The notes below the pieces were generated by a model. The model had not been told where the DNA came from. It worked only from the letters and a program-made list of their open reading frames with translations, and did not search any database. The position numbers and the translations under genes are program-made. Of a DNA stretch of 64,000 nucleotides, positions 1 to 64,000 are shown in pieces (the stretch's first letter is position 1; each line of letters starts with the position of its first letter). The DNA comes from Anaerolineales bacterium (lineage in GTDB: Bacteria > Chloroflexota > Anaerolineae > Anaerolineales > Villigracilaceae). The DNA lies in contig JAIXKJ010000003.1 of NCBI GenBank assembly GCA_026928255.1, forward strand, positions 147,833-211,832, read 5' to 3'.

Positions 1-2227
1 GCGGGATGTCGTAAATCGCCGCCGCCGTCGTCGCGTGAATGTCTTCGCCAGCGCGGAACGCCGCCAGCATAGATTCGTCTTGCGCCATGTGCGCGACGAT
101 GCGTAACTCGATTTGAGAGTAATCCACCGAAAGCAAAAGCGAACCTTCGGGCGCAATAAACCCATTGCGGACTTTGCGCCCGGTTTCGGTGCGAATGGGG
201 ATGTTTTGCAAGTTGGGGTTGTTGGACGAAAGCCGCCCGGTTACCGCGCCGATTTGGCTGTACGAGGTGTGCACGCGCCCCGTCTTTGAGTCGGCGACGG
301 CGGGCAGCGCGTCCACATAAGTGGATTTGAGTTTGGACAACTCGCGGTGTTCGAGGACGAAATCCAACACCGGGTGTTGCCCGCGCATAGCGTCCAACAC
401 GTCGGCGGAGGTGGAGTAAAAACCCGTCGCGGTTTTGCGCCCTCTGTCAGGCGGTTCGAGGCGCAGGTGGTTGAACAAAATGTCCGAAAGTTGTTGCGGC
501 GAATTGAGATTAAATTCTTTGCCGACGTGTCCGAAAATTTCGCGCTCGATGTCGCGCAGACGCGCCGCCAATTCTTTGGACATCGTTTCAAAAAACGGGA
601 CGTCAATCAACGCGCCGTTCATTTCCATTGCAGCGAGAACGGGCGTTAACGGCAGGTCAATTTTGTCTAAAATTTTTCGTCCTTGCGCGCGCTCTAATTC
701 TTTTTCTTCGAGCGGCATAAGGCGCAAAGTTGTTTCCGCGTCGGCGGCGGCGTATTGCGCGACGGCGTCCACCGCCGCTTGCGCCATGCTAATTTGCTTT
801 TTGCCTTTGCCAATCAGCGCTTCGATGCGCGTCATCTCTTCGCCTAATCGGTATTCGCTCAAATTTTTCAAACCGAGATGGCGCGACGCGGGGTCTACGA
901 TAAACTCCGCCAGCATGGTGTCAAAAGTCAGCGGCGAAACGGTCAACCCGTGCCGCGCTAAAATGATGTAATCAAATTTTGCGTTGTGCGCGACTTTGCC
1001 GATTTTTGGATTCGTCAACGGCGGCTTCAACGCGCGGATGACTTTTTCCAGCGCGAGATTTTTTCCGTCAATGTGTCCAATCGGAATGTAAAATCCTCGC
1101 CCCGCTTCAACCGCCAGCGAAATGCCGACCAACTCCGCGCTCATTTCTTCCGTGCTGGTCGTTTCGGTGTCGAAAGAAATCGCGTCGGCGTCGGATAATT
1201 CTTTGACCAGATTTTCCAACGCTTCGTCCGTGTTGACGATTACGACTTCGATGTTCGACGGTTTAATTTCCGCCGCAAGAGCGGGACGAGGCGCTTCTTC
1301 TGCGAACATGGAAAATTGTCCGCTTGGGTTGCGCGTCGGCGCGGACGGCGCGGCTTGGCTGATGGAATTCACCTTGGACAGAAGAGTCCGAAATTCCATT
1401 TCTTCAAAAAACGCTTTGAGTTTCGTCGCGTCAAAAGGCGCGACTTTGGCGTGTTCAAAATCAAATTGGACGTTTAACTCGGTGCGAATGAGCGCCAAAT
1501 CGCGGCTCATATACGCGGATTCTTTTCCTTCTTCCAATTTTCCGCGCCAGCGTTTTTCCACTTGGTCGAGGTTGGCGTAGATGGCGTCGAGCGTGTCAAA
1601 TTTTTCTAACAGCGCAATCGTCGTCTTTTCGCCGACTCCGCGCACGCCGGGAATATTGTCCGAAGCGTCGCCGACCAGCGCTTTATAGTCCACTACTTGA
1701 TTCGCGCGCACGCCGAGTTTTTTGACGACGTCTTCGTCGGAGAGGTAGGTTTGGTTGTCGCCTGCGAGGTAAACCGCCGTCCGTTCGTTGACCAGTTGCA
1801 GCAAGTCGCGGTCGCCTGTAACGATCTTCACGCCGAACCCTTTTTCGGCGGCGATGCGCGCCGCGCTGCCCAGCACGTCGTCCGCTTCGTAGCCGCTCAT
1901 TTCGAGGCGCGGGATGTTAAAGGCGTCCACCATCTCGCGGATGCGCTCAATCTGCGAACGCAAATCGTCGGTCATCTTTTCGCGGGTGGCTTTGTATTCG
2001 GGGTAAATTTCGTCGCGGAAGGTTTTGCCCACGTCGAAGGCGACGGCGAGATACTCGGGTCTTTCTTGTTCCAAAACGCGGATGAGTTCGCGGGCGAAGC
2101 CGTACACGCCTGCGGTGGGTTCGCCGCTTGAAGTTTGCCAGCGCGAACCGTCGCCGCCGGCGGTGAGGGCGAAATACATGCGGTAAGCGAGCGCGTGTCC
2201 GTCAATCAAATAAAGGGTAGGGGGCAT
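1..2227 (-). CDS. polA: DNA polymerase I (partial, 3' end beyond window start)
   Basis: Manual translation from ATG at 2227 gives MPPTLYLIDGHALAYRMYFAL...GEPTAGVYGF (5'-3' exonuclease), AFDTETT (ExoI motif) and TGRLSSNNPNLQNIPIR...DYSQIELRIVAH (Pol A motif). It is absent from the ORF track because it is open at the edge. Confidence 0.97.
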   Translation of the reverse strand, partial: MPPTLYLIDGHALAYRMYFALTAGGDGSRWQTSSGEPTAGVYGFARELIRVLEQERPEYLAVAFDVGKTFRDEIYPEYKATREKMTDDLRSQIERIREMVDAFNIPRLEMSGYEADDVLGSAARIAAEKGFGVKIVTGDRDLLQLVNERTAVYLAGDNQTYLSDEDVVKKLGVRANQVVDYKALVGDASDNIPGVRGVGEKTTIALLEKFDTLDAIYANLDQVEKRWRGKLEEGKESAYMSRDLALIRTELNVQFDFEHAKVAPFDATKLKAFFEEMEFRTLLSKVNSISQAAPSAPTRNPSGQFSMFAEEAPRPALAAEIKPSNIEVVIVNTDEALENLVKELSDADAISFDTETTSTEEMSAELVGISLAVEAGRGFYIPIGHIDGKNLALEKVIRALKPPLTNPKIGKVAHNAKFDYIILARHGLTVSPLTFDTMLAEFIVDPASRHLGLKNLSEYRLGEEMTRIEALIGKGKKQISMAQAAVDAVAQYAAADAETTLRLMPLEEKELERAQGRKILDKIDLPLTPVLAAMEMNGALIDVPFFETMSKELAARLRDIEREIFGHVGKEFNLNSPQQLSDILFNHLRLEPPDRGRKTATGFYSTSADVLDAMRGQHPVLDFVLEHRELSKLKSTYVDALPAVADSKTGRVHTSYSQIGAVTGRLSSNNPNLQNIPIRTETGRKVRNGFIAPEGSLLLSVDYSQIELRIVAHMAQDESMLAAFRAGEDIHATTAAAIYDIP

Positions 2228-2255
2228 GGTTGAATTCCGTTGCGCGTAAATAAAA

Positions 2256-2279
2256 GCGCAGAGCCATTATACTCTGCGC
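2256..2279 (-). terminator. Intrinsic terminator of the 2310-3953 gene, with the polA -10 box (TATAAT) in its loop
   Basis: Stem GCGCAGAG/CTCTGCGC followed by TTTTATTT on the minus strand; loop reads TATAATGG on the minus strand. Confidence 0.6.
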
Positions 2280-2309
2280 CGGAATTTATTTGAAAGCGTT
2301 TGCAAAAAA

Positions 2310-3953
2310 TTATGCGGGAATCGAATGGTCGCTGATGCCTTGATTTTTTCGCGTCTGACGGATGTAATCGCGGACTAACTGTTGCGGGTGCGGCTGCGAT
2401 CCGCCCATGATGAGGTAGCCCGACGCCCAGAAATCGCCCGAAGGATTCTCGCGTTTCAAACGCGGGAAGTTGGCGAAAATCTTTTCCGACGTTTGCTGGC
2501 GCATGATTCGCATTAAGTAGCCGGGCGAGGTGTTCGGTTTGACGTTGACGACCCATTGCAAATAGTCGGGGCGGACGGCGAGAAATTCCAAGCGCCAACC
2601 GTAGGCGATGCAAACGTTCGGCAGCCATTCGCCGAGTTGATCGGCGAGGTCGCCTGTGAGGTAATGCGAGGCGAAGCGCGGAATCATCAAGCAGGCGTAG
2701 GTGAGGTGATATAAGCCGGCCGAAATGGGTTCGGGAGTTAGTTTCTTCGCCGCTTCGGTGGAAGGGCTTTCGCGGGTAACGCCGCCGCCGTCGGCGCGCG
2801 GACGAGGCAGGGGCGTTTCGGGGCGCGTCTTCGGTTTGGGGCGCGAAGGCGCGGTAACTTCAACGTCGTCGAGCGAAATTTGATCGGTAGGAAAGGCTTT
2901 CGATTCTTGAGTCTGCGCCAGCGAAGGCGGGGTCGCATCGAGGCTGAACGCCGACGCGCTAGAAAGCAAGTCGGAGACGCGAGTTTGATTCGGGTCGAAA
3001 GGCTCTCGTTGCGGCGGAAGCGCGAAGTCGCGCGAAGTCAGCGGTTCGGGGTTGGGGGCGGGGACGTCGGCGAGGATGTTTGAGATGGAAGGGATGTCGG
3101 AGTTGTCGTCTTCGTCTTCGTCTTCGTCTTCGTCTTCGTCGTAGGCGGCGGGCGCGGCGGCGCGAGGCGAGGCTTTTTCCGCGCCGAAGTTTTTTATCAA
3201 CTGCCCGGCTTGAGCGCGGATGGTGCTGAACGGCGTTTCCGCGTCGAAGACCAACGCCAGAGTCGAGTCGGACGAGAGGCGCGAGGCGTAGAGCATGTGT
3301 TCGGCTTTTGTGCTTTCTAAACGGACGAAGCGCAAAAGGTCCGAGCCTTTGTCGTCGTCCCAGTTGCGGACGACGGTTTGAGCCACCTCTTTGGCGGCGT
3401 TTTGCGAAAGTCCGCCTGCGTATGCCCAGAGGTCGTTTTTCTTCGTGATTAATGCCGCCTGCGCGGAAGATTCTAACGTCATGCTGGCGAGGCGTTGCGC
3501 GGATTTGTTCGGGTCGCCGAGCCAGGGCATCCATTGCGCGGTTTCGCTGAAATGAGAAACGGGAAGCGCCGCCGATTCCGCTTTTGGCGCGGGGGGCGGG
3601 GTTTGCGGCTGGCTGAGCGCGTTCATAAAATTGGAGAGTCGAAAGGGTTTATTAACCATAATCCAAGGCGATAAAGCGTGAATAGATGAAAGGTCGCTTG
3701 ACTCGTCGCAGAGGATGGCAAGGTTGATGTTGGGGCGCACCATTCGCAGCGCCAAGCCGATTTCTAACGCCCAGTCTTTGCCAAGCGAAAAGTCAAGCAA
3801 CGCCATCGGGATTCCGATTTCGTTCGCTTTGACGATTGCCGCAGCCTTGCTGTTGACGACCAACACTCGGTAAAAGTTGGTCTCTTCCAGCGCGCGGCGA
3901 ATGGTTTCGCCGAGGCTGACAGACGGGGTAACTACCAGTAAATCAGCGGGCAT
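2310..3953 (-). CDS. Multidomain protein: receiver-like + roadblock/LC7-like + acidic/Pro-rich linker + C-terminal IS200/IS605 TnpA(Y1)-like domain
   Basis: N-terminal LLVV...ALLDFSL...KPF receiver pattern. C-terminal YHLTYACLMIPRF...RPDYLQWVV...FWASGY...DYIRQ parallels TnpA YHIVW.PKYR...MPDHVHLL...FWS.GY...YIENQ. Confidence 0.75.
   Translation of the reverse strand: MPADLLVVTPSVSLGETIRRALEETNFYRVLVVNSKAAAIVKANEIGIPMALLDFSLGKDWALEIGLALRMVRPNINLAILCDESSDLSSIHALSPWIMVNKPFRLSNFMNALSQPQTPPPAPKAESAALPVSHFSETAQWMPWLGDPNKSAQRLASMTLESSAQAALITKKNDLWAYAGGLSQNAAKEVAQTVVRNWDDDKGSDLLRFVRLESTKAEHMLYASRLSSDSTLALVFDAETPFSTIRAQAGQLIKNFGAEKASPRAAAPAAYDEDEDEDEDEDDNSDIPSISNILADVPAPNPEPLTSRDFALPPQREPFDPNQTRVSDLLSSASAFSLDATPPSLAQTQESKAFPTDQISLDDVEVTAPSRPKPKTRPETPLPRPRADGGGVTRESPSTEAAKKLTPEPISAGLYHLTYACLMIPRFASHYLTGDLADQLGEWLPNVCIAYGWRLEFLAVRPDYLQWVVNVKPNTSPGYLMRIMRQQTSEKIFANFPRLKRENPSGDFWASGYLIMGGSQPHPQQLVRDYIRQTRKNQGISDHSIPA
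3106..3140 (-). repeat. (GAAGAC)n hexamer microsatellite encoding the DEDEDEDEDED tract
   Basis: About 6 tandem TCGTCT units on the + strand. Confidence 0.8.
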
Positions 3954-4045
3954 GAGTCAAAGTGTATCACTAGCATTATATGCGCGCAAGCGACGGATGC
4001 GCGAGAACTTATCGTTTTTGTAACGGGTGTAGCGAATTGTAAGGT

Positions 4046-4618
4046 TCAGTCGAGTCCGCTTTCTAACGAGCGAAAGCCGAGCAGCGCCATCAGCGCTTCG
4101 GGCGGGAGGTCGGCGGCGGGCAATTCGACGTGATAGAGATTCTCGTTTTCGGCGCGTTCGCGCAGACTCTTCCAAAGCAGGTCGCGCTCTTCGCCTTCCA
4201 CGACCAGGTCGTTGAGCGTTTTTGCGTTGAGCAAATATTCGCCGGTCGAGTAGAGGAAGGTCAGGCGTTTCCATTTGTCGGTTTTGACCGACTCGCTCAG
4301 TTTTTCCAAACCGCCCAATTGGATTTTGAAATATTCTTCGCGGGCGCGCGGGTGATCGGCTTCGTCTTTGAGCAGTTCGCCGCGCGTGGTTAACTCATGT
4401 CCGCGCACGGCGGCGACGTACTCGATTTGTCCGCCCCTTTCTTTGAAGGAAGCGGGTTGATAAAACGCGAGATAATCCACGCTGATAATTTTGGGCGCGC
4501 GCCGCAACGGGATGCGATACCAGCCCAAGAGGCGCGCAATTTCCAAATCGCGCGGGTTGGGAATTAGGCAGACGAGGACTAAATCGGTAGGGCGCAACAT
4601 GAGGCGGAAGTCGGTCAT
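4046..4618 (-). CDS. Conserved hypothetical protein, PUA/EVE-like WYRIP domain (start may be ATG at 4600)
   Basis: VLVCLIPNPRDLEIARLLGWYRIP...YLAFYQP motif resembles the N-terminal domain I recall from Chloroflexi DUF559 nucleases. Confidence 0.55.
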   Translation of the reverse strand: MTDFRLMLRPTDLVLVCLIPNPRDLEIARLLGWYRIPLRRAPKIISVDYLAFYQPASFKERGGQIEYVAAVRGHELTTRGELLKDEADHPRAREEYFKIQLGGLEKLSESVKTDKWKRLTFLYSTGEYLLNAKTLNDLVVEGEERDLLWKSLRERAENENLYHVELPAADLPPEALMALLGFRSLESGLD

Positions 4619-4677
4619 TTCGAGCGAAGCGAGGAATCTTTTACGCGCCAGATTTCTCGCCTGCGGCTTGAAATGAC
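4614..4677. repeat. REP-like palindrome, GTCATTTCGAGCGAAGCGAG...CTCGC...GAAATGAC type
   Basis: Terminal GTCATTTC/GAAATGAC inverted repeat with internal GCGAG.AATC/GATTTCTCGC pairing. Confidence 0.75.
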
Positions 4678-4697
4678 ATTAGGTCTTTTGCATAAGT

Positions 4698-4782
4698 CCC
4701 TCACCCTCACCCTAGCCCTCTCCCAGAGGGAGAGGGGACTCGGACTCCTTTCTCCCTCTGGGAGAAGGGTTGGGGATGAGGG
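4698..4782. repeat. REP-like composite palindrome, CCCTCACCC..CCCTCTCCC/GGGAGAGGG type
   Basis: CCCTCTCCCAGAGGGAGAGGGG hairpin followed by an inverted partner CTCCCTCTGGGAGAAGGG...GGGGATGAGGG. Confidence 0.75.
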
Positions 4783-4846
4783 CGAACGAAAGCAAAATAA
4801 TCGCATATATTACTTAGGCAAGAAGTCCATTAGAACATAAACGCTT

Positions 4847-6313
4847 TTACAAAAGCCCGACTTCGGCGTTGAACTCGGTAATCAATTCGTCAATCTCGTC
4901 GGCTTGAGTTTGGACGCTCGTCCAGTAATCGGCTTGATGCCATTGGGCTTGAATCTCGTCGTAGGTTTTGCCTTGCTGCTCGACCCAAGTGTAATATTTC
5001 AGATTATGCACGCGGCGGCGGTCGGGGTAGCGCAGTTCGAGCATGTTGTCGGTCGACTCTCCGCGCAGGTAGCGGGCGAAGTCGGCGGCGGCGCTCATCT
5101 CGTTGTATTCGCCAAGTTCCTGATGCATTTCGTGCAGACGCGAGCGGTAAAGTTCCATCGAATCGGTGAGGACGGTGATGAGGATGTCGTCTTCGCCCAA
5201 CTCGTAGTATTTGGCGGTCTTAATCGCCGAGAGCATGTTCGAGACGCCGGAGAAGCCGAGCAAGTCGAGGTTGCCGACGACCTCTTCTGGCACGCCCATT
5301 TTGACCAAATAGGCTTTGCCGTTTTCTTCGTTGAAGAGGCGCGCCAAGTTGACGACGGCGTTGTCGTCAATGGCGGTGATGACGTCGGTGTTTTTTGTGT
5401 TGTGCACCCAAGGCACATGCTTATCGCCGATGCCTTCGATGCGATGCGCGCCGAATCCGTTTTCGAGCAGGGTCGGGCATTGCAGCGCTTCGCTGGCGAC
5501 GATTTTAGAATCGGGGAATAATTTTTTCATGTAGTCGCCGCTGGCGATCGTCCCCGCCGAGCCGGTGGCGGAAATCATGCCGCGATAAACGCCGCGTGTC
5601 CCCGCCGCGTGGCGGAAGATTTCTTCCAGCGCGGCGCCGGTAACGGCGTAATGCCAAAGGTAGTTGCCGAACTCTTGAAATTGGTCGAAGATCATCACAT
5701 CTTGACCGGAGTTTCGCAGTTCCCAGCACTTGTCAAATATTTCTTTGACGTTGGATTCGGAGCCCGGCGTTTTGATGGTTTCGCCCGCGACTTTTTCCAG
5801 CCACTCGAAGCGCTCTTTCGACATGCCTTCGGGCAGAATGGCGATGGATTCGCAGCCGAGCAACGCCGAGTCGTACGCGCCGCCGCGACAGTAATTTCCC
5901 GTCGAGGGCCAGACCGCTTTTTGCGTAGTTGGGTCAAATTGCCCGGTGACTAAACGCGGCACGAGACAAGAAAACGCCGCGCCGACTTTGTGCGCGCCGG
6001 TCGGAAACCATTTGCCGACCAGCGCCAAAATGCGCGCTTTGACTCCCGTCAGCGAAGAGGGCAGCTCGATGTAGTTGACTCCGCCGAAAGTCCCGCCGGC
6101 GGCGGTGGGTTGATTCTTCCAAGTGATGCGGAAGAGGTTGCGCGGGTGAATGTCCCACAGCCCGACGCTTTTTAGTTCCTCTTGAATCTTCGCCGGAATT
6201 TTGGACGGGTCTTTCATTTGCGCGTAGGTGGGGATGATGATGTTGCGTTCTTTGGCGCGTTGGATGGAGCGCGCGCGTCGAGCGCTGTCAATCGTTAGGT
6301 CAATTTTGGTCAT
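4847..6313 (-). CDS. Fold-type II PLP-dependent enzyme (cysteine synthase/TrpB superfamily)
   Basis: PTGAHKVG (PLP lysine), WPSTGNY, SATGSAGT and HRIEGIG motifs. Confidence 0.85.
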   Translation of the reverse strand: MTKIDLTIDSARRARSIQRAKERNIIIPTYAQMKDPSKIPAKIQEELKSVGLWDIHPRNLFRITWKNQPTAAGGTFGGVNYIELPSSLTGVKARILALVGKWFPTGAHKVGAAFSCLVPRLVTGQFDPTTQKAVWPSTGNYCRGGAYDSALLGCESIAILPEGMSKERFEWLEKVAGETIKTPGSESNVKEIFDKCWELRNSGQDVMIFDQFQEFGNYLWHYAVTGAALEEIFRHAAGTRGVYRGMISATGSAGTIASGDYMKKLFPDSKIVASEALQCPTLLENGFGAHRIEGIGDKHVPWVHNTKNTDVITAIDDNAVVNLARLFNEENGKAYLVKMGVPEEVVGNLDLLGFSGVSNMLSAIKTAKYYELGEDDILITVLTDSMELYRSRLHEMHQELGEYNEMSAAADFARYLRGESTDNMLELRYPDRRRVHNLKYYTWVEQQGKTYDEIQAQWHQADYWTSVQTQADEIDELITEFNAEVGLL

Positions 6314-6350
6314 AGGAACGCCTCCTGAAATTTGTCTGACAAATTATACC

Positions 6351-6866
6351 TTATTGCCATTTGTCCCAGCGGATGATTTCATCGAAGGCGGCGCGTCCGC
6401 CCGCTTTGGGCGGCGCGGACAGTTTCGCTTCGTCGAGCGGGTAGCCGAAGGAAAGCGCCACGCGCAAATGCCATTCGGCGGGGAAGCCCAAGATGGCGCG
6501 CGCTTTTTCGGGCTGATAGATGGACGCCGGGCAAGAGCCGACGCCCAACTCCCAAGCGGCGAGTTGCATGTAGGCGGCGCATTGTCCCGCGTCGAAAAGA
6601 TATTGAAATTTTTCGGCGGGGTCGGGCGTGAGGAGCGCCACGCCGAGCGCCGCGCCCGCGAGGTGTTTCGCCCACTCGCCGCAAGCGGACAGTTCGCGCA
6701 GGGCGGTTTTATCTTGCACGGCAATCAGCCGCCACATCTGCGTGTTCTTTGAGGATTGCGCGCGTCGTCCGGCGTTTAATATGTCGCGGACAACGTCTGC
6801 GGGCAGCGGTTTGTCTTGAAACTTTCGCACCGCGCGTTTGAGCCGAATCGCTTCTGAAACGTCCAT
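6351..6866 (-). CDS. Nitroreductase family protein
   Basis: KRAVRKF...AQSSKNTQMWRLI...AAWELGVGSC...LSFGYP. Confidence 0.9.
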   Translation of the reverse strand: MDVSEAIRLKRAVRKFQDKPLPADVVRDILNAGRRAQSSKNTQMWRLIAVQDKTALRELSACGEWAKHLAGAALGVALLTPDPAEKFQYLFDAGQCAAYMQLAAWELGVGSCPASIYQPEKARAILGFPAEWHLRVALSFGYPLDEAKLSAPPKAGGRAAFDEIIRWDKWQ

Positions 6867-6937
6867 GTTGCCTCCGATGTGGGGCGATTATACTTATAAT
6901 TTCTTCGCTGTAAAAAGGATGAGGGAAAATCTTATTT

Positions 6938-7067
6938 TGCTCTGTTGCGAACACTGTCGCTGCGAGCGAAGCGAAGCAGTCCTTTTGCAAATGGTAGAGA
7001 TTGCTTCGCCGCTTTCGGCGGCTCGCAACGACAAAAATACGTTTTTTGTAGTCATTGCAACAGGGCA
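6938..7067. mobile_element. About 130-bp MITE with terminal inverted repeats TGCYCTGTTGC, a 10-bp target-site duplication and an internal REP-like hairpin
   Basis: Ends TGCTCTGTTGC...GCAACAGGGCA. Flanks AATCTTATTT at 6928-6937 and 7068-7077. Near-identical inverted copy at 44892-45021. Confidence 0.85.
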
Positions 7068-7206
7068 AATCTTATTTCAAAAACTTTCGCGTTTTGTCTG
7101 ACAATAAAGAAACTGACGAGGCGCTCGGCAAAGCGCCGTATAATTCTTTTATCATTTTGGTTGCCTGAAAAATTTATTGATCACGGAATTTAGGAGGTTG
7201 TACAAC

Positions 7207-7329
7207 ATGGCAGATTCCAACCGTCCCCTGAAAGTATTTTTATGCCACGCCTCGGCGGATAAGCCGCCCTACCAGGGCAGGATTGGGAATTGGAAATCTG
7301 CAAGGCGGTATAATAGCGGCAGCGTTTAG
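7207..7329 (+). pseudogene. Orphan 5' end of a TIR-domain gene (MADSNRPLKVFLCHASADK)
   Basis: Has a Shine-Dalgarno AGGAGG. 7222-7250 is identical (29 nt) to 7665-7693 of the downstream TIR gene; similarity is then lost. Confidence 0.75.
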
Positions 7330-7339
7330 GAGAACCGCC

Positions 7340-7537
7340 ATGAAATACAAAATCCGACTTGAAGAAACAGATGAAGGATTTGCCGTTTGGTGTCCTGGAT
7401 TGCCAGGATGTTGGTCGCAAGGGGACACAGAGGCAGAAGCATTGGAAAACATCAAGGATGCTATCAAGACCTATCTTGAAACGGTTGAAATTCTACTTAC
7501 AGATAAACAAACTCGAATGGTGGAGATACCAATCTAA
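7340..7537 (+). CDS. hicB: HicB family antitoxin
   Basis: FAVWCPGLPGCWSQGDTEAEALENIKDAIKTYL; AGGAG RBS before ATG at 7340. Confidence 0.9.
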   Translation: MKYKIRLEETDEGFAVWCPGLPGCWSQGDTEAEALENIKDAIKTYLETVEILLTDKQTRMVEIPI

Positions 7538-7539
7538 TC

Positions 7540-7647
7540 ATGCCCAAATTGGCGGGAATTCAACACCAGCGAGCCGTAAAAGCCTTTGAAGGCGGAATTA
7601 TCGAGGACGCGGGATTGACCATCGAAGAATTCAAGAAGTTGCTGTAA
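7540..7647 (+). pseudogene. hicA: HicA toxin with in-frame internal deletion (35 aa)
   Basis: MPKLAGIQHQRAVKAFE joins directly to GGIIEDAGLTIEEFKKLL, the HicA N- and C-termini, with no G(S/K)H catalytic core. Confidence 0.75.
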
Positions 7648-7649
7648 AT

Positions 7650-9497
7650 ATGCCTGTGGATAAACGTCCCCTGAAAGTATTTTTATGCCACGCGCACAGC
7701 GACAAAGACGCCGTGCGCGAGTTGTACGCGCGCTTGCGCGACGACGGCGTGGACGTTTGGCTGGATAAAGAGAACCTGTTGCCCGGTCAAAACTGGCGGG
7801 CTGAAATCCGCGCCGCCGTTGAAAAAGCGGACGCCGTTATTGTCTGTCATTCGCAGGAGTTCAATAAGGAGGGCTTTCGTCAAAGGGAAGTGAAATGGGC
7901 GTTGGACGCCGCGATGGAAAAACTCGAAGGCGAGATTTTTATCATCCCCGCTCGTTTGGAAGAGTGCGAGGTTATTAAAAGTTTAAGCGATTGGCATTGG
8001 GTGGACTTGTTCGATGAAAACGGCTATCGAATGCTCCTGCGCGCTTTGCAGGAGCGGGCAAATAATATTGGCGCGATCTTGCAAATCAAGAAAGGCTGGC
8101 TGCCGAGCGTGACTCTGCCGCGCAAAGAAAAACCGCCCGCTAAAAAGAAGCCTGAATCTGCTGATAACGGCGGCGTTGGCGTGGGCGGCGACGTTTCTGG
8201 CGCGGTGATTGTTACGGGCGACAATAATATCATCCACATGGGGCAGGCGGAAACGCCCGGTTCAAGCGTTGAAAAAGCGCGGTTGGAAGAAGAACGAAGA
8301 AAGCGTGCTGAAGAGCAGGCGGAGCGTGAGGCGACTGAAAAAGCCGCTCGCGAGAACGCTGAAAAAGAGGCTGCTGAACAAGTACGGCTACAAGCAGAGG
8401 AAGAAGAACGACGGCGAATTGAAAAGGAGAAAGTAGAGCGCGAAGCTGCTGAGAAGGCCGCTCGTGAAAAAGCGGAACGAGAAGCCGCCGATAGAATAGC
8501 TAGAGAAAAGGCGGAAAGAGAGGCTGCTGAAAAAAGCGCAAGAGAAAAAACAAAGAGTGAATCTGCCGAAAAAGCTAGGCAAGAGAAAAGGGAACGGCTT
8601 GAGACTCGAAGGGCTGCGCTAGCGAGGACTTCTTTTAAGTTTTTCACTACACTAAAGACAAACTTCACCCAAATAAAACCATTCCTGAGAATTGCTGGTC
8701 TCACCGGGACTGTCATTGTGCTTATATGGGGTAGTTCGTGGGCAATTCCAAAGTTTGTTTCACTCATACCGACTGCTAAGCCAAGTGCTACGATTACACG
8801 TACAGTTACTCCTATCCCATCTACAACGACACCTATCCCAACAACCACAAAAACTAAAGTACCTACTGTGACGCCTCGACCCTCAACCTTTTCCATCTAC
8901 GATAATTTTTCGTCTGGTTCGTCCAGTAAAAAATTTGATCCTGCATTGTGGATTGACTCCGGTGGCGAAGCAACAATAAATTGGCAAAGCGGATACCTTG
9001 TTTTCTCAGGAACTAATGGTGGACATGAACTGAGGCCCCGCATGCCCCAAGAGTGGCAAATTGGTCAGATTGGTAAACTGCAGGCTGATTTGAGAATTGA
9101 TGAAGTGAGCGGAGGATACGCGTTTTCGAAAATTGGAATAGATACCACACTGTCTGATGGAAAGGGAGTATGGTGGGTGCAATGTAGGGCTGGTTCGTTT
9201 GATGGAAAGAACGCTCAAGTAATTTGCGATTCTTATCGTGCAAAGGATACTATGGAACTCAAGTACCAGACTAATAGTTACTCTATTGAGTTTGGAAAGT
9301 TTTATACGGTTGCTATCGAAGTTGCCTCTGATGCCAGTTATGTTCGTTATTATGTCGACGGTGAGAAAATAGGTGGATTTCAGCCTGAAGAAAAAAATCT
9401 CTTGCTTAAGTCTAGTTTTGGTTGGAGTATCGGATTGTGGATGGATAGCGGGGTTACTGCTACAGGAGCAGTAGATAGTGTAATGATTGGTAAATAG
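7650..9497 (+). CDS. TIR_2 domain + coiled-coil repeats + transmembrane helix + Thr/Pro linker + extracytoplasmic beta-rich domain
   Basis: KVFLCHAHSDK...VWLDKENLLPGQNW...QREVKWAL...IIPARLEEC; EAAEKAARE repeats; IAGLTGTVIVLIWGSSWAI hydrophobic segment. Confidence 0.85.
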   Translation: MPVDKRPLKVFLCHAHSDKDAVRELYARLRDDGVDVWLDKENLLPGQNWRAEIRAAVEKADAVIVCHSQEFNKEGFRQREVKWALDAAMEKLEGEIFIIPARLEECEVIKSLSDWHWVDLFDENGYRMLLRALQERANNIGAILQIKKGWLPSVTLPRKEKPPAKKKPESADNGGVGVGGDVSGAVIVTGDNNIIHMGQAETPGSSVEKARLEEERRKRAEEQAEREATEKAARENAEKEAAEQVRLQAEEEERRRIEKEKVEREAAEKAAREKAEREAADRIAREKAEREAAEKSAREKTKSESAEKARQEKRERLETRRAALARTSFKFFTTLKTNFTQIKPFLRIAGLTGTVIVLIWGSSWAIPKFVSLIPTAKPSATITRTVTPIPSTTTPIPTTTKTKVPTVTPRPSTFSIYDNFSSGSSSKKFDPALWIDSGGEATINWQSGYLVFSGTNGGHELRPRMPQEWQIGQIGKLQADLRIDEVSGGYAFSKIGIDTTLSDGKGVWWVQCRAGSFDGKNAQVICDSYRAKDTMELKYQTNSYSIEFGKFYTVAIEVASDASYVRYYVDGEKIGGFQPEEKNLLLKSSFGWSIGLWMDSGVTATGAVDSVMIGK

Positions 9498-9643
9498 TTT
9501 CACGCCAAACAAGCTTTTCTAAAGGAGAGAACCAACATATTCTCCGCGTGAGGCTCATTTCAGACTGTGGATCATAGGCAATAGACCATCTACTGTCCAC
9601 GATCTATGGTCTTTCTATCAGTTATAATCCCCTCGCTCCACCA

Positions 9644-9689
9644 AACTGACAACTGGCAACTGAAAACTGACAACTGAAAACTGACAACT
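9644..9689 (+). repeat. Heptamer tandem array (AACTGAC/AACTGAA/AACTGGC) forming the glyQS leader
   Basis: 6.5 units between TATAAT (9623-9628) and ATG at 9690. Confidence 0.85.
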
Positions 9690-12600
9690 ATGTCCTCCTC
9701 CTTCCAATCCATCATCCTCACCCTGCAAGACTTCTGGTCCTCGCGCGGCTGCCTCATCACCCAACCCTACTACACCCAAGTCGGCGCGGGGACGATGAAC
9801 CCGAACACCTTCCTGCGCGTGCTGGGACCCGAAGCGTGGAATGTCGCCTACGTCGAGCCGTCCGTGCGCCCCGACGACGGACGCTACGGCGAAAATCCGA
9901 ATCGCTTCCAACTGCACACCCAATTTCAAGTCATCCTCAAACCCGACACGGGCAACCCGCAAGAGATGTATCTTGATTCGCTCAAAGCGCTCGGCATTGA
10001 CTCGCGCCAGCACGACATCCGCTTCGTCGAAGACAACTGGGAGCAGCCCGCCATCTCTGCCTGGGGGCTGGGCTGGGAGGTCTGGCTCGACGGGCAGGAG
10101 ATCACGCAGTTCACTTATTTTCAACAGATGGGCGGCGTAGCGCTCGACCCCGTCTCGGTTGAAATCACCTACGGCTTGGAGCGCATCCTCATCGCGCTTA
10201 ACAACGCCAAAGCCATCTGGGACGAACCCTACGGCGCAGACGTAACCTACGGCGAGATTCGCCGCCGCGAAGAATTTGAACATTCCAAATATTATTTTGA
10301 AACCGCCGACGTGGAACGCATCCGCGCCATGTACGACCTCTTCTCCGCCGAAGCCGAAGCCTGTCTCGCGCAGGGGCTGGTCTTGCCCGCGCACGATTAC
10401 GTTTTGAAATGCTCGCACATGTTCAACGTCCTCGACACGCGCGGCGCGATCTCCGTCGCCGAACGTCAGGCTTTCTTCCGCCGCATCCGCGAACTGGCGA
10501 AGGGCGTCGCAACCGCTTACGAAGCACAGCGCAAAGAGGCGGAGTATCCGCTTCTTAAGACGAAGGACAAAAGACCGAAGACTGCGACGGCGACTCCGTC
10601 CTCCGTCCTCCGTCCTCAGTCGTTCTTGTTGGAAATCGGTGTCGAAGAACTTCCCGCCTCGGATGTGGATTCGGCTCATGCGTATCTCGCAACCCGCATC
10701 CCGACTTTGCTCGACGAACTTTATCTTGACCATAAAGACATTCGCGTCTTTACAACCCCGCGCCGAATCGTCGTCTCGATTGACTCTCTCGCCCCGAATC
10801 AGCCCGACCGCGAAGACGTGGTCAAAGGTCCGCCCGCCAATAAAGCCTTCGATAAAGACGGAAAGATATTGCCTGCGGGCGCGGGCTTCGCCAAGAAAAA
10901 TAACGTCGAGCCAAAAGATTTGGAAGTCCGCGAGGACGCGCAAGCGGGCGGAAAATACGTCTTCGCCGTCGTCAAACAAAAAGGCAAGCCGACTCCCGAA
11001 GCGCTGACCGAAGCCTTGCCGAAATTAATCGAAAGCATTAAGTTTGAAAAATCCATGCGCTGGAACGAAAGCGGCGTCGCCTTCTCGCGTCCCATCCGCT
11101 GGCTGGTTGCTTTATTAGGCGATACTGTTATTCCATTTGAATATGCGGGCGTTGCGAGCGGAAATATTTCACGCGGACTGCGCCCCTACGGCTCGCCTGA
11201 AATCAAAATTTCTTCCGCCGAAAAATATTTCAACGCGATGCGCGAAGCGGGCGTGGTGTTGGATAAAGAAGAACGAAAGAAGTTAATCGTCGAGCAGATT
11301 GAACAATCCGCGATGTTGGTCGGCGGCGAAGCGCTGATTGAAAACGACCTGCTGAACGAAGTCGCCAACCTCGTCGAAATGCCGACGGCGGTGATGGGCG
11401 CGTTCAACGCAGAATTTTTATCGCTGCCGCGAGACGTGCTAATTTCGGTGATGAAGAAACACCAACGGTATTTTCCAGTTCAAGCGAGTTCCAAGTTTCA
11501 GGTTTCAAGTTCCAAGTCTGTCGAAGAACCTTCAACCTCCAACCTTCAACCTTTAACCTTTAACCTATCACCCCACTTCATCGCCATTCGCAACGGCGAC
11601 GACATCGGCGTGGATACTGTCCGCGCTGGCAACGAACACGTCCTCAACGCGCGTTTCGCCGACGCGAACTTCTTCGTCCGCGAAGATTTGAAATTGACGC
11701 TGGAAGAATATCGTCCCAAACTCGCGGCGCTGACCTTCCACACCAAACTCGGCTCCATGCTCGACAAGTCCAAGCGCATCGCCAAACTGGTTAACGAGTT
11801 GATCCCCGCCCTCGGCCTCGAAGCCGACCAAGCCATCTTTGCCCGCCGCGCCGCGCATTTAATGAAGGCCGACCTCGTCACGCAGATGGTCACCGAGATG
11901 ACATCGCTTCAAGGCATCATCGGTGGTGAATACGCCCTGCGCTCTGGCGAACAAGCAGATGTTGCCAAGGCCATCGGCGAGCAATATCAGGCTGTTCCTA
12001 AATCCAAAGCAGGACTTGTCATTGCCTTGGCGGATAGATTGGATTCGCTCGTCGGCCTCTTCGCGGCGGGACTCGCCCCGACGGGCGCGAAAGACCCCTT
12101 CGGTTTGCGCCGCGCCGCGATTGGCGTCGTGCAACCGCTCATCGAACACGCCGTTCAATTTAATCTGTCCGACGCGATTCAAAAATCTGCGGCGACGCAA
12201 CCGATTGAAGTCAGCGCCGAAACGCAAAATCAAATTTTGGATTTCATCGCGGGGCGCTTGTCCGTTGTGTTGAAAGACATGGGCTACAAACACGATCAAG
12301 TGGAAGCGATTCTGGCGGAACAATCGGGAAACCCTGCGGCGTGCGTTTGGTCGTTGAATCAACTGTCCGAGTGGACGAAGCGCGAAGATTGGCAACTCAT
12401 CCTCGCCGCGTTTGCGCGTTGCGCCCGCATCACCCGCGACCAAAAGCAAATCTTCCAAGTTGACGAAAAATTATTCGTCGAGAAAGAAGAAAAGGATTTA
12501 TTCGCGCAAGTGAAAATCATCAGCAGTCAGCCGTTTTCCGTGCAGGGATTTTTGAAAGTGATCGTCAAGTTGACTCCCGCCATTAATGCGTTCTTTGATA

Positions 12601-12716
12601 AAGTGATGGTCATGGCGGAAGATCAAAAACTCAGAGAAAACCGTTTGGGCTTGTTGCAAAAAATTGTCTCGCGCTCAAAAGGCGTCGCGGATTTTAGCAA
12701 GTTGGATGGGTTTTAA
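9690..12716 (+). CDS. glyQS: Glycine-tRNA ligase, fused alpha+beta subunits
   Basis: Alpha motifs [35 protein letters not shown]; beta motifs [36 protein letters not shown]. Confidence 0.97.
10556..10620 (+). repeat. Heptamer hairpin (AAGACNN / CTCCGTC) encoding the alpha-beta linker
   Basis: AAGACGA AGGACAA AAGACCG AAGACTG ... CTCCGTC x3 CTCAGTC. Confidence 0.7.
11489..11568 (+). repeat. Heptamer hairpin inserted in frame in the GlyS portion
   Basis: TTCCAAG TTTCAGG TTTCAAG TTCCAAG ... AACCTTC AACCTCC AACCTTC AACCTTT AACCTTT AACCTAT. Confidence 0.8.
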
Positions 12717-12720
12717 GGAT

Positions 12721-12836
12721 TCAGTAATCAGTAATCAGTAATTAGTGATTAGTAAACAGTGAGTAGTAGAATTGACAACTGACAACTGCTCACTGTCAAC
12801 TGCCAACTGATAACTGCTCACTGACAACTGGCAACC
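12721..12836 (+). repeat. Two-arm heptamer array (TCAGTAA)n / (AACTGNN)n between glyQS and dnaG
   Basis: The arms are approximately reverse complementary; the array ends 3 nt before the dnaG ATG. Confidence 0.85.
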
Positions 12837-12839
12837 GAA

Positions 12840-14729
12840 ATGTCCACCATTGACGAAATCAAATCCCGAATAGATATCGTTGACCTCGTCTCCGAAGCGG
12901 GGGTGAAGTTGCGTAAGGCGGGGCGCAACTATACGGGCTTCTGTCCGTTTCACGACAACAAGCACACGCCCGCCTTTGTCGTCTGGCCCGAGTCGGGGAC
13001 CTGGCGCTGTTTCGGCGCGTGCAACGAAGGCGGCGACATCTTCAAGTTCGTGATGAAGCGCGACGGATTGGACTTCAAAGAAGCGTTGCAAAAACTCGCC
13101 GACCGCGCGGGCGTGGAATTAAAAGAATACGTCCGCGAGACGCCGCAACAGCGCGAAGCCTACGACCACCTGCGCGGACTGCTGGAAGACGCGCTGATTT
13201 ATTATCGCAGCCGCTTATTTGAAAACGCCGACGTGCTCGGCTATCTGCGTCAAAAACGCAACCTGACCGACGCGACGATTGAGTCGTTCGGTTTGGGGTA
13301 CGCGCCGCCTGGCTACGATAATTTGCTCAACCATTTCAAAGATAAATACATGCCGCAAGACCTCGCGGACGCGGGCATGCTCTCCGAACGCGACAGCGGC
13401 GGATTTTTTGACCGCTTCCGTCATCGCATTATGATTCCCATCCGCGACGAGCAGGGGCGCATGGCGGGCTTCGGCGCGCGCATCGTCAACGCCGACGATA
13501 ACCCAAAATTCCTCAACTCGCCCGAAACCGCCATCTTCACCAAAGGGCGTCTGCTCTACGGACTCGACCGCGCCAGAAAACCGATTCGCGCCGCAGACCA
13601 AGCCGTCATCGTCGAAGGCTATCTCGACGTGATCGCGCTTCATCAAGCGGGATATGAAAACGTCGTCTCGCCGATGGGAACGGCGCTGACCGAAGATCAA
13701 CTGCGCCTGCTCAAACGGCTGACGCGCCGCATTGTCCTCGCCCTCGACCCGGACGCGGCGGGGCAGAAAGCCGTCTTGCGCGGGTTAGACGCCGCGCGTT
13801 CGGCGATGGATCGAGAAGCCGAATTGGCTTTTGACGCGCACGGCTTGCTTCGCAGCGAATCCCGTCTGCAAGCGGACTTGCGCGTAGCGACCATGCCCGA
13901 CGAACTCGACCCCGACGAAATTGTGGCGCGTGATAAAAACGAGTGGCAGAAAATTATCGCGGACGCAAAGCCGATTGTCGCGCACGTCATGGAGACTCTT
14001 TCGGCGGGGCAAGACTTAAACGACCCGAAAATCAAAAATGAAATCGCCGCGCAAGTTCTGCCGCTGATTGACGATCTCGGCTCTCCGATGGAACGCGATA
14101 CATATCGTCAGGCGTTGGCGCGCATGTTGCGGGTGGACGAGCGCTCCTTAATGGCGACTCAGTCCAAGGGTCAGGTTGTGAGGCGCAAGCCGCGCAAAAA
14201 CGAGCCGACTCGCGCAGAGTCCGCACCCGTCATTGCGTTGTCGCCCGGCAGAATCATCGAAGCGCATTGCTTAAGCGTTTTGACGCAAACGCCGACTTTG
14301 CTTTATCGTTTAGACCGCGAGTTGGAGGCGTTTGGCTTGAGCCCGTTAGCCGCCGAAGATTTTGAATACACCGACCATCGTCTGTTGTTCGAGGCGTTGA
14401 AACGCGCGACTGGGCAAGACGAAAAAGAGTACGATCAATTTGTGCTTTCGCAAATTACCGACGACCTCGGCGCGTTGATGGACGAACTGCGCGCGAGCGC
14501 GAAAAAGATTAATTCGTCCGACGACAAATTTTTGGACGACCTCGCCGCGCGATTTTTAGACTTGCGCCGCGTCCGCGCGATGGACAGCGTGACTCAACTG
14601 AAATTTTTGCAAGCCGACGACCAAGAGCAAGGCGGGGAAAATGTTAAAATTTATATCGAACAAACGATGCGTTTGACGCGCCTATTGCGCGGATTGGATC
14701 AGGCTCGGTTAAAATTATCCAAGCATTGA
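12840..14729 (+). CDS. dnaG: DNA primase
   Basis: CPFHDNKHTPAF...CFGAC zinc finger, KFLNSPET, IVEGYLDVIA and DPDAAG TOPRIM motifs. Confidence 0.97.
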   Translation: MSTIDEIKSRIDIVDLVSEAGVKLRKAGRNYTGFCPFHDNKHTPAFVVWPESGTWRCFGACNEGGDIFKFVMKRDGLDFKEALQKLADRAGVELKEYVRETPQQREAYDHLRGLLEDALIYYRSRLFENADVLGYLRQKRNLTDATIESFGLGYAPPGYDNLLNHFKDKYMPQDLADAGMLSERDSGGFFDRFRHRIMIPIRDEQGRMAGFGARIVNADDNPKFLNSPETAIFTKGRLLYGLDRARKPIRAADQAVIVEGYLDVIALHQAGYENVVSPMGTALTEDQLRLLKRLTRRIVLALDPDAAGQKAVLRGLDAARSAMDREAELAFDAHGLLRSESRLQADLRVATMPDELDPDEIVARDKNEWQKIIADAKPIVAHVMETLSAGQDLNDPKIKNEIAAQVLPLIDDLGSPMERDTYRQALARMLRVDERSLMATQSKGQVVRRKPRKNEPTRAESAPVIALSPGRIIEAHCLSVLTQTPTLLYRLDRELEAFGLSPLAAEDFEYTDHRLLFEALKRATGQDEKEYDQFVLSQITDDLGALMDELRASAKKINSSDDKFLDDLAARFLDLRRVRAMDSVTQLKFLQADDQEQGGENVKIYIEQTMRLTRLLRGLDQARLKLSKH

Positions 14730-14783
14730 AATTTCCTCTCGCCGCCGCGAGCGAGAGGAAGCGAACTTCGTAAGGGAGACGCG

Positions 14784-16343
14784 ATGAAAACAAAACGCCC
14801 GCTGCCCGAAAAAAAGACGAAGAAAAAAAACGAACCCAAAACGGACGCGAAAGGCGCGAAAAAAATCGAGCCGCGCCGCGAGCCAGACTTTACTTCGGAA
14901 GAATTCGCCGAAACGGACGACTTGCTCTTCGCGTTCGACGAAGACAACCTTCCCGATTTGCGCGAACGCCCCGCGGACGAACCGAGCGAAGACCCGATTC
15001 GTTTATATCTGTACGAAATTGGTCAAGTGAAATTGCTCGACGCCGACAGCGAATTTCGGCTGGCGACTCTCATCGAAGGCGAGCGGGCTATCGCAACGTT
15101 AACCGACCTTAACAAACGCAAGCGCCTCCCGCAAGCCGCTTGCGTTTATCAAGCCGCGCTGGCGGAAGCGCAAACTTTATGGAAGCGTCTGCAAGAGGAC
15201 GCGCAACGCCTTGAACAAAGTCCGCCCGACTTGGCGCTGATGTTGGCGGAAGCGCAAACTTTGCGCGTCGGCTGGGAATTTGATTCGCCGTCTTATTTGC
15301 GCGCTTATCTTGACAACGGCTTGTGGGGCAACGACCGACTTTGGGGAAACCTCGCGCGTCATGCGTACGGCGTATTTCTAAATTTTTATCTATTGCCTTT
15401 TTCTTACGCGCAATGGCTTTTGAATTACGTCGGCTCGCGCCAAAAATTTCCCGCGCAACGCGCCCTGCAAAATAACCTGCCCGACGAAGCGGAATTGAAC
15501 GCCGAAATGCAAGCCATCCGCCTTCGCGCCGAAGACGCGAAACACGCCCTCGTCCGCGCAAATTTGCGCTTAGTGGTCAGCGTCGCAAAACGATATTTGG
15601 GGCGCGGCATTCCTCTGTTGGATTTAGCGCAAGAAGGCAATCTGGGATTATTGCGCGCCATCGGAAAATTTGACCCGCGACTCGGATTCAAATTCAGCAC
15701 CTACGCCACCTGGTGGATTCGACAATCCATCAATCGCTCCATCGCCGAACAAGCGCGGACGATTCGCATTCCCGTCCATTTATTTGAATCCATCTCGCGC
15801 ATTTTGCGCGCCCAACGCGAGTTGACTCAAACCTTGGGGCGCGAGCCGACCAACGAAGACATCGCCTTAGAAGTCGGTTATCTGCCTGCGGCGGACGTGC
15901 AAGCCGTCTTGCAGGCGCACGCCGAAAACCGTCCGCTAGACGAAACCTTGCAGAAAAAATTAAGCCTCGCCTCGCAAAAAGTGATTCGCGCTTTGCGCTC
16001 CGCCGAAGAGACCGTCTCGCTCGACGTGCCAGTCAGCGACGACGAATCCGCAAATTTGAGCGATTTCATCGAAGACGAAGACGCCCTCTCGCCGATAGAC
16101 GCCGCCGCCCGCAAAATGTTGCGCGGACAAATTTCGCGCGTGCTGTCTTCTCTCGCCGAGCGCGAGCGCGAAGTGCTGGAATTGCGTTTCGGCTTAAAAG
16201 ATGGCAGAGAATATACGCTGGAAGAAGTCAGCCGCTTCTTTGACATTACCCGCGAGCGCGTGCGCCAAATCGAAGCGAAGGCGCTGCGGAAGTTGCGCCA
16301 TCCGTCCAACAGCCGAGAATTGAGAGATTATTTAGGGGATTGA
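14784..16343 (+). CDS. rpoD: RNA polymerase sigma-70 factor (RpoD/SigA-like)
   Basis: DPIRLYL (region 1.2), [13 protein letters not shown]...QEGNLGL...[12 protein letters not shown] (region 2), TLEEV...[19 protein letters not shown] (region 4); located after dnaG. Confidence 0.8.
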
Positions 16344-16391
16344 TAAATAAATTCCCTGTTTGTGTAAAAAGGCGCTAATACAAATCTTATG

Positions 16392-16425
16392 TGATATACT
16401 TCCGCGAACTGTGCAAGATTTCACA
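16392..16425 (+). promoter_or_regulatory. nuo promoter (extended -10 TGnTATACT) with downstream Rex-like operator TGTGCA-AGAT-TTCACA
   Basis: TATACT at 16395-16400; palindrome at 16410-16425 matches TGTGAA-N4-TTCACA at 11 of 12 positions. Confidence 0.6.
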
Positions 16426-16445
16426 CATCGCTAGAGGTGTTTTTT

Positions 16446-16802
16446 ATGTTGCTGGAATATATCGCTATTGGGGTGATGATACTCACCGCCACCCTCATCG
16501 CTTTTATCGCTATCGGAATGGGCGAGCTTTTCGGACCAAAAAAGAAATCGTCGGCGAAAGATATGCCTTACGAATCGGGCATGGACACTATCGGTCCGGG
16601 GACGCGGCGCATGCCCGTCCGCTTTTACCTGCTCGCCGTCTTCTTTATCCTATTTGACGTTGAAGTCATTTTCTTTTTGCCCTGGGCGATCGCGTTTCGC
16701 AAACTGGGGCTTTTTGGCTTAATTGAAATGATCGTCTTTATCGTCATCCTTATTGTTGGCTATATCTATGCGTGGAAGAAAGGAGCTTTAGAATGGGAGT
16801 AG
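16446..16802 (+). CDS. nuoA: NADH-quinone oxidoreductase subunit A
   Basis: [15 protein letters not shown] and WKKGALEW motifs; SD GAGGTG upstream. Confidence 0.95.
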
Positions 16803-17278
16803 AACAAAAACTTGGCAATATGGGCGTAGTTACCGTAACGCTTGAAAACGCGGTGAACTGGTCGCGCACCAACGCGATGTGGCCCATGCTCTTCGGCTTG
16901 GCGTGTTGCGCCATCGAGATGATGGCGGCGCAAGCCTCCGACTTTGACATGAGCCGCTTCGGCATGGAATTGATGCGCGCCAGCCCGCGCCAGTCCGATT
17001 TGATGATCGTCGCCGGGCGCGTCTCCAAAAAAATGGGACCTGTCCTGCGCCGCTTATACGACCAAATGCCCGAACCGAAATGGGTCATCGCCATGGGCGA
17101 TTGCGCTTCCTGCGGCGGCGTCTTCAACAACTACGCCATCCATCAAGGCGTGGACGAAGTCGTCCCCGTGGACGTCTATGTGGCGGGTTGTCCGCCGCGC
17201 CCCGAAGCGCTGATTCACGGCATCCTCACTTTGTATGAAAAAGTCAACGCGATGAAATTCGTCGAGAAAAATAAATAG
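16793..17278 (+). CDS. nuoB: NADH-quinone oxidoreductase subunit B
   Basis: [33 protein letters not shown]. Confidence 0.96.
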
Positions 17279-17286
17279 ACGCGCTT

Positions 17287-17796
17287 ATGGACAAAAACCT
17301 TGAACCCGTTGTAAAAGATTTGCAAAGCAAATTCGGCGCGACGTGCGAAGAATTTCGCGGCGAAGCGCAGTGCCTCGTCAAAGCGGAAAACGTCGTGCCT
17401 GCGCTGACTTTTCTGCGCGACGACTGCGGCTTTGAGTTGCTTTCGTCTCAATCGGCGATTGACTATTACCCGCAAACGTCGCCGCGTTTTCACGTCGTCT
17501 ATCAACTGACTTCGATCTCGAAAAATTTATCGGTTCAGTTGCGCGTCCCCGTCGCGGACGGACAAACGATTCCGACGGCGACCGGCGTTTACAAATTGTG
17601 CATGTGGCGCGAGCGCGAATTGATGGACATGTTCGGCATTAACTTTGACGGACACCCCGACCCGCGCCGCATCCTCATGCCCGAAGGCACGGAAGGGCAT
17701 CCGTTGCGGCGAGATTTTCCGCTTGGTTATGAAGAGCCGCAGTTCACCTTCAACTTCGACGAAATCCAACTGCCCAAGCCGCACCCGAAGGAATAA
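17287..17796 (+). CDS. nuoC: NADH-quinone oxidoreductase subunit C
   Basis: ERELMDMFGINFDGHPDPRRIL...GHPLRRDFP. Confidence 0.95.
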   Translation: MDKNLEPVVKDLQSKFGATCEEFRGEAQCLVKAENVVPALTFLRDDCGFELLSSQSAIDYYPQTSPRFHVVYQLTSISKNLSVQLRVPVADGQTIPTATGVYKLCMWRERELMDMFGINFDGHPDPRRILMPEGTEGHPLRRDFPLGYEEPQFTFNFDEIQLPKPHPKE

Positions 17797-17799
17797 ACT

Positions 17800-19032
17800 A
17801 TGCGCGAACAGATTGAAGAAATCCCCGTCGGACAATTTAGGCATCTCGTTTCGGAACGCGCGTTAAACGGCGAAACCATGTTGCTCAACATGGGGCCGCA
17901 GCATCCGTCTACGCACGGCGTGTTGCGCCTGCTTTTGGAACTCGACGGCGAAACGGTAATCAACTGCATTCCCGACATCGGCTACCTGCACACGGGCGTC
18001 GAGAAAAACATGGAAGCGAAGACCTACCAAAAAGCCGAAGTGATGACCGACCGCCTCGACTACATGAATCCCATTGGCAACAACCTCGCCTATGTTATGG
18101 CGGTTGAAAAATTAGTGGATTTAGACGTGCCGCCGCGCGCGCAAGCCTTGCGCGTCATCCTCACCGAATTGCAGCGCATCTCTTCGCACCTCGTCTTAAT
18201 CGGCACCTGGGGGCTGGACTTGGGCGCGATGTCCATGTTCCTCTATTGCTTCCGCGAGCGCGAGTTATTGCTCAACATTTTTGAACTGGTCTCCGGTCAA
18301 CGCATGATGACCACTTACTTCCGCCCGGGCGGAGTGTGGCGCGACGCGCCGGTAGAATTTGAAGCCGCCGTGCGCGACTTCATCAAAATCTTCCCGCGCC
18401 GCATTGACGAGTACGAGCGTCTGCTGACGAAAAATCCGCTCTTCGTAGATCGCATGGTGGACATCGGCTACCTGAGCAAAGAAGCGGCGCTTTCCTACGG
18501 CGTAACCGGACCGAACCTGCGCGCTTCGGGCGTGAACTGGGATTTGCGAAAAGCGCGTCCCTACATGGGCTACGAACAATACGACTTTGACGTGCCCGTC
18601 GCAACCGAAGGCGACACCTACGCCCGTTATATTGTGCGAATCGAAGAATTCCGCCAATCGCTGCGAATCATCGAACAAGCGCTGGACAAACTGCCGATGG
18701 GACCCGTTCACTCGGACAACCGCAAATTCGTCCCGCCGCCGCGCGCGGAAATCGGCGTCAGCATGGAAGCGCTGATTCATCATTTCAAATTGTGGACGGA
18801 AGGCTTCCGCGCGCCGGACGCTTCCGTGTATAGCGCCGTCGAATCGCCGCGCGGCGAACTCGGCGTATTAATGGCCGGCGACGGCAGCGGCAAACCGCGC
18901 CGCGTTCACATGCGGACGCCGTCCTTCGACAACATTTCCGCAATTTCGGAAATGGTCAAAGGACATTTGGTCGCCGACTTGGTCGCCATCCTCGCCTCGA
19001 TTGACATCGTTCTGGGAGATATTGACCGATGA
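17800..19032 (+). CDS. nuoD: NADH-quinone oxidoreductase subunit D
   Basis: NMGPQHPSTHGVLRL, GYLHTGVEK, ESPRGE, DIVLGDIDR. Confidence 0.97.
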   Translation: MREQIEEIPVGQFRHLVSERALNGETMLLNMGPQHPSTHGVLRLLLELDGETVINCIPDIGYLHTGVEKNMEAKTYQKAEVMTDRLDYMNPIGNNLAYVMAVEKLVDLDVPPRAQALRVILTELQRISSHLVLIGTWGLDLGAMSMFLYCFRERELLLNIFELVSGQRMMTTYFRPGGVWRDAPVEFEAAVRDFIKIFPRRIDEYERLLTKNPLFVDRMVDIGYLSKEAALSYGVTGPNLRASGVNWDLRKARPYMGYEQYDFDVPVATEGDTYARYIVRIEEFRQSLRIIEQALDKLPMGPVHSDNRKFVPPPRAEIGVSMEALIHHFKLWTEGFRAPDASVYSAVESPRGELGVLMAGDGSGKPRRVHMRTPSFDNISAISEMVKGHLVADLVAILASIDIVLGDIDR

Positions 19033-19523
19033 GTCTTGAACAAAAATACCCTGAAGAAGTAAAGAAAATTTTAGCCAAATACCCGTCGGACTTCAAACGT
19101 TCGGCGATTATGCCCTTGCTTTTCCTCGCCCAACGCGAAGAAGGTTTCGTCACCAAAGAGGCGATTAAAGACATCGCCCAACTCGCGGACGTAACCGAAA
19201 CGGAAGTCGTTTCGATTATCGGTTTTTACACGCTCTATCACGATAAAAAAGAAGGCAAATACCGCATGCAAGTCTGCACCGATTTGCCTTGCGCTTTGCG
19301 CGGCGCGGATCAATTCCTCGACAAGTTGTGCGAAAATCTCGGCATCAAAGTCGGCGAGACGACCGAAGACGGAGTCGTTACCTTAGAGTCCGTGCAATGC
19401 CTCGCCTCGTGCGACCGCGCCCCCATGTTCCAAACGCAGGGACCGGACGGCATTAAATATCACGATTACATGACCGTAGATCGCACGATGGAATTGATCG
19501 AAGCGCTGAAAGGGAAGGGCTAA
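19029..19523 (+). CDS. nuoE: NADH-quinone oxidoreductase subunit E
   Basis: CTDLPC...CLASC [2Fe-2S] ligands. Confidence 0.95.
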   Translation: MSLEQKYPEEVKKILAKYPSDFKRSAIMPLLFLAQREEGFVTKEAIKDIAQLADVTETEVVSIIGFYTLYHDKKEGKYRMQVCTDLPCALRGADQFLDKLCENLGIKVGETTEDGVVTLESVQCLASCDRAPMFQTQGPDGIKYHDYMTVDRTMELIEALKGKG

Positions 19524-19525
19524 CT

Positions 19526-20773
19526 ATGGCGCATATCCTTTTACGCCACCGCGACATTCCCGACATTGACAAACTGAGCGTCTATAAAAAGAACGGCGGA
19601 TTCGCCGCTTATAAAAACGCCGTTACAAAAATGAAGCCCAACGAAGTGGCGGACGTGGTCAAAAACTCCGGCTTGCGCGGGCGCGGCGGCGCGGGCTTCC
19701 CGACCGGCATGAAGTGGTCTTTCGCCGACAAAAATAGCTGGCCGCATTACATCATCGCCAACGGCGACGAATCCGAACCGGGCACTTTCAAAGACCGCGA
19801 AATTATGGAAAACAACCCCTTCCAATTTTTGGAAGGGCTGGCGACTGGCGCCTACGCCACCGGCTCGAACACCGCCTACATTTATCTGCGCGGCGAGTTT
19901 TGGCAAGTGGCAGAATTTTTAGACGGCAAAATTGCGGAAATGGAAGAAGCGGGTTATCTCGGAGAAAAAATCTTCGGCACGGATTTCTCGCTCAGAATTT
20001 ACACGCATCTCGGCGCGGGCGCGTACATCTGCGGCGAAGAGACCGCCTTGCTCGAATCGCTCGAAGGGCGGCGCGGACAGCCGCGCGTGCGCCCGCCGTT
20101 TCCCCCGTCCGAAGGCTTGTACGGCAAACCGACCATCATCAACAACGTCGAAACCTTCACCAACGTCCCGATGATTCTCGCCAACGGCGCAGACTGGTAC
20201 AAAAGCATGGGCACGGCAGACAGCGCGGGCGTGAAAATCTTCTCGCTTTCCGGGCGCGTGCGAAAGCCGGGCAACTACGAACTGCCCTTCGGCACAACCT
20301 TCCGCCAGTTAATTTACGAACACGGCATGGGCGTTCAAGACGGGCGACCGATCAAATCCATCATGCCTGCGGGCGCGTCGTCTTCCGTCATCGTCGTGGA
20401 CGAAAAAGTGTTGGACACGCCGCTCGATTACGCCTCCGTTCGCACCTTCGGCTCGGAACTTGGCTCCGCCTCGATCATCGTCCTCGACGACACAGTCGAG
20501 ATGAATTGGGTCATCAACAAAACCGTGCATTTCTTCAAACATGAATCGTGCGGAAAATGCACCCCCTGCCGCGAAGGCACGCACTGGATGCGCTACCTGA
20601 CAGAACGCATCGAACTCGGCGACGCCACCAGCGCCGACGTGGATTTGCTGCTGAACGTCGCCAAACAAATGCAAGGCAAATGCTTGTGCGCGTTGGGCGA
20701 ATTCTCGACGATGGCGGTAGTTACCAGCATCGAACGGTTTGCGGACGATTTCAAAAAAGCGGTAAAGGCTTAA
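19526..20773 (+). CDS. nuoF: NADH-quinone oxidoreductase subunit F
   Basis: GLRGRGGAGFPTG, NGDESEPGT, GAGAYICGEET, CGKCTPCREG. Confidence 0.97.
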   Translation: MAHILLRHRDIPDIDKLSVYKKNGGFAAYKNAVTKMKPNEVADVVKNSGLRGRGGAGFPTGMKWSFADKNSWPHYIIANGDESEPGTFKDREIMENNPFQFLEGLATGAYATGSNTAYIYLRGEFWQVAEFLDGKIAEMEEAGYLGEKIFGTDFSLRIYTHLGAGAYICGEETALLESLEGRRGQPRVRPPFPPSEGLYGKPTIINNVETFTNVPMILANGADWYKSMGTADSAGVKIFSLSGRVRKPGNYELPFGTTFRQLIYEHGMGVQDGRPIKSIMPAGASSSVIVVDEKVLDTPLDYASVRTFGSELGSASIIVLDDTVEMNWVINKTVHFFKHESCGKCTPCREGTHWMRYLTERIELGDATSADVDLLLNVAKQMQGKCLCALGEFSTMAVVTSIERFADDFKKAVKA

Positions 20774-20779
20774 GCGATT

Positions 20780-23257
20780 ATGGGTAAAAAGATCACTCTT
20801 ACAGTTGACGGAAAGCAAATCTCCGTATCGGCGGGCATGAACGTCGTGGACGCGGCGAAGGAAGCGGGCATTGAAATTCCCGTCTTCTGCCATCACCCCA
20901 AAATGGATCCCGTCGGCATGTGCCGCATGTGCCTCGTCGAAATCGGGCGTCCCGTGCGCGACCGCGCCACCGGCGAATTCGTCATGGAAGACGGAAAGCC
21001 GAAAATTCAATTCATGCCCAAATTAGAAACCGCCTGCACCAACAAGGCGGAAGACGGCATGGTCGTCGTTACGCAATCGCCGCGCGTGAAAGACGCGCAA
21101 CGCGGCACGGTTGAATTTTTGCTCACCTCGCACCCGTTGGATTGCCCGGTCTGCGACAAAGGCGGCGAATGTCCGCTGCAAGATTTGACGATGAAATACG
21201 GGCCGGGAAAAAGCCGCTTCGACCTCAGCCAAAAACAACACTTTGAAAAAGCGCTCCCGCTGGGGGAGTTAATTTACCTCGACCGCGAACGCTGCATCTT
21301 CTGCGCTCGTTGCGTGCGCTTCCAAGACGAAATTGCCGGCGAAGCCGTCCTCGCCTTTGACGACCGCAACCGCCTAACGCACATTATCTCCGAATCCGAA
21401 CCGGGCTTCAACTCGGTATTTTCGGGCAACACCACCGACATCTGCCCCGTCGGCGCGCTGACCACGACCGACTTCCGCTTTGGCGCTCGCCCGTGGGAAA
21501 TGCAAGCCGAATCTTCGATTTGTATGCAATGCCCCGTCGGCTGCAACATCACCTTCAACACCCGCCGCGAAGCGGGCTCGGACGGCGAAATTGTCATCAA
21601 GCGCGTCATGCCGCGTCAAAACGAAGAAGTCAACGAAATTTGGCTTTGCGACAAAGGGCGTTTTTCCACGCACCATTACGCCGAAGGCAAAGAACGCTTG
21701 ACCAAACCGATGCTTCGCAAAGAAGACAAACTCGTCCGCGCCTCATGGGACAACGCCCTCAAAGCGGCGGGCGAAGCCTTCAACGCCAACAAAAAAGATT
21801 TCGTCGTTTTGGCTTCGGGGCGGCTTTCAAACGAAGACCTCTTCAACCTCAAATCGCTGGCGGACACCGTCGGCGGCGAAACGATTTTATATTCCGACAT
21901 GGGCGGCGGCGAGTTGACGCAACTGGTCGGCGTTGGCGCGGGAACGAATTTGAGCGAACTCGGCGCGGGCGACGCGATTTTAGTCTTCGCCTCCGACTTA
22001 TACGAAGAAGCGCCGATTTGGCATTTGCGCGTCAAACAAGCGGCGGAGCGCGGCGCGACGGTCATCGTCGCCGCAGGCAGACAAACCAAACTCGACCGCT
22101 TCGCCAAACACGTCATCCGCTACGCTTACGGCGACGAATTAAAAACGATTAGCGACCTGGCGAAGGGCGGCGCTGAAATTGCCGACGAATTCGCCGCCGC
22201 GAAAAACGCTGTCGTCTTCTACGGCAGCGACGGCTTGGGCGTCAACGGCACGTCCGCAGTTGCCGCCGCCTGCGCCGATTTGTTAAAAGAGACCAATCAT
22301 ATCGGCGGACCGAACAACGGCTTAATCGGCGTTTGGCAGCGAGCCAACGATCAAGGCGCGTTTGAAATCGGCTTCCGCCCGACGGAAGATTTGGCGAAAG
22401 CGCTGAAAGGCAAAGCGGTTTACATCGTCGGCGCAGACCCAGTCGGCGACGACCCGAATTACGCCAAAGCCTTGAAGGGCGCGAAATTCGTCGCCGTGCA
22501 GGAGCTGCGCGAAAGCGCGACGACCGACATCGCGGACGTTGTCTTCCCCGCGCAAGCCTTCGTCGAACGAGACGGCAGCGTAACTTCCGGCGAGCGGCGC
22601 ATTCAGCGCTTCTATGCAACCTTGCCCGTCAAAGGCGACGCCAAACCTGACTACGCCATTACCGCTTTGCTCGCCAAACAAATGGGCGTAATTTTGCAAA
22701 GCGCGTCCGCTTCGGTGGTGTTTGAAATTCTCGCTCATTCGATAGAAGCCTTCAACGAGTTGACCTATGACTCGCTCGCCGAAGTCAAAGAGCAATGGCC
22801 CATTGTCGGGCGCGACGACATGTACTACGGCGGCACAACCTACGCAAACAAAAAAGGCATGGGCGTGCAACTCATCCCTGCCGCGCAGGCTGGGGGAGCG
22901 GTGAAAATTCAAAAGATGAGGAAAGAGGCGGCTCTTCGTCCCAAAGCAGACGAGGTGTTGGCTGTTCCCGTCAATAAATTATACGATCTTGGCGTAACCG
23001 TCAAATCGGCGGGAATCCTCGACGAGCGCATCGGCGAATTAAAAATCAGCGTCAATTCGGCGACGGCGAAAAAACTAGACGCGGAAGCCGGACAGATCGT
23101 CAAAATCAGTTTTGAGGGCGCGCAAGGCGAAGGCGTCGTCAAAATTGACGACAGCGTGGCGGCGGGCGTGGCGTTAATTCCGCGCAGCATGGGCGTCGCC
23201 ATCCACGAGCCGATTATCGCGCGCGCGCAAATTAAAACTGGCGGGAAGGCGAAATGA
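20780..23257 (+). CDS. nuoG: NADH-quinone oxidoreductase subunit G
   Basis: CHHP...CRMC, HPLDCPVCDKGGEC, CIFCARC, and CMQCPVGC...C (N7 site). Confidence 0.95.
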   Translation: MGKKITLTVDGKQISVSAGMNVVDAAKEAGIEIPVFCHHPKMDPVGMCRMCLVEIGRPVRDRATGEFVMEDGKPKIQFMPKLETACTNKAEDGMVVVTQSPRVKDAQRGTVEFLLTSHPLDCPVCDKGGECPLQDLTMKYGPGKSRFDLSQKQHFEKALPLGELIYLDRERCIFCARCVRFQDEIAGEAVLAFDDRNRLTHIISESEPGFNSVFSGNTTDICPVGALTTTDFRFGARPWEMQAESSICMQCPVGCNITFNTRREAGSDGEIVIKRVMPRQNEEVNEIWLCDKGRFSTHHYAEGKERLTKPMLRKEDKLVRASWDNALKAAGEAFNANKKDFVVLASGRLSNEDLFNLKSLADTVGGETILYSDMGGGELTQLVGVGAGTNLSELGAGDAILVFASDLYEEAPIWHLRVKQAAERGATVIVAAGRQTKLDRFAKHVIRYAYGDELKTISDLAKGGAEIADEFAAAKNAVVFYGSDGLGVNGTSAVAAACADLLKETNHIGGPNNGLIGVWQRANDQGAFEIGFRPTEDLAKALKGKAVYIVGADPVGDDPNYAKALKGAKFVAVQELRESATTDIADVVFPAQAFVERDGSVTSGERRIQRFYATLPVKGDAKPDYAITALLAKQMGVILQSASASVVFEILAHSIEAFNELTYDSLAEVKEQWPIVGRDDMYYGGTTYANKKGMGVQLIPAAQAGGAVKIQKMRKEAALRPKADEVLAVPVNKLYDLGVTVKSAGILDERIGELKISVNSATAKKLDAEAGQIVKISFEGAQGEGVVKIDDSVAAGVALIPRSMGVAIHEPIIARAQIKTGGKAK

Positions 23258-24429
23258 CGATGGATTGGACAATGTGGCTCGAATGGTTTCTCAAAGGGTT
23301 GGTCATGTGCCTTATCCTTTTGGGAGGCTTCGCCTATTTGACGCTTTACGAGCGCCGCGCTTTGGCGCGCATTCAGACGCGCGTCGGTCCGAACCGCGCC
23401 GGCCCGCAAGGGATTTTGCAGCCCATCGCGGACGCGGTTAAGTTAATTTTCAAAGAAGAACTTACGCCCGCGAGCGTGTATAAAACGGTGTTTATCCTCG
23501 CGCCGGTGATTACGGTCGTGCCGTCGCTGGTCATCGCGGCGGTCATTCCGCTCGGCGGGACGTTTATGCTGGGCGGGCGCGAGATCGCCTTGTCCGTCGC
23601 AGACCTCAACGTCGGCGTGCTTTACCTGACGGCAATCGCTTCGGTGGCGGTGTACGGCATCGTCTTGGCGGGCTGGTCGAGCAACAACAAATACGCCATG
23701 CTCGGCGGAGTCCGCTCGGCGGCGCAAATGATTTCTTACGAAATTTCGCTCGGCTTGTGCTTTGTGCTGGCGGTCATTTTGAGCGCATTAGGCAACCCCG
23801 AAGGCGGCTCGATGAATTTGCGCGAAATTGTGGACGCGCAACGCGGCATGTGGTTTGCCGTGTATCAGCCGTTGGGCGCGGTGATCTTCTTCTTCGTTAC
23901 GCTGGCGGAAGTTAACCGCGCGCCCTTCGATATGCCCGAAGCCGAACAAGAACTGACGGCGGGGTATCACGCCGAATATTCGGGTATGAAATTCGCCCTG
24001 TTCTTCATGGCGGAATATCAAAAGATGATTGTCGTTTCGCTCATCGGCATTACGCTCTTTTTCGGCGGCTACCGCGAACTTTGGTTTATGACCGATTGGT
24101 TCGGCGGCGCATTAAGCGTGGACAAACACTGGTTTTTAGGTCCCGTTTATTTGTTTATCAAAACTTTTATCTTCCTCTTTTTTATGATTTGGGTTCGCGC
24201 CACCTGGCCCCGTATTCGCTACGACCGCCTCATGGCGCTGGGCTGGAAGATTTTCCTTCCGCTGTGTTTAGCGTTAGTTTTCATCACGGCGGTCGGCATT
24301 TTACTAGTGGACTTCACCGGCTCTCGCGTTTGGATTTGGGGCGTGCCTGTGTTGTCAATTCTTTGCGGCGCGGCGGTAAGCGCGTTTATTTACCGCGATT
24401 TGAGGAGAAAATCTCATGGGCGTATTTGA
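23254..24429 (+). CDS. nuoH: NADH-quinone oxidoreductase subunit H
   Basis: QTRVGPNR...[24 protein letters not shown]. Confidence 0.96.
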
Positions 24430-24958
24430 CCCCGTTATCGAACTGACCAAAGGACTCGGCGAAACGTTGCGCTCCTTTTTCTTCGAGCCGACGGTTACGG
24501 TTAACTATCCCGAAGAAAAGCAGCCCGTCCGCCCGCGCTTTCGCGGACGACACGTTTTGAAGCGCTACGACAACGGCTTAGAAAAATGCATCGGTTGCGC
24601 CTTGTGCGCCGCCGCCTGCCCGTCGGACGCGATCTTCGTCGAAGCGGCGGAAAACACCGACGAAAAGCGCTACTCGCCCGGCGAACGCTACGCCTCGACC
24701 TACGAAATCAACATGATGCGCTGCATCTACTGCGGCTTCTGCGAAGACGCCTGCCCGACCGAAGCCATCGTCTTGGGCGATAACTACGAACTTTCCTTCG
24801 TCAGCCGCGAAGACGCCATCTACACTAAAGAGCAGCTGCTCGAAGTCGTCGCGGACGAATCCATGCTCACGCCGCGCAAAACGGAAAAAGGCGTTTACAC
24901 GCGCTCCGTGCCTGAGATGAAAAATCCCGCCGATTACGAGCGTTACGAGAGAAAATAA
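24416..24958 (+). CDS. nuoI: NADH-quinone oxidoreductase subunit I
   Basis: [12 protein letters not shown] and [12 protein letters not shown]. Confidence 0.96.
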
Positions 24959-24962
24959 AACA

Positions 24963-25487
24963 ATGAATTCCGAGTTGATCGTTTTCCTTGTCCTCTCCCT
25001 TGTCGCCATTGCCACCGCGCTGGGGATGTTGTTCAGCCGCAACGCGGTCTATGCCGCCTTGTTCCTCGCCTTGAATTTTGTCGCCGTCGCAATTTTCTAT
25101 CTGCTGCTCGGCGCGCCCTTCGTTGCGATGGCGCAAATTACCGTTTACGCGGGCGCGATTATGGTCTTGTTCCTCTTCGTCATCATGCTTTTGGGCGTGA
25201 AAGATTTAGAGCCGACTCGCGCCCTGCCTTGGCAAAAACCGCTGGCGATTGCGCTGTCCGTCATCCTCGCGGCGGAGGCGACCTATGTGCTGTTGGCAAA
25301 GGCGCGGACGACGATGATGGTCGCCTCTCCCGACGCTTCGCTCAACACGATGGAAAGTCTGCGTAATTTGTCCGTCATGCTGTTCAGCGATTACCTTTTC
25401 CCTTTTGAAGTTACGTCCATTTTGCTGTTAGTGGCGATGATCGGCGCGATTGTTTTGTCGCATCGCAACAAAAAGGAGACGAAATAA
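24963..25487 (+). CDS. nuoJ: NADH-quinone oxidoreductase subunit J
   Basis: [20 protein letters not shown]. Confidence 0.95.
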
Positions 25488-25789
25488 TGGTCTCGGTTAA
25501 TTATTATGTCGCGCTTTCGGCGATTTTATTTTCCATTGGCGCCTTGGGCGTGCTTTCGCGCCGCAACACGCTGATTGTCTTCATGTCTATCGAATTAATG
25601 CTCAACGCCGCCAACCTCGCTTTCGTCGCCTACGCCAGAACATACGATACGTTTAGCGGACAAATCTTCGCTTTCTTCGTCATCGCCATCGCCGCGGCCG
25701 AAGTGGCAATCGGCTTGGCGTTGGTTGTGGAAATTTACAAATCAAGAAACAACGTCAACATTGACGACGTCAACTCGCTCCATGGATAA
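25487..25789 (+). CDS. nuoK: NADH-quinone oxidoreductase subunit K
   Basis: [12 protein letters not shown]...[11 protein letters not shown]. Confidence 0.96.
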
Positions 25790-25806
25790 TTCTTGCGGAG
25801 AATGCG

Positions 25807-27924
25807 ATGCACTTAAGTGAAACGATGAATTCGGGATTTTATTATTTAGCGCCGTTGTTGGTTTTCGCGCCGCTGGTTGGATTGTTAATCAACGGCTTCT
25901 TCGGAAAATACCTTTCCGAAAAAGTCGTCGGCGCAATTGCCAGCCTCGCCTCGGGGACGACCTTCCTCGTCGCGGTTTTGTTGGCGCACTCGACGGCGCT
26001 CAATCACGGGCAGGTCGTTCAAGTCCCGTTCGCCGCTTGGATTCATGCGGGCGGCTTGCAACTGGATTGGACCTTCCGCGTGGACACGCTCTCGACGACC
26101 ATGATGCTCGTCGTCTCCGGCGTGGGGACGCTCATCCACATTTACGCCATCGGTTACATGCACGAAGACGTGCGCTTCAAACACGACGAAGCGCGTTTCA
26201 GCCGCTTCTTCGTCTTCTTGAATCTCTTCATCTTATCCATGATGATTCTCGTCTCCGGCGATTCCTACCTAATGCTCTTCGTCGGATGGGAAGGCGTGGG
26301 CTTATGCTCTTTCCTCCTTATCGGCTTTTGGTACGAATTGGATTTGCTCAGCCTGCCCTCTTGGTCAAACTCGAACGCCGCGAAGAAAGCCTTCATCACC
26401 AGCCGCATCGGCGACGTGGGCTTCCTCATCGCCATGTTCCTTACCTTTTGGCATTTCGGCTCGCTCCAATTTGACGCCGCCTTTCAAGCCGCGCCGTCGG
26501 TGGCGCAAGTTTCGCCCGGCGCAATAACCGCCATCACGCTCTTCATGCTTTTGGGCGTGGCGGGCAAGTCGGCGCAGATTCCGCTTTACGTTTGGTTGCC
26601 TGACGCGATGGCGGGCCCGACTCCCGTCTCGGCATTAATCCACGCCGCGACGATGGTTACGGCGGGCATTTACCTCATTGCCCGTTCCGCGCCTGTTTAC
26701 TCGCTCGTCCCGCAGGCGCAGTACATCGTCGCCTTAGTCGGCGCGGCGACGGCGCTCTTCGCCGCCACCATCGCCGTCGGACAATACGACATCAAAAAAG
26801 TTCTCGCTTACTCGACGATTTCGCAACTCGGATTCATGGTCGCCGCAGTAGGCAGCGGCGCTTTCGTCGCGGGGATGTTCCATCTAATCACGCACGCTTT
26901 CTTCAAAGCGCTGCTCTTCCTTTCGGCGGGTTCGGTCATCTTAGGCATCGAGCGCGGACATCACACGCACGCCCATCATGCCGAGCCGAAAGGCAAAAAG
27001 AAAAAAGAAGAACACGCGGAAGTTTTTGACCCAGGCGACATGCGTAATATGGGCGGACTTCGCAAGACCATGCCGACTACCTTTTGGGTGTACGTCGTCG
27101 GCACGTTGGCTCTGGCGGGCATTGTGCCGTTTTCTGGCTTCTGGTCAAAAGACGAAATTCTCTTGGAGACCAGCCTGCATTACCCGCTGATTTATTGGCT
27201 GTTGACCGCCGCCGCTTTCTTCACCGCCTTTTACATGGGACGTCAAATTTGGCTGGTCTTCTTCGGCGAACCTCGCAGCGACGCGGCGAAACACTCGCAA
27301 GAAAGCCCGCCAGTGATGACCATTCCGCTGATTGTTTTGGCGGCGTTGAGTCTGCTGGGCGGCGCGCTGAATCTGCCGTTTAGCGGATTCCACAACCTGA
27401 CGCATTGGCTCTCGTCCACGATTAGCGGCGTCGAAAGCCTGCCGTTTAATTGGGGCGTCGCGGGCATGTCCACGCTGTTGGCGGTTTTGGCGCTGGTCGT
27501 TTCGTGGTTCTTGTACGGGCGCAATCCGCTAAAAGAAAAACAAATTGACCCGTTGAAAAAACCGCTCGGCTGGGCGTTTACGGGCATGGAAAATAAATGG
27601 TTCGTGGACGAACTCTACCGCGCCGTGGTCATCGGACCCTACGAGCGCCTCGCCGCCTTCCTCGCCGACGCGGTGGACTGGAAATTCTGGCACGACTTCG
27701 TCCACGACACATTAATCGTCGGCGGCTTCAACGGCTTGACCAAAACCCTGCTCGACCGCAACGTTGACCAACGCGGCATTGACGCCTTCTTCAACAGTTG
27801 GGGCGCGTTTGCCGAATGGCTTTCCGCCAACTTGCGAAAAGCCCAAAACGGCTTCATCCGCACCTACGCGCTCGCCACCTTGCTGGGCGTTGTCCTAATT
27901 TTAGGCTACCTGATTTTGAAATAA
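25807..27924 (+). CDS. nuoL: NADH-quinone oxidoreductase subunit L
   Basis: GWEGVGLCSF, KSAQIPLYVWLPDAMAGPTPVSALIHAATMV, HAFFKALLFL. Confidence 0.96.
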   Translation: MHLSETMNSGFYYLAPLLVFAPLVGLLINGFFGKYLSEKVVGAIASLASGTTFLVAVLLAHSTALNHGQVVQVPFAAWIHAGGLQLDWTFRVDTLSTTMMLVVSGVGTLIHIYAIGYMHEDVRFKHDEARFSRFFVFLNLFILSMMILVSGDSYLMLFVGWEGVGLCSFLLIGFWYELDLLSLPSWSNSNAAKKAFITSRIGDVGFLIAMFLTFWHFGSLQFDAAFQAAPSVAQVSPGAITAITLFMLLGVAGKSAQIPLYVWLPDAMAGPTPVSALIHAATMVTAGIYLIARSAPVYSLVPQAQYIVALVGAATALFAATIAVGQYDIKKVLAYSTISQLGFMVAAVGSGAFVAGMFHLITHAFFKALLFLSAGSVILGIERGHHTHAHHAEPKGKKKKEEHAEVFDPGDMRNMGGLRKTMPTTFWVYVVGTLALAGIVPFSGFWSKDEILLETSLHYPLIYWLLTAAAFFTAFYMGRQIWLVFFGEPRSDAAKHSQESPPVMTIPLIVLAALSLLGGALNLPFSGFHNLTHWLSSTISGVESLPFNWGVAGMSTLLAVLALVVSWFLYGRNPLKEKQIDPLKKPLGWAFTGMENKWFVDELYRAVVIGPYERLAAFLADAVDWKFWHDFVHDTLIVGGFNGLTKTLLDRNVDQRGIDAFFNSWGAFAEWLSANLRKAQNGFIRTYALATLLGVVLILGYLILK

Positions 27925-27948
27925 CTCGTAGAAAACCGAGGATAGATT

Positions 27949-29466
27949 ATGGAATTTCTTTTGCAACCTCTTACGCTCGTAACCTTTTTCCCGTTGTTGG
28001 GCGTCTTCGTCATCGCCTTTATCAACGCCGAAAAGAAAGATGCCATCCGCTGGACGGCGCTGATTACCGCGCTGGCGACGCTCTTAATCTCGTTTTGGGC
28101 CTTCGCTCAATTTGATAAAACCAACCCGAACTTGCAGTTGGAAGCCAAATACGCTTGGATTCGCGTCGCCGATTGGAACATCTACTACTACCTCGCGGTG
28201 GACGGGCTGAGCATTTTGCTCGTGCTGCTGACGACTCTCCTCTCCGCCATTTCCATCCTCTCCGCGTGGAGCGCCGTGCAAGAGCGCGTCAAAGAATTCA
28301 TGATCTTCTTCCTTTTGCTGGAAGTCGGCATGACGGGCGTTTTTCTCGCGCAAGATTTATTCCTCTTCTACATCTTTTGGGAATTTACGCTCGTGCCGAT
28401 GTACTTCATCATCGGCATTTGGGGCGGACCGCGCCGCATCTACTCCGCCTTGAAATTTTTCCTCTATACCATGGCGGGTTCGATCCTCATGCTTTTAGCC
28501 ATCATCTACTTGGGCGTGCAAGCGCAAAACACCTTCAACGTTCCCGAACTGTTGGCACGTCTCCCGCAACTTTACGCCAGCGGACAAATTTCCCCAACCG
28601 CGCAGATGCTGCTCTTCGTCGCCTTTGCGCTTTCCTTCGCCATCAAAGTTCCGATGTGGCCCCTGCACTCCTGGCTGCCCGACGCCCACGTTGAAGCGCC
28701 GACGGCTGGCTCGGTCATCCTTGCGGGCGTTTTATTGAAAATGGGAACATACGGCTTCCTGCGCTTTAACATTCCGCTCTTCCCGAACGCGACCATCCAA
28801 GCCGCCCCGTGGATGGCGTTGCTGGCGACCATCGGCATTTTGTACGGCGCGGCGGTCTCCTACGCCCAAGCGGACATCAAAAAACTGGTCGCGTATTCTT
28901 CCGTCAGCCACTTGGGATTCGTCATGCTCGGCCTCTTCGCCCTCAACGCCGAAGGCGTCTCTGGCGCGATTTTGCAAATGGTCAATCACGGGCTCAGCAC
29001 CGGCGCGTTATTCCTTCTTATCGGCATGGTTTACGAGCAGACGCACACCCGCCAATTTAGCGATTACGGCGGCTTGTGGAAAGCGATGCCAATCTTCGCC
29101 GTGATGATGCTCATCGCCGTCTTCTCTTCGATGGGCTTGCCTGGCTTAAACGGCTTCGTCGGCGAGTTTACGATTTTGCTCGGCGCGTTTGGCTCAAAAG
29201 CCATCGCCAGCCCTTGGTACGCGGGCTTTTCCACGTTGGGCGTCATTTTAGCGGCGGTCTATCTGCTTTACTTATTCCAAAAAATGTTCCTCGGACCCGA
29301 CGGAAAAGTGATTACAGAACACAAGTTGAAAGACCTCAACTGGCGCGAAATCGTTACCATGATTCCGTTGGTTGTCTTCATCTTCTGGATCGGCTTATAC
29401 CCCAAACCGTTCTTTGACATCCTCGCCCCTGCGGTCGAGAAATTGCTGTCCGCGTTGCCTTTGTAG
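27949..29466 (+). CDS. nuoM: NADH-quinone oxidoreductase subunit M
   Basis: FWEFTLVPMYF, KVPMWPLHSWLPDAHVEAP, LAGVLLKMG. Confidence 0.96.
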   Translation: MEFLLQPLTLVTFFPLLGVFVIAFINAEKKDAIRWTALITALATLLISFWAFAQFDKTNPNLQLEAKYAWIRVADWNIYYYLAVDGLSILLVLLTTLLSAISILSAWSAVQERVKEFMIFFLLLEVGMTGVFLAQDLFLFYIFWEFTLVPMYFIIGIWGGPRRIYSALKFFLYTMAGSILMLLAIIYLGVQAQNTFNVPELLARLPQLYASGQISPTAQMLLFVAFALSFAIKVPMWPLHSWLPDAHVEAPTAGSVILAGVLLKMGTYGFLRFNIPLFPNATIQAAPWMALLATIGILYGAAVSYAQADIKKLVAYSSVSHLGFVMLGLFALNAEGVSGAILQMVNHGLSTGALFLLIGMVYEQTHTRQFSDYGGLWKAMPIFAVMMLIAVFSSMGLPGLNGFVGEFTILLGAFGSKAIASPWYAGFSTLGVILAAVYLLYLFQKMFLGPDGKVITEHKLKDLNWREIVTMIPLVVFIFWIGLYPKPFFDILAPAVEKLLSALPL

Positions 29467-29520
29467 TTGACCTAAGACGACGAGTTGAAATTTGCTCGTC
29501 GTCGGAATTTCGGAGCGTTC

Positions 29521-30963
29521 ATGACGCAGCCAACCTATACTGACTTTTACACAATCATCCCTTTTCTTATTCTGATTGCCTCCGCCTGCCTTTTACTGGT
29601 CGCAGAACTTTTCATCCCAAAGGGGCGCAAGGGCGTCGTCGCGTTTTTGTCGGCGTTGGGAATCGCCGCCGCCTTAGGCTTTGCGTTGACTCAAATCGGC
29701 GCGAGCGGCGTCGGCTTTAGCGGCATGACAAAACTGGACGGCTTCTCCGCTTACGCCAACATCCTGTTGCTGATCAGCGGGTTGCTCTCCATCGCCCTCG
29801 CTTACGGATATATCAAACGCATCGGCGCGGAACGCGGCGAATATTACATCTTGCTTTTATTCAGCCTCGCGGGCATGATGCTCATGGCGCAAGCAGGCGA
29901 TCTCATTGTAGTCTTCATTGCGCTCGAACTGCTTTCGATTCCTCTTTATGTGCTGTCCGCAATTTCGCGCAAAGCCAAAGCGGAAGAAGCGGGAATTAAA
30001 TATTTCTTGCTCGGCGCGTTCGCCAGCGGATTTATCGTTTACGGCACGGCGCTGGTTTTTGGCGCGACGGGCACGACCAACCTTTCCGCCATTGTCGCCA
30101 AAGCGGCTGACGGCGCGAACTTGGGCTTGCTGGCAATTGGCGCGGCGCTGATTTTGGTCGGCTTGGGCTATAAATTCGCCGCCGTCCCTTTCCACATGTG
30201 GACGCCCGACGTGTACGAAGGCGCGCCGACTTCCGTTACCGCGTTTATGGCGGCGGGCGCAAAAATCGCCGGGCTGGTCGCTTTGTTCCGCGTCTTTGTA
30301 ACCGCCTTTCAACCGCTCGCCGCAGACATGACCAACGTCTTCTGGGCGCTCTCCGCCGTAACGATGATCGTCGGCAACCTCATCGCCGTTACGCAGACGA
30401 ACGTCAAACGCATGTTAGCCTATTCCGCTATCGCCCACGCGGGTTATATTTTGATGGCGTTCGTCCCTTACGGAAATCCGCAAGTCGCCGCGACAGCCAT
30501 TGCGGCGGGACTCTTCCATTTGGCGGCTTATGTCATTGCCAACTTCGGCTCGTGGGGCGTGGTCATCGCGTTGGAAAAGGCCGAAGGCAAAGGGCTTGAA
30601 ATTGCGGATTACGCCGGGTTGTCGAAAAAACATCCCGCGCTGGCGCTGGCGATGACCGTATTTATGATTTCGCTTTTTGGCTTCCCGCCGACGGTCGGCA
30701 TGGTCGGCAAGTTTTACCTCTTCCGCTCGGCGCTCGAAGGCGGATTTCCGGGACTCGCCGTTATCGGCGTGATTATGTCGCTAGTCTCCGCGTTTTATTA
30801 TTTGCGAATCGTCGTCAATATGTATATGAAAGACGGCGACCCCGAAGCGGAACGCGAACCGTGGCTGAATTTCACTATCGGCTTGACGGCGATTGCCACA
30901 GTTGTTTTAGGGCTAATTCCGCAATACCTTTTCTTGTTGGCGTATAACGCAACCTTGCGCTGA
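29521..30963 (+). CDS. nuoN: NADH-quinone oxidoreductase subunit N
   Basis: EAGIKYFLLG, KFAAVPFHMWTPDVYEGAP, KRMLAYSAIAHAGY; ATG at 29521 follows a GGAG RBS. Confidence 0.95.
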   Translation: MTQPTYTDFYTIIPFLILIASACLLLVAELFIPKGRKGVVAFLSALGIAAALGFALTQIGASGVGFSGMTKLDGFSAYANILLLISGLLSIALAYGYIKRIGAERGEYYILLLFSLAGMMLMAQAGDLIVVFIALELLSIPLYVLSAISRKAKAEEAGIKYFLLGAFASGFIVYGTALVFGATGTTNLSAIVAKAADGANLGLLAIGAALILVGLGYKFAAVPFHMWTPDVYEGAPTSVTAFMAAGAKIAGLVALFRVFVTAFQPLAADMTNVFWALSAVTMIVGNLIAVTQTNVKRMLAYSAIAHAGYILMAFVPYGNPQVAATAIAAGLFHLAAYVIANFGSWGVVIALEKAEGKGLEIADYAGLSKKHPALALAMTVFMISLFGFPPTVGMVGKFYLFRSALEGGFPGLAVIGVIMSLVSAFYYLRIVVNMYMKDGDPEAEREPWLNFTIGLTAIATVVLGLIPQYLFLLAYNATLR

Positions 30964-31001
30964 AAATAAAACTCCGAGAAAAAATCTCGGAGTTTTATTT
31001 T
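30964..31001. terminator. Bidirectional terminator between nuoN and sucB
   Basis: AAAATAAAACTCCGAG-loop-CTCGGAGTTTTATTTT. Confidence 0.85.
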
Positions 31002-31004
31002 GAA

Positions 31005-32249
31005 TTACCCTTCCAAAAACAGGCGTTCGGGGTCTTCGACCAACGCTTTGACGAGGGAAAGAAACTGCACGGACTCGCGCCCGTCCACGATGCGATGATC
31101 ATAACTGAGCGCGACGTACATCATCGGGCGGACGACTACCTCGCCGTTCTCGACAATCGGGCGATCTTCCACTTTATGCAAGCCGAGAATTCCCACTTGC
31201 GGAAGGTTGAGAATCGGCGTGCTGAACATCGAGCCGAAGACGCCGCCGTTGGTTACGGTAAACGTCCCGCCGCGAATCTCCTCGACGGAGAGCGAGCCGT
31301 CTTTTGATTTGGCGGCGAATTCTTTTATCTTCGTTTCGATTTCGGCGAACGACATCGCTTCCGCGTTGCGAAGGACGGGGACGACCAACCCTTCTTCCGC
31401 GCCGACGGCGACGCCAATATCGTAATAGCGTTTGAGCAAAACGTCGTCGCCTTGAATTTCGGCGTTCAAACGCGGAAAGGCTTTCAACGCGCTGACGCTG
31501 GCTTTGACGAAGAACGAGGTCATTCCTAATTTTATGCCGTGCCGTTCGACGAAAGCGTCGTTGCGGCGGCGGCGCAGTTCCATCACCGCGCTCATATTCA
31601 CTTCGTTGAACGTCGTCAGCATGGCGGTCGTTTGTTTCGCTTCGAGCAGACGTTCCGCAATGGTGCGGCGGCGGCGCGACATGCGCTGACGTTCTTCCTT
31701 GCGCACAGAAGGCGCTTCCGCGAGAGGAGTGGAAATTGCGGCTTGCGGCGCGGGCGCGGACGGCTTTACCTCGGCGGGTTTTGGCGGCTCTTGCGCGACG
31801 GCTTGCTTCTTGACGAATTGCTCCACGTCCGATTTGGTAACGCGCCCGTCAGGACCTGTGCCGCGAATTTGACTCAAGTCCACGTTTTGTTCTTGCGCCA
31901 AACGCATGGCGACTGGCGTAACTTGCGGCGCGGACGAAGGCGGCGTCGGGGCGGGCGCGGCTGGAGGAGCAGAATCAGGCTGAACGTTCGGCGCGGCGGC
32001 GGGTTGTTTCGCGTCTTCGTTGATCTCGCCCAACACGTCGCCGACTTTGACGTCTTGCCCGGCGGGGAAATTAATTTTCGCTAACACGCCCGACGATTTT
32101 GCGCCGACTTCTAAATTGACTTTGTCGGTTTCCAACTCGACCAGCGTTTCGCCCGCTTCGACGAAATCGCCTTCTTTTTTCAGCCATTGATGCACGGTCG
32201 CTTCGATGACGGATTCTCCCATTTCGGGAACGGTGATTTGAACGCTCAT
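31005..32249 (-). CDS. sucB: 2-oxoglutarate dehydrogenase E2 (dihydrolipoyl succinyltransferase)
   Basis: Lipoyl ETDKV, E3-binding GTGPDGRV, catalytic YDHRIVDG. Confidence 0.96.
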   Translation of the reverse strand: MSVQITVPEMGESVIEATVHQWLKKEGDFVEAGETLVELETDKVNLEVGAKSSGVLAKINFPAGQDVKVGDVLGEINEDAKQPAAAPNVQPDSAPPAAPAPTPPSSAPQVTPVAMRLAQEQNVDLSQIRGTGPDGRVTKSDVEQFVKKQAVAQEPPKPAEVKPSAPAPQAAISTPLAEAPSVRKEERQRMSRRRRTIAERLLEAKQTTAMLTTFNEVNMSAVMELRRRRNDAFVERHGIKLGMTSFFVKASVSALKAFPRLNAEIQGDDVLLKRYYDIGVAVGAEEGLVVPVLRNAEAMSFAEIETKIKEFAAKSKDGSLSVEEIRGGTFTVTNGGVFGSMFSTPILNLPQVGILGLHKVEDRPIVENGEVVVRPMMYVALSYDHRIVDGRESVQFLSLVKALVEDPERLFLEG

Positions 32250-32252
32250 AAT

Positions 32253-35060
32253 TTATCCTCTCTCGATAATAACGCTGGGGTTGTCAGCCTGTTCTTCGAC
32301 GTTGAGCGCGCGATGAATCAGGGCTTGTTGGTTGATGCGGTAAAGGGTGGACGAGCCTTCGGCGGGGCTGGAACTGTCGGGGCGCCCGACGTAGTAAAGC
32401 GGCAGGCGCTCGCCGAGCAAACGCTTCAAATGTCCGCGAGCGAAATCCCAAGCGCCCATGTTAATCGGCTCTTCTTGCAGCCAAACGATTTTTTGCAAAT
32501 TGGGATATTTGTCCAATAATTTTTCCAGCGACTTATTAGGGAAGGGATAAAGCTGCTCGACTTTGACGACCGCCGCCTCTTGCTGTTGCGCCCACGATTC
32601 GTCGCCGACTAAGTCGAAGTAAACGCGCCCGCTGCAAAGGATGAGATTTTTTACCGCCTTCGGCTTGCGCGTTGCGTTCGGCTCTTCCAGCAGCGATTGC
32701 CAACTTCCCGCCGCCAGTTGATCAGGCGAAGAAGCCGCCAGCGGGTGGCGCAGAAAGCCTTTGGGCGTGAAAACAATTAACGGCAACGGGTCGGTTTTGA
32801 GCAAGAGCGCTTGTCGGCGCAGAAGATGGAAGTATTGCGCGGCGGTCGTCGGCACGGCGACTCGCGCATTGCCTTCCGCCGCGAGGTTGAGATAACGTTC
32901 GATGCGCCCCGACGAGTGGTCGGGTCCCATGCCTTCGTTGCCGTGCGGAAGAAGAAGAACCAGCGAGGGTGTGAGTCCCCATTTGGCGCGACCTGAAAGC
33001 AGAAATTCGTCCGCCAGCGTTTGGATGTTGTTGGCGAAGTCGCCGTATTGCGCTTCCCATATCACCAGCCGTTCTGGCGCTTGAATGTTGTAGCCGATTT
33101 CAAAGCCGACTGGCCCCGCCTCGCTGACGGGCGTGTTGTGAATTTCAAAAGCGGCTTGCGCCTGCGGGATGGCTTGCAACGGCGCATAAGGCTGATTGGT
33201 TTCCGCGTCGTAGAAAACGGCGTGGCGCTGACTGAACGTCCCGCGTCGCGTGTCTTGTCCGCTCATGCGAATGGCGACGCCGTCTTGCAAAATGGTGGCG
33301 AACGCCAGTTCTTCGGCGGCTGCCCAGTCCACGTTGGGGGCGGCGGGGTCGTCTAAAATTTTGCGGCGTTTTTCGACGAAGCGAGTCAGTTTGGCGTTGG
33401 CGCTGAATCCGGCGGGGAATTGGCGCAGGGATTGAGTCAACTCTTGCAGGCGTTCTAACGGAACGGCGGTGGGGATTTTCTGCGCGGCGCCCGGCGGCGG
33501 GGGCGTGGGCAGCGGCTCTTGCAGCGCGTGTTCCGCGTCTAGTTTTTGGTTGATCTCTTGCAATTCGTTGAGATATTTTTGCAACATCTTTTCGGATTCG
33601 TCTTGCGCGACGACGCCTTCTTTTTCCAGCCGCGCCGCCCACAACTTGCGGAGCGGCAAATGCGCGTCAATTTCTTGATACATGACGGGCTGAGTGAAGC
33701 GCGGCTCGTCGCCTTCGTTATGTCCGTGCCGCCGATAGCCGATTAAATCAATCATAAAATCTTTTTGAAATTTTTGGCGATACGCAATCGCGGTGTGGAT
33801 GGCTTCGCTGCAGGCTTCGGGTTCGTCGGCGTTGACGTGGATGATGGGGATTTCAAAGCCCTTTGCCAAATCGCTGGCGTGAAGCCCGCTGCGCGATTCG
33901 TTTTCAAAGGCGGTGAATCCCAATTGATTGTTAGAGATGATGTGCAGCGTTCCGCCGGTTGTGTAGGCGGCGAGTTGCGAAAGGTTGAGCGTTTCGGCGA
34001 CGATGCCTTGCCCAATGAACGAAGCGTCGCCGTGAATGACGAGCGGCAGCGAATTGTTGAACGAAAGAATCGGCGCGCCGCCCGAATTGACGCGGCTGTT
34101 GACCGCGCGAGACATGCCTTGAATGAGCGGATCCACCAATTCGAGGTGGCTCGGGTTGGCGGACATGCTGACGATTAAATTGCCGTGCTCCGCGTTTTGA
34201 TGCAGTTTCGACCCGCCCATGTGATACTTTACGTCGCCCGTCCAGCCGAGTTGATCCCAAGTCCGCGAGCGATTTTTGGGGTCTTTGAATTCGGCGAGAA
34301 TTTGCTCGTAAGGTTTTTGTAAAATGTGCGCTAGGACGTTTAACCGTCCGCGATGCGCCATGCCAATCAACACGGCGCGGACGTCCGCTTGCGCGGCTTC
34401 GGCGATGACTTCGTCCAACATGGGGACGAGGATGTCCAAGCCTTCGATGGAGAAGCGCGTCTTGCCAGGGTAAATGCGGTTAACGAAAATTTCAAACGCC
34501 TCGACTTGACTCAATCGGTCGAGCAGGCGCACCTTATCCAGCGTTTGCTTTGGCGGACGAAAACGTCCGCTTTCGGCGATTTGTTGCAGCCAATTTCGCT
34601 CTTCGGGTTTGCGGATGTGGCCGTAATCGTAGCCGATTGCGCCGCAATAAATCGAACGCAAAACGGCGACGGCTTGCGAGGCGTTTGCGGCGGCGTGTTC
34701 GGCGGGCAAACCGACCAACGACGCGGGGAGTTGAAAGAGGTCGTTTTGGTCGAGTTGATGAAATTCTAATTTCAGCGTCGGGTCGCCGAGCGGCTGATTT
34801 TGCAGGGGATTAATCCGCGCCGCGAGATAACCATAGGAGCGAATCGCCTGCGCGAGATTGACCGCGCCGACGACTTTTCGCAAATCGTTCGCGCTTTGCG
34901 GCGCGGGCGCGGCGGAGGGGTGCGGCGGCGCGTCGGGAGTCTGCTGCGCGAACAAGCGCCGCGTCGCTTCGTCCACCGTCGTCGGGTCTTTTTGATAATG
35001 CTCGTAAAGTTCGAGCAAATATCCGTAATTCGGACCGGGAAATTCGTGTTCAAGATTCAT
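32253..35060 (-). CDS. sucA: 2-oxoglutarate dehydrogenase E1
   Basis: GMAHRGRLNVL, NPSHLE, HGDASF..QG, HGHNEGDEP, SGQDTRRGTF, GPDHSSGRIER. Confidence 0.96.
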   Translation of the reverse strand: MNLEHEFPGPNYGYLLELYEHYQKDPTTVDEATRRLFAQQTPDAPPHPSAAPAPQSANDLRKVVGAVNLAQAIRSYGYLAARINPLQNQPLGDPTLKLEFHQLDQNDLFQLPASLVGLPAEHAAANASQAVAVLRSIYCGAIGYDYGHIRKPEERNWLQQIAESGRFRPPKQTLDKVRLLDRLSQVEAFEIFVNRIYPGKTRFSIEGLDILVPMLDEVIAEAAQADVRAVLIGMAHRGRLNVLAHILQKPYEQILAEFKDPKNRSRTWDQLGWTGDVKYHMGGSKLHQNAEHGNLIVSMSANPSHLELVDPLIQGMSRAVNSRVNSGGAPILSFNNSLPLVIHGDASFIGQGIVAETLNLSQLAAYTTGGTLHIISNNQLGFTAFENESRSGLHASDLAKGFEIPIIHVNADEPEACSEAIHTAIAYRQKFQKDFMIDLIGYRRHGHNEGDEPRFTQPVMYQEIDAHLPLRKLWAARLEKEGVVAQDESEKMLQKYLNELQEINQKLDAEHALQEPLPTPPPPGAAQKIPTAVPLERLQELTQSLRQFPAGFSANAKLTRFVEKRRKILDDPAAPNVDWAAAEELAFATILQDGVAIRMSGQDTRRGTFSQRHAVFYDAETNQPYAPLQAIPQAQAAFEIHNTPVSEAGPVGFEIGYNIQAPERLVIWEAQYGDFANNIQTLADEFLLSGRAKWGLTPSLVLLLPHGNEGMGPDHSSGRIERYLNLAAEGNARVAVPTTAAQYFHLLRRQALLLKTDPLPLIVFTPKGFLRHPLAASSPDQLAAGSWQSLLEEPNATRKPKAVKNLILCSGRVYFDLVGDESWAQQQEAAVVKVEQLYPFPNKSLEKLLDKYPNLQKIVWLQEEPINMGAWDFARGHLKRLLGERLPLYYVGRPDSSSPAEGSSTLYRINQQALIHRALNVEEQADNPSVIIERG

Positions 35061-35170
35061 GTCAAAAGTTTGCCTCTGTACGAATAATTGTCGCGTTTAT
35101 TATCCTATAATTTCTAAAATTCTTCTCTTTATCGGATAAAACTTCTCCTATTGTAGCAGATAGCCGATTA

Positions 35171-35198
35171 TTGACAGGTCGTTTCTTTGCGGTATAAT
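35171..35198 (+). promoter_or_regulatory. Sigma-70 promoter of tRNA-Lys
   Basis: TTGACA-N16-TATAAT, both perfect consensus hexamers. Confidence 0.85.
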
Positions 35199-35216
35199 AC
35201 CGTCCGCCTGAAAAAT

Positions 35217-35288
35217 GGCTCCGTAGCTCAATGGCAGAGCAGTTGACTCTTAATCAATTGGTTACAGGTTCAAGTCCTGTCGGAGTCA
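35217..35288 (+). tRNA. tRNA-Lys (anticodon CTT); CCA not encoded
   Basis: Acceptor stem GGCTCCG/CGGAGTC, D-arm TAGCTCAATGGCAGAGC, anticodon arm GTTGA-CTCTTAA-TCAAT, T-arm GGTTCAAGTCC. Confidence 0.95.
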
Positions 35289-35289
35289 C

Positions 35290-35323
35290 AATAAAAAACA
35301 TCCCGTAAGGGATGTTTTTTATT
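35290..35323. terminator. Bidirectional terminator
   Basis: AATAAAAAACATCCC-GTAA-GGGATGTTTTTTATT. Confidence 0.85.
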
Positions 35324-35341
35324 GCGCTTATTGCGGCTTCG

Positions 35342-36046
35342 CTAAAACCAGCGTTCCATCACCCAGACGATTAACGGCGCGATAATTAAAGCGGGCAGAA
35401 AACTGCCTGTGCGAATTTTTTTGACTTCCAACAAACTGCTCAACGCCAGCCCGACGAGAATCACGCCGCCGACGGCGGTCATTTCGTTCATCATCGGCGC
35501 TGTGAGGATGGCGTCGAAAACCCCGGCAAAGAGGCTGATTCCGCCTTGTATGGCGAAAACCGTCAGCGACGAAAAAAGCACGCCGACTCCCAACGTGGAG
35601 GCAAACGCCATCGAAGCGAATCCGTCTAAAACGGATTTGATGGCGAGCAAGTTATAGTCGCCGCTTAAGCCGTCTTGAATCGAACCGAGAATGGTCATCG
35701 GTCCGACGCAGAAGAGCAGCGAGGCGGTCATAAATCCGCGCACAAAATGCGAACCCGCGCCTTGTTGCGCGTCGCGCGAAAAGCGCTTCTCCAAAAATTG
35801 ACCGAGCGCTTGCAAACCTTCTTCAATCTTCCACCACTCGCCGAGCAGCGCGCCGATTAATAACGAGCCTAAGACAATAAGTTGATTCTCGCTTTTGAAA
35901 AACATTTGCAGCCCGATGGCGAGAGTCAGCAAGCCCAAGCCGTTGGTGATGGTGTCCTTAAAGCGCGAGGGAATGCGCGAGCCGAAAAGCAAACCGAAAG
36001 AGCCGCCGACAAGAATAGCGGCGACGTTAAGAATAGTTCCAGTCAT
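35342..36046 (-). CDS. DUF554 family membrane protein
   Basis: MTGTILNV...LFCVGPMTILGSIQDGL...KSVLDGF. Confidence 0.9.
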   Translation of the reverse strand: MTGTILNVAAILVGGSFGLLFGSRIPSRFKDTITNGLGLLTLAIGLQMFFKSENQLIVLGSLLIGALLGEWWKIEEGLQALGQFLEKRFSRDAQQGAGSHFVRGFMTASLLFCVGPMTILGSIQDGLSGDYNLLAIKSVLDGFASMAFASTLGVGVLFSSLTVFAIQGGISLFAGVFDAILTAPMMNEMTAVGGVILVGLALSSLLEVKKIRTGSFLPALIIAPLIVWVMERWF

Positions 36047-36054
36047 AGGGGAGG

Positions 36055-36600
36055 TTAGGAGGTTTTAGCGAACGAGGTGTTTTTTCCCGCGTGTTGATTT
36101 TCCGCCAATTCAAGGACGAAGCACAACGACGACAAGCGATTCAAATAGCGCAACAACTGCGGGTTGGAAACGACCTTCTCGTCGTAAAGTTCCACCACGC
36201 GCCGTTCTGCGCGGCGGACGACGGCTCGCGCCAACGATAACGCCGCGCCGCCTTTTGTGTCGCCCGGCAAAATAAATTCTTTGGGAATTTCAATCGCTTC
36301 GCTGAGCGAGTCGGTTTGCTGTTCGAGCCACGCCACCCGCGCCTCGTCAATCGAGCGAAAGGTTTCGGCGTTTTTTGGCGTCGCGGCGACTTCAGCCATC
36401 AGTTTGTAAAGATCGCGCTGCACTTGAATCAAAATCGGCGCGGTTTGCGGCGCTTCGCATTGCGCGCGAGCAAGCCCAATGGCGGCGGACGTTTCATCCA
36501 ACGCGCCGATGGCTTCAATCTGGATATTGTATTTTGGCACGCGACCTTCGCCGAGCAAACCCGTCGAGCCGTCGTCGCCTTTGGCGGTGTAAAATTTCAT
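36055..36600 (-). CDS. Cob(I)alamin adenosyltransferase, PduO/YvqK type
   Basis: YTAKGDDGST, GALDE, ARAVVRRAER, YLNRLS. Confidence 0.92.
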   Translation of the reverse strand: MKFYTAKGDDGSTGLLGEGRVPKYNIQIEAIGALDETSAAIGLARAQCEAPQTAPILIQVQRDLYKLMAEVAATPKNAETFRSIDEARVAWLEQQTDSLSEAIEIPKEFILPGDTKGGAALSLARAVVRRAERRVVELYDEKVVSNPQLLRYLNRLSSLCFVLELAENQHAGKNTSFAKTS

Positions 36601-36635
36601 AAAGATATTATAGCGGATTAAATTATAATGACGAG

Positions 36636-37259
36636 ATGATTACTAAATATCACATTGAAATGACCGCCGACGCGCTCGCGTCGCATTTTAGCAAACGCGC
36701 GTTAGATGCGATTGCCGAAGCCAACGTCAAGCAGGACGCGCTTCGCAACCAATTTGGACACGACGAAATCCATTACGACAACGACGCCTTCGAGGCGGGC
36801 GACCGCTACGTCGCCGCGCAGTTTGACGCGGCGGTTGCCGCTTTGCGCGAACCGAACGCTGCGGAATCTTGGGCGGCGTTTGGGCGCGCCTTGCACACCG
36901 TTCAAGATTTCTACGCGCACAGCAATTATGTAACGCTTTGGCTGAATCAATTTGACGCCGCGCCGCCCGCGCCGACGGAAATTGATCCGCTAAAGAAAGA
37001 GTTGATGCAAAGCCCAAGCTTGCGTTCCGGCAAAATTTACTTGCCGTTGGATTTTTTATACTTCATCAAGCCGATGCGCCCTTGGGTGTTGAAAAATCTT
37101 CCCAAAGATTCTCACGGCTGGATGAATTTAGACGCGCCCGAACAAGGCTTCAAATTTGATTATGCCATCGCCGCCGCGACCAAACGCACAACGCGCGAAT
37201 TTAATCTGCTTTGCCAAAGGCTGACGGCGGAGATGAAACAAAAATTTGCGGACAAATAA
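36636..37259 (+). CDS. HET-C/VWA7-N-like (Zn phospholipase C/P1 nuclease fold) protein
   Basis: YHIEMT, HYDN and GRALHTVQDFYAHSNYV motifs. Confidence 0.65.
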   Translation: MITKYHIEMTADALASHFSKRALDAIAEANVKQDALRNQFGHDEIHYDNDAFEAGDRYVAAQFDAAVAALREPNAAESWAAFGRALHTVQDFYAHSNYVTLWLNQFDAAPPAPTEIDPLKKELMQSPSLRSGKIYLPLDFLYFIKPMRPWVLKNLPKDSHGWMNLDAPEQGFKFDYAIAAATKRTTREFNLLCQRLTAEMKQKFADK

Positions 37260-37357
37260 CTTTCCCGCGAAAGGTATAATCAACGAACAACTTGTCGGCG
37301 TTTCGATAAGTTATCGCTGAAAAATCTAGCAGGAAAAATTCGGCAAGAGGTTTAACA

Positions 37358-37804
37358 ATGAACACTAAAGAGAAACTAAACGAAGCGATGAAAGCCGCCA
37401 TGAAAAGCGGCGACGAACTTCGCAAACGCACCATCCGCATGACCTTAGCCGCCGTCAAACAGGCGGAAGTGGACAAGCGCGTCGAGTTGGAAGAATCGGC
37501 GCTGATTGCTTTGCTGCAAAAGGAAGTCAAAACGCGACGCGAAGCGCTGGCGGAAGCGGAAAAAGCCAACCGCGCCGACCTTGCCGCAGAAAACGTGTCC
37601 GAAATCAAAGTCTTGGAAGAATTCCTTCCGCAAGCCATGCCTGCGGACGAATTGCGCGCGCTCGTGCAAGCCGCCATCGCCGAGACCGGAGCCGCCGCGC
37701 CGAGCGATATGGGCAAAGTGATGAAAGTCGTCATTCCCAAAGTCGCCGGACGCGCCCCGAACGACGCGATTAGCGCGATGGTGAAAACGCTGCTCAACCC
37801 ATAG
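37358..37804 (+). CDS. GatB/YqeY domain protein
   Basis: AMKAAMKSGD...E..VLEEFLPQAM...DMGKVMK. Confidence 0.92.
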   Translation: MNTKEKLNEAMKAAMKSGDELRKRTIRMTLAAVKQAEVDKRVELEESALIALLQKEVKTRREALAEAEKANRADLAAENVSEIKVLEEFLPQAMPADELRALVQAAIAETGAAAPSDMGKVMKVVIPKVAGRAPNDAISAMVKTLLNP

Positions 37805-37808
37805 CGCC

Positions 37809-39920
37809 GTGCCGACTCTTCCTCCCGTTTCTCGCCGCGCGCGAACTTTGCAATGGCTGATGATCGCCATTACGGCGCTCGTCTCGTTTTTGATTTTGAT
37901 TTCGCCGCTGGGCGCAAATTCCGTCAGACAAACTTATGTCGTCGGCGAGGTAACTCAATCTACAATTCAAGCGCCGCGCGACATCGAATACGTCAGCGAG
38001 ATTCGCACCGAAGAGGCGCGGAAGGCGGCGGAGAGCGCCGTCCAGTCCGTATATAGTCAGCCCGACCCGTCCATCGCTCGCGGACAAATCGAACGCCTGC
38101 GAACTTCGCTTTTGAACATCACATCCATTCGAGACAACGACGAACTCAGCGCGGACGACATGAAGAAGAGTCTGCTGGCGTTAAGTGATTTGCGCTTAAA
38201 GCCCGAAACGGTGGACTACTTAATCGGCGTGTCCGACGCGCGATGGGAAGCGGTGCAAAGCGAAGCCGTGCGCGTGTTGGAAACGACCATGCGCCGCGCC
38301 ATTTATGAAGATAAAGTCGCCGCCGCGCAAACGGGCGTTTCTTCTTTTGTCAGTTTAATTTTCACCGAACAGCAAACTGAACTGGTAACCGAACTGGTGA
38401 TTCCCTTCGTCGTGCCGAATAGTTTTTTCAGCCAAGAGTTGACGGACGCCGCAAAGAAGTCCGCGCGCGAGGCGGTCTTGCCGATTGTTCGGACGTACAA
38501 GGAAGGCGAAACGATTGTGCCGACAGGCGAGATTATTACGCCCGCGGATATGGAAGCCTTTCAACAGTTGGGCATGATTCGACCCGGTCAGCGCTGGGAA
38601 GACCTCGCTTCGGCGGCGGCGGCGGTGGCGCTTTGCGCCGTCTTCGTGCCGATTTATTTTTATCGCAAGCCGCGCTTAATTGTGTTGAACGAGCCGAAAT
38701 ATCTTTTGTTGGTCGCCATCGTCTTTTTGGTTGTGCTGGCGGGAGCGCGCATTTTTTCCGAGCGGACTCTCGCGCCTTACGCCTACCCCATTCAAGCGGC
38801 GGGGCTTTTGTTTACGGTGTTGTTCAACGTCGAAGTCGGCATCGTCTTCTCCATCCCTTTGGCGATTCTTTCCGCGTTTGCGCTGCCCAACTCGTTGGAT
38901 TTAATTCCCTATTATTTGTTTTCGTCGCTGATCGGTTTGCTCGCGCTCGGTTCGGCGCGGCGCTTTTGGGGATTTCTGCAAGCGGGAATCGCCATCGCTT
39001 TTGCAGGCGCGGCCGCGTTGATGGCGTTTCGCATTCCGCTGATTACGTTGGATTGGCTGGGAATTTTTCAATACGGCGGCGCGACCGTCTTTGCAGGCTT
39101 TGCCTCCGCAAGCATTGCCTTGCTCTTGCAATACATTTTCGCCCAAGTGTTGGGGCTGACCACCGCGCTGCAACTGCTCGATATTTCCCGCCCCGATTTT
39201 CCGCTGTTGAAATTCTTTTTGCAAAGCGCGCCCGGCACCTACCAACATAGTTTGCAAGTCGCCAACCTCGCCGAGCAAGCCGCCGAAAAAATCGGCGCCG
39301 ACCCGTTGCTTACTCGCGTCGGCGCGTTGTTTCACGACATCGGCAAAGCGCTTAATCCAAGTTTTTTCATCGAAAATCAAGTGCAAGATCAAATTGACAC
39401 GCACACCGCCGCCGACCCCGCCGAAGTTTCCGCGACGATTATTCGCCACGTTACCGACGGCGTTTTGCTGGCGAAAAAACATCGCCTTCCGCGCCGCCTG
39501 CAAGATTTTATTTTGGAACATCACGGCACGCTGGTAACTTACTTTCAATACAATCAAGCCGTCGAAGCGGCGGACGGCGACGCCGCCAAAGTGGACATGG
39601 AAAAATTTCGTTATCCGGGTCCGCGCCCCGCTTCGCGCGAGACGGCGTTGCTCATGCTCGCCGACGCGACCGAAGCCCGCGCGCGAGCCGAACGTCCCGC
39701 CGATATGGAAGCGATTCACGGGTTAATTGCCAGCGTGATTCAAACGGCGCAGCGCAATCATCAACTCGACGACACGCTGTTGACGCTGCGCGATTTGCGG
39801 CTCATCGCCGATTCTTTCGCGGCGACGCTTCGCGGCGTTTATCATCAGCGGATTCAATATCCGAAAATTTCCGTCTCCGACCAAGACACCGCTCCGCTGG
39901 CGAAGAAAGAGACTCCATGA
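37809..39920 (+). CDS. 7TM-HD (HDIG) phosphodiesterase, PgpH family
   Basis: APGTYQHSLQV, FHDIGK, HHGT and LMLAD motifs; extracellular 7TMR-HDED region; upstream of ybeY-dgkA. Confidence 0.9.
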   Translation: MPTLPPVSRRARTLQWLMIAITALVSFLILISPLGANSVRQTYVVGEVTQSTIQAPRDIEYVSEIRTEEARKAAESAVQSVYSQPDPSIARGQIERLRTSLLNITSIRDNDELSADDMKKSLLALSDLRLKPETVDYLIGVSDARWEAVQSEAVRVLETTMRRAIYEDKVAAAQTGVSSFVSLIFTEQQTELVTELVIPFVVPNSFFSQELTDAAKKSAREAVLPIVRTYKEGETIVPTGEIITPADMEAFQQLGMIRPGQRWEDLASAAAAVALCAVFVPIYFYRKPRLIVLNEPKYLLLVAIVFLVVLAGARIFSERTLAPYAYPIQAAGLLFTVLFNVEVGIVFSIPLAILSAFALPNSLDLIPYYLFSSLIGLLALGSARRFWGFLQAGIAIAFAGAAALMAFRIPLITLDWLGIFQYGGATVFAGFASASIALLLQYIFAQVLGLTTALQLLDISRPDFPLLKFFLQSAPGTYQHSLQVANLAEQAAEKIGADPLLTRVGALFHDIGKALNPSFFIENQVQDQIDTHTAADPAEVSATIIRHVTDGVLLAKKHRLPRRLQDFILEHHGTLVTYFQYNQAVEAADGDAAKVDMEKFRYPGPRPASRETALLMLADATEARARAERPADMEAIHGLIASVIQTAQRNHQLDDTLLTLRDLRLIADSFAATLRGVYHQRIQYPKISVSDQDTAPLAKKETP

Positions 39921-40366
39921 TTCACATTGACAACCAAACCGACTTCCGCGACGCGGCGCTGTTGGAACGCGCCGCCCGCCTCGCGCTTGAAACCGTCGCC
40001 CCCGAATCCGCCGCCGCCGACCTTTCCATCCTTTTGAGCGACGACCGTCAACTTCACGAGTTGAACCTCGATTATCTCGGCGTGGACGCGCCGACCGACG
40101 TGCTTTCTTTTCCGGCGGGAGAAATTGACCCAGAGACGCAGCGCCTTTATCTTGGCGACCTTGCATTATCCGTCCCTCGCGCCGCGCAACAAGCGCAAGA
40201 GGGCGGACATAGCGTCGAAGCGGAGGCGCAATTGTTGATCGTGCACGGCGTGTTGCATTTGCTCGGTTACGATCACGATACGGACGAGAAGAAATCCGAG
40301 ATGTGGGCGCGACAAGCGGAGGTTCTGCAAAAATTGGGGCTGGCGCGCATTCAAATTCGGGAATGA
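39917..40366 (+). CDS. ybeY: rRNA maturation endoribonuclease YbeY
   Basis: PTDVLSF and HGVLHLLGYDH. Confidence 0.95.
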   Translation: MIHIDNQTDFRDAALLERAARLALETVAPESAAADLSILLSDDRQLHELNLDYLGVDAPTDVLSFPAGEIDPETQRLYLGDLALSVPRAAQQAQEGGHSVEAEAQLLIVHGVLHLLGYDHDTDEKKSEMWARQAEVLQKLGLARIQIRE

Positions 40367-40755
40367 AAAAATTTTTTATTTCGCGCGTTCGCTCGTTTCG
40401 CTATGCGTTTCAGGGCTGGGCGTACGTTTTACGCACGCAACGCAACGCTTGGATTCACAGCGTCATCGCAACGGCGATTTTCATCGTCGGCTTATGGTTG
40501 CGGATTTCTTTGCAAGAGTGGGCGATCATCGTCCTTACGACCGCCTTTGTTTTCACCGCCGAATTTTTGAACACCGCCATCGAAGCCGTTGTGGATTTGG
40601 CGACGAAGGAAAATCATCCGCTGGCGAAAGTCGGCAAGGACGTCGGCGCGGCGGCGGTTTTAGTGGCGGCGTTAGCGGCGGCGTTAATCGGCTTGCTGAT
40701 TTTAGGTCCGCCGTTGATACAAAAAATAAACGCAACTTTCAACCTTAAACCTTAA
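40363..40755 (+). CDS. dgkA: Diacylglycerol/undecaprenol kinase
   Basis: SFRYAFQG, AEFLNTAIEAVVD, KDVGAAAV; ATG at 40363 overlaps the ybeY stop. Confidence 0.92.
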   Translation: MKKFFISRVRSFRYAFQGWAYVLRTQRNAWIHSVIATAIFIVGLWLRISLQEWAIIVLTTAFVFTAEFLNTAIEAVVDLATKENHPLAKVGKDVGAAAVLVAALAAALIGLLILGPPLIQKINATFNLKP

Positions 40756-40824
40756 ACTTGTAACCCTAAACTTTCAACCTTAAACCTGCAACCTTAAACT
40801 TTCAACCTTAAATCTGTAACCTAA
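40734..40824 (+). repeat. Heptamer array (AACCTTA/AACTTTC) x13
   Basis: The first units encode the DgkA C-terminus; the array ends just before the nfo RBS. Confidence 0.85.
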
Positions 40825-40838
40825 AAATTGGAGTCCTC

Positions 40839-41693
40839 ATGCCTTTATCTTTCAAATTTGGAACAGTCGGCTCGCCGATGGGAACGCCGAAGAAACCGGG
40901 CGGCTCGGTCGGCGCGATTGAGTTTAGCAAATCTATCGGATTAGAAGCGTTTGAGTTGGGCTGGGTGCAATCGGTGCGCGTCAGCGAGGCGACGTGCGCC
41001 GCCATCCGCGCCGCCAGCGTCGAACAGGGAGTTTCGTTGAGCGTCCACGCGCCGTATTTCATCAATTTGAACGCGACCGAAGAAGAATGGTCGAAGTCGC
41101 GCAAGCGTCTGATGGACGCGGCGCATTACGGATTTTTAGCGGGCGCGACGGATATTATCTTTCATCCTGGCTCTTATTTTGGCGCCGACCCAAAAGAGGT
41201 TTTGAAAATTGCGCTTCCGCGTTTGGAAGGCTGCGTCAACGAGTTGAAAGCCAACGGCGACGCGGTAACGCTGCGCCCGGAGACGATGGGCAAATCGGCA
41301 ATGCTCGGTTCGTTGGACGACGCGCTGGCGATGTCGGCGGCGATGGAGGGCGTCGCGCCGTGTTTGGATTTTGCTCATCTGCACGCCAGACCGGGCGACG
41401 GCTCGATGAACACCTACGACGAATGGTCGGACTTGCTGAAAAAATATCAAAAGTCGCTGGGCAAAAAAGCCTTGAAAAAACTGCACATTCACCTTTCGGG
41501 AATCGCTTACGGCGCGAAAGGCGAGAAGCATCACCTGCCCTTCGCCGAAGCGGACTTTGACCTTAAGGCGCTCTTCAACGCCTTGCGCGATTTCGGCTGC
41601 GGCGGACGCATTTTGTGCGAAAGCCCGATTATGGAAGAAGACGCGCTGATGATGAAAAAACTGTGGGCGAAAATTAGCGGCGAAAAAGAATAG
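40839..41693 (+). CDS. nfo: Endonuclease IV family (AP endonuclease 2 TIM barrel)
   Basis: SVHAPYFINL, FHPG, RPETMG, CLDFAH, HIHLS, CESP. Confidence 0.85.
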   Translation: MPLSFKFGTVGSPMGTPKKPGGSVGAIEFSKSIGLEAFELGWVQSVRVSEATCAAIRAASVEQGVSLSVHAPYFINLNATEEEWSKSRKRLMDAAHYGFLAGATDIIFHPGSYFGADPKEVLKIALPRLEGCVNELKANGDAVTLRPETMGKSAMLGSLDDALAMSAAMEGVAPCLDFAHLHARPGDGSMNTYDEWSDLLKKYQKSLGKKALKKLHIHLSGIAYGAKGEKHHLPFAEADFDLKALFNALRDFGCGGRILCESPIMEEDALMMKKLWAKISGEKE

Positions 41694-41707
41694 ATGATAT
41701 AAAAAAT

Positions 41708-41740
41708 AAAAAGAGTCTCTGAACGTCAGAGACTCTTTTT
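41708..41740. terminator. Bidirectional terminator
   Basis: AAAAAGAGTCTCTG-loop-CAGAGACTCTTTTT. Confidence 0.85.
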
Positions 41741-41754
41741 GAATTGCAGAACAA

Positions 41755-43410
41755 CTACTTGCTTAAGCCCGCGTTGAGTTCGTAAGAATTGGGATCGCCC
41801 GTTTTGGCAATCAGGATATCCGTTGAGGCGTCGTAGTAGCCTTTGGCGGCGTAAACCAGCGTGAATTGCGTGTTGTATGGAATGCCCGTAATTTTATATT
41901 TTCCGCTGGCGTCTGTTTGCAGGTAAGAGACGATATAGTCCTTTGTGTACTCGGCGTTTGCCCAATCGTCGTAGGTGGTGCCTGGCGTCAGCACGAAGAC
42001 GTAGGCGCCGGGGATGGGCTTGTTGGTCGCGCTGTCATAAACGATGCCGTAAATGGTGATGGTGTCCGCGTTGGATGGCGGCGGTTGCGAACCGCCGCTT
42101 TCTCCGCCGCCGACAACCACAGGCGAGGATTGCCCGATTAATTTAACAGAATCGCCCGCGTACAGTTCGAGGCGGTATTTTCCGGCGGGCATGGCGTCTC
42201 CGCCGTTGGTTAAGGCGGTGACGGCTAAACCGTTTTCTTTGGCGTCCCAGGCGTAATTAAATTCTCCAATTTTTTCGTTCCCGTTGTACCAGCGCTCCAT
42301 AATGGGTTCGCCGGGCGTCATGCCGCTGTAATCGAACCCAGCCACAATGCACAGCGCGGACGAGTCGTAGGCGTTGACGTTCTGTTCGAGGAAATCGCAT
42401 TGTTGAGAAGCAGCGTTGGAAGTGTCCATCCAGACAAAATTTGTCGCGGATTCGTTTCCGCTGCCGGGGTTGGTCGCAACATTTGAGCCTGGCAGATAAT
42501 AGGGACTGGTATATTGCTTGCCGTTCACCGCCGCGTCTATCAGCGCTTGGGCGAGTTTGATCGGGCGAATGCCGTTGAGAAATCCGCCGATAGGAACGCA
42601 ACTGTCGTTTTGATCTACGCGCCCGTCGCCGTTGGTGTCTTGCACGACGCGACAGTCGGAGGTGTCGGTGTCGCGGCTGGCGGCGGCGATGGTTGGAACG
42701 CCGATAATGCGCCCGTTCGCGTCGGCGGCGAGACCGCCCGAATTTCCGCCGGAGATAGTCGCGTCAGTTTTAATCCAAGCGCGGTCGCCCAGTTGGTCTT
42801 CGGGCGAAAAACCGGAGACCGTGCCTTGCGTGAAGGTGATGGTGTTGCCGCCGATGGCGGGGAAGCCGAAGATGTGAATCGTGTCGCCGACGTGCACGCT
42901 GTCGGAATCGCCCCTTTGCACATAAGGCAGGTTAAGACTGCTCGTGTCGATGGGCGAGCCTTTCGCGTCCGCCGTGATTTGGATGATGGCCAAATCGAGG
43001 AATCCGTCCACGGCGACGACGCGCGCCATGTAAGACGGCACGGCGGGCTTGTCTTCGGAGAGGATCATCCCAACCATCAGCGCGTCGGGTTCGTAGTCGT
43101 CGTCGCCTTGCGAAGCGGGGCTGGCGACGTGCGCGTTCGTGAGAATCATCCCCGAAGGGGAGAGGATTGTCCCCGAGCCGACGTAGCCTTGAACGAGTTT
43201 CCCGTTTTTGTCAAACATGCCGAAAATTTGCACGGTGGCGGCGATGAGGTTAGAACTGGACGAAGCGGGCGCGTTAGACGGCGAATCGTTAGACGAAGGC
43301 TCGGCTGTCGCTTTGGGCGTTACGTTGGGCGCGCCGCCGCGGCAGGCGACCGCCGCCAAAACTAAAATGGACAGAAATCCCCAAACGGATTTAAGAAAAG
43401 TCGGTTTCAT
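41755..43410 (-). CDS. Trypsin-like (S1) serine protease lipoprotein with C-terminal carboxypeptidase-regulatory-like domain
   Basis: Lipobox AVACR; triad motifs ILTNAHV, FLDLAII, ISGGNSGG; ITIYGIVYDSATNKPIPGA; start MKPTF at 43410. Confidence 0.85.
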   Translation of the reverse strand: MKPTFLKSVWGFLSILVLAAVACRGGAPNVTPKATAEPSSNDSPSNAPASSSSNLIAATVQIFGMFDKNGKLVQGYVGSGTILSPSGMILTNAHVASPASQGDDDYEPDALMVGMILSEDKPAVPSYMARVVAVDGFLDLAIIQITADAKGSPIDTSSLNLPYVQRGDSDSVHVGDTIHIFGFPAIGGNTITFTQGTVSGFSPEDQLGDRAWIKTDATISGGNSGGLAADANGRIIGVPTIAAASRDTDTSDCRVVQDTNGDGRVDQNDSCVPIGGFLNGIRPIKLAQALIDAAVNGKQYTSPYYLPGSNVATNPGSGNESATNFVWMDTSNAASQQCDFLEQNVNAYDSSALCIVAGFDYSGMTPGEPIMERWYNGNEKIGEFNYAWDAKENGLAVTALTNGGDAMPAGKYRLELYAGDSVKLIGQSSPVVVGGGESGGSQPPPSNADTITIYGIVYDSATNKPIPGAYVFVLTPGTTYDDWANAEYTKDYIVSYLQTDASGKYKITGIPYNTQFTLVYAAKGYYDASTDILIAKTGDPNSYELNAGLSK

Positions 43411-43420
43411 GTTTCCTGCC

Positions 43421-43996
43421 TTAGAACTGGAGCGATTCAAGGAAGCGATAGAAGCGCCCTAAATCGCGGTCGTAGTTTTGATCGTCGGCTTGGAAGGAGA
43501 CGACGTAGGCGTAGCCGCCCTTCAAGTAGATGAAGTCCGCGCCGCGCACGATGTTGGGAATTGAAGCGTGAGTCGCGTCGGGGTTGGACGAGACGTAAAC
43601 GTAATGAAGCAAATAAGCGTCGCGTCCGAGGCTGTCGCTCACTTCGTTTTGGTCTAACGCTTTGAAAGCGTCCAGCGTTTGAGCGCGATCCATCAAAATG
43701 AAATTGGCGACTTCGGGCGCGGTCGCGTCGTCGGCGACGGCAATTTTTTGCACGCTGTACGTTGTGGCGAATCCGCTTGAGTTGAAGTCTGAGGCGCGGA
43801 AGATTTCATTGCCGCGAACGCTGGCTTGTATCCAGCCTTTGGGGGCGGCGAGAGAAACGCCCTGCGCTTCAAACGGAATGGAGGCGTTTTCCACGCTGGA
43901 TTTGTACATGCCGCCGAAAATCAACGCGACGAGCGTAACGAGGACGACGGTGATTTCCGCGAAGCGGTCTCCAAGAGAGCCTTGTTTGTTTGCCAT
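43421..43996 (-). CDS. Membrane-anchored PsbP/Mog1-like protein
   Basis: N-terminal transmembrane helix, SLAAPKGW motif, C-terminal AYVVSFQA...FYRFLESLQF. Confidence 0.55.
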   Translation of the reverse strand: MANKQGSLGDRFAEITVVLVTLVALIFGGMYKSSVENASIPFEAQGVSLAAPKGWIQASVRGNEIFRASDFNSSGFATTYSVQKIAVADDATAPEVANFILMDRAQTLDAFKALDQNEVSDSLGRDAYLLHYVYVSSNPDATHASIPNIVRGADFIYLKGGYAYVVSFQADDQNYDRDLGRFYRFLESLQF

Positions 43997-43997
43997 G

Positions 43998-44864
43998 TTA
44001 TTCTCCTTGCGCCGCTTTTAAGGCTTGGATATTGCGCCGCACTAAGGCGAGGACGGCGGAGGTCGTCGCCAGCGCCACGACGGCGGCGAAGACCAAACCC
44101 CACCAGGCGTTGTCTTTCGCGCCGCTGAGGGAGATGGTCGGTTGGGTTACGATTCCCAACAGCCAATTGAAGATGCCGTTGAAAATCGCCGCCAGCGTGA
44201 TGCCAGTCGGCATCCACCAAATGGATTCGGATTCAAATTTCGCGCGTCCGAGAAAGTAGCCGGTAACGCCGGCAAAAGCCGCGTGCGCCAGCGCGACGAC
44301 CGCCATGCGAATCATGCCTGCGCCCAAGTCCACGCCGCCGTTGGAGATGACGAAGTTGATGTTCAACATTGTGGCGTATCCTAACCCTGCGGCGGTGGCG
44401 TAGGTAACGCCGTCGGTCGGTTCGTCGTATTCGTCCGAGTTGTAGATGCTGTAACGGACGGCGGCATATTTCAAAAATTCTTGCGTGAAGCCGACGACGA
44501 GAATTCCGCCCAAGATGGAAGAGAGCGTGTTTGTGTAAATCCAATGCGAGACGCGGAAGAGGTTGTCCACGACGGGGATGCCGACGGCGGCGGCGAGCAA
44601 TCCGCCCAGCACAAAAACGGCGAGGACGTAGCCTTTCGGTTCGGGTTCGACGCTGTCTTGAATGTAGAAAAATGCCAGCCAGATGAAAGCGGGAACGAAG
44701 GCGAGGAAAACGCCCGTCAGCGCCAGCGTCGTTGCGTTGAAGGTCGGCTTCATGGCGTTGTCTAACGCGAAGACCAAGCCGACGAAAACGCACAAGGCGA
44801 CGACGAGGAGAAATCCGTCGCGCCAAATGTGTTTCCGTTCGTGAACAGGGTGCGATTCTTTCAT
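43998..44864 (-). CDS. PrsW family intramembrane glutamic/metalloprotease
   Basis: DSVEPEP, TQEFLK, DGVTYATAAGLGYATMLN, AH, NGIFN; true start MKESH at 44864 with AGGAG RBS. Confidence 0.85.
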   Translation of the reverse strand: MKESHPVHERKHIWRDGFLLVVALCVFVGLVFALDNAMKPTFNATTLALTGVFLAFVPAFIWLAFFYIQDSVEPEPKGYVLAVFVLGGLLAAAVGIPVVDNLFRVSHWIYTNTLSSILGGILVVGFTQEFLKYAAVRYSIYNSDEYDEPTDGVTYATAAGLGYATMLNINFVISNGGVDLGAGMIRMAVVALAHAAFAGVTGYFLGRAKFESESIWWMPTGITLAAIFNGIFNWLLGIVTQPTISLSGAKDNAWWGLVFAAVVALATTSAVLALVRRNIQALKAAQGE

Positions 44865-44891
44865 AGAAACTCTCTCCTTAATTAGATTAAA

Positions 44892-45021
44892 TTCTCTGTT
44901 GCAATGACTACAAAAAACTGTATTTTTGTCGTTGCGAGCCGCTGAAAGCGGCGAAGCAATCTCTACGATTTGCAAAAGGACTGCTTCGCTTCGCTCGCAG
45001 CGACAGTGTCGCAACAGGACA
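44892..45021. mobile_element. Second, inverted MITE copy in the prsW 5' UTR
   Basis: 44896-45017 is the near-exact reverse complement of 6942-7063; imperfect flanking direct repeat TAGATTAAA/ATGATTAAA. Confidence 0.85.
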
Positions 45022-45029
45022 ATGATTAA

Positions 45030-45073
45030 ACTATAATGAAATAAAAAGAGAAGTCAATAGTACCGAAGTCCAA
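45030..45073 (-). promoter_or_regulatory. prsW operon promoter (TTGACT-N16-TATAGT) with abutting NarL-type palindrome
   Basis: Minus strand reads TTGGAC-TTCG-GTACTA immediately followed by TTGACT. Confidence 0.5.
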
Positions 45074-45087
45074 TTGCGATTAAAGAA

Positions 45088-45111
45088 AAAACGCCTGCGA
45101 CGAGGCGTTTT
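45088..45111. terminator. Terminator downstream of the response regulator gene
   Basis: AAAACGCCT-loop-AGGCGTTTT. Confidence 0.7.
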
Positions 45112-45118
45112 GTTTTTT

Positions 45119-45775
45119 TTACGAAATATAATTTCGCAGATTATGTTCCACCGCGTAGGCGGCGGCTTCGGCGCGGTTGTTGACGTTCAACTTCGAGAGG
45201 ATGCTCGAAACGTAATTCCGCACTGTGCCTTCGCCCAAGAATAAAGTCTTGGCGATCTCGCGGTTGGTCTTGCCCTCCGAGACGAGAATCAGCACATGTT
45301 TTTCTTGCTGACTCAAATGCGCGAACGCGGAAGCCTCTTCTTCTTTGACAGCGCGGCGCACTTCCTGAAAGACGCGCTGCGTTACGGCGGGGTCGAGCAG
45401 CGCTTCGCCGCGTCCAATCGCTTCCAACGCTTTGACTAAATCTTCGCTGCCGATTTGTTTGAGGATGTAGCCCGAAGCCCCCGCGCGGATGGCGGAAAAA
45501 AGCATTTCGTCTTCCGCGTAAGAGGTGAGCATAATCACCTTAATATTCGGAAAGCGCTCGACAATTTGTTCGCAGGCTTCGATGCCCGACGTGCCGGGCA
45601 GACGAATATCCATCACGACGACATCGGGCTTGAGCGCTTCGGTTTTCTCTAACGCTTCGCGCGCCGACCCCGCCTCGCCGACGACGGAAAATTGTGGGTG
45701 TCGTTCCAATAACGATTTCAAACCCAAACGCACGACTTCGTGATCGTCCACTAGGATAATTCGCTGTTTTTTCAT
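45119..45775 (-). CDS. NarL/LuxR family response regulator
   Basis: [25 protein letters not shown]...TNREIA...[13 protein letters not shown]. Confidence 0.95.
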
Positions 45776-45780
45776 AACCG

Positions 45781-46251
45781 CTATTTTAGCGCCTCTCGCC
45801 GAAATTTTTGAATGCCCGCTTCAATGTGCGCCAAGCCGCGCTCGACCCACAGTTGCAAAGTCAGCCCTTTGCCCAACGCCGCATGACGACTCAAACGCGA
45901 CCAGCCTTCCGTCGGCATAGCGCTCAAAAAGTCGCACAAATCGTTTGCGCTCGCCGAAAACTCGTCCAAGATTTTTTCCAGCGCTTCGTCGCGGTTGTAG
46001 GCTTGCGCGATCCACGAGTCAGCGTCAAAATTTTCAAAGAGCGGGTTGTCCTCCTCCCATGTGCGGCGCGCGCGCATGGCGTACACGTCGCGCAACATGC
46101 CGCGCAAAAAAAAGGCGACGCGGTGCGCCGTCCATTCGCCCGTCAGCGGCGCAAAAGGATTCTCGACGGCGGCGCACTCGTCGCGTAATTCCGCCGCCGC
46201 GCCGCGCAAACGCGCCAGCAATTTCTCGCGGTATTCCGTCAACTCTTTCAC
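45781..46251 (-). CDS. DinB-like protein
   Basis: [23 protein letters not shown] four-helix pattern. Confidence 0.7.
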
Positions 46252-46826
46252 GCTTCCTCCAACGCCTTCAGCGCCTCGTCAAAATTTGCGGCGGAAAAAA
46301 CTTGAATGGTCGGATTCAGTTCTCGCGCCAGTTGACGGGTCAACTCGTCCAATCCTGCCTTGCTGATAAAGTACGCGCCCGCCTCTTTCGACCTTTCGGC
46401 GTTTCCGGCAATTAGGTTGACGATTACGCCCGAGCCTTTTTCGCGCATGACGCGCCCCGCCGTTTGCGCCAGCAAAAACGCGCCCGTCAAGTTGACATCC
46501 AACACGCGATGCCAATCCCACTCGTCCATATTCAGCAGCGGCGAACTGGGCGCAACGGCGGCGTGGTTGACCAAAACGTCCACGCCGCCGAAATCGTCTT
46601 CCACGCTTTTGACGACCGCTTGCGCCCCGACCTTCTTCGCCACGTCCTCGACGTAGGCGCGGGCGCGTCCGCCTTTGGCGCAAATGCGCTCGACGACTTC
46701 CTCGACGTTGATCGGCGAAATATCGTTGGCGGCGACAATCGCCCCGCGCGCCGCCGCTTCTTCCGCCAGTTGCCGCCCAATTCCTTTGCCCGCGCCGCTA
46801 ATCAAAATTACTTTATCTTTAAGCAT
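46248..46826 (-). CDS. SDR family oxidoreductase (short C-terminus)
   Basis: SGAGKGIG, DVLVNHAA, YFISK. Confidence 0.85.
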   Translation of the reverse strand: MLKDKVILISGAGKGIGRQLAEEAAARGAIVAANDISPINVEEVVERICAKGGRARAYVEDVAKKVGAQAVVKSVEDDFGGVDVLVNHAAVAPSSPLLNMDEWDWHRVLDVNLTGAFLLAQTAGRVMREKGSGVIVNLIAGNAERSKEAGAYFISKAGLDELTRQLARELNPTIQVFSAANFDEALKALEEA

Positions 46827-46918
46827 GAGTCCCTTTCGATGGATTTCAAAAAATTATTTGCCTATTGTTCACGTCATAAATCTTACCCAACTGCAAGAGA
46901 ATATTTACACTCTCACAC

Positions 46919-47173
46919 CTTCGCGCCATTCGTTCCTTTCGCGTCATTCGCGTCAAAGATTTCACCTAACCGCAAGAGAACGTTTATCTTCACACCTTCG
47001 CGCCATTCGTTCCTTTCGCACCATTCGCGTCAATGTTTATCTTCACCTTCGCGCCATTCGCTTCTTTCGCGTCATTCGCGTCAAAGATTTTACCTAACCG
47101 CAAGAGAACGTTTGTATCTTTACAACTTCGCGCCATTCGTTTCTTTCGCGTCATTCGCGTCAAAGATTTTACC
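46919..47173. repeat. Four-copy array of a 36-nt nonamer-built core CTTCGCGCCATTCGTTCCTTTCGCGTCATTCGCGTC
   Basis: Cores start at 46919, 46996, 47047 and 47126; intervening segments are similar to each other. Confidence 0.85.
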
Positions 47174-47876
47174 TTTCGCACACGGGAATCGTATCCTTAT
47201 TTTCGTCAGCGTTCAAGCGCATTCCAAAATAGGGGCTAGGGTCGTAAGTGTTGCGGATGTCCAATTCGTTAGTGTAGTTCCCTTCGCCGTCATCCTTGAC
47301 GACAGAAACGTGCAAATGCACGCCGACGGGGTTGGCGGGGTTGCCCGAATAATTTCCCATATAACCGAGAAAAGTTCCCGCTTCGATGTAAACCTCTTTT
47401 GTGCCCGGCGGAAATTCGGGCGAGATGAACGAGTTTCCGTTGCGGTCTGCCATATGCGTGTAGTAAACCCAAACTTGACGCGACGGGTCGAGCGGGTCCT
47501 TCGGCGCGCGGACGATGACGCTGGAAACCCAGTCCGCTTCGCGGGTGAGGTAGCCCGCGTAAGTGGCGTAATTGGGCGTAGTGCCCGCGTCCGCGCCGCT
47601 GAAGATGTCGATTCCCGCGTGATGATGGCCCGGGCGAAACGAGTCGTTCCAGAGGAAGCCAACCATGCCGTCGGCGGGGAAGGCGAAGGGCGCGTCGCCG
47701 CAGACTGAACCGCGCGCGATTTTCAGTTCGGGGCGCGAGTCGGGATTCCGCAACCAAGCGAGGACTTGCGCCGTCCGCGCCGAAGTTCGTCCGCGCAGGA
47801 AGGTTGTGGCGAGTAAAATTCCGCCGACGAGCAGAACGCCGCAAAGGGCGAAGACGACCATCCATTTTTTTTGCAC
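47169..47876 (-). CDS. M23 family peptidase, membrane-anchored
   Basis: HAGIDI (HxxxD), YYTHM, VHLH (HxH); N-terminal hydrophobic anchor; GTG start. Confidence 0.88.
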   Translation of the reverse strand: MQKKWMVVFALCGVLLVGGILLATTFLRGRTSARTAQVLAWLRNPDSRPELKIARGSVCGDAPFAFPADGMVGFLWNDSFRPGHHHAGIDIFSGADAGTTPNYATYAGYLTREADWVSSVIVRAPKDPLDPSRQVWVYYTHMADRNGNSFISPEFPPGTKEVYIEAGTFLGYMGNYSGNPANPVGVHLHVSVVKDDGEGNYTNELDIRNTYDPSPYFGMRLNADENKDTIPVCER

Positions 47877-47899
47877 GGGAGAGATTATAACCAGAGATG

Positions 47900-48282
47900 A
47901 ACGGGGATGTTTGTTCGTCGCCGCAGGTTTTGGTTTGAGGGTTGTTCCCCCCGCCCACGTTCCCGCCCCCGCCTATATCACCGACCGTATGACATCCCCA
48001 GCAATAACTCCATACTCCATAGCCTCCGCCTGGAGGACCATTGCAACTGTAATATGCATAACCGCCCCCGCCAGCACATACTTGCCCGCTCTCTGAATTA
48101 TCCCTAGCCTCCTGGCACATAGAGTCATCGTAAAAGCTAAAATCTTGATTACAGCCTCCTGCTAAAACCTGCTTTTGCAGTACAAAACTCAGCCAAAATA
48201 TCAGACAGTATGACAGCAATGCAAATAATTTGTGTCTTACAGTAAACTCATTAAATTGAAGTTGGCATTGTTTCTTCATCAA
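47900..48282 (-). pseudogene. AT-rich fragment of a secreted Cys/Gly-rich protein
   Basis: Signal-like KLFALLSYCLIFWLSFVLQKQVLA, then GGC...C...C...C...CWGC...GGGG; the frame then runs out of register into the M23 gene. Confidence 0.4.
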
Positions 48283-48363
48283 TTAATGATACTCATAATG
48301 GAGCGTGAAAAGCAAGTTTTTTACTTAAGGTCATTAATGAGTTTTACTCATTTGTTAGGTCAT

Positions 48364-49479
48364 TTAATGTTGCCCTGCTAACTCTTGCAAATAATAATCC
48401 TCTACTGATTCAGTTTTACCATAAGACATTTTTTTAAATTCAACTGGATCGGTAGTGGGAGAAAATGCTAAATAAAGCTCTCCGTTTTCTCCTCTTATGG
48501 CAGTCAAAGTGCCGCCCTTCCAGCCTGTAATAAATATCGGCATAAACGGTTCACTTGCATTTCGTGGATAAGGACTAGTCCAAGTGCGTTTATCTTTAGG
48601 CGGAAAACCTATATCATAGTTATCTAACATATCCCACAAAGGTTCGCCTTCTCCTCCTATATCTATAAGTAATGGTAATAGGTCTGCACTTGCCGGATAC
48701 CACTTTGATTTATCTGCCAGTAGTTTGATGGTCGCCATTGTGTCGGGCGTTTGTATTACTTCTACAACCTCGCCCCTTCGGTTGGTGTATTCATAAGTCG
48801 TAAGCTCTATTGTTACCTCTTGCCCTTCGGCATTTTTATATGTCAGCATATTTGAGTTGAACAATTCAGAAATAGCGTCTTGCGAAAGCCAGGCGTTGGC
48901 GCTTGTGTCATAAACAATCTTGATAACGCCCTTTGCGTCGCGGAAGACGATTTTGCCTTCCTCCGCTTCGCTCGGCTCGTAATCGGCGCTGACGCGACTG
49001 GTCAGTACCTCGTCGCCGACGACCAGCGCCGCAGGGATTTGGTCTGCGGGGATTTGCGCGACTTGGTCGAGACTCTCGTAGCGCTTGACCCACGCTCCGT
49101 TTTCAAGGTCGTAGTAAACGCTGACTTCATTTCCATTTTCGTCCGCGCCTGAATATTGGACGAGCGTCCCCCAGCCTGCCTCGGCGATGACGGGTTCGCT
49201 CCATTTGACTTCTGCGCCCCGCAGGTCGGCGGGCATCTCGTCAACGGACGGCGCTTGGGCGATTTTTTGCGCCTCGTCCATTGAGTCCAACTCCGCGCGA
49301 GAAAACGACGGCAAGGGAATCTCCGTCGGCGTGGGGGAAGATTTCTCCTGCGTCGAAATGACAGGCGTTGCGGCAGGGGTTGAGACCTCCGAGTTTTCTA
49401 AAAACTCGGAGGTTTGAGTCTGCGTCGGCACGGCGCAGGCGGCGAGCATAAAGGTCAAGAGAAGGAAGATTCGTTGCAT
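48364..49479 (-). CDS. Hypothetical lipoprotein with compositionally distinct C-terminal half
   Basis: MQRIFLLLTFMLAAC lipobox, Thr/Pro linker, GGAGG RBS; A/T-rich codons from about 48900 to the stop. Confidence 0.75.
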   Translation of the reverse strand: MQRIFLLLTFMLAACAVPTQTQTSEFLENSEVSTPAATPVISTQEKSSPTPTEIPLPSFSRAELDSMDEAQKIAQAPSVDEMPADLRGAEVKWSEPVIAEAGWGTLVQYSGADENGNEVSVYYDLENGAWVKRYESLDQVAQIPADQIPAALVVGDEVLTSRVSADYEPSEAEEGKIVFRDAKGVIKIVYDTSANAWLSQDAISELFNSNMLTYKNAEGQEVTIELTTYEYTNRRGEVVEVIQTPDTMATIKLLADKSKWYPASADLLPLLIDIGGEGEPLWDMLDNYDIGFPPKDKRTWTSPYPRNASEPFMPIFITGWKGGTLTAIRGENGELYLAFSPTTDPVEFKKMSYGKTESVEDYYLQELAGQH

Positions 49480-49644
49480 GGCAGCCTCCGCATGAATTAT
49501 AGGACGAAAACGCCCCGAAGGGCTAACCGTCGGCGCGGCGCATACCACTTCGTGGCACAGGCGCGGCGAGCAAAAAGGTCAAGAGAAGGAAGATTCGTTT
49601 CATGGCAGCCTCCGCATGAATTATAGGACGAAAACGTCCCGAAG
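49439..49644. repeat. 82-bp direct repeat (49439-49520 and 49563-49644) covering -10 box, RBS and signal-peptide start
   Basis: The two copies differ at only a few positions. Confidence 0.9.
49523..49603 (-). pseudogene. Orphan lipoprotein 5' end, frameshifted at the lipobox
   Basis: MKRIFLLLTFLLAA, then a 2-nt GC insertion shifts the Cys codon (TGT) out of frame. Confidence 0.65.
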
Positions 49645-49695
49645 AAATTGCCACATGATTTATAATCTCCCCATATTTTGCAACGGAGAAACTTT

Positions 49696-50715
49696 GTGCG
49701 CTTAAAATGGATTGTATTTGCTCTGCTGTCGGCGGCGTTGATCGCCGCTTGCAGCGGAAAAGAAATTCCCGAAGTCGCGCCGCCGACGCCCGTGCCTTCC
49801 GCCACGCCGCAACCGCCGCCGACTCTCGTGCCGACTCTGTCCACGCCGCTGGCGCTGTTAATTCTGCCCGCCGACATGGATCGGGAGACATCCGACCTCT
49901 ATCAAAAAACGGTCTACGACCTCGCGCAAGCCTCTGGCTTTCGTTTTCAAGTCCGCAACGAGATTAAGCCCGAAGACCTCGCCGACCCGACCTTGAAAGT
50001 CGTCATCGCCTTGCCGCCCGACCCGGGCATCGCGTCTTTCGCGGCGAGCGCGCCAACCGTGCAATTCCTCGCTGTCAACATCCCCGACGTTGCGGCGGGC
50101 GGAAACGTCAGCGCCTTGGCGCCGAGTCAACAAGTCGAAATTCCCGCCTTTATCGCGGGCTATACGTTGGCAATGATGACCTACGAATACCGCGTCGGCA
50201 TGTTGTACCCCGCCGACGACCCCAACGCGCAAGCCGCCGTCGTCGCCTTTAATAACGGCGCGCGATATTATTGCGGATTGTGCACAGGCATTTATGTAGA
50301 CCCCGCCGGCTACCCGACGGCGCTGGGAATCCCCGCCGACGAAGACCCCGCCAAATACGGCGGCTATGCCAACATCCTCATTTCTGATAGAAAAGTGGGC
50401 GGCATGTACATTTACTCGTCGCTCGGCTCGGACGATTTTCTTTCGCTGGTCGGCGCGCAAGGCGTGTACTTAATCGGCACGACGCTGCCGCCGCACCGCC
50501 CTGGCGGTTGGCTGATGACCATCACGCCCGACACCGTCAAAGCGATTCAGAAATCTTGGACGCAACTCATCGTCGGGCAAGGCGGAATTAACGTGCAATC
50601 GCCGCTCGGCATCGAAGACGCGGACACGGGCATCCTCACCGAAGCGAAGTTGCGCCTCGTGCGCCAAGTGTTGGACGATTTGCTGACTGGGCGAATTCTG
50701 CCGTCGAATCCGTAA
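49696..50715 (+). CDS. Lipoprotein, BMP/periplasmic-binding-protein type I-like
   Basis: MRLKW...LIAAC lipobox, AFIAGYTLAMM, AFNNGARY; GGAGA RBS before GTG at 49696. Confidence 0.6.
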   Translation: MRLKWIVFALLSAALIAACSGKEIPEVAPPTPVPSATPQPPPTLVPTLSTPLALLILPADMDRETSDLYQKTVYDLAQASGFRFQVRNEIKPEDLADPTLKVVIALPPDPGIASFAASAPTVQFLAVNIPDVAAGGNVSALAPSQQVEIPAFIAGYTLAMMTYEYRVGMLYPADDPNAQAAVVAFNNGARYYCGLCTGIYVDPAGYPTALGIPADEDPAKYGGYANILISDRKVGGMYIYSSLGSDDFLSLVGAQGVYLIGTTLPPHRPGGWLMTITPDTVKAIQKSWTQLIVGQGGINVQSPLGIEDADTGILTEAKLRLVRQVLDDLLTGRILPSNP

Positions 50716-50766
50716 AAATTTCAGGTAGAATCAACGCGGAAGAAAAATCATGAAAGGGCTTTTGCC

Positions 50767-51168
50767 ATGCTAAATTTACGCTGTTTATATTGTCAGACTC
50801 CGTTCACCGTCGGACGCGCGGAGATGCTCTCCGCATTAATTTCGATGGACGCCAAAGGGCAAAATCATTACGACGCGCATTGTCCGCGTTGCCGCCGCGC
50901 CAACTCGATTTCTCGTCAGCGCATGGAACTTTTCTATCCGAACTGGCGCGAAGCGGCGAAGCAAGAGGCGAAAGCCGCCGTCGTTGCGGAAAAACCCGCG
51001 AAATTAGAAGAGACCGAACCGATAAAAAAGGCGAAGAAACCCGCCGCCAAAGCGAAGCCCGCGACGGAGAAAAAACCGTCCGCGAAGAAACCCGCCGCTG
51101 AGAAAAAAACTGCCGTCAAGAAGACGACGACGAAAACTTCAAAAACGAGCGAGACGAAAAAGAAATAA
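50767..51168 (+). CDS. Zn-ribbon (CxxC...CxxC) protein with Lys/Ala-rich tail
   Basis: CLYC, CPRC and KKAKKPAAKAKPATEKKPSAKKPAAEKK. Confidence 0.75.
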   Translation: MLNLRCLYCQTPFTVGRAEMLSALISMDAKGQNHYDAHCPRCRRANSISRQRMELFYPNWREAAKQEAKAAVVAEKPAKLEETEPIKKAKKPAAKAKPATEKKPSAKKPAAEKKTAVKKTTTKTSKTSETKKK

Positions 51169-51238
51169 GCGGACTGAACGTTTTTCCCGCAGGCGCATTT
51201 TTGCTTGCGGGATTTTTTATTTTCAAGGAGGAAACCTC

Positions 51239-51841
51239 ATGCCCATCAAAGCCGTTTTTTTTGACTACGGCGGAGTCATTCAGCGCACCGAATTTCAAGC
51301 GCCGCGTCAGCGATTAGCCGAACGCTTCGGCATAGACTATGACGACTTGGACAACATCGTCTTCAACAGCCCGTCCGCGAAGAAGGCGACCGTAGGGGAA
51401 ATTTCCTTTGAAGAGCATTGGAAGGAAATTGCGCGTCGTCTGAAAGCGGATGAAAAAGAAATCGCCGCGATAGAAGCGCAATTTTTCGCCGGCGATTTAG
51501 TGGATTGGACGATTTTGGATTATTTGCGTTCGCTGCGCCCGCGTTTTTACGTCGGCTTAATTAGCAACGCCTGGTCGGACATGCGCGATTATCTGACGCG
51601 CAAAGGAGTCGCTTCGGCGTTTGACTCTTTGACCATTTCAGCGGAAGTCGGGTCGGCGAAGCCGGAGGCGAAGATTTATCAACGGGCGTTGGAACAGGCT
51701 CAGGTTCAGGCGAGCGAGGCGCTCTTCGCGGACGACGTAGCGGCGAATATTATAGCCTGCGAAGAACTCGGAATGCGCGGAATCCATTTTGTCAATCCGC
51801 AAGCGGCGATGAATCAACTAAAAGAAATTTTGGAAAAATAA
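51239..51841 (+). CDS. HAD family phosphatase
   Basis: FFDYGGV, ISN, KPEAKIY, ADDVAANI. Confidence 0.9.
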   Translation: MPIKAVFFDYGGVIQRTEFQAPRQRLAERFGIDYDDLDNIVFNSPSAKKATVGEISFEEHWKEIARRLKADEKEIAAIEAQFFAGDLVDWTILDYLRSLRPRFYVGLISNAWSDMRDYLTRKGVASAFDSLTISAEVGSAKPEAKIYQRALEQAQVQASEALFADDVAANIIACEELGMRGIHFVNPQAAMNQLKEILEK

Positions 51842-51942
51842 GCGAAGAAAAATCCAAACAAGAGTGTAAGAAAGTTTAATTGACGCTTTATCAATTTACC
51901 ATGTATAATTTCAAACGCCCCGAAAAAGGGATTTGAGGAATT

Positions 51943-52746
51943 ATGGCTCTACGCGGTAATTTAAGAGATTTTACAATCACCCAACTTTTGAACTTGGTCA
52001 ACCTTGCCGGCAAAACGGGCACGTTGGTCATTGACGGCGTTTCGGAACAAGCCTTTGTCTCGTTCCGCGAGGGAAAGTTGGCGTATGCGCGCATCGGCAA
52101 AGACGACGGACGTTTGGCGTCCGTGTTGTATAAAGCCAGCAAACTAAACGCCAACCAATACAAAGCCATCATAGACCGCGCCGGGCAAATCTCCGATAAG
52201 GAGTTAGGCTTGGTGTTGATCAACGCGGGCTACGTTTCGCGCGAAGACATTATTTTGAATTTGCAAGCCTACTTCACGGATATGGTGCGCCGCCTCTTTA
52301 CTTGGGTGGAAGGCATCTTCCGCTTTGAAGCGGAGATGATGCCGCCCGAAGACCGCATTAACGTGCGCCTCGATTTGGAAAACATCATCATCGAAGGCTC
52401 GCGTCAACTGCGCGAGTTGGAACAGTTGCAAGACGAAATTCCCAGCCTCGACATGGCGTTGAAATTCACCGACCGCCCGCGAGACAACGTCAACTTGAGC
52501 GTGGACGAATGGAAAGTGGTCAAATTTGTAGATCCGAAAAACACCATGCGCCAAATTGCGAAGACCAACAAATTGTCGGACGTGGAAGTGCGGCGCATTG
52601 TGTACGGCTTGCTGCAAGCGGGCTTGGTCGAATTAGTCCGCCCGGCCGACATGAAACCGCAAACCGTCAAACCGCTCGCCCCCGAAGAAGTAGAAGAGAA
52701 GAAAAATCTCGTCAATAAACTGATCGGTCGCATTCGTTCGTTATAA
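51943..52746 (+). CDS. PATAN/DUF4388 domain protein with winged-helix-like C-terminus
   Basis: MALRGNLRDFTITQLLNLV...KTGTL...FREGKL; LFTWVEGIFRFE. Confidence 0.88.
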   Translation: MALRGNLRDFTITQLLNLVNLAGKTGTLVIDGVSEQAFVSFREGKLAYARIGKDDGRLASVLYKASKLNANQYKAIIDRAGQISDKELGLVLINAGYVSREDIILNLQAYFTDMVRRLFTWVEGIFRFEAEMMPPEDRINVRLDLENIIIEGSRQLRELEQLQDEIPSLDMALKFTDRPRDNVNLSVDEWKVVKFVDPKNTMRQIAKTNKLSDVEVRRIVYGLLQAGLVELVRPADMKPQTVKPLAPEEVEEKKNLVNKLIGRIRSL

Positions 52747-52780
52747 TTTTTCAGACCGAGAGGATAGAGGACTTAATATT

Positions 52781-53320
52781 ATGCAGCAAACAGTCAAAAT
52801 GGTAATTACCGGTCCGTTCAGCGCTGGCAAAACGCAATTCATTCAATCCGTCAGCGAAATTGACGTAGTCGCCACAGAACGCAAAATCTCGTCCGCCGAA
52901 GAGCGCTCCGTCAAATCGGCGACGACCGTAGCGATGGACTTCGGGCGCATCACCGTAGATCAAGATTTGACCTTATTCTTATTCGGCACGCCCGGTCAAA
53001 AGCGCTTCGACTTTATGTGGGAAATTCTCTCCGAAGGCATGTTGGGCTTCATCGTCATGGTGGACAGCACCCGCCCCGAAACCTTCCGCGAAGCGCGTTC
53101 GATTCTCGAAACCTTCCGCGCCTACGCGCCGACTCCTTTCGTCGTCGCCGCCAACAAACAAGATAAAGAAGACGCCTGGGATTTAGAAGACATGGGACAC
53201 GCCCTGCGCCTCGACAAAAGCACAAAACTTCTGCCTTGCGTGGCGGTAGATCGAAACTCCGTAAAAACAGTTTTGCTTGAATTGCTGTACAGCATTATGA
53301 GCGAGATGGAAGAAAAATAA
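52781..53320 (+). CDS. Small Ras-like GTPase, MglA/CvnD type
   Basis: G1 GPFSAGKT, G2 TTVAMDFG, G3 GTPGQ.RF, G4 NKQD. Confidence 0.9.
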   Translation: MQQTVKMVITGPFSAGKTQFIQSVSEIDVVATERKISSAEERSVKSATTVAMDFGRITVDQDLTLFLFGTPGQKRFDFMWEILSEGMLGFIVMVDSTRPETFREARSILETFRAYAPTPFVVAANKQDKEDAWDLEDMGHALRLDKSTKLLPCVAVDRNSVKTVLLELLYSIMSEMEEK

Positions 53321-53342
53321 AAAAAACTGACAGCGACGCGCC

Positions 53343-54128
53343 GTGTCTTCAATAACAACCGATCAAGGGATAGTCCACTACGAGGTTTTTGGGCGGGGAA
53401 AACCCGTCATCCTTTTGCACGGCTATCAAGGGTCGTGGGGGTTGTGGCAAGAGACGATGGCCTATTTAGGCTCGTATTACCGCACCTACGCGCTGGACTT
53501 TTGGGGCTTTGGCGAATCGGGCACGAAGCGCTCCACCTACGCCGTAAAAGACTTCGTCAGTTTAGTTTATCAATTTATGGAACAGTTGGGCATCGTCCGC
53601 GCCCCGCTGGTGGGACACAGCATGGGCGGCACCGTCAGCCTGATGACCGCCATCGAACACCCCGACAGAATCCAAAAAGTCGTCGTCATCGGCTCGCCGA
53701 TAGCGGGTTCGTCGCTTTACTTCTTCCCGCGCGTTTTCGGCTACAAAACCTTCGGCTGGCTGACCTATCACAACCTGTGGATTTATAAAGGCTTTTACCG
53801 CATCCTTTCGCCGTTTTATTCAAAAGATCAACATTGGGCGGAGATGATGGATCGCGACGTTTCGCGCACCTCGCTCGAAGCCTTCTTTTCCAGCATCGGC
53901 TCGCTGCGTCAAACCGATTTGCGCCCCGACTTGCATAAAATTCATGCGCCCGTTTTGGGCATGTACGGCGACAAAGATATTGTCGTCAATCACAACCAAT
54001 GGCGTCCGCTGTTGAACGGCGCGCCGAAAGCGCAAATCGAGCGCTTTCACACGGCGGGGCATTTCATCATGCTCGACGAGCCTGTCATGTTCAATCAAAA
54101 ATTGAAGAGTTTTCTCGACCAAAAATAA
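53343..54128 (+). CDS. Alpha/beta hydrolase
   Basis: LLHG, GHSMGG nucleophile elbow, GDKD, AGH triad. Confidence 0.92.
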   Translation: MSSITTDQGIVHYEVFGRGKPVILLHGYQGSWGLWQETMAYLGSYYRTYALDFWGFGESGTKRSTYAVKDFVSLVYQFMEQLGIVRAPLVGHSMGGTVSLMTAIEHPDRIQKVVVIGSPIAGSSLYFFPRVFGYKTFGWLTYHNLWIYKGFYRILSPFYSKDQHWAEMMDRDVSRTSLEAFFSSIGSLRQTDLRPDLHKIHAPVLGMYGDKDIVVNHNQWRPLLNGAPKAQIERFHTAGHFIMLDEPVMFNQKLKSFLDQK

Positions 54129-54200
54129 ACGTCGCAAGTTGCAATTATTTCGTTGTTTAAGAGGCGCGTCGAAAGGCGCGCTTTGATTTATAATTCGCCT

Positions 54201-55478
54201 ATGCTTAAGATTATCCTCCACGCGCCGACCCCGATTATGCCGTTCTGCGAGCCGGCGCGCGAGCTTCGCATTCAAAACACGCCGCTTTGGCTGCATCAGC
54301 GCGATATGCTCGCGCCGTATGCAACGCGCGAAATGGAGTTGAAAAAAGACGACCGCTTGCAACCCGTCCGCGAGCCGACCATCGTTTATCGCGACAACTT
54401 ATATTTTGACGAACCCTTCATCGAATACTTTATGAAAGAAGCGATTCGCAAAAATCGTCCGGTGCGGGCGGCGTTTCGCGCCGACGACCCCGCCTTCCGC
54501 GAACACGCTTTCCCGCTGTCCAATTCGTACACGCCCGCTGGAAGTTTGTACCTTGCCGATCTTTGGTATTACCCCAACGGTCCGGTGGCGGGCGTCGAGC
54601 CGCTGGTGGTGGACATGCAAGCCAAAGAAATTGGCTACTATCACGTCCCGACCTACATGGCAGACCAAAGCGGCGACCTCGTCTTCCAAGTTCCGCTGCG
54701 CTCGATGATCGCCATTGACTCGTGGGTGCATATCTTCATCGCGGATATGGTCTTCGGGCAATTTGGGCGCGGCGCGCGCTACGAAAAACGCGCCAACGAA
54801 GAACTGGCTTTCAAACTGAAAATTCTCGGCAAAGCCGTTTTTGAAGGGCGACAAGTGCTGGAATGTTCCGAAGTGGTTATCGTCGGCGAGAACTGCGTTA
54901 TTGACCCCAGCGCCATCATTAAGGGACCGACCATTATCGGCAATAACGTAACCGTCAACGCGGGCGCGGTGATTGACAACAGTTACATCGGCAACAACGT
55001 CAACATTGGGCAGGGGGCGCAGGTGATGTTGTCCGTCGTCGGCGACGGCGCTTTTTTGCCCTTCCGCGCCGCGCTGTTTATGACGACCATGATGGAAAAC
55101 AGCATGTTGGCGCAAAACACTTGCTTGCAGATGTGCGTCATCGGGCGCAACACGTTTCTCGGCGCCGGTTCGACGTGGACGGATTACAACCTGATTCCCG
55201 CGCCCATCCGCGCCCGAGACGGCAACGGCGAATTGAAAATTTCTAATCGCCCGGTCTTGGGCGGCGCGGTGGGGCATAACTGTCGCATCGGCGCGGGGAT
55301 GATTATTTACCCCGCGCGGACGATTGAGTCGGACGTCGTGCTTGCCGCGTCGGACAAACGCCGCGTCATTGACCGCGACGTTACCTTCGACCAAAGCGAC
55401 CATCATAAATTGAAATCTTCGGAGATGCACCAAACGCCTTACCATCGAACGAAAAAAGCCGTCGTCGAGTCATGGTAA
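54201..55478 (+). CDS. Left-handed beta-helix (hexapeptide repeat) protein with degenerate nucleotidyltransferase-like N-terminus
   Basis: VIVGENCVIDPSAIIKGPTIIGNNVTVNAGAVI, IGRNTFLGAG, VGHNCRIGAG; ATG lies 6 nt after TATAAT. Confidence 0.75.
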   Translation: MLKIILHAPTPIMPFCEPARELRIQNTPLWLHQRDMLAPYATREMELKKDDRLQPVREPTIVYRDNLYFDEPFIEYFMKEAIRKNRPVRAAFRADDPAFREHAFPLSNSYTPAGSLYLADLWYYPNGPVAGVEPLVVDMQAKEIGYYHVPTYMADQSGDLVFQVPLRSMIAIDSWVHIFIADMVFGQFGRGARYEKRANEELAFKLKILGKAVFEGRQVLECSEVVIVGENCVIDPSAIIKGPTIIGNNVTVNAGAVIDNSYIGNNVNIGQGAQVMLSVVGDGAFLPFRAALFMTTMMENSMLAQNTCLQMCVIGRNTFLGAGSTWTDYNLIPAPIRARDGNGELKISNRPVLGGAVGHNCRIGAGMIIYPARTIESDVVLAASDKRRVIDRDVTFDQSDHHKLKSSEMHQTPYHRTKKAVVESW

Positions 55479-56561
55479 ATGGACAGTTTCGCTTTCATCA
55501 TCCACCCGATAGACCCCAAGCGCGACGTCAGCCGAAAATTTCCGCTGTTGGGAAAAATCCTCAGCGAAAAGCAAATTGATTTTTTTTCGACGTTTTTTCC
55601 GCCCGTTTATATTTCGGAAATCGAGGGCATCGTCTCCGAAGCGACGGGAAAAGAAATTAAAGGCTGGTTCCTTGCATGTCCGTACACTCCAAGACGCATG
55701 ATGCAGTTGCCTGAGCGCGTAGTCTATCGTAAAATTATAGAGACGGGTCGCGCCGCAGAAAAACTAGGCGCGGACATTCTTGGTTTGGGCGCGTTCACCT
55801 CTGTCGTGGGGGACGCGGGCATAACCATCGCCGAAGCGCTAGACATCCCCGTTACGACGGGCGACTCGTACACGGTGATGATGGCGGTGCAAGCCGTCCG
55901 CGAGGCGGCGCGAACTATGGACATTAAAATGGACGAAGCGACGATTGCCGTCGTCGGCGCGACGGGCGCGATTGGGCGAGTCTGCGCCGAGTTGTTGGTC
56001 GAAGAAGCGGCGCGAGTCATTCTCATCGCTCGGGACGAGAAAAAACTCGACGAATTGCAGAATCGGCTCAAAGTCGGGGCGCGAAGCGAAGTTGCGACGA
56101 GCGTCAAGATGGACGTTTTGAAAGAAGCGCAATTAATTCTGACCGTTACCAGCGCCATCCACGACGTGATTCAGCCCGAAGTGTTGCAAGCGGGCAGCGT
56201 CGTCTGCGACGTGGCGCGCCCCCGCGACGTTTCTGCAATGGTCGCCGCGGCGAGAGATGATATATTAGTGATTGACGGCGGCATGGTGGACGTGCCAGGG
56301 CGCGCGGATTTTCACTTCAATTTCGGCTTTCCCGAAGGCAAAGCCTACGCCTGCATGGCGGAGACGATTGCCCTTGCGCTGGAAGGTCGCTTTGAAGATT
56401 ACACCGTCGGCAGAAACATCGCGTTGAGCCGCGCGCGCGAAATTGCGGCGATTGCCGAAAAACACGGCTTTCGCATGAGCGGCTTCCGCTCGTTTGAGCG
56501 CGAAGTAACGGAAGAACAAATCGAAACTGTACGCCGCAATGCGCGTCGCAAGCGCGCATAA
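55479..56561 (+). CDS. Long-chain acyl-ACP reductase-like / shikimate-dehydrogenase-fold oxidoreductase (COG5322-like)
   Basis: LGLGAFTS, VTTGDSYT, VVGATGAIG, DVARP, IDGG, AYACMAE, KHGF parallel cyanobacterial AAR motifs. Confidence 0.75.
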   Translation: MDSFAFIIHPIDPKRDVSRKFPLLGKILSEKQIDFFSTFFPPVYISEIEGIVSEATGKEIKGWFLACPYTPRRMMQLPERVVYRKIIETGRAAEKLGADILGLGAFTSVVGDAGITIAEALDIPVTTGDSYTVMMAVQAVREAARTMDIKMDEATIAVVGATGAIGRVCAELLVEEAARVILIARDEKKLDELQNRLKVGARSEVATSVKMDVLKEAQLILTVTSAIHDVIQPEVLQAGSVVCDVARPRDVSAMVAAARDDILVIDGGMVDVPGRADFHFNFGFPEGKAYACMAETIALALEGRFEDYTVGRNIALSRAREIAAIAEKHGFRMSGFRSFEREVTEEQIETVRRNARRKRA

Positions 56562-56627
56562 AGCGGTAAAATAAGAAGCGGAACAAAAAATGCCGTTCTT
56601 TGGAAAGAAAAACGGCAGGAGGCTTAA

Positions 56628-64000: not shown

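Follow-up and report, generated by a model that had tools for sequence, protein, structure and literature searches.

What does a transposase-like domain do at the end of a signalling-type protein that is encoded next to DNA polymerase I? This question is raised by an open reading frame (the fusion gene; Table 1) in a 64,000-nucleotide stretch of contig JAIXKJ010000003.1 from an Anaerolineales bacterium, hereafter the window. The initial annotation, made from the letters of the DNA, described its product as an atypical receiver domain and a roadblock-like region joined to a domesticated, catalytically dead IS200-type TnpA (Y1) domain. Hundreds of database entries for the protein are labelled "transposase" or "RayT", the latter being the name that JGI gives to some family members, and literature searches found no description of the architecture.

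Table 1. Features of the fusion gene and its neighbourhood, in window coordinates
Feature	Position	Strand	Basis or remark
Fusion ORF: pseudo-receiver, roadblock, disordered linker, Y1 domain predicted to be dead	2310..3953	-	547 aa
Pseudo-receiver domain, residues 1-115	3609..3953	-	AF2, Foldseek, alignments
D54	3792-3794	-	kept
K102-P-F104	3642-3650	-	kept
MglB-like roadblock/LC7 domain, residues 141-257	3183..3533	-	AF2, Foldseek, profile
Acidic/Pro-rich disordered linker, residues 258-405	2739..3182	-	pLDDT <50
Linker motif I-S-N-I-L-A-D-V-P-A-P-N-P, residues 289-303	3045-3089	-	recurs in distant members
Y1 domain predicted to be dead, residues 406-540	2334..2738	-	sequence matches, AF2, Foldseek
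HUH position, Y464-L-Q466 (context R461-P-D-Y464-L-Q466-W)	2556-2564	-	alignment
Tyr position, Y530 (helix D529-Y530-I-R-Q)	2364-2366	-	alignment
polA (DNA polymerase I), N-terminal 742 aa in window	2..2227	-	downstream neighbour
Spacer hairpin GGCGCAGAG-TATAATGG-CTCTGCGC, then T-run	2255..2280	-	between fusion stop codon and polA start
Promoter-like element of fusion gene: TTGCGC, 17 nt, (GTGA)TACACT	3961..3989	-	ends 7 nt before ATG

Domain architecture of the fusion protein

The C-terminus had been said to follow the Y1 transposase pattern, and sequence models, structural profiles and predicted fold all agree. Pfam Y1_Tnp matches residues 415-533 at 50.3 bits (cut-off 23; E = 3e-13), the NCBIfam model transpos_IS200 scores 56.8 bits on the same domain (cut-off 55), and sequence-profile matches in the PDB are to the IS200-family structures 2ec2, 2fyx and 2xm3 (E from 1e-8 to 1e-6). 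The AlphaFold model of residues 403-547 reaches a pLDDT of 90.6 when built from a domain-only alignment with paralogues, the region falling below 50 in the full-length AF2 model. With this domain model as query, the best 29 Foldseek matches in the PDB are all IS200/IS605 TnpA proteins (TM about 0.75, E from 1e-11 to 1e-7). The likeness to TnpA of ISHp608, ISDra2, Sulfolobus (2ec2) and Deinococcus (2fyx) therefore covers both the fold, β-α-β-β-α-β plus a C-terminal helix, and the sequence. However, those enzymes are stand-alone proteins of about 130-155 residues, whereas the Y1 domain here is the C-terminus of a 547-residue multidomain protein.

The second difference from TnpA concerns the active site: the fusion protein lacks the His pair of the HUH motif, and its family does not conserve the nucleophilic Tyr. 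The HUH position does read PDYLQ in the window protein, as noted at the outset, and across 110 diverse members it varies as Y/H/F-L-Q/L/H; not one of the 110 combines HUH with Tyr. H-L-H occurs in one of them, with Phe at the Tyr position, and one further lineage with H-A-H also has Phe there. The claim that the catalytic-Tyr helix is kept holds for the window protein and its near clade but not for the family, since 93 of the 110 diverse members have Phe at this position, which is therefore unlikely to be under selection as a nucleophile. The invariant residues include P425, R426, W453, R454, W467, S489, N503-P-S-G-D-F-W-A and R535. From this loss of residues across the family, the domain is predicted to be unable to cut DNA, in line with the proposal that it is domesticated and dead. 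The window protein does have Tyr at 464 and 530 and Gln at 466, and a still active Y1 nuclease or transposase of an unconventional kind could be imagined to use these three residues; because the same positions vary freely in the family, such an activity is highly improbable.

The RAYT (TnpA-REP) proteins, represented by 4er8 from E. coli, are likewise products of domesticated, single-copy Y1-family host genes. RAYTs retain both HUH and Tyr, and the REPs on which they act flank their genes (PMC3333891, PMC6006769). In contrast, the fusion family lacks the HUH and Tyr pair and has no REP array, the hairpin near the fusion gene being unique in the window. Its Y1 domain also superposes less well on 4er8 (TM 0.45-0.5) than on IS200 TnpA (0.75). 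The published classification of TnpA-Y1 proteins deals only with those that have the HuH/Y core, and the fusion family is not described there.

The N-terminal part adopts a (βα)5 receiver fold in the AF2 model (pLDDT about 87), with CheY4 (4h60; TM 0.84) and Spo0F (TM 0.81) as Foldseek matches. At least 90% of diverse members have D54, and K102-P103-F104 is retained as well. In place of the acidic pair that follows strand 1, the window protein reads T-P-S and essentially all members T-P or S-P, the strand-4 Thr/Ser is C82 in the window protein and Cys, Ile or Pro family-wide, and Pfam Response_reg scores 11.8-13.7 bits, below its cut-off of 30.2. Fold and alignments thus bear out an atypical receiver that keeps Asp and KPF and has lost the acidic pocket. 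With the acidic Mg2+ pocket absent in essentially all members, control by phosphorylation, also put forward in the initial annotation, is unlikely. A phosphorylation-controlled response regulator, with DNA binding by the Y1-like domain as its output, would be consistent with the receiver fold, with the family-wide retention of Asp54 and K-P-F, and with the "CheY-like" label of some members in source annotations. It is nevertheless quite improbable, given the loss of the Mg2+ pair and of the strand-4 Thr/Ser, a Pfam score far under the cut-off, and a gene cluster that has no histidine kinase at the loci examined.

For the middle domain, AF2 predicts the order α-β-β-α-β-β-β-α (pLDDT about 80), Foldseek finds the MglB structures 6hjm, 6h5b, 1j3w and 3t1r (TM 0.58-0.66, E about 1e-5), and the eight best PDB matches of its sequence profile are all MglB (E 0.003-0.03). 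The three agree with the roadblock/LC7 (MglB-like) assignment made from secondary-structure order. Unlike MglB, the fusion protein does not match Pfam Robl_LC7 and its gene has no GTPase gene beside it, and its roadblock domain is joined to receiver-like and dead transposase domains. Of the Foldseek matches that span the first two domains, the best are Rag/Gtr GTPases (E about 1e-7), in which an α/β switch-type domain is followed by a roadblock; the N-terminal domain here is instead a receiver fold without a P-loop, and the likeness is an architectural analogy, with an rmsd of 15-17 Å that results from different packing.

The linker carries conserved short motifs; the one in Table 1 follows the pattern hydrophobic-x-x-hydrophobic-hydrophobic-x-[DE]-V-P-[PA]-P-x-P and is found in members that are only 32-45% identical. 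Polarity proteins of the RomR/FrzS type combine a receiver or pseudo-receiver with a Pro-rich disordered region and a C-terminal module. The fusion protein resembles them in overall layout (N-terminal receiver-type domain, Pro/acid-rich linker, C-terminal domain); its C-terminal module has the TnpA fold, and its genomic partner is polA rather than motility genes.

Distribution, constraint and gene context

Full-length homologues of the fusion protein are 59-80% identical to it, and the N-terminal module is carried by more than 900 clusters at 50% identity; all named sources of the family are Anaerolineales or Chloroflexota. The fusion gene was found in 29 of 31 relatives, among them all 18 of the genus, with one match in each near-complete relative. 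In the window's own genome (99% complete) the dead-type gene is single-copy, and the only other Y1 gene, of the canonical HUH+Y type, lies at a different locus. Purifying selection is strong: the Y1-like and roadblock domains, the two best-conserved parts, have dN/dS values of 0.046 and 0.06, against 0.13 for the receiver and 0.22-0.57 for the linkers (0.22 for that of residues 258-405), in a comparison where dS is about 1.7-1.9 and synonymous sites are saturated. The spread over so many clusters, the single copy and this selection rule out a fusion that is unique to one genome and decaying.

The mobile-element traits of IS200/IS605 TnpA are likewise missing. There is one copy at a fixed, syntenic locus; no tnpB stands beside the gene in the window or at the locus of a close relative, and no IS ends are evident near it, as the initial annotation had remarked. 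The same features count against an active nuclease or transposase. Because it is single-copy, present throughout the order and fixed in position beside polA, the fusion gene is a vertically inherited host gene of Anaerolineae and not an insertion sequence. Labels such as "transposase" and "RayT" consequently inflate mobile-element counts in Anaerolineae genomes from wastewater and sediments. The family represents a widespread and constrained version of Y1 without the catalytic residues, in a signalling-type protein tied to Pol I, whereas RAYTs keep theirs.

The housekeeping context reported beside polA is real: polA starts 82 nt downstream of the fusion gene on the same strand. Of 75 close loci, 69 have polA immediately 3' on the same strand; in loci of other families it is immediately 3' in seven of nine, one intervening gene being present in the remaining two; these counts come from a single bacterial class, and the repeats are not independent evidence. 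The order fusion-polA-TPR recurs in three distant members (about 32-43% identical), with gaps of 7-58 nt between fusion gene and polA and of -4 to 94 nt to the next gene, and the genes upstream of the cluster differ in each of the three. The TPR gene is also nearby in a close relative. The conserved unit is a three-gene cluster of the fusion gene, polA and a gene for a TPR protein of about 770 residues, tightly packed in distant lineages, and this cluster is the strongest contextual clue to function. In one lineage (L023) a receiver-roadblock gene without the Y1 domain lies upstream of polA, and the Y1 part is therefore dispensable for the association with polA. The 190-aa ORF upstream of the fusion gene has no match in Pfam, NCBIfam, PHROG or PDB. 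Membership in a defence system was considered and rejected, PADLOC having given no match for the fusion gene or its neighbours.

The MglB-like domain raises a different possibility, namely that the protein regulates a small Ras-like GTPase as a GAP, GEF or platform of MglB type, with a role in polarity, motility or filament development; the Y1 domain would then serve docking or localisation only, and polA would be incidental. Apart from fold and profile of the middle domain, the combination of receiver and roadblock recalls the Rag/Gtr layout of switch domain and roadblock, and some standalone dead-Y1 paralogues lie near MotAB, MCP and EAL-HDOD genes. Orphan MglB homologues are numerous, and none had been characterised at the time of one report (PMC4316618). 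The GTPase encoded at 52781 in the window, which the initial annotation had suggested as the missing partner, has no adjacent roadblock gene. However, it is encoded 49 kb away, is paired with a DUF4388 protein, is weakly MglA-like (E about 1e-3) with best matches of the Arf/Rab type, and is tied to the fusion protein solely by the MglB-like roadblock; as a partner it is not upheld. Neither in the window, where the gene at 52781 is the nearest one, nor in the relatives examined is a small-GTPase gene part of the cluster or close to it, and the operon with polA and TPR, the feature that is conserved most strongly, would be left unexplained. A role as a GTPase regulator is thus distinctly unlikely.

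The spacer hairpin and other candidate signals

In the spacer between the fusion gene and polA, a terminator-like site overlaps a promoter-like TTCAAA-17-TATAAT (10/12), so that the loop of the hairpin holds the TATAAT that is the putative -10 box of polA. A total of 80 related loci carry this stem, one copy in each. CGCAGAG/CTCTGCG is unchanged in 32 of 32 distinct copies, with seven invariant pairs and a covarying flanking pair, while the loop ranges from 8 to 25 nt. A covariance model of the hairpin found no second copy in the window and none beside standalone paralogues or at distant family loci. In the close lineage L036 a different terminator takes its place and the Y1-like domain is unchanged.

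Upstream of the fusion gene, the pattern CTTGA/CTTGC...GTGATA(A/C)ACT is kept in 78 upstream regions, and the element in Table 1 is probably the promoter of the gene; the mRNA is possibly leaderless. In the window's clade we propose, from these motifs, that the fusion gene is its own transcription unit, with a predicted promoter and a terminator hairpin that carries the -10 box of polA.

These features suggest a further explanation, in which the protein regulates its own locus by recognising a nucleic-acid structure: its dead Y1 domain would bind the spacer hairpin, as single-stranded DNA, cruciform or RNA terminator, and so control termination of its own transcript, the polA promoter or both. 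The invariant stem with its covarying flank, present once per locus despite saturated synonymous sites, argues for such a role, and fixed arms with a variable loop fit recognition of a hairpin rather than of a rigid double-stranded operator. The hairpin also sits exactly at the locus that encodes a TnpA-type domain and overlaps both promoter-like and terminator-like sites. On the other hand, it is absent from distant members, where the gap is only 7-58 nt, and from the loci of standalone paralogues, and L036 has exchanged it without change in the Y1-like domain; conservation of the protein is therefore independent of the hairpin, and regulation of its own locus is unlikely. The idea that the hairpin is a relic IS end or an obligatory ligand was set aside, the evidence against it being the single site, the absence elsewhere and the loss in L036.

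The REP-like hairpins noted upstream of the gene (about 4710-4774) are present, but within the window they form a single site, no connection with the protein emerged, and a REP link was rejected. An element related to this hairpin pair occurs at non-homologous sites in two other species, and the pair is thus a dispersed small element. Searches for known RNA families at the palindromes gave only chance, sub-threshold matches to miRNA models.

A possible partner of Pol I and the standalone paralogues

The substrate of IS200/IS605 TnpA proteins is single-stranded DNA of the lagging strand, and they bind hairpins at subterminal positions. The reading that we favour, tentatively and at a little under an even chance, is that this exapted dead-Y1 host protein partners Pol I without catalytic activity, by binding nucleic acid or as a tether. 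The dead Y1 domain may keep its grip on single-stranded or hairpin nucleic acid, or may instead dock proteins. Dimerisation and a regulatory platform would come from the roadblock and pseudo-receiver part, and the linker motifs might dock partners such as the TPR scaffold. Together, they could recruit or regulate Pol I at single-stranded or structured DNA, for instance during lagging-strand gap filling or repair.

Several observations weigh against this partnership with Pol I. In the window's clade a terminator-like hairpin lies between the two genes and each has a promoter-like site of its own, and co-expression with polA is therefore not obvious there. Lineage L023 keeps the association with polA without Y1, and the MglB-like domain fits small-GTPase signalling as much as DNA metabolism. 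A more specific version, rather unlikely in our estimate, is that a transposase hairpin-recognition module became an accessory or regulatory factor of Pol I that reads structured single-stranded nucleic acid, including the hairpin at the polA -10 box, and is coupled through platform and linker to Pol I and the TPR scaffold.

On this more specific version, the control of replication or repair in bacteria would include a component of transposon origin that had not been described before. Should the protein recognise structured single-stranded DNA, or dock to Pol I, it would represent a type of accessory factor for replication or repair that is new and stems from a mobile element, and it would give a first way into the function of an orphan MglB-like domain.

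Standalone dead-Y1 paralogues are also present in related genomes, where their operons include genes for an Mrr-like nuclease, a TPR protein and a sensor kinase. A dead Y1 domain beside a TPR protein is thus a recurrent theme, shared by the fusion cluster and the paralogue operons, and the paralogue operons count in favour of the Pol I reading. Specific homology between the TPR partners of the two kinds of operon was rejected; they are alike only through generic TPR similarity, which also counts against the Pol I reading. PADLOC matches the Mrr-like partner of the paralogues to the candidate system PDC-S02.

Domain composition and residue loss in the fusion protein

The last ~135 residues of the fusion protein match Pfam Y1_Tnp (E=3e-13; 50.3 bits, cut-off 23), its C-terminus also matches NCBIfam transpos_IS200 (56.8 bits, cut-off 55), and the profile of the family finds the solved IS200-type transposases 2ec2, 2fyx, and 2xm3. 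When the full-length alignment was replaced by a domain-only alignment including more distant paralogues, the AlphaFold model of the Y1-like domain reached a pLDDT of 90.6; all 29 best PDB matches of this model are IS200/IS605 TnpA (TM ~0.75), with E. coli RAYT well behind (TM 0.45-0.5). In the full-length AlphaFold model, a (beta-alpha)5 domain spans residues 1-115 (pLDDT ~87) and an alpha-beta-beta-alpha-beta-beta-beta-alpha domain residues ~141-257 (pLDDT ~80), followed by disorder across residues 258-405. By Foldseek, the first domain resembles CheY4 and Spo0F (TM 0.81-0.84) and the second resembles MglB structures (TM 0.58-0.66), while the two-domain matches of the N-terminal half are Rag/Gtr GTPases with their switch and roadblock domains (E ~1e-7). 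Because Thermus and Myxococcus MglB are also the eight best PDB sequences for the middle-domain profile (E 0.003-0.03, whole-domain alignments), the middle domain is predicted from sequence as well as fold to be an MglB-like roadblock. The disordered region contains a motif, hydrophobic-x-x-hydrophobic-hydrophobic-x-[DE]-V-P-[PA]-P-x-P, that persists to ~32% overall identity (I-S-N-I-L-A-D-V-P-A-P-N-P, residues 289-303, in the window) and could be the type of short peptide used for scaffold-protein binding.

The initial annotation had correctly placed Y464-L-Q466 at the HUH position and Tyr530 in the Tyr helix (D-Y530-I-R-Q), and the catalytic death it proposed extends to the whole family: in a census of 110 diverse representatives, HUH and Tyr are combined in none. 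The first His position is occupied by Y in 79, H in 10, and F in 10, the second by Q in 55, L in 17, and H in 16, and the nucleophile position by Phe in 93 and Tyr in 17. The sole H-L-H member has Phe at the nucleophile position, as does one lineage of the same order with H-A-H. The Tyr that had been described as kept is invariant in the near clade of the window, but only there, so Tyr530 does not indicate that chemistry has been retained. Near-invariance is seen instead at other residues (P425-R426, W453-R454, W467, S489, N503-P-S-G-D-F-W-A, R535, and Q538-G539), which argues for a conserved, non-catalytic function of the TnpA fold.

The description of the receiver-like domain was equally accurate, with D54 and K102-P-F104 kept and T-P-S where the acidic pair is expected. 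Virtually all diverse members have T-P, S-P, or similar pairs in place of the acidic pair, and the strand-4 Thr/Ser is missing across the family, D54 and K-P-F still being present; the domain is a predicted pseudo-receiver family-wide. From established receiver chemistry, the loss of the acidic pair and of the strand-4 Thr/Ser makes ordinary Mg2+-dependent phosphorylation improbable, and the control by phosphorylation suggested earlier is unlikely in that form.

Coordinates of the fusion gene and of associated features (window positions unless a related locus, L, is named)
Feature	Position	Strand	Description
Terminator-like hairpin	2255-2280 (CM match 2247-2286)	minus	in the 82-nt fusion-polA spacer
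Fusion gene	2310..3953	minus	ORF, product 547 aa
Promoter-like element of fusion gene	3961-3989	minus	TTGCGC-17-TACACT, GTGA before TACACT
190-aa ORF	4046-4618	minus	directly upstream of fusion gene; conserved in 44/74 close loci
Double hairpin element	4704-4774 (REP-like hairpins 4710-4774)		upstream of fusion gene
PLP-dependent protein (PALP, cysteine-synthase-like)	4847-6313	minus	488 aa
DUF4388 + GTPase pair	51943-53320	plus	DUF4388 protein with C-terminal HTH-like region, then 179-aa GTPase
Canonical Y1 gene	L001 1492-1956 (own genome, contig C5)		154-aa HUH+Tyr, RAYT/COG1943 kind
Receiver-roadblock gene without Y1 domain	L023 4707-5789	minus	360 aa, overlaps polA start; one family of the order
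Dead-Y1 operon, kind 1	L025-L028, L032, L033 (e.g. L025 2446-5950)		six of the examined loci
Dead-Y1 paralogue, kind 2	L024, L029, L031		three loci; neighbours MotA/MotB-like, MCP, EAL-HDOD, and DUF1521 proteins
Palindromic-element loci	L039, L048, L054, L055, L061, L068, L078, L083, L117		~40-130 nt past fusion terminator

Family conservation and linkage to polA

More than 2000 proteins match the fusion protein over its full length. The best 120 of these are 513-561 aa long and 61-78% identical, their named organisms all belong to Anaerolineales or Chloroflexota, and their database labels read 'transposase' or 'RayT'. With the N-terminal 260 residues as query, 920 clusters were retrieved at E<=1e-3 from 1.8 billion cluster representatives; 113 of the best 150 contain a Y1-like domain, and the others look like truncated gene calls. 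A fusion match is present in 29 of 31 sampled relatives, including 18/18 of the genus. Of 469 related stretches confirmed in species-representative genomes, the best 80 are almost all labelled as Anaerolineae or Chloroflexota MAGs. In a codon analysis of 78 orthologues, with dS saturated (~1.7-1.9), dN/dS is lowest in the Y1-like domain (0.046) and the roadblock (0.06), higher in the receiver-like domain (0.13) and the disordered region (0.22), and highest in the short first linker (0.57). The 920 clusters, the occurrence in relatives, and the low dN/dS indicate a conserved family rather than a unique and decaying fusion. The genome of the window (99% complete) has exactly one fusion gene, and its sole other Y1 gene, located elsewhere, is canonical (PDHLHFL ... 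YIMRQKEHH). A 417-aa ORF adjoins this canonical gene.

The window begins inside polA, which starts 82 nt downstream of the fusion gene on the same strand. polA is the next gene downstream in 69 of the 75 close loci long enough to show it (91-561 nt, median 132); among nine genomes from other families of the order, seven have the same arrangement and two have one gene in between, with gaps of 0-13 nt in three of the nine. Three very divergent members (~32-43% identity, long contigs) share the order fusion, polA, and a protein of ~770 aa made up entirely of TPRs; the gaps measure 7-58 nt and -4 to 94 nt, and the genes upstream of the fusion are unrelated from case to case. A TPR gene lies two small genes past polA in one close relative. 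Because the receiver-roadblock part occurs alone in the L023 lineage, it is the N-terminal module that constantly accompanies polA, and in that lineage the association does not require the Y1 domain. It is highly probable that the product of the fusion gene is a conserved receiver-like/MglB-like host protein, linked to polA, whose Y1 domain has been domesticated and is catalytically dead. Tentatively, in a reading slightly short of evenly balanced, this protein would be a partner of Pol I and a TPR scaffold that binds nucleic acid or acts as a tether but does not catalyse.

Intergenic hairpins and the upstream region

The spacer hairpin reads GGCGCAGAG-TATAATGG-CTCTGCGC, then TTTTATTT. It is scored as an intrinsic terminator and also as a promoter, in which TTCAAA lies 17 nt upstream of the loop TATAAT, a candidate -10 box for polA. 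In each of 80 related loci the 7-bp stem of this hairpin (CGCAGAG/CTCTGCG) is present as a single copy, which almost always directly follows the fusion gene. All seven pairs are invariant in 32 distinct copies and the next pair covaries (A-U/G-C), while the flanks are scrambled, in line with the saturated dS. In a clade of 53-56% identity, 13-25-nt GC-rich loops replace the TATAAT loop and the outer stem sequence is the same; a constant stem with a changing loop would fit hairpin recognition better than a rigid double-stranded operator. That the stem is conserved despite saturated synonymous sites could point to binding of this hairpin by the fusion protein. However, the hairpin was not found in distant family members or in the loci of standalone paralogues, and one close lineage has a different terminator in its place, with TATAAT kept and the protein unchanged, so that binding is a minority hypothesis. 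No second copy is present within the 64-kb window, and Rfam gave no match. The promoter-like element ends 7 nt before the fusion ATG in 78 loci (family pattern CTTGA/C...GTGATA(A/C)ACT), a position that suggests a leaderless transcript. Many relatives carry insertions of long palindromic elements, with ends GTCATTGCGAGG...CCTCGCAATGAC, in the stretch from the terminator hairpin to polA, and some loci also have them elsewhere; the window has none.

The REP-like hairpins reported upstream of the fusion gene are real, but within the window they are found at that site only and have no demonstrated tie to the fusion protein. Because the ~40-nt core of the double hairpin (ACCCTCACCCTA.CCCTCTCCCA.A.GGGAGAGGGGA) recurs in two other species (L069, L081) at a different site, between the conserved terminator and polA, it is taken as a small dispersed REP/MITE-like element. 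Searches of Pfam, NCBIfam, PHROGs, PADLOC, and PDB sequences gave no match for the 190-aa ORF. The PALP protein greatly exceeds CysK in length and scores far below every NCBIfam equivalog cut-off; in close relatives, too, its gene is the second one upstream of the fusion gene.

The GTPase at 52781, known systems, and standalone paralogues

The protein at 52781, proposed in the initial annotation as the partner of the roadblock, is a small Ras-superfamily GTPase (Pfam ATP_bind_1, Ras, Arf) with a P-loop (GPFSAGKT), T-P-G-Q, and NKQD. The partnership gained no support: the neighbour is a DUF4388 protein, similarity to MglA is marginal, and no roadblock gene adjoins the GTPase. The GTPase and its neighbour form an orphan module. 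Since MglB homologues that are themselves orphans are common and were uncharacterised (PMC4316618), the partnership is conceivable.

Fold and sequence place the C-terminus with IS200/IS605 TnpA, although the catalytic and mobility features that define TnpA are missing. RAYTs, unlike the fusion protein, retain HUH/Tyr and sit among REPs (PMC3333891), and the TnpA-Y1 classification in the literature covers HuH/Y-core proteins only (PMC6006769). Literature searches found no description of the receiver-roadblock-dead-Y1 architecture.

The same dead-type Y1 domain forms standalone 140-220-aa proteins (37-47% identical, YLQ/YFQ variants) in other genomes of the genus, and none in the window's own genome. 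In the kind-1 operons the dead-Y1 gene is accompanied by genes for an Mrr-like (Mrr_N+Mrr_cat) restriction-endonuclease-fold protein, a TPR protein, and a 7TM-PAS histidine kinase. The Mrr-like protein matches the PADLOC candidate system PDC-S02, and a defence-like or signalling role is possible for the operon. At the level of domain types only, the recurring theme of dead Y1, DNA enzyme, and TPR protein is suggestive.

What the first reader, a model, noticed from the sequence alone, without database searches (positions are those of the whole stretch)
7650..9497. Toll-receptor-like architecture: cytoplasmic TIR, coiled coil, one TM helix and a foreign-looking extracellular domain
Seen in sequence: TIR_2 with the catalytic Glu position kept (QREVKWA), ~100 aa of EAAEKAARE repeats, a TM helix, a Thr/Pro stalk and a beta-rich lectin-like domain. 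Codon usage turns A/T-rich after about 8500, suggesting a swapped ectodomain. Established: bacterial TIRs are NAD+ hydrolases or signal synthases activated by oligomerisation. Inference: a surface sensor for phage, epibionts or neighbouring cells that drives TIR activation across the membrane, with exchangeable specificity.
Basis: partly seen in the sequence, partly recalled or inferred. Interest (0 to 1): 0.72.

Follow-up and report, generated by a model that had tools for sequence, protein, structure and literature searches.

The report
Mosaic membrane TIR receptor, lectin-fold ectodomain
An Anaerolineae-type bacterium encodes an intact single-pass membrane protein with a probably NAD-cleaving TIR domain inside the cell and a lectin-fold domain outside, built by joining a genus-typical TIR head to an imported tail at a recombination hot spot next to the glycyl-tRNA synthetase gene; it belongs to a large, uncharacterised family of receptor-like proteins with interchangeable heads and tails.

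Summary
ORF 7650-9497 (+, 615 aa) has a TIR_2 domain with the catalytic Glu (E80), a disordered Gly-rich linker, a 136-residue ER/K helix (composition fits a single alpha-helix better than a coiled coil), one TM helix, a Thr/Pro stalk and a confidently modelled ConA-like jelly-roll ectodomain (nearest folds GH16/PL7/legume lectins; no GH16 catalytic motif).

GC3 falls from 0.64 to 0.35 at codon 203 (nt ~8259, not ~8500). The atypical block is therefore the whole tail: ER/K helix, TM, stalk and ectodomain.

Comparative data support exchangeable modules:
- The best head matches (79-82% identity) carry FGE-sulfatase tails.
- The best tail matches (65-81%) carry Ser/Thr-kinase, AAA/TPR or ≤50%-identical TIR heads.
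- No sampled same-genus genome has this ectodomain.
- 10 of 12 fetched same-genus loci have TIR genes or fragments upstream of glyQS, with FGE-sulfatase, PD40 or other tails.
- A degraded TIR 5' end plus hicB and a truncated hicA lie just upstream.

Function (ligand-driven clustering switching on a TIR NADase) is inferred, not tested. It is not a Toll-like receptor homologue (topology is inverted) and not a Thoeris system. The scan earlier found a TIR-TM-FGE sibling in another Anaerolineae genome. I class it as a new variant of a known kind.

The parts
7650..9497 (+). Complete gene for the 615-aa TIR / ER-K helix / TM / stalk / ConA-like ectodomain protein (P0001)
   Evidence: ORF list and translation. 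Full-length AF2 model, mean pLDDT 77.5, with three ordered parts and two disordered linkers.
7650..8069 (+). Cytoplasmic TIR domain (aa 1-140; Pfam match aa 10-129). Host-like codon usage, GC3 0.62.
   Evidence: PF13676 at E 1.9e-27, 96.6 bits. PDB sequence hits to bacterial TIR NADases: 7uxr, 3h16 (PdTIR), 7uwg/8g83 (AbTir), 4c7m/4lqc (BtpA/TcpB). pLDDT ~90. GC3.
7887..7889 (+). Codon of Glu80, the predicted catalytic glutamate ('GFRQRE80V')
   Evidence: E80 aligns with the Glu of the W-x-x-x-E motif of AbTir, PdTIR and BtpA. E80, G75, Q78 and A84 are kept in 119 of 119 homologues. The Trp of the motif is Phe or Tyr in this subfamily.
8070..8264 (+). Disordered linker (aa 141-205) with the Gly-rich motif GGDVSGAVIVTGDNN. 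It is the last host-like segment, GC3 0.65.
   Evidence: pLDDT below 50 for aa 152-204. Weak matches to the linker follow TIR in same-genus syntenic genes, and one lies in an own-genome FGE-sulfatase protein.
8265..8672 (+). ER/K-rich long helix (aa 206-341) with 13-aa (39-nt) repeats. The low-GC3 tail block starts here.
   Evidence: 39-nt direct repeats. Single helix 206-341. 60% charged, 47 opposite-charge i/i+4 pairs, heptad hydrophobic occupancy at most 0.15. GC3 change point at nt 8259.
8682..8759 (+). Single transmembrane helix (aa ~345-370)
   Evidence: It is the only Kyte-Doolittle segment at or above 1.6 in the protein. Helix 345-370 in the model. 104 of 120 homologues have exactly one such segment after the TIR.
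8766..8918 (+). Thr/Pro-rich stalk (aa ~373-423), predicted extended and disordered, on the extracytoplasmic side
   Evidence: Sequence. pLDDT below 50. Conserved as a T/P-rich spacer in tail homologues, including the kinase-headed P0008 and AAA/TPR-headed P0121.
8919..9494 (+). ConA-like beta-jelly-roll ectodomain (aa ~424-615) with two near-invariant Cys (C512, C526)
   Evidence: AF2 pLDDT 93.5, pTM 0.90. Foldseek finds GH16 glucanases, PL7 lyases and a legume lectin, TM 0.55-0.67 at 10-18% identity. Laminin_G_3 is sub-threshold. 239 representative proteins carry the domain, nearly always at the C-terminus.
7208..7310 (+). Relic of a TIR gene 5' end with its own GGAGG ribosome-binding site. 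Codons 1-19 lie at 7208-7265; codons ~44-57 lie in another frame at 7269-7310.
   Evidence: tblastn of the TIR head on the own genome. Sequence reading. 32-nt direct repeat 7219-7250 / 7662-7693, 97%. 90% nt identity of the second piece to TIR genes of G010 and L004.
7340..7537 (+). hicB-like antitoxin gene (66 aa from the ATG at 7340), GC3 0.35
   Evidence: PF15919 HicB_lk_antitox, 37.5 bits against a cut-off of 27. An 80%-identical copy sits in the syntenic locus of G019.
7541..7648 (+). Truncated hicA-like ORF (35 aa). It ends one base before the TIR start codon.
   Evidence: Sequence. It is read as HicA with an internal deletion by recall of HicA N- and C-terminal motifs. That reading was not tested against a profile.
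9690..12716 (+). Fused glycyl-tRNA synthetase gene (glyQS). It is the conserved right-hand anchor of the variable TIR-receptor locus.
   Evidence: ORF. 82-87% identical in most same-genus matches (74% in G004), with TIR genes or fragments immediately upstream in 10 of 12 fetched loci.

Best explanation
The gene encodes a type II (N-in, C-out) single-pass receptor-like protein.

Shown:
- An intact TIR_2 head with the catalytic Glu.
- A disordered linker.
- A ~136-residue ER/K helix that acts as a long spacer.
- One TM helix.
- A Thr/Pro stalk.
- A ConA-like lectin-fold ectodomain that lacks the GH16 catalytic motif.
- The gene is a mosaic. The head plus linker are of the type common in its own genus, where the usual tail is FGE-sulfatase. 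The whole tail from codon ~203 has atypical codon usage, has no close homologue in sampled genus genomes, and is shared with Ser/Thr-kinase and AAA/TPR heads in other, lower-GC lineages.
- The locus upstream of glyQS is a genus-wide hot spot where TIR receptors with different tails, split versions and 5' TIR relics accumulate.

Inferred:
- The ectodomain binds an extracellular, probably glycan-bearing and multivalent ligand. Candidates are phage or foreign-cell surfaces, or matrix polysaccharide.
- Ligand-driven clustering brings the tethered TIR heads together.
- As in other TIR enzymes, which need self-association, clustering switches on NAD+ cleavage. The outcome would be NAD+ depletion or a nucleotide signal, leading to growth arrest or death of the affected cell of the filament.
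For: Architecture.

Catalytic Glu: aligned to AbTir, PdTIR and BtpA and 100% conserved, together with G46, W49, G75, Q78 and A84, in 119 homologues. This indicates purifying selection on an enzyme-like site.

Topology:
- There is no N-terminal signal-like hydrophobic segment, and only one hydrophobic segment in the protein.
- The same tail follows ATP-dependent kinase heads, which must be cytoplasmic.
- The ectodomain has a conserved Cys pair and a T/P stalk.
- One post-TIR hydrophobic segment is the family rule, in 104 of 120 homologues.

Exchangeability:
- Homologous heads carry FGE-sulfatase, WD40, PD40, DUF1080, LysM and SH3 tails.
- Head and tail identities disagree.
- No same-genus genome holds the ectodomain at more than 29% identity, while all 24 hold the head, with 2-17 matches each.
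- Syntenic orthologues upstream of glyQS have other tails.
- GC3 has a change point at codon 203.

The idea that lectin-fold domains fused to TIR or kinase effectors act as invader sensors in multicellular bacteria is published (PMC8195603 section 7; PMC10907252).
Against:
- The hydrophobic segment is only moderately hydrophobic (1.66-1.72). The positive-inside count is not decisive: 5 versus 3 K/R.
- The motif Trp before the catalytic Glu is Phe here and in the subfamily; the effect on activity is unknown.
- The neighbours are housekeeping genes (PLP enzyme, nitroreductase, glyQS, dnaG). No partner effector is nearby, and no SIR2_2 gene is found in the genome. An immune role therefore has no contextual support.
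- The low GC3 of the tail is also seen in the kinase homologue P0008: head 0.585, tail 0.23-0.36. Part of the signal may therefore be a property of the tail module rather than a mark of recent import.
- The gene sits in a decaying locus with a relic TIR start and a truncated hicA. The 2.7-Mb genome has only two TIR genes. It could be on the way out.
Confidence: 0.55

Rival explanations
1. Signal-generating TIR. Clustering makes the TIR produce a cADPR-type messenger, as in Thoeris ThsB, and a separate effector encoded elsewhere reads it. NAD+ is not simply depleted.
For: PADLOC and NCBIfam place the head near ThsB-like and other defence TIRs at domain level. Many new Thoeris types with diverse effectors are known (bioRxiv 10.64898/2025.12.03.692087).
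Against: No effector gene is adjacent. No SIR2_2 was found in the 99%-complete genome. Other effector families were not searched. Syntenic loci of relatives show no conserved partner gene.
Confidence: 0.15
2. Scaffold TIR. The head is a non-enzymatic homotypic interaction module that recruits the genome's only other TIR protein (TIR-TPR, contig C8) or other partners. This would be TLR-MyD88-style outside-in signalling for ordinary environmental sensing, parallel to the Ser/Thr-kinase receptors that share the same tails.
For: The same tails sit on Ser/Thr kinases, which are regular signalling heads. The genome has exactly one other TIR gene, with TPR repeats. The genomic context is housekeeping.
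Against: The catalytic Glu and surrounding residues are invariant in 119 homologues. That is not expected for a pure scaffold. From general knowledge, every bacterial TIR studied so far with this Glu cleaves NAD+.
Confidence: 0.12
3. Surface lectin or adhesin, or a decaying mosaic. The ectodomain is the functional part (binding matrix or cell-wall glycans in the filament sheath). The TIR head is a leftover of cassette shuffling with no regulated activity, or the gene is a recent recombinant heading for loss.
For: The locus is littered with relics: a TIR 5' fragment, a truncated hicA, and split TIR | TM-tail genes in relatives. The genome is reduced, with 2 TIR genes against 2-17 matches in relatives. 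No Shine-Dalgarno sequence is obvious before the ATG at 7650.
Against: The 615-codon frame is intact and all family-invariant TIR residues are kept. Six or more metagenomic proteins share the full TIR-plus-same-tail architecture, so the combination is maintained in nature.
Confidence: 0.1
4. The ectodomain is an active GH16- or PL7-like polysaccharide-cleaving enzyme anchored to the membrane, not a sensor.
For: The top structural neighbours are GH16 glucanases and PL7 alginate lyases.
Against: Sequence identity is 10-18%. No ExDxxE/ExDxE motif is present. The conserved strand reads Q-A-D-L-R-I-D, and the following Glu is not conserved in the family. No GH16 or PL7 Pfam match appears, only sub-threshold Laminin_G_3.
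Confidence: 0.05

Closest known systems
Effector-plus-lectin-fold sensor proteins of conflict systems in multicellular bacteria (NPCBM- or FGS/FGE-sulfatase-domain proteins fused to TIR, Ser/Thr kinase or caspase; Kaur, Iyer, Burroughs & Aravind, eLife 2021, PMC8195603; DGR-diversified CLec sensors, PNAS 2024, PMC10907252)
   Same: An N-terminal effector (TIR, interchangeable with a kinase) and a C-terminal lectin-fold ligand-binding domain. The syntax is strict: the sensor is always C-terminal. The family is abundant and paralogous in a filamentous lineage. The proposed role is a direct sensor of foreign molecules.
   Different: The lectin fold here is ConA-like, not C-type lectin or discoidin. 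Head and sensor are on opposite sides of the membrane. No NTPase, effector-associated domain or DGR is linked to this gene. No experimental support exists for either.
Animal Toll-like / IL-1 receptors
   Same: Single-pass membrane protein with an extracellular ligand-binding domain and a cytoplasmic TIR. Signalling logic by ligand-induced TIR apposition.
   Different: Topology is inverted: TIR is N-terminal (type II), against C-terminal (type I) in the animal receptors. There are no LRR or Ig domains. The TIR keeps the catalytic Glu typical of enzymatic TIRs, whereas TLR TIRs are scaffolds. There is no evidence of common ancestry of the whole architecture.
Bacterial TIR NADases AbTir, PdTIR, BtpA/TcpB (PDB 7uwg/8g83, 3h16, 4c7m/4lqc) and Thoeris ThsB
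   Same: TIR fold with an aligned catalytic Glu. These are the best PDB sequence matches (E 2e-6 to 7e-4).
   Different: Those are soluble proteins. Some are secreted effectors or parts of two-gene systems. None has a TM helix or an ectodomain. The motif Trp is Phe here.
Bacterial receptor Ser/Thr kinases with extracellular sensor domains (PknB/PASTA type; the Anaerolineae/Planctomycetota STK-TM-FGE/WD40 expansions, e.g. PMC11032199)
   Same: Identical tail modules. P0008, P0122 and P0132 carry the same ER/K helix, TM, stalk and ConA-like domain at 57-65% identity behind a kinase. Same type II topology.
   Different: The output domain is TIR (NAD+ chemistry) instead of a protein kinase.
TIR-TM-FGE receptor noted earlier by this scan in another Anaerolineae genome (e1-4616624)
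   Same: Same family of heads and same topology. FGE-sulfatase is also the usual tail at the syntenic locus in this genus.
   Different: The tail here is a rare ConA-like domain imported as a block with the ER/K helix and TM. The mosaic junction and the hot-spot locus are documented here.

Membership tests
TIR_2 (PF13676) / enzymatic bacterial TIR domains | Profile match above the curated cut-off | tested here: met
   96.6 bits against a cut-off of 28, aa 10-129.
TIR_2 (PF13676) / enzymatic bacterial TIR domains | Catalytic glutamate in the W-x-x-x-E position | tested here: met
   E80 aligns with that Glu of AbTir, PdTIR and BtpA. It is conserved in 119 of 119 homologues. The Trp is replaced by Phe or Tyr.
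TIR_2 (PF13676) / enzymatic bacterial TIR domains | NAD+ cleavage activity dependent on self-association | not testable with these tools
   Needs an in vitro NADase assay with an E80A control.
Toll-like / IL-1 receptor family | Type I topology: N-terminal LRR or Ig ectodomain, TM helix, C-terminal TIR | tested here: not met
   TIR is N-terminal and the ectodomain is C-terminal and ConA-like.
Thoeris (ThsB TIR plus ThsA-type effector) | Adjacent effector gene that reads the TIR product | tested here: not met
   The neighbours are the hicB/hicA remnant, nitroreductase, a PLP enzyme, glyQS and dnaG. No SIR2_2 is found in the genome. Syntenic loci have no conserved partner.
Glycoside hydrolase family 16 | Beta-jelly-roll fold | tested here: met
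   Foldseek probability 1.00, TM 0.55-0.67 to GH16 structures.
Glycoside hydrolase family 16 | Catalytic ExDxxE / ExDxE motif | tested here: not met
   No such motif is in the sequence. The conserved strand is QADLRID, with a non-conserved residue after it.
ConA-like lectin/glucanase superfamily (Laminin_G_3, PF13385) | Profile match above the cut-off | tested here: inconclusive
   17.1 bits against a cut-off of 27.6. Relatives of the domain reach 21-29 bits. The fold agrees.
Effector plus lectin-fold sensor proteins of multicellular-bacterial conflict systems (Kaur et al. 2021) | N-terminal effector (TIR or kinase) fused to a C-terminal lectin-fold domain, with displacement of heads among homologues | tested here: met
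   TIR, Pkinase and AAA/TPR heads occur on the same tail. Comparison with PMC8195603 section 7.
Effector plus lectin-fold sensor proteins of multicellular-bacterial conflict systems (Kaur et al. 2021) | Association with a STAND/other NTPase, effector-associated domains or a DGR | tested here: not met
   None is in this protein or its neighbours. Only the distant tail homologue P0121 has an AAA/TPR head. A DGR was not searched for genome-wide.
HicAB toxin-antitoxin module (upstream genes) | Intact HicA toxin next to HicB | tested here: not met
   HicB matches PF15919. The hicA-like ORF has only 35 codons. In G019 only the first 17 residues match.
Canonical coiled coil | Hydrophobic residues at heptad a/d positions | tested here: not met
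   Best register gives 15% LIVMFYW at a/d. The segment is 60% E/K/R/D, with 47 i/i+4 opposite-charge pairs in 120 residues. This fits an ER/K single alpha-helix.

The most novel reading that the evidence does not exclude
This family could be a true bacterial cell-surface pattern-recognition system. In that reading, single-pass receptors sense extracellular ligands (phage particles, foreign cells or kin glycans) before anything enters the cell. They transmit the event across the membrane by clustering an NAD+-cleaving TIR held on a rigid ER/K spacer. Specificity would be renewed by cassette exchange of whole tail modules at a fixed chromosomal hot spot beside glyQS, with the same tails serving kinase and STAND heads. 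That would make it a functional analogue of Toll-like receptors that arose independently in filamentous bacteria.
Probability: 0.3. Interest if true: 0.85.

Novelty: new variant of a known kind. Interest (0 to 1): 0.58.

Why it matters
Known bacterial TIR systems sense infection inside the cell. A TIR enzyme wired to an extracellular lectin-fold sensor would be outside-in immune or kin-recognition signalling in bacteria, the logic of animal Toll-like receptors reached independently.

The family is large: hundreds of proteins in Anaerolineales metagenomes, and 2-17 matches to the head per genome in this genus. It is completely uncharacterised.

This locus gives an unusually clear natural experiment. 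One conserved chromosomal site carries orthologous heads with different tails, a datable mosaic junction and recombination scars. Head and tail modularity, and the mechanism of cassette exchange, can therefore be studied directly.

The gene also offers simple tests: NADase with E80A, forced clustering, and glycan binding.

Tried and rejected
- GH16/PL7 enzyme reading of the ectodomain: the fold matches, but no catalytic motif is present.
- Classical coiled coil: rejected on composition and heptad analysis.
- Defence-island or Thoeris reading: PADLOC and NCBIfam hits are TIR-domain-level only. The neighbours are housekeeping genes, and there is no SIR2_2 in the genome.
- Paralogue survey in the own genome: only one other TIR gene (TIR-TPR) and no second copy of the ectodomain. 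The survey therefore had to use relatives and metagenomes.
- Simple 'recent import' reading of the low GC3: weakened because the kinase homologue shows the same high-head, low-tail pattern. It is kept only in combination with the absence of the tail from the genus and the head/tail identity conflict.
- Synteny of P0121 with glyQ: what lies downstream of P0121 is only a ~220-nt glyQS 5' fragment, 75% identical, not a full gene.
- Literature: five full-text searches found no description of a TIR-TM-ectodomain receptor family in Chloroflexota. The library lacks many subscription papers.
Full report
**What is there**

The + strand ORF 7650-9497 encodes 615 residues without interruption. The parts are as follows.

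- TIR head. Pfam TIR_2 matches aa 10-129 at E 1.9e-27, 96.6 bits against a cut-off of 28. The best solved relatives by sequence are bacterial TIR NAD+ hydrolases: 7uxr, PdTIR 3h16, AbTir 7uwg/8g83 and BtpA/TcpB 4c7m/4lqc.
- Catalytic site. In those alignments the query's 'EGFRQRE80V' lies on their 'kk.W...E' motif, so Glu80 takes the position of the Glu of that motif. I recall that Glu to be the catalytic one in those enzymes. The Trp is Phe here.
- Conservation. In an alignment of 119 close homologues, E80, G46, W49, G75, Q78 and A84 are invariant. Position 76 is Phe or Tyr throughout.
- Full-length model (41-row alignment, mean pLDDT 77.5):
  - a well-ordered TIR (aa 1-140, pLDDT ~90);
  - a disordered Gly-rich linker (152-204);
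  - one uninterrupted helix, 206-341;
  - a second helix, 345-370;
  - a disordered Thr/Pro stretch (373-423);
  - a beta sandwich (430-615).
- Membrane segment. The second helix coincides with the only hydrophobic segment of the protein, Kyte-Doolittle 1.66-1.72 over 19 residues.
- Charged helix. It is built of 13-residue (39-nt) repeats. It is 60% E/K/R/D, 22% Ala and 7.5% hydrophobic, has 47 opposite-charge i/i+4 pairs, and has at most 15% hydrophobic residues at heptad a/d positions in any register. I therefore read it as an ER/K single alpha-helix, a stiff spacer, rather than a coiled coil.

**The ectodomain**

Modelled alone with 16 homologues, it reaches pLDDT 93.5 and pTM 0.90.

- Foldseek places it in the ConA-like jelly-roll class. 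The neighbours are GH16 glucanases, PL7 alginate lyases and a legume lectin, TM 0.55-0.67 at 10-18% identity.
- Pfam gives only a sub-threshold Laminin_G_3 hit.
- The GH16 ExDxxE motif is absent. The conserved strand reads QADLRID, and the following residue varies.
- Two Cys (C512, C526) are invariant or nearly so, and they are the only Cys outside the TIR. This fits an extracytoplasmic disulfide; that is an inference.
- A search of 1.84 billion representatives finds 239 proteins with this domain, almost always at the C-terminus. It follows Ser/Thr kinase, TPR, WD40 or PKD regions.

**Topology**

Four points favour N-in, C-out:
- There is no N-terminal hydrophobic signal, and the 340-residue N-terminal part is highly charged.
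- There is a single hydrophobic segment.
- The same tail is attached to protein kinase heads, which must be cytoplasmic (P0008, P0122, P0132, each with one TM between head and tail).
- The C-terminal part has a T/P stalk and a Cys pair.

Of 120 top homologues, 104 have exactly one hydrophobic segment after the TIR. The positive-inside count alone is not decisive.

**The compositional break**

- GC3 is 0.62-0.65 in the TIR and linker, and 0.28-0.40 from the ER/K helix to the stop.
- The maximum-likelihood change point is codon 203 (nt 8259), 0.635 against 0.35, Fisher p 2e-11.
- The genome median GC3 of long ORFs is 0.68, and ~3% of 200-codon windows are at or below 0.40.
The odd block is the whole tail module.
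- Caveat: the kinase-headed homologue P0008 shows the same pattern, head 0.585 and tail 0.23-0.36, in a 46%-GC contig.

**Mosaic origin**

- The heads most like this one (P0010, P0024 and P0021, 79-82%) carry FGE-sulfatase tails.
- The tails most like this one have TIR heads at most 50% identical, or kinase or AAA/TPR heads. These are P0128 (81%), P0121 (71%), P0003 (69%), and P0122 and P0008 (62-65%).
- Among 24 same-genus and 16 same-order species genomes, none has the ectodomain above 29% identity.
- All 24 same-genus genomes have the head, with 2-17 matches each and a best identity of 64-68%. Same-order genomes outside the genus have almost none.
- Contigs carrying the tail have 42-47% GC against 54% for this genome.

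**The locus**

GlyQS, directly downstream, is 82-87% identical in most same-genus matches (74% in G004). In 10 of 12 fetched loci, TIR genes or fragments lie immediately upstream of it. Their tails differ:
- TIR-TM-FGE-sulfatase in G008, G020 and G007.
- A TIR ORF followed by a separate TM-FGE ORF in G003 and G024.
- A TIR ORF followed by a TM-PD40 ORF in G010.
- A short unknown tail in G019.
- A C-terminal TM anchor only in G009.

The locus also carries scars.
- In the window, 7208-7265 encodes 'MADSNRPLKVFLCHASADKP' behind a GGAGG site. 7269-7310 encodes 'LPGQDWELEICKAV' in another frame. Together they are a gutted TIR 5' end.
- Then follow hicB (PF15919), a 35-codon hicA remnant, and the intact gene.
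- A 32-nt direct repeat (7219-7250 / 7662-7693, 31 of 32) brackets the insert.
- hicB, 80% identical, also sits in the G019 locus.
- Short 5' TIR fragments (aa ~1-59, 55-79% identity) are scattered through the genus genomes.
- A 104-aa TIR fragment directly precedes a kinase-FGE gene in L004.
- Fragments of the glyQS 5' end occur upstream of the real gene in G001 and G020, and downstream of P0121 in an unrelated contig, where 220 nt are 75% identical.

I infer repeated homologous or homology-facilitated recombination, anchored on the conserved TIR 5' box and on glyQS. This inference is not proven.

**How it probably works (inference)**

A surface lectin-fold domain on a wall-spanning stalk binds a multivalent, probably glycan-bearing ligand. 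Lateral clustering brings together TIR heads that hang ~20 nm below the membrane on ER/K helices with flexible linkers. From established knowledge of SARM1, AbTir and plant TIRs, TIR enzymes need self-association to form the active site. NAD+ is then cleaved, and the cell arrests or dies.

Rival readings are a messenger-producing TIR with an unlinked effector, a scaffold TIR that recruits the genome's single TIR-TPR protein, an adhesin with a vestigial head, and an enzymatic ectodomain.

No defence context supports an immune role. The neighbours are a PLP enzyme, nitroreductase, glyQS and dnaG. PADLOC and NCBIfam hits are at TIR-domain level only. No SIR2_2 gene is found. The genome also holds 8 Pkinase and 6 FGE-sulfatase genes, so the receptor tool-kit is present.

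**Comparison with the known**

- The nearest published concept is the effector-plus-lectin-fold sensor of conflict systems in multicellular bacteria (PMC8195603 section 7; PMC7159879; DGR-diversified CLec sensors with TIR, Pkinase and TM, PMC10907252).
- Those works stress cytoplasmic, NTPase-linked proteins with FGS or NPCBM domains. A single-gene TIR-in / lectin-out family in Anaerolineae was not found in five full-text searches, in a TIR survey, or in the Thoeris survey preprint.
- It resembles Toll-like receptors in logic only, because the topology is inverted.
- This scan earlier described a TIR-TM-FGE sibling in another Anaerolineae genome (e1-4616624). The present case adds a rare ConA-like tail, the mosaic junction and the glyQS hot spot.

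**Verdict**

I class it as a new variant of a known kind and score interest at 0.58.

The lineage assignment (Anaerolineales, Chloroflexota) rests on the names that sources give to homologues, not on a marker-gene analysis.

Noticed in passing
window 7208-7648: A gutted TIR 5' end with its own RBS is followed by hicB and a 35-codon hicA remnant. The insert is bracketed by a 32-nt direct repeat (7219-7250 / 7662-7693). The hicA stop lies one base before the TIR ATG, which suggests co-transcription and translational coupling.
   Followed up: partly
L028 (G010), L031 (G003), L037 (G024), oriented coordinates: In three same-genus genomes the syntenic receptor is split into a TIR-only ORF (165-207 aa) and a following ORF that starts with the TM helix and carries FGE-sulfatase or PD40. 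These are either two-gene versions or fresh frameshifts.
   Followed up: partly
L035 6462-6627 (G001), L030 oriented 4416-4598 (G020), L005 7992-8211: Extra fragments of the glyQS 5' end lie beside receptor genes. One lies next to P0121, on a contig that holds no full-length glyQS. This suggests that glyQS serves as a recombination anchor and travels with tail cassettes.
   Followed up: partly
same-genus genomes, list (e.g. G010:C23:183140-183340 and 184263-184403; G011:C166:6047-6235): Many isolated fragments cover only the first ~30-60 codons of this TIR subfamily, at 55-79% identity. The conserved 'RPLKVFLCHA' start may be a recombination box.
   Followed up: no
L039 3771-4775 (G022), L029 945-1901 (G008), L034 oriented 702-1814 (G019); own genome C5:114667-114765: The Gly-rich linker motif (like GGDVSGAVIVTGDNN of aa 173-190) recurs at the N-terminus of TM proteins without a TIR in the same locus of relatives. 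It also recurs in an 892-aa FGE-sulfatase protein of the own genome. Its function is unknown.
   Followed up: no
L028 1736-2122, L033 121-453, L034 oriented 3521-3907, L036 oriented 540-926: A conserved 110-128-aa ORF ('MRYLTVGEVLEIYSQVM...') sits in the receptor locus of four relatives. From memory it looks like a Doc/Fic-type toxin; this was not tested. A conserved 5-TM 183-aa ORF ('M(D/N)INQIVTLD...') is also present in the G008, G009 and G019 loci.
   Followed up: no
window 9643-9684: A tandem 21-nt repeat (AAACTGACAACTGGCAACTGA, two copies, 90%) made of heptamer-like units lies in the spacer just upstream of glyQS.
   Followed up: no
L003 (contig of P0008) and L004 (contig of P0126): Receptor genes come in arrays in other Anaerolineales contigs. 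L003 has seven kinase genes with FGE-sulfatase, WD40 or PD40 tails plus a transposase within 18 kb. L004 has a TIR fragment, a kinase-FGE gene, a TIR-ConA-like gene and another TIR gene within 6 kb.
   Followed up: no
own genome C8:388113-389378 (L001 1492-2757): The only other TIR gene of the genome encodes a soluble TIR-TPR protein (421 aa) that also keeps the W-x-x-x-E motif ('SEWVKRE'). It could be a partner or an independent sensor.
   Followed up: no
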